From: Vitrella brassicaformis CCMP3155
Lineage: Eukaryota; Protista; Chromerida
Reading direction: 5' to 3'
DNA length: 22,863 bases
NCBI GenBank assembly: GCA_001179505.1
Contig: CDMY01000766.1
Span: 1-22,863 of the forward strand
Shown here: positions 1 to 22,863 of the stretch, in pieces
Layout of the letters: each line of letters starts with the position of its first letter
Position numbering within the stretch: the stretch's first letter is position 1
Notes under the pieces: model-generated
The model's database searches: none
Seen by the model: the letters and a program-made list of their open reading frames with translations, nothing else
What the model was told of the DNA's origin: nothing
Program-made: the position numbers and the translations under genes

Positions 1-3
1 GCG

Positions 4-2553
4 ATGGACGCGCTGGACAAGACAGACATTGTTCAGCGACTCACCCACACGGACAGCAACAGCAACAGCGATGGGGACCAACCCACACAGCCGGTACAGT
101 AAGCAGCTGCAGAGACACTGACTGACACGAGCGAAGGGAGGAGAGGGCCTCATTTGACTGTGTGTGTCCAGGTCGAGCCACAAGCTCCACAGCCACAGCC
201 AAACCAGCAGCCGACGCAGTGTGTGTTGAGTCAGAGCCAGAACCACAGTCAGCTGCCCCCGTCGCAGCCCACCCAACAACCACTGCCAAACAACCCGCAG
301 CCCGTCCCCCTCCCTCCTCCTCTCGCCCTCCCCCTCTCAGTCCAACAGCCGCCCGACGTGCCGCTCTTCGCAGCACCAAGCCACCACAACCAGCAAGGGC
401 AGCACAAGAAGCGCGGTCGACCGAAGGGCAAGGCCAAGGGCAAGGCGCACGGCAAGACACAGATCAACAAGAACACCAAGACACGCAACAAAGGAGGTAC
501 GTACACACGCACGAAAAAGTCCATCAGACCAGCCCACACTGCTCTTCTGCGTGTCATGTGATCAATCAGGTGCAGCCAAGAAGAGGGCACCGAGGCCACA
601 AGCACCAGCAGCGGCACTCGTGGCTGTCAAGACAGAGCCGACCGATGACGAGCCGCCACGCCCCACACGAGACAACGACGACGTGCCGTCGCTGTTCCGT
701 CGTCGGCTGAGTGCCACATTGCTGGACAGCGTCGAGTGGGTGTGCGGTGTGTGTGGCAGTGACAGCGAGCGGCAGTCGTGTCTGGTGCTGTGCGAGGGGT
801 CTGGGAGTGCGAGCCATCTGTCCTGCCTCACGCCGCCACTCACACGGCCACCCTCGGGCGACTTCATATGCAACGACTGCGTGCAGGTCAGACAGACAGA
901 CACAGAAGGAAGAAGAAGCAAAGGAGAAGTGCGGCGTCCATGTGTGTGTTTGTGTCTGTGACGTGTCAGCGGAAGGGCTTGGTGTGCGGTGGGAAGTTTC
1001 AGCGTGGCGAGATCTGTTGGTGTGCGGTGCGGAGCGGTGTGAGTGAGCCGTGCTGTGTCGTGCAGTCATCGCACAACAGCACTGACGGCGACACCTATCA
1101 AGTCATCGCTATCGGAGACACGCAACACAACAGGTACACACACATGTGCGTGCGTGGCCAATGGAGGCGCACACACTCTTGTCTGCTGTGCGTGTGTGGA
1201 TGTGTCAGGGTGTGTGCGTCGAGTGGTGTGATGGTGGACTGGGAGCAGGGGCTGGCGCGATGGCAGCGGATGCCCACACGCACACAGGAGGCCGACACAC
1301 AACGACTTCGAGGGGTCAGCGACGCCATACACATCCTCGCCGGCACCAAAACCATACACGACATCATCATTGCAAACAAACCGACAAGTCAGATACCAAA
1401 CCAGACGGAATCACATACGTCCACCGTCCATATGTCTGTGTGTGTTTCAGGTGGTGGCGAGGGGGAGCATCGCATGGACGTCGCGCCACCAGAGCAGCCA
1501 GAGCAGCCGAGACGCAACAACAAGAAGAGACCGCCCTCACGTACACCAGACACGCAACCACCAGACAGATGCATGCCCGCTTGCCAGTATCGTCTCTGCG
1601 TGTGATCCTGCCTTTGTCCATGCATCAGGTGGATTGAGTGTCGTCAGCCCCCGCAGCAACAACAACAAGAGGCGTCGCCATCGCGGCCGCCGTCCCCATC
1701 GATCAGACAGCCCGGCAGACAGCCTGATCGACCGGAGTGTCGTGGGCGAGTCGGCCAAGGCACTCATCGCCCGAGTGCCCCCGCCTACCAGACAGCCACT
1801 CTGCCACATCGCATCCACCAAGCCACAGCCGCACAGGGACGGCATCGGGACCCTGAGACGCCCCCCCACCATCATCAAGAACCCAATCACCATCAAGCCA
1901 CGCACACAACAGGCACAGCCCCAGCAGCAGCCCGCCCCACACCCACACAACAAGCCAGCCGTGATCAAGGCCGCGCCAGCCGCCGATGCCGATGCTGCTG
2001 TGCAGAGACAGAGCAAGAAGCCATCGCAGCCACGGCCACCCATCAACAAGAATGACCACAAGAAGGGCAGAGAGGACGGCAAACAGCACAAACAGCAGGA
2101 GCAGCCCAAGTGAGCCACAGGGGGACACAAGAGATCTCTGTGTGTCTGTGTGTATTGATGTGTGTATTGTGTTGTGTTGATGTCAGTCGTCCGTCGCGTA
2201 CGACTCAGCGTGCCTGTGTGCTGGCCAACCCTCAGGCGTACGTCAACCAGAGAATCACCTGCAAGTGGAAGGACGGTAGGTAGGGAATGATTAGAGGCCA
2301 ACACACAACACACACTGGCCAATATCTGTGTGTTGTGTGTTGTGTTGTGCAGGTGTGTGGCACAGTGCACGTGTGGTTGCGTATGACACCCTGTCGAAGC
2401 TGCACGACATCACGTATGACGACAACAAACAGACCAAGTCCAAAGTCGGACTGCACAGGTCCGCCACAGCGACACAGAGACACAGAGACACAGACCCACA
2501 CCAGGTGCACCTCCTCTCGTGTGTCGTGTAGATGTACCTTTAAAGTGCTGTGA
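4..2553 (+). CDS. Multi-exon chromatin reader: AT-hook + PHD finger + PWWP-like + C-terminal Tudor-like domain (true start may lie upstream of the window)
   Basis: Hand-spliced GT-AG exons: 4-93, 172-496, 570-886, 970-1133, 1209-~1420, ~1450-~1540, ~1629-2109, 2187-2275, 2353-~2458, 2531-2553; boundaries between 1420 and 1630 are uncertain. Motifs: KKRGRPKGK (AT-hook, ~406-432); CGVC...LCEGS...HLSCLTPPL...GDFICNDC (PHD); FQRGEICWCAV...PCCVV...YQVIAIGD (PWWP-like); YVNQRITCKWKDGVWHSARVVAYDTLSKLHDITYDD (Tudor-like). Confidence 0.75.
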
Positions 2554-2588
2554 TGATCAGTGAGGCACGTCAAGTCGACACACAGACC

Positions 2589-2619
2589 GATCAGATCAGA
2601 TCAGATCAGACAGACAGAC
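2589..2619. repeat. Short (GATCA)n/(GACA)n microsatellite downstream of the chromatin-reader stop codon
   Basis: The sequence gatcagatcagatcagatcagacagacagac. Confidence 0.8.
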
Positions 2620-2834
2620 CCTCATGTGCGTGCCTGGCTTCACGTGTGCGTATGTGTTTCGTGAGGTGAGGCAGACAGACAGACCTGATTGGTTGATGTT
2701 ATCCAATGCATTGACGCATACACAGGTGGACACGACTACATGCATGATCGAAGGGATGGACGACCGTGCATCGCATAATAAAGATGTCTTTCCACGATAT
2801 ACCAAACGTCATAATTAACGCATTCACGACTCGC

Positions 2835-5282
<2,448 letters not shown>

Positions 5283-5377
5283 CGATGTGAGTACTTGAGA
5301 CGCCCCCAGCGCGGCCCCCGTCTTCCGACTCGGAAACTTTCTCGCCTGCCCGCGGCCGCTGCTTGCAAGTTGCAACC
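5283..5377. promoter_or_regulatory. Putative bidirectional promoter or overlapping 5' UTRs between KATNAL2 and the four-TM gene
   Basis: Only 95 bp separate the two predicted divergent ATGs. The interval contains two TTGCAA palindromes (5363-5375). Confidence 0.5.
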
Positions 5378-7158
5378 ATGGTGAAGGACGAGAAGGCCAA
5401 GGAGAAGAAGAAGGACAAGGACGACAAGAAGGACAAAGACAAAGATAAGGGGAAGAAAGACAAGGTAGGTACACAAAACCACGGGAGGCAGCGGGCCGTA
5501 ACTGTAACGGCATTACAAGAGAGGGCCCCGCCATGCGCTACGCACAAGGGTGTGATTGGTCAGGACAAGGACAAGAAGAAGGAGGATGAGAAGGTGAAAC
5601 GTCCCAAGGGCAAGCTGACGGCCTTCTGGATCATCACCAGCCTCCTCGGCCTCACCGGCTGCCTCATGGCCGTCATCTCAATCGGCCTACCATGGCGCGT
5701 CGGCGAGCCAATGAGCATATTCACCTCGTCCAAGTACTACACCATATTCGGAGCTCAAGGCAACGGGTCAGGGTGCATGAGACACACCCACAACACAACA
5801 CAATCGCCGGCCGGCTGCATGTTCGGTAAAAGAGAGTGTGCGTGCGTTATTTCTGAGGACAGGTATATGTCATGGAGTCTGGTCGCTCAGCAGACGTGCG
5901 ACCGTTCCAAGCTGCTAGGCATGGGCGGCGGCATAACGCAGATGACCTGCGCGGCCACGGGGCCCATAAATGAGCAGTGCAATCTGGCCTTCCAGAAGCA
6001 CGTCCGAGACAGGTGCACGGGCTACAGGTTCTTCGGCTCCCTCAGCATGGCGGTCAGTGAGGGAGGGAGGGAGCGAGGGAGGGAGCGAGGGAGGAGTGAG
6101 GAGGCCGGCCAGCCTCACAATGAATGGCTTTGGATTCTGGTGTGTCAGGTTGTGGCGTTGATAGGCATCCCAGCAGCGTGTGGGCTGTGCGGCTCCATGT
6201 ACATCTGCATGGGCGGATACGACTCGCCCATGTGAGTCGGGGTAAGTACTGGAGGACTGGACTGGCTGCTGACTGACTGACTGATCCACAAATGAGACAT
6301 CAAACCACCAAATGAGCATTTGTCTCCCTCTCTCTGCTCTGTCTATGCGCGCGCCTGTCTCCCCTCTTTCTTTGTCCAGAGCTGTTTCTGCTGCGCGGCC
6401 ATCGGCATCAGCATCGGCGGGGGTCTCTTCACCTACATGGTGGACTACTACATCAAGCTCTTCCGCACGACGGCCGTCTACCCATACCCCGTGCCGTCCG
6501 CTGGCCCATACCTGTGCTTAGGGGGCGCCGCCGTCACCCTCCTCCCCATTGTGTGCGCCGCATGCGCCGAGCTCTGCACTCAATTCACCATGTGGCGCGA
6601 GCAGTCTGCCAAGAATGCTGAGGTCGGTGTGCAGGCCTGACCGACAGAGAGAGAGACATAGAGACACTCGACATGCGTGTGTGGGTGTCTGTGTGTGTGT
6701 GTGTGTGTGTGTAGAGGTTGGCTGCTGAGGCCAAGGCGCGTGAGGATGAGTTGGCCAAGCAGAAAGAGGGGGAGGCCGGGCAGGCAGCCGCCATGATGCC
6801 ACCTGGTAGGCTCACACTGAGACACTGACGCAGCCAGACACACAGACAGACAGGCAGACATGTTGCAGGTGCTGTCTGTCTGTGCTTGTCTGGTGCTGCC
6901 TGTCTGCAGGTGGGATGCCTGGTGCCATGCCTGGGATGCCTCCAATGGGAAAGGCACCGCCAGTCGGCAGGGGGGGCCCGCCAGGTCAGTCAGTCGTACA
7001 ATAGACAGACAGACACGTGTGTCGAGGCGCAGACAGAGAGCGAGTTGGCTGTGTCAGATTGGATGTACCGTACGTGTGTGTATGTGTATACAGGCGGTAT
7101 GCCTCCACTTCCCCCCGGCTTGAGTATGGCGGGGAGGGGAGCACCTCCCAAAAGGTGA
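5378..7158 (+). CDS. Claudin/PMP22-like four-transmembrane protein with Lys/Asp-rich N-terminus and Pro/Gly/Met-rich C-terminal tail (~344 aa)
   Basis: Exons 5378-5464, 5564-5766, 5863-6052, 6149-6231, 6382-6622, 6715-6805, 6910-6984 and 7094-7158 give 1035 nt in frame. There are four hydrophobic segments. TM1 ends in LPW and is followed by a Cys-containing loop. The tail reads GGMPGAMPGMPP...PPLPPG. Confidence 0.7.
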
Positions 7159-7490
7159 TGGATGGATGCGGGGGTGAGTGACACTAATTGTCTGTGGGAT
7201 GGATACGGACGGATGGGATGGGATCAATGTGCGACACACTGTCGGATCCATCGGATGTGTGTGATGATTGGATTGATGCTGGCTGTGAGTGAGTAAGCTT
7301 CGCTTCCCTCTGTCACGTTCGTTGACTGTACTGCATGAGGGTCCATCCATCCATCCATCGATGTCTCAATCCCGTCCATATGTCCCATAACGTTACGCAC
7401 GCACGCAAGCAACCGACTTCCATCGACGATATCTCTGTACCAATCACTGTACACACGAAGGCTTAGAAAAAGCCCTGCCTCCCTGTGTCT

Positions 7491-7659
7491 TGTCTGTCTG
7501 TCTGTCTGTCTGGACAGGGAGGGAGCCCCTCCCATCTCTCATATCTCTCTCTCTCACACACACACACACACAAGGGGGCAGGCAGGCAGGCAGGCAGGCA
7601 CACAGAGCCCGCCACGTAGGTATGCATGTCTGTGCATCACATAAGTATACTTATCTCCA

Positions 7660-7709
<50 letters not shown>

Positions 7710-7896
7710 GGCGCGCACACAGAGAGGGCGCCCACCCCACACAAGGCGCGTCACGACCAGCCAGCCAGCCAGCCAGCCAGGCAGTCATGCGACCGATATC
7801 GATATCGTACACACACACACACACATGGTATGGCGACACGCAAATGGATAGATAGGATAGATAGATGGCACCAACACCGACACGAAGGAAGGAAGG
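7491..7896. repeat. Compound microsatellite cluster: (GTCT)n, (CT)n, (CA)n, (GGCA)n, (CCAG)n, (GATA)n, (GGAA)n
   Basis: Tandem simple repeats read directly in the spacer between two convergent genes. Confidence 0.9.
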
Positions 7897-8283
7897 ACAT
7901 ACGAAGCGAAGCACACTTTGGCGGGCAGTGAAAAACCTCCAGCCGGTGTCCTCTGGCGGGCGATATATGCCACAAAGCATTTATTTCGCTGGCCATTCAC
8001 AAACACCAGCCAGCCGCCTAGCCAAGCCACGCCTCCACCCTCCTCCCCCAGTGAGCAGACCAGACAGAAGGAGGAAACCAAACCACCGTCCATCCATCCA
8101 TTTTACCCATCGAAGCCGGCGTGTGATACCAACAAACCGCCGGCAGCTTGGTGCCCTCCCTCTCCCCCACACACATCACAGCGACTGCACACAACTGCCT
8201 CTCTGTCTGTCTGTCTGTCTTTCTGTCATATCCCCTGCCTCGGCCTCGGCCTCCCCCGCCCTTCCCCAGCGACACACGCTCAG

Positions 8284-8845
8284 CTAGCAGGCCAATCGTT
8301 CCAGCACCCACCCCCTGCGCATCACTCCACTGAGCTGCCATCGTGCGTTGGCCCGTGTGAGCAGCAGCACCCGCTGCTTGACTCGCGAGAAGCCCTCCTG
8401 GTGCTCGGCCGGCGTCTCGAAGGTCAGGGTGAGCTCGTGCGGCCGGTGCACGCGATCCACGGCCACGTGCAGCAGCTCGTAGCCAGGGGGGCGGGTGGTG
8501 CTCCGGCTGAAGGTCATGACGCCACTCGCTGACACCCCCTCGCACAGCTGCTCCGCCGCGTTGCAAGCAGTGTACGCCTGCACAGACCACACACTCACAG
8601 GGGTCGTTGCACAGGCGCTCTGCCTCCCTCTCTCTTGGCTTGTTTACGATTGCCTGATTGTGCAGGTGTTGTCCTTTGGCGAGGCGCGACTTGAGGACCG
8701 ACCCTGCGTCATTGGTGAAGGCCTTGCACACCGACAGGAGGTCCCGCAGCGAGGCGGTGGAGGTGCAGGGGAGGGCGAGGTACACATAGAGGGGCGACGA
8801 GGGCACGGGGGGTAATGACGGGTGGTGCACCAGGCTGTCAGACAT
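8284..8845 (-). CDS. Small hypothetical protein, probably two exons (~165 aa)
   Basis: ATG at 8845 (MSDSLVHH...). A gtaaac...gtgcag intron (~8580-8645) joins in phase 0 to AYTACNAAEQLCEG...VLERLAC*. Codon usage is GC3-rich like the neighbouring genes. No recognisable domain. Confidence 0.55.
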
Positions 8846-9193
8846 ACACGGCGCGCCTCTCTTCCAGATCGTAAGGGCTTAGCTTGCAGACTGCCCCCAA
8901 AATCCGGGCTCGCCTCTTTCGGCCCCAAATCTTGCCCAGTTTTTCTTTTTTCGCCTTTATCGCGCTTGAATAAAGGCTTCCGCGATAGCTGCAGTAATAT
9001 CCCACACACCACAGTTCGTACGCGCCCTTCCTGCGTCTTTGATTGTCTCAGCTGGCGTCTCATTTGCTCGGCGACGCGCTATTGGCGACGCGGCACCCTG
9101 GCTGCCCACCTCTACCGCTGGCTAGCGCTCATCACATTCACCCTTGTCATCGCCGGCAATGCCGCATTCTCTGCAGTGCTGTCCTTGACCATC
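8846..9193. promoter_or_regulatory. Putative bidirectional promoter between the orphan gene and the SAM-domain gene
   Basis: 348-bp divergent spacer containing the T-rich tract gtttttcttttttcg and aataaa (~8940-8975), which is unusual against the GC-rich background. Confidence 0.4.
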
Positions 9194-12100
9194 ATGTCGT
9201 CGAGTAGCAAACGGTGCGGCAATAAGAAGACCGTTCTCGTCAGCTTTGGGGGCGGGGGTTCCTCGGCACAGCACACCAGTGCCGCAGCGTTCCCCATCGA
9301 CTACGTCTCGTCCGTCCCCCATGTCCCCCTGCAGCCGCCACCGTCGTCCTTCCTGTCCACGGCTGAGACGAAGCGCAAGTCGTCCTCTCACCAGAGTGGC
9401 GCTGTCCCCCCCGCCCCGCCCCGGCTGGTGGACTGCATCAGCTGGCCGACACTCGACAAGACCGAGACGTCCGCACGGAAACCTTCCCAGCAGCAGCAGC
9501 AGCAGGCCAATAGAGGGGATGACAATGACAATAAGCCACAGCAGCAGACCCAGCGGCAGCAGCGGGGAGGGGCAGGGGGAGACAAGAGTTCTGTGTCTCG
9601 GGATGCGTCGGTGTCTGCGGGGGATAATAACGGTGACCTGGAGGGGCGGATGCAGGCGTGGGGGGTGCGGTGTTCGCTGGAGGACTGGATGAGGATGCGC
9701 AACCTGCCCGCACTGCCGGCGGGGATCGACAAGGTGTCGGAGTCAGTCCAGCAGCACATTCTCAGGAACTGGCCACTCATCGTCCGGTAGGCACACGGCA
9801 CACACAAGGCATGAAGGAGGGGGGAGGTAGAGGGAGATGCTCTGCACGTCGATGTGTGTCCCTCACGGTACGTGTCAGGCGTGACGGTACGTTTGAGAGT
9901 TGGAGTGAGCAGATGAAGGGTCAGCGGTCGGCCGATGAGATGTACGCGGACCTGCAGACCTACATCGACGAGCACAGCGTCAAATTCGCCACCAAATGGA
10001 AACAAGAATTCGAGGAATCAACCAGACAGTCCGTCTGCACACCAAACCTCCATCCATCCATCCATCTACATGCCTTTTGTGTGTGTGTGTGTGTCACATG
10101 CAGGTTCCCTCGTGAGTTGGTTGACCGTCTCAGGGCCAAGATGGTCCAGTGGGTGCTCTCGGACCACTCAGTGCGGGGATGCTTCTTCCTCTCGCCCTCC
10201 CGCCTGGCCTACCTGCTCTGCCGTTGGCCCTTCGTGGGGCCTGAGGGGGACTACCGGACGGTGCTGCACGGCCTCAAGACCTCCTGGAAAGTCACAAGCT
10301 CCTTCTACAGCGCTGTGGGCATCGTGGCGCAGGGACGGACGTTGCTGTGAGTGCACGAGACACATGCGCATACTGCGTGTGGCCGAAGGTGGTATCTCTC
10401 CTCCTCTGTGTGGGCGTGTGCAGGCCGGTGATACTGCCTCGCGAGATATTGAGCAACGTCTATGCGATTGAGGACGAGTTTGGCCTGCCTGAGGAGTCCA
10501 TCGTCAAAGTAGGTGCAGTGCGGGGCGGGGCGGGAGAGATGCTTGCACAAGGCACCCTGCTCGCCTTGAGCACACACACACACACTTGCGGATGCAGGTA
10601 GTCAAGTTGTTCCGCATCCCCGGCCACGTGGACCACTTCATCCGCATGTGGCGCAAGAGCGCGCGCGGCGAATCCCACCCACCGGCAGGCCCTCAGCTTG
10701 ACACCCGAGACACCACCGCCAACACAGACACAGCGAACGAGGCCACACATACCGAGCAACCACCACCACCAGCAGCAGCAGCAGCATTAGCAGCGCCCCC
10801 AGACTTGCCGCAGCTCACAGTTGGCGACCATCGCTCCGACCTATACCGCGAGTTTGAGGAGGCCTGGGCGCAGGCGGCCGTCAGGGGCACCAAGAGGCAG
10901 CCGCTCGAGGGAGGGCTTGTGGGGGATATGGAGGGCGTTTGCAGTGGGGGTGCGAGGTTTGTGCCTAGGAGGGGCGGTGGTCCCCTGCTGGCGGGCCGCA
11001 CCGAGACCATTCGGCACTTTGAGGCGGCGGCCAGCCGATTTGCGAGGGAGAATGTGTATGCGCATGAGCCGCTCAGTGGCAGCCTCAAGGAGGCTATTCT
11101 CCTGGGAGACAGGTAAGCCTAGCGTGTGGATGTCTATCGTCTGGTTTGTATCGATGCAGGTGTGTATTGTGTGCCCGATGTGATGTGCCTGCCACTAAGA
11201 ACAGGGGCGAGGATTGTCCTGAGATGGCGTCTCTGCGTGCGTTGGCTTACTCGTGGGGGCTACACGAGGACACCGTGGTCATGCTCACCAACTCACTCAC
11301 ACCAAAAGAGGTAGGTACACACACACCGATTTTCCCGTCCACAGGCCCACACGTACGCGCCCGTTTTCACCGTATCAGATATCGACGATCTTCCGGCGGG
11401 CGGAGTCGCGTGACTCGCGTCTGCCCTCCCCGCTCATCGTTGACTCGCTCACCATCCACCCGCCCCTGACGCCCTCTCCCCATGACAAGCCGGCCCTGCC
11501 GCACTACAAGAAGGAGAAAGACTGGACCATCCTCAACATGGCCAGGCGCATCGTCCGCTATGGCGACGACTTTGACGACAACGAGGAGGACATCGACACG
11601 ATGGCTCAAGGGGAGGTGGGGAGTGAGAGCGACCATCATTACGATCAGAGGCCGGGTGTCCCGCCCCCTGTGCCCCCGCCCGTGGTGACGGAGGAGACCT
11701 TCCCCAGGCTGCTTAATGGCCATGATCGGGAGCTGCTTCTGCTTGACCCCTGGAGGGCGCAGCAGCAGCTGCAGCGGCAGGAGGAAGAGGAGGACCAGCA
11801 CGACCTCACCCCCGAGTATGAGCAGCTCAGGCGCACCCGGGGCTCATTCACCCACCTCTCCGCCCTATACCAGCCACCACCACAAGCACCGCCTGCCCGC
11901 AGCACCTGGTCCACTAGTGGCGGGTTTGCCTCCCTGTATCCCTTCCCCCTGTCGTCGCATTACCCGTGGGAGCACGACGCGGCGTACGAGGCGGAGACAC
12001 AGCGGTGCTCTCTGTTCGCTGCCGATCCCGTCGGCGTGATACGGGCTGCTGGCGAGAGGGGGGTGGTGGTGGGCGGCAAGGGGAGGAGTGGGAGGAGTCA

Positions 12101-12785
12101 TCGGGGATATATCATGGCGGATAAACCTGCCGACGAGGCGCTGTACCGTCCCTTCAGCGTGTCTCGGTGTCACGGCGGTGGCCTTGACCTCAATCAGGAG
12201 GTGCACAAGGCCCACGCGATGATGGTGCAGCAGCAGATGCGGCACAACTACACCCACAGCCAGCACAAGGGTGTCGCGGTGGTCAGGAGGGATGTGCCCC
12301 ACGAGAAGGACAAAGACAAGCAGGAGCCGTCAGCCGTCACAACCACCTCCTCGTCCGCTTCCTTCGTCTCCCAGCAGATGCTCCCCTCCCGCCCCACCAC
12401 ACCCACCCTCCATCCCACTCACCACCACAAACACAGCAGCAGCACCAGAGACAGGACAGGGACAGACGGCACCCACCCGCCACCCCTCATCGAGCTGCTC
12501 CAAATCGCCAACGCCTCCCAGTACCACGGCGTGTTGGCCGCTGAGGGCCTGGACGCCGTCGATTTTTTGAGGCAGGTAGTGAGCGACAGCCAGCTGGCGT
12601 GTCGGTGCCCGACTGTGCCGCGGGAGACGCGCAGCAACATCATGCGGACGGCGGACAAGCTGGCGCACGGATACACACTGCGGATGGAGGCCATTGCGCC
12701 GGCAGCAACGGCCGTCGACACACACACAAGGGAGAGGGAGAGGGAGAAGGAGAGGAAGAGCTCAAGTGCCAAGATCACGCCATGA
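9194..12785 (+). CDS. Large multi-exon protein with an unidentified central globular region and a C-terminal SAM (sterile alpha motif)-like domain
   Basis: Phase-consistent GT-AG introns at about 9787, 10029, 10347, 10509, 11113 and 11310. The C-terminal LIELLQIANASQYHGVLAAEGLDAVDFLRQVVSDSQL...RSNIMRTADKL (~12486-12665) follows the SAM pattern (L..L.L.QY...F.E..ID.L..L...DL...R.KIL..I..L). Confidence 0.65.
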
Positions 12786-13056
12786 CAGATGGGATGGGTG
12801 GATGGAGAGGGGGTGGTGTACCATATGCGCATCGGCGTGTGGCGGTGCCGAGTGCATAGACTGGCGTGCGTGCGTGTGGTTGTTGGACTGAGTGAGTTGA
12901 GTGACAAGACAAGCTGACGGCAGACAGATTGATGAACGAATACGTCTCGATCAACGAACGAACGGCCTGTCGCATTTCTGTATGCATCCATGCACGAGAA
13001 GCCTCTCGTCACACAACAAACAAACAAAACACCACCATGACTGTCCACCCCTCCCC

Positions 13057-15743
13057 TCAGCCAGCAGCAGTAGCCCTGTCTCTCTCCAGCTTCTGCCGCC
13101 TCTCTTCACACAACGCCAACAGACTGCTCGTCGTTGAGTGTGCCTGCGTGGCCATCAGCGGTGAAGGCACGCCATTGACCCCATCCTCCACCGCCCCAGC
13201 ATGTCCATTCTGCAACACGCCATCGCTCTCCATCTCCCCCAGACCAGCAGCATCAGCCATGACCACCGCGGTGCCTTCCGTGGCAGCTGCCTGCTGATGG
13301 CCTCGTTGGGTCGCCGGCTGCACGGTGTCTTCTTTGGCCGCCGGATCGTTGCTGGCTTCGACTTGTTGATCCTCGTCGTGTTCATCTCGACTGCCCTCCA
13401 CATCCCAATCCACAATGCGGCGGACGGCCTCGCCGTCGGACGACAGCTCGAGGGCTGACGAGCCCTCCAGACACTCGCGGATGAACTGAGTGGACACAAC
13501 ACACGACACACACGTGATGCTAAGGTGTGACTGGATGGGCGTGAGGGAGCTGGGCTTATACGTTTAGGTCCTTTGATGGTAGGAGGGTCTTCATGCGATT
13601 GAAGTTCGCAACGAGCTCGAGCGACACCCCTGATGTGAATGAGCACAACAGACACACAGACATCCTTTGTGTGCTGGTTGTGTGTGGCGGCGGTTGGTGG
13701 GCTGGGCTGGGCTGGGCTGCTTACATCCTTGGTCATTGGCCTGTGACCTGAGGAACGCATCTCGGTACCAGTTGTCATCGCAAAAGTAGTAGTGCACCTG
13801 CCGCCTCACCGCCGCACGAGTGCGGTCCAACTTGCGCTCAACCAACCTGACACACACACACAGGAAGGAATGGACACTGTCGATATGGATGGCGTGGTGG
13901 GATGCGGGAGCTGGTCAACTGACTTGGCGATGTCTTGCCCCGGCATGGCCACAATCTCCCCCACCAGTGGATGATGAACCTTCGTCTCCCCACTACTCGT
14001 CGATGCCTCACCACCACCACCACCAGCAGCCGGTGCTGTCTTGGGCGGCGATGCCATCCTCTTGTCCTTCTCCGCCTTCTCCCTTTCCCTCTGCCTCTTC
14101 TTTTCCCTCGCTGCCCTCTCCCTCTCAGATTCGTCGCTGTCCTCTTCGTCGGCATCGATCACGTCATAGACCACACGACGCTCCTGCTGCTCCTGCTGCT
14201 GCTGCTGCTGCTGTGGTTTGTCGGTCACGCCACCTCCGCCTCCACTGGCACTCCCCGCAGCTGCAGCCAGGCGATTAAGCACGTACAAGGGGAGAGGGGG
14301 AGGGAGGGCGGGGGGAGCAGGGGCAGCCTTTGTTGGCTTGTCGGCAGGCTCCTTGGTCTGCTTCTTGGAGACCTTGACGCCCCCCCTGGGGCTCGTGCGC
14401 GGCCGGGAGGTGTGCACAGCCACCTGGAGTAGCTCATCCTCTGTGTGCTCCACCTGCACAACGCAATAGCACCACACACGTGTGTCGCGCTGCAGATGCG
14501 TGTAGTGTTGCCTGTCCTGTCGTGGCTGCGTGACCTACCTTTCTGTTGTTGTAGTAAGATTGTAGCCTGATGGTTCGTGTGTCAAGGGCGATGCCGACGC
14601 ACCGCGCCAGCTTGAAAGCTGACACCTGCGGGCAGCCCTCCCTCAGCTCCAACACACGGTACTTGATCAGCTCACCAACCTGATGATGATAGCGAGCATC
14701 GACACCATGAGCATCGTACACACACACACATGGACGGCGATCCGTAGCTATGGCATGTGGTGTGTGCGGACCCACCTTCGGCGGCCGATTGATGGGTCTG
14801 AAGTCGAACTTGGCCTCATCGCCATCCGCCAGGTCCTCGTCGAGGGCCTCTCCCTCTCCCTCTTCGTCGCCGTCCCCATCCCCATGTCCGTCTTGATCCT
14901 CCACACCCATCTGCTGGTCCGCAGGCCCGTCAGCGTGTTGCGGCGGTGCTGCCGGCATTGTCTCATCAACCACCGCCTCGGCAGCCACCCCTGCCTCACC
15001 ATGGTCTTCCTTCTTCGTGCGCCGCCTGCGTACTCGCTTGTGCCGCGACTCGCCCACTGCCGCTCCTGTTGCGTCCACCTGCTCGTCGTCCCTCGGCCGC
15101 TTGCCGGCGACTGCATCTGGGGGAGGGAGAGGGACCCGGTCGATGCTCCTCTCTGCCTGGCAGTTGTCATTGTCATGTGTCTGTGGCTCGGTCTTGACGG
15201 GCTGCATGGGCTGGGCGAGTGGAGGAGCGGTGACGACCATCATCTCCTGCTCATCGGTGCGGGCAGAGGCGGCAGCTACAGCAGCGGAGTCCCGCTGCTG
15301 ACCCACCAGATGCACCCTGACACTCACCAAAGCCAGAAGGTCATGCATTGCCGCTGTCTGTGTGCGTTGTGCATGTATGTGCCCACCGGACGACGTCAGT
15401 GTCCCGGAGGATGCCCAGCGGCTGTGACGGCGGCAGCGTGAAGCCATCCAGTGACAGATATGGCACACGAGGAGCAGCCAGGAAGCCGAACTGGCCCTGC
15501 AGGTGAGAGATCAGCTCACTGAGCCAAGAGGACACACAACCAAGTGTAAGCAAGCAGTCCATCCATGCTCGTCATGCAGGGCAGGCCCTCGGTGCGGCCA
15601 TCTGCCTTCCTCCTCCATGTGTGTGTGCTGCCTCACCCGATGTTGGTGATATTGTCAGACACGAGGACGAGCGACCGCCTCAGCGGCTCCTCAGTGGCGT
15701 CAAGTGCCACAGAGGCATCATCCATCTCCACTCTCAGCCTCAT
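13057..15743 (-). CDS. Coilin-like protein (coilin N-terminal domain + coilin Tudor-like domain) with a C-terminal La motif (~689 aa)
   Basis: Exons 15743-15637, 15518-15387, 15316-14776, 14679-14539, 14453-13924, 13846-13725, 13629-13562 and 13485-13057 give 2070 nt, all GT-AG and phase-consistent. MRLRVE...ELISHLQGQFGF...YLSLDGFTLPPSQPLGILRDTDVVRV resembles the coilin N-terminal domain. FDFRPINRPPKVGELIKYRVLELREGCPQVSAFK resembles the coilin Tudor-like domain. VRRQVHYYFCDDNWYRDAFLRSQANDQGWVSLELVANFNRMKTL...ELSSDGEAVRR is a La motif. Confidence 0.8.
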
Positions 15744-15923
15744 TCCTCCTTCTGCTACTGCGAGCTTAGCGGCGAAAGAACGATTGAGAGGCGGGAAATC
15801 ACGAAGATCTGAGGCTCCTGGTAAGAGTTGGGTTACCACCAGGGTGCACGCTTCGCCATGTGAAAAGCGATTCATTCATCTGACGACATCTTTTGAATCC
15901 GCCGGATCTTGCTGCAGGGCAAG
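15744..15923. promoter_or_regulatory. Putative bidirectional promoter between the coilin-like and EamA genes
   Basis: 180 bp lie between the divergent predicted ATGs (15743 minus, 15924 plus). Confidence 0.5.
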
Positions 15924-17594
15924 ATGGTGAGCTGGGAATCGGTGCACCCGGAGGCGTATGGAGCTCCGGCAGGGAAGAGGGCATCCGACGACTCCACCGT
16001 CAATTCGGATGAGACCATCTTCGAAGATGCAAATCCTCCGCAAGACGAAGAGCATCCCATCTGCACCCATCGACTCATCGCCATGGGCCACGAGCACGCC
16101 TACTCTAAGCTCTCGACCGATGCTGCCACCTGGGACGACGATCTGGACCCCAAGACAGTCATCCCATCTGAGATGTCATCACTGGCTGATGAGGTGCCGG
16201 CGAAATCGAAAGGAGGCGAGAATGGCCTGTGGGGCAGGGCTGCGGGTCTTGTCTTCTGTGCCATGGCGGCTGTGCTGAGAGCGGTGTCATCTACGCTGGT
16301 GAAGGTGACTGCCGGCAAGACGAGCGTGTTGTATGTGCTGCTGGCGAGGGGCGTGACGGAGATGGTGTGTGGGATTGTGTGCCTGGCGGTGCAAATGGTG
16401 GTGGAGAGGAGGTGGATATCGCCACTCGGGCCGAAAGAGATCAGGCACCTTCTTGTTGTCAGGTCAGCTGCTCTTCGTGCCAGTCACCAATACATTGGTC
16501 GCTCTGTGCGTTAGGAGTATGTGGTGTGTTTGCTGGCTTGTGCAGGGCTGTGTGCGGGTCCTTGGCCATCGGTTTCTTCTTCTTTTGCATATCACAGCTG
16601 CCCATTGGTGACGCATCAGCGGCATCCTTCACGACCCCCATATTCACCGCTTTGGTGAGCGGACAGGGAGCCAGGGAGCGATGATACACTGATGCACGCC
16701 TCCCGTCGTGTGTGGGGTATATCAGCTTGCCTCGTGTGTCCTGGGTGAGCCGTGGACGACCGTGTGCACTTTGGCGGCTATGTGCTCTCTTGCCGGCGTC
16801 ATCTTCATCGCTCAGCCAGATGTCCTCTTCCACCACGGCAGCATCCAGCCGCATGAAAGCATCGTCGGCTCGGCGACCCCTGTGGTCGCTTCCCGGGTGG
16901 TGGCCGTCCTACTGGCGCTGACTGGTGCACTGGCAGGTACGCTCATGTGAGAGAAGAAGGAAAACCCGGCAAGGCACACATGAGTGCCAAGTCTTTTCCC
17001 TTTTGTGTAGGTGGGACGGCATACACGGCGACCCGGCGGATCGGTCCGCGAGTGTCGGCGGTAGTGCTGGTCCTGTGGATCAGCACCATGATAACACTCG
17101 CCAGCACCGGGCTCATCGCCACACTGGCACCCAACGACAGCATCTCCAGTAGCGGGGATGACGGTTTCTCGTTGTATGGATGGCTTGCTGCCGTTGGTGT
17201 GATTGGGTTTGGGGCCCACTGGTGCCTCAATCGGGGGCTGCAGATCGGCCAGGCCGGGCCGGGAGGTCAGCAAGATGGCAGGAGGGAGACGAGGGATTGT
17301 GTCTGTCATGTCGTGGATGGCATTCTCGTGTGGGTTTGTTGGTGTCATTCAGCTTTTTTGATCAATCTGGATGTGGCCTTCGCCTACATTTTGCAGGCAG
17401 GAAGACACACGCGTGTATCCGGTGTGTGCCGGTGTATTCACTGCTATCTCTGTGTCTGTGTGTGTGTGCAGGTGTGTGTGTTGGGTCGTGCACTTGACCA
17501 ATGGAGTCTCTATGGTGCCCTGCTGATTGTGGCGGCGGCGTCGCTCATGATTGTGCAGAAGATGTATGCACACAAGGAGGGCGGGGAGGGATAG
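15924..17594 (+). CDS. EamA/DMT superfamily transporter (SLC35G-like), multi-exon
   Basis: About ten hydrophobic segments in two EamA repeats. Motifs: LLARG, LLVVRAVCGSLAIGFFFFCISQLPIGDASAASFTTPIFTALLASCVLGE, GVIFIAQP, TAYTATRRIG, CLNRGLQIGQAGP and LDVAFAYILQVCVLG...WSLYGALLIV. Confidence 0.9.
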
Positions 17595-17607
17595 GAGGCC
17601 GTATTTA

Positions 17608-18740
17608 TCATATATGTGTCAGTGCCTTGGAGGCAGGCAGCGACACATATGGAATGGCTGGTCGGGGTGTGCCTTTATCGGCATGTATGTCATTACGTGT
17701 ACGTGTGTGGCCGTCTCTGTGTCTCTGTTTTGGTCGGTTTGAGTGCTTCGCTGAGGTGTAGCTGGTTGGGATGGGTCGATGTGTGGACGATGACCGATAT
17801 GTGGACATGGGTGAATTGACTGACCGGTCCGCCATCGATCCTTTGGCTGTCCGTCGCGTACACACACGAACAGACAGGCTGTCAAGCAAGCCATCGGCAG
17901 AGCTCACCGCCCCCCTCCCACCTCTCGCACACTCCTGCTCGCTCGCAGCACGATTCAACTCGCCCTCCTTCACCGCATCAACACCATCAGCCACCGCCAC
18001 GTGGCACCGCTTGGGAATGGGCGTGTCGGCGCTAGAGGCGCGAACCTTGGGTGCTGGGGGCGAGGGCATCTTGGGAAGGGCTGGGGAGGTCTTTGCAGCG
18101 GCTGGGGGGGTTTTGGCGACCAGACGGGCGGACCCGGGCGTGTTGGGGATGGACGCCTCCGTGTCGGACTCGCGAGCCCTTTTGCCGCCAGCAGTGGTCT
18201 TGACCGTCGTGGGAGGCGTCAGGGGCACCACTGTCACTGCCTCGCCCTGCACCTCCTGCTGCGGCTGGACCTGCTGGACTTGCACCTGCTGTTGCTGTTG
18301 TGTTGCACCACCGCCGGTGTCTCCGTCTCTGTCTCTGTCTTCTCGGGTGCCTCCTCCCTCTGTTGTGTGAGCTCCTCCTTCTTGACGGGCGGCTTTCCCT
18401 TCTCCAACATCTTTGAGCAATACGGGAGCCGCTGGCTCCGATCTCCCCACCCGCCTCGTCCGACTCTGCTGCCTCATCATGTCGCGTCTGTTGCTCTTTG
18501 ACACTCTCTGCTGTCGGCTGGTCTCTAATCGCCAGCACACGGCACCACCAGCTGTAGCGGCAGCGTCCTTGCCTTTGCTCCTCACACCAACGCCACTCTT
18601 GGCCTTGCCCAGCACCCCCAGGCCCTTGTGCTCCCTCTCCCTCTTGGCGTCAACACGCTTCAGCCCCTTCCTCACGCCCACACCGCCCCAGCCACTCCCC
18701 TTCACATAGCTGTCCGTCAGCAACGGGTCCGGCGGCCAAT
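17608..18740 (-). CDS. Low-complexity, basic/Pro/Gln-rich open frame; probably the C-terminal extension of the kinase gene
   Basis: A 371-codon ORF on the same strand as the kinase, directly beyond the N gap, with GC3-rich codons. Its connection to the kinase and its true stop cannot be confirmed. Confidence 0.45.
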
Positions 18741-19040
18741 NNNNNNNNNNNNNNNNNNNNNNNNNNNNNNNNNNNNNNNNNNNNNNNNNNNNNNNNNNNN
18801 NNNNNNNNNNNNNNNNNNNNNNNNNNNNNNNNNNNNNNNNNNNNNNNNNNNNNNNNNNNNNNNNNNNNNNNNNNNNNNNNNNNNNNNNNNNNNNNNNNNN
18901 NNNNNNNNNNNNNNNNNNNNNNNNNNNNNNNNNNNNNNNNNNNNNNNNNNNNNNNNNNNNNNNNNNNNNNNNNNNNNNNNNNNNNNNNNNNNNNNNNNNN
19001 NNNNNNNNNNNNNNNNNNNNNNNNNNNNNNNNNNNNNNNN
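18741..19040. other. Assembly gap (300 N)
   Basis: Run of N directly visible. Confidence 1.
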
Positions 19041-20503
19041 GGCACCATAAGGGGGGCGGGTGGCAGCAGTGGTGGTGGCATCAGTGGTCGGTGTGGCGGT
19101 GGGGGCAGAACAAAGTGTGGGCCTGTCAAGAGGTGAGAGCCCGCGGCAACGTCAGACATCAGGCCGAGTCATTGCAATGGATCTTGGTTGTGTCTCTGCT
19201 TCACTCACTGGCAGCGGCTGGGTGAGGCGCATACATACGAGCAGCGGCAGCAGGGGCAGCAGTCTGTTGGGGACGTACCAGCGGAGCCGATGGTGCCAGC
19301 CACGGGTGCTTGAGGGCCTGCACGACCGAGGGACGCACAACATGGGAGAGACAGATAGAAAGGCATGGCATCAACACACAACATGGGATTGAGATTGTGC
19401 CATTTTTGGTCTTTCGTTTGTCTGCCGACTGGCTGACCTCCTCTGCTGATGCGCCACTGAAAATGGACACAATAAGGCTGAGGAGGTCCCTCGACGGCGG
19501 CTCGGGAAGCTCATTTGCCAGAGCGGCACGCACGCCGGCTTCTGTGCGCTGCATTCGAAAGAATGGCAGGCAAGAAGTAAGGTGAGTGTCTCTCAGACAG
19601 CCGTCTGGCTAATCATTATGTCCTCATACCTGAGTGACGGCGATGTCCTCTGCCTTGTCGGCGTCCACCCCCATCACCCGCAGCAGCGCGACCCCTGCGA
19701 CATGGCAGACAGACACGTGAAGCATCCATTGTGCGTGGTTTAGTGAGCAGACGTACCTGCCCACATCATGTCCTCGGCGGCCCCCTCGCCCGACTGCACA
19801 CACACCAAAGACACCAAAGAAGGACAATGATGAGCCAGGCAGCCATCCAGGCGGCTATCCATCGATCGATGTCGTCGGTGTGTGTCTCACCAGGTCCTCC
19901 TTCATCAGATCTAGGTCTATCAAGACAGTCGAATCGTCGGCCCGTCTCATGAGGTTCTCAGGTTTGACGTCGTGGTGGGCAAGGTGGCGGCGGTGGAGGT
20001 ACGCGAGGGCTCTGAGTAGGTCTCTTGTTATTGTCTTCGCCTCGCCCTCCCCCACGCAGCCACCGAGCTCCCACACCCCCTGACCTGCACACACACATGG
20101 ACACACACACATAGAGACAGAGAGAGACGGATAAACGAGTTGGTCAACAAGTCTTCTTGCCTTCCTCTTCAGTTACCCTCAATGAACTCCATCAATATAC
20201 ACGTCCGACCGGCGCTCGCCACATCAAAACTCTCGAGGAGCCGTACAATGTTGGGGCAGCTGGCCAGGCCCTTCTCCGCGTAGAGGCGGTAGGTCGGCCG
20301 GAAAAGCCTCTGCACACCACAGAGACACGGACATTTGAGTCGTGTGCGTGTGCTGTGGCCTATGTGTTGCTTACCCCGCCTCTCGAGTATTTCTCGCCGA
20401 GGACCTTGGCCGCTTTGCCCCCAGACAGCTTCCATATCTCGGCCTGGGCGCCCCTGGTCAGCTTCCCCTCCACCTCCAACCCATAGATATCATGAAGCAC
20501 CCC
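19041..20503 (-). CDS. Atypical Ser/Thr protein kinase-like domain; start codon unresolved, 3' end runs into the assembly gap
   Basis: Spliced subdomains: KLTRGAQAEIWKL (I), KAAK (II), PNIVRLLESFD...ILMEFIEG (IV-V), LRALAYLHRRHLAHHDVKPENLM (VIb), LIDLD (VII), DMMWAG (IX) and SAEEALKHPWL (XI). Confidence 0.8.
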
Positions 20504-20697
20504 CTAGATCTGTGTGTGGACGTGCTTCTAACCGCTCACACGTCGATTGATGTATCAAGTCACTGCCACTTACATGAAGCGCGCACGCCTACTGGCCATT
20601 CGCATGTAAAGAGTTCGGGGCAGCAAAAACCGCAGCGGTGTTAGTCTCGCGGGATGCAGTGATACAACAACAACGGGCAGGCAGATCATAATGTGCT

Positions 20698-22863
20698 TCA
20701 CTCACGCAGGGCACGCAGCAGTGAGGGGAAGTAACGGGCAACACGAGTCAGTTGGCGATGGATGAATGCTCGTGAAAAATCAAATCGAGTCAACTCATCG
20801 ACACACCGAGACAGACCAAACACAAGAGACTCCTGGCATTCGTGCATTGTAAAATCAATCACACGCAGCAGATGACCATACAACAGATTGGCCTTACGAG
20901 CATCAGACATAGCAGATCGAGCATGGATGTAGCGAATATACGCAAGGGGTGACGACAAAGGAAGGTCGAGTAAGTCACCGTTGGGGTTGTGCTGAGAGAG
21001 AGTCTCTTGCGACTTATCGATATGAATGTCACAACCGACATAGACCCCAGACGCATCCAGTTCCAAGACGCATTGCTCATGATAGAAATCAGTAGCCATC
21101 AACCGCGACACCACATTCGAATACGCATGTGTGTAATGGGAGGGAAAGTAGTCGATGGGTGGCAAGATCAGCAGCCGATCATCCATCCATCGACGAACAA
21201 AACACAGAGAGAAAACGTGCCGCTCATTCGGAGACAGTGAATGGATGAATGTGCGCTCTCTATCCGCAGCAAACAGGTGAGCAAGGCCAGGGCTGATGTG
21301 GCTGCCCTGCGAGAAGCCCTCACGTTGATAGGACAAAACACCGCCGACACGAGTGTAGCTAAAAGCAAGATCATGCTGGACAACACGAACGATATCCTCG
21401 ATTGTGTATGTACGATATGACACGTAGTTGGCTTTGGTGCTGAAAAACGGCTTGAGACGCGTGGTAGTAGCACTACGAATGGAACCAAAGCGAGAAGGAT
21501 AGAGACGAGAGCGAGCACTACGTACGACAGGCCAGGCAGGTTCTCGAGGTATGTTCACAAAACGATAGCGCTTGGTGTCTTTCAGCCAGTTGTACGCAGC
21601 ATACAATGCATTCATCGCCTCCGTACGAGGGCAGCTAGGATAAAAATTACCAATGTCATGCACACACACAGACACAGACGACGACAGCGATCCACACAAT
21701 ACAGCATGGCCATGCAGCAGGCGGTTGTGTGCAGCGAGCGCATGAAAGAGAGAACTGATGCGCATGCAAGAGAAATGGTCAGACATACACTCATTCAACA
21801 TACTCAACGCCCGCCCCACATCCGCATAGATACGAGCAAAACGATGACGAAAGTAAGAATTGAGTGGCCGCCACTTCATCGCATCCCAGGAAGTCAGCTG
21901 TGCACGAAACGACTTAGCCTTCGGCCATACGATAGCCGTGCCCCACGTGTGATGCACACGGGGTTGGGCGATACGTGGGCCGTCCAAAAACTTCGGCAAC
22001 TGACTGAAGTCCTCATTCACCACATCATCATTACATGTAGAGACGCGATAGCATGGGTTACTGACATGCAAGCGCCACACCGCATTCACATACTGCATCG
22101 GGCACATCCACGCCATGTCCCCTTTACTCTTATCGACGGGAGCACATGCAAGCGAACGGAGGATAGCAGAGTGGCGCAACACATCATGCATTGGAACGAA
22201 ACGACCCGACTCGGCTATCTGATTATATGCAGGACGTAATATAGACTCAGCGCATTGATCGATGACACGCACAGGTGGTTCTGGCTGTGATATACGACGA
22301 AACAAACGCAACACGACAGAACGGAATTGACGCTTGATGGCTGAGAAAGTAGGTAGACACGTACTGTTACGATTCCAGTGCAATGGGACGCGCAAGACAT
22401 CGCGCATGAATGGATCACTCAGGCGCACACAGACATGCCCATCGATGCGTGGCCATTGCGTAAAGTGAGGCAGGTGGCATGGACAGACCACTTGTGAGAG
22501 GGTCTGTGACGCCATTCGCTTAGCATTATAGTACAAGGTGGTCAGGGATGGACACGCAGATGGAATGAACGCTGCCTGCACATGGAACAGTGACGATGAC
22601 GCAACACCGGACAGGAGGTGACGTATGGTATGAATCGCGGCCTGGCGGAAACACGACACATCATTCAACATAAGAGGAACATGCAAACGGACAAGTAGCC
22701 GTGGCCGCCATAGTCGAAATTGGTCCCGAACACGAATAGCACGACGAAAGGCAGATTCGAACCATTCCCAATGCACACCGGACAACACACGCAGACCGCA
22801 TACATACAGACGGCACTTGTCAGTGTCAGACAATCCACGAATCGCAGCAAGGGTGGCCTGGCT
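20698..22863 (-). mobile_element. Penelope-like retroelement (PLE) reverse transcriptase ORF, 5' part beyond the window
   Basis: Intronless ORF of more than 720 codons, open to the window edge and visibly less GC-rich than host exons. RT motifs: PVDKSKG, KWRPLNS, HDIGNFYPSCP (motif A), YQREGFSQGSHISPGLAHLF (B'), RRWMDD (C) and YVGCDI (E). The PLE-type thumb reads YIHARSAMSDARKANLLYGHLLRV...ELTRFDFSRAFI. Confidence 0.85.

Follow-up and report, generated by a model that had tools for sequence, protein, structure and literature searches.

The 22,863-nt stretch of DNA analysed here (the window) comes from contig C766 of a 72.7-Mb assembly of 1064 contigs, whose encoded proteins are recorded as those of Vitrella brassicaformis CCMP3155. 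On its minus strand, from 15743 to 13057, lies a gene of eight exons separated by GT-AG introns, which join in phase into a protein of 689 aa. The exons total 2070 nt, corresponding to 689 codons and a TGA stop codon; all seven introns are of the GT..AG type and measure 70-118 nt, and the four codons split by junctions encode G, R, K, and W. The same model, of about 689 aa, had been proposed in the initial annotation, and it agrees exon by exon with a public protein from V. brassicaformis, CEM32845.1 (A0A0G4GQX0; 683 aa), which was recovered by searching 1.84 billion representative proteins with exon 5 and starts six residues later. All in-frame exon translations are exact contiguous substrings of CEM32845.1, and the only residues missing from the latter are MRLRVE, encoded from the ATG at 15743; the public model uses the second ATG, at 15725. 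The upstream start is favoured by a paralogous protein, CEM16866.1, which begins with MRLKVE. Profile searches were carried out with single exons and with the 683-aa CEM32845.1, leaving MRLRVE outside the full-length searches, and the residue numbers of domains given below are those of CEM32845.1. A divergent gene lies on the plus strand only tens of bases from the start codon of this gene; its 5' exon extends to 15819 and is followed by an intron (15820-15916) and, near 15925, an ATG. Further downstream, the divergent gene contains a weak match to EamA transporters.

The coding sequence begins with a coilin-like part, in which exon 1 (15637-15743) carries the first strand region of a Coilin_N domain and exon 2 (15387-15518) its core. 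Exon 3 (14776-15316) contains the end of this domain (to about 15259), a disordered linker with acidic and basic segments, and the start of a Tudor-like domain (from about 14802), the core of which is encoded by exon 4 (14539-14679). Exon 5 (13924-14453) is occupied by the long low-complexity linker of the earlier description, comprising a proline-rich stretch, a poly-Q tract encoded by a CAG repeat at 14175-14223, a charged K/R/E-rich run, and a glycine run; its end is the point at which the La exons are spliced on. The coilin-like part and the La part are joined by removal of intron 5 (13847-13923; 77 nt, GT..AG). The first half of the La motif is found in exon 6 (13725-13846), whose open frame (13914-13594) has no Met before the motif. 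Exon 7 (13562-13629) encodes the middle of the motif, including F-N-R of the uridylate pocket, and exon 8 (13057-13485) its end (to about 13414), followed by an acidic, alanine-rich tail of 118 aa and the TGA at 13059-13057.

The coilin-type N-terminal domain is well supported by Pfam. In CEM32845.1, Coilin_N (PF15862) matches residues 14-93 with 36.5 bits, above the cut-off of 32.9 (E = 5e-9), and a six-frame search of the genome places the match at 15359-15526; exon 2 alone yields 22.6 bits over profile positions 33-73. The coilin Tudor-like domain, claimed together with it, stands less firmly. The Tudor_Coilin profile (PF23086) matches residues 246-307, in the canonical order behind Coilin_N, but the score of 26.2 bits (E = 1e-5) is 0.8 bit below the cut-off of 27, and the match spans profile positions 8-70 of 105. 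Exon 4 by itself gives 19.3 bits, and the precomputed annotation of CEM32845.1 in the database includes PF23086. As had been described, the basic linker is located between both domains; its NLS-like stretch, RHKRVRRRRTKK, spans residues 165-176 (15045-15010 of the window). This stretch and KRPRDD are putative NLS-like elements, basic in composition, within the low-complexity linker. No run of RG repeats, and thus no RG box, was found in CEM32845.1. In vertebrate coilin the RG box carries dimethylarginine and binds SMN; to our knowledge, this element is not universal among coilins.

Structural comparisons contributed little to this assignment. Sequence searches of the PDB with the N-terminal and Tudor regions gave no matches, and single-sequence AlphaFold2 models were poor and uninformative, with a mean pLDDT of 54 for the Tudor region and of 45 for the La motif with its tail; even the La motif was unfolded in the latter model. 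At the level of individual residues, the N-terminal RLR aligns with what we take to be the strand of human coilin that holds R8, and the RD-x-D motif is kept, presumably aligning with the human motif that contains D79, whereas the residue that we align with R36 of human coilin, a Nopp140 contact, differs. R8 and D79 are known as self-association residues of coilin, and R36 as the residue that contacts Nopp140 (PMC9556525).

The 72.7-Mb genome contains two Coilin_N loci, and only the gene described here also encodes a Tudor-like domain, which makes it the best candidate for the coilin of this species. We regard it as probably a true coilin orthologue. The second locus, on contig C486, encodes the 793-aa paralogue CEM16866.1, whose first ~197 aa are 86% identical to the corresponding part of the coilin-La protein. 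Beyond this head, CEM16866.1 consists of an unrelated region of about 600 aa with a weak ATPase_2 match and no Tudor-like domain. The duplication can be recognised at the DNA level over window positions 15781-14949, both introns included. Within it, the Coilin_N exons are 97% identical to those of the paralogue, compared with 76-80% for the introns, a difference that points to purifying selection on the head. Variants specific to the paralogue are present in a contig of run X7, one of the spliced data sets considered below, which suggests that CEM16866.1 is transcribed.

The occurrence of one head on two unrelated tails, together with its duplication at the DNA level, may be taken to mean that the Coilin_N region is a mobile ubiquitin-like header placed on varied effector tails, and that the protein is not an orthologue of coilin. 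We consider this improbable, as Coilin_N scores above its cut-off, no Crinkler or other header family was matched in Pfam at E<=1, and a coilin-specific Tudor-like domain resides within the same protein. Most simply, the paralogue acquired its head as a copy from the coilin-La gene.

Among the three domains, the La motif is recognised with the highest score. La (PF05383) matches residues 491-548 of CEM32845.1 with 62.7 bits, above the cut-off of 37.1, and covers profile positions 1-58 of 59, so the motif is complete, as had been stated from the exons alone; exon 6 by itself scores 32.9 bits and exon 7 15.7 bits. Among PDB sequences, it is nearest to genuine La. The best match is the La motif of 2m5w (1.2e-15), followed by human La (3e-10), the La motif of human LARP7 (1.3e-8), the La motif of LARP1 (1.1e-7), LARP6 (4e-6), LARP4 (about 1e-3 to 7e-3), and ciliate p65 (0.077). 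For the uridylate pocket we used a set of residues chosen from what we take to be the contacts in La-RNA structures. In the HMMER alignment to 1s7a, all eight of these residues of human La (Q20, Y23, Y24, D33, F35, F55, N56, and R57) are identical in CEM32845.1, where they correspond to Q494, Y497, Y498, D507, F509, F528, N529, and R530. The choice of these residues also follows the work on Mlp1 (PMC9705548).

The initial annotation had likened this part of the protein to the La module of La and LARP7, a comparison that does not hold beyond the motif itself, as no RRM accompanies the La motif. No RRM family was matched in the whole protein at E<=1 in Pfam, and exon 8 matched no Pfam family at E<=10. 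The region adjoining the La motif looks disordered, and the 118-aa tail, which contains no F, Y, or I, has a predicted terminal helix. In alveolates, genuine La consists of a La motif and a DUF3223 domain without an RRM, as described by Deragon (PMC7928011), and Mlp1 of Tetrahymena binds UUU-3'OH pre-tRNA without RRM1, as reported by Kerkhofs et al. (PMC9705548). An RRM-less La motif is thus the norm in alveolates (PMC7928011, PMC9705548). The La motif of Mlp1 by itself lost its affinity for uridylate, and the adjoining region was required (PMC9705548).

A standard La protein of this alveolate type is encoded elsewhere in the Vitrella genome. On contig C455, a separate gene contains a La motif (13404-13684 of that contig) and a DUF3223 domain (15168-15251), and therefore the coilin-La gene is an additional La-motif gene rather than the general La of the organism. 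Within the genome, DUF3223 (PF11523) was found on contigs C455 and C1052 only, and not in the window. The La motif on C455 is encoded by two exons, in which the aligned stretches are about 30-45% identical to the motif of the coilin-La gene. A shared intron position of the two La genes was considered as evidence of recent paralogy and was rejected, the introns being offset by 4 nt and differing in phase. In six-frame searches, which are insensitive, these were the two La-motif loci of the genome, and neither a LARP7-type xRRM nor a LARP1 HEAT domain was found.

These results bear on the question of whether the protein is, in functional terms, a La-related protein, i.e., a lineage-specific LARP, possibly similar to LARP7, in which the coilin domains serve for oligomerisation or docking and no Cajal-body-like scaffold is formed. 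Such a reading would accommodate the La motif having the highest score and the best conservation of all domains (62.7 bits, with the pocket intact), the UniRef name of the protein, which is taken from the La domain, and the absence of an RG box; it would also fit a genome with two La-motif loci in which insensitive searches revealed no LARP7-type xRRM or LARP1 HEAT domain. It is nevertheless rather unlikely. Two coilin-specific profiles are matched, ordered as in coilin and separated by a basic linker; the pair occurs at this locus alone, and the lack of an RRM or xRRM makes the protein unlike LARP7.

The exon structure could be compared with RNA-like contigs from three sequencing runs of three studies (X6, X7, and X1). 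None of these runs is recorded as RNA, but their contigs carry intron-less joints. Introns 2-7 are removed in these spliced contigs, with joints at the predicted borders 13485/13562, 13846/13924, 14453/14539, 14679/14776, and 15316/15387. Intron 2 (15317-15386) is spliced in X6 and X7, intron 3 (14680-14775) in all three runs, and introns 3 and 4 are both removed within one contig. The joint across intron 5 reads from 13844 to 13922 (a cut shifted by +2) in X6, X7, and X1, with 83-118 nt on its shorter side. The splicing of this 77-nt intron and the joints 13846/13924 and 14453/14539, which had been named as those to look for in transcripts, are therefore seen in the contigs. Intron 6 is likewise absent, as the neighbouring contig pieces stop at 13629 and restart at 13727. 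A retrocopy as the origin of the spliced contigs was ruled out, exons 4 and 6 each being present in single copy in the genome.

In terms of extent, a 638-nt contig runs from exon 3 (15005) through exon 4 into exon 5 (14224), and a 1000-nt contig continues from exon 5 (14174) through exons 6, 7, and 8 to 12963, which is the probable 3' end of the transcript. The second contig of run X1 covers exons 5, 6, and 7, and its 12-nt loose end corresponds to the start of exon 8. The 638-nt contig stops just before the CAG repeat (14175-14223) and the 1000-nt contig resumes just behind it, at identical positions in X6 and X7; this sole break is flagged as a repeat break and sits within the uninterrupted open exon 5. 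No single molecule spanning this repeat was seen among the contigs of X6, X7, and X1. For exon 1 and the junction at intron 1, the depth in the RNA-like runs is zero. The coding status of exon 1 is instead supported by its identity of 97% to the corresponding exon of the paralogue, compared with 76% for the adjoining intron 1, and by the rise of the Coilin_N score from that of exon 2 alone to that of the full protein.

An artefact of annotation or assembly, in which neighbouring coilin-like and La genes were wrongly joined, has been largely refuted and is now very improbable. What speaks for it is that contigs are no proof of a single molecule and that the RNA contigs on both sides stop at the CAG repeat, downstream of which there is an internal Met; moreover, one X7 contig, with a loose end at 13850, seems to retain some of intron 5. 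However, 253 nt of exon 5 are joined to exons 6, 7, and 8 in the contigs of three runs, and in other contigs the stretch of this open exon that precedes the repeat is joined to the Tudor exon. The breaks flank the repeat exactly in both X6 and X7, which is the behaviour of an assembler and unlike a transcription start. Since the La exons are spliced to exon 5 in the contigs and have no in-frame ATG of their own upstream, the possibility that they belong to a separate gene is not borne out. We therefore hold it to be almost certain that the locus is one expressed gene with a coilin-domain and La-motif architecture.

Relatives with this architecture were sought in several ways. No orthologue with the same domain combination was found by homology searches that were either insensitive or made with the linker. 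Only CEM32845.1 and the paralogue came back from word-index searches, whether the query was the entire protein, its N-terminal region, or the La region; the last of these scored just 131 candidates, so that such blanks carry little weight. The comparison of exon 5 with 1.84 billion representative proteins returned only its own product, a result that is uninformative on orthologues owing to the low complexity of the query, and a metagenome scan revealed no relative. In the ESM Atlas, coilin and La clusters are separate and none contains both, with TM-scores that are all low and clusters of at least 50 members. The coilin-La architecture may thus be restricted to the Vitrella lineage.

The literature gives a similar picture. 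In full-text searches, no paper was found that joins coilin and a La motif in one protein or that cites CEM32845.1 or CEM16866.1, in agreement with the earlier statement that the architecture was not known from any described protein. The survey of LARPs by Deragon (PMC7928011) mentions neither coilin nor Vitrella. According to a paper from 2024, no coilin orthologue had been reported from a unicellular organism before Mug174 of fission yeast (PMC11347179); Vitrella is itself a unicellular alveolate. The architecture is undescribed rather than undiscovered, as the protein is present in public databases with its three Pfam domains precomputed.

Taken together, the best explanation, which we favour with moderate confidence, is that the gene encodes a coilin-family protein that gained a La motif with a presumed function in binding RNA with 3'-oligo(U) ends. 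Counted against this explanation were the marginal Tudor score, the absence of an RG box and of an orthologue, the differing residue at the presumed R36 position, and the gaps in RNA evidence at exon 1 and across the CAG repeat. Also counted against it were the loss of uridylate affinity by the isolated La motif of Mlp1 and the disordered appearance of the adjoining region in the Vitrella protein. Judged from its residues, the La motif might bind U-rich 3' ends inside a nuclear body, a proposal that we rate at somewhat less than even. More tentative still is the full proposal that the sole coilin orthologue of Vitrella has a U-3'OH-binding La motif and that a Cajal-body scaffold captures Pol III transcripts or other U-tailed small RNAs through it.

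The mechanism that we envisage would follow the order of the domains, which from the N-terminus are a putative ubiquitin-like self-association domain, a basic disordered linker, a Tudor-like domain, a linker of about 170 aa, the La motif, and an acidic tail. The N-terminal domain would multimerise and give rise to nuclear condensates similar to Cajal bodies. U-tailed RNAs, for example telomerase RNA or newly made Pol III transcripts (U6), would then be drawn into the scaffold by the La motif. In such an assembly, the multivalency that results from oligomerisation could provide avidity and make up for the missing RRM1. On this view, the fusion would provide the putative connection of Cajal-body formation with the binding of small RNAs that the initial annotation had proposed as a Rosetta-stone relationship.

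The molecular function of coilin, which scaffolds the Cajal bodies of the nucleus, is debated, and records of the protein from beyond animals, plants, and one yeast are scarce. A La motif fused to it, with the oligo(U)-3'OH pocket preserved, offers a testable idea, namely that the scaffold may engage U-tailed small RNAs directly. If the assignment is correct, the Vitrella protein would be the first coilin of the alveolates, a group that includes the apicomplexan parasites, and as a natural fusion it would predict a direct functional link between coilin and La or LARP7 in organisms in which these proteins are separate. It would also represent a new architecture among La-related proteins, in a lineage known for La proteins without an RRM. 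The value of the observation is limited, as it concerns one protein from one species for which no orthologues were found, with a functional role proposed from sequence.

Compared with known coilins (human COIL, Arabidopsis coilin, and Mug174), the Vitrella protein has the same order of a Coilin_N domain, a disordered basic middle, and a candidate Tudor-like domain. However, the chain of known coilins stops close to the latter domain, whereas the Vitrella protein runs about 380 aa further and adds a low-complexity linker, the La motif, and the acidic tail. In contrast to vertebrate coilin, it has no RG box, and its Tudor score is marginal. With the genuine La proteins of alveolates of the Mlp1 type, it has in common a genuine-La-like motif, the uridylate residues, and the lack of an adjoining RRM1, but it has no DUF3223, and its La motif follows the coilin domains and is close to the C-terminus. 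LARP7 and the ciliate telomerase protein p65 are nuclear and bind Pol III transcripts (7SK, U6, and telomerase RNA) at their U-rich 3' ends. Like them, the Vitrella protein contains a La motif; unlike them, it has neither RRM1 nor a C-terminal xRRM, and we know of no coilin domains in LARP7. LARP1 is a cytoplasmic regulator of mRNA, and the Vitrella protein differs from it in having no DM15/HEAT domain and in the higher score of its La motif against genuine La. The La motif of LARP1 functions without an adjoining RRM (PMC11259064).

The coilin head of the coilin-La gene has a paralogue that arose by duplication at the DNA level. This paralogue, located on contig C486 at 16803-17627 (stretch L006, 4804-5628) and corresponding to window positions 15781-14949, takes in 38 nt 5' of the ATG, exon 1, intron 1, exon 2, intron 2, and two thirds of exon 3. 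In its product, CEM16866.1, the copied head is followed by some 600 aa of unrelated sequence, in which the match to ATPase_2 is weak. Because the copied regions are 97% identical in exons but 76-80% identical in introns, both heads look, by sequence comparison, to be under selection. A contig from the RNA-like run X7 carries variants specific to the C486 paralogue, which suggests that the latter is expressed. Run X8 looks genomic, as introns are present in its contigs; one of these differs around window 15009-15017 by an insertion of 3 nt and by two substitutions, variants that may represent the paralogue or an allele.

The 3' end of the coilin-La gene is probably at window position 12963, where contigs from the RNA-like runs X1 and X6 end. 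An X7 contig of 2693 nt extends past 12600 and reaches the stretch where a convergent ORF lies on the plus strand (11253-12785; no Pfam match), suggesting either overlapping 3' ends of the two or read-through. Within exon 5, a minus-strand CAG repeat encoding poly-Q (14175-14223) breaks the assembled contigs of both X6 and X7 at the same positions.

Upstream, a plus-strand neighbour gene (observed within 15746-16200; 5' exon end at 15819, ATG near 15925) lies head-to-head with the coilin-La gene, their 5' ends overlapping or just tens of bases apart. Splicing of its GT..AG intron (15820-15916) was seen in X6 and X1. Farther downstream of this 5' part, an ORF at 16947-17591 weakly matches an EamA transporter.

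Vitrella also possesses a genuine La gene of the alveolate type, encoded on the plus strand of contig C455 (13404-15251; stretches L003 and L007), with a La motif followed by DUF3223. The residue aligned to human La F55 is apparently not phenylalanine in this motif, and at that position the coilin-fused La motif is, in predicted sequence, the more canonical of the two.
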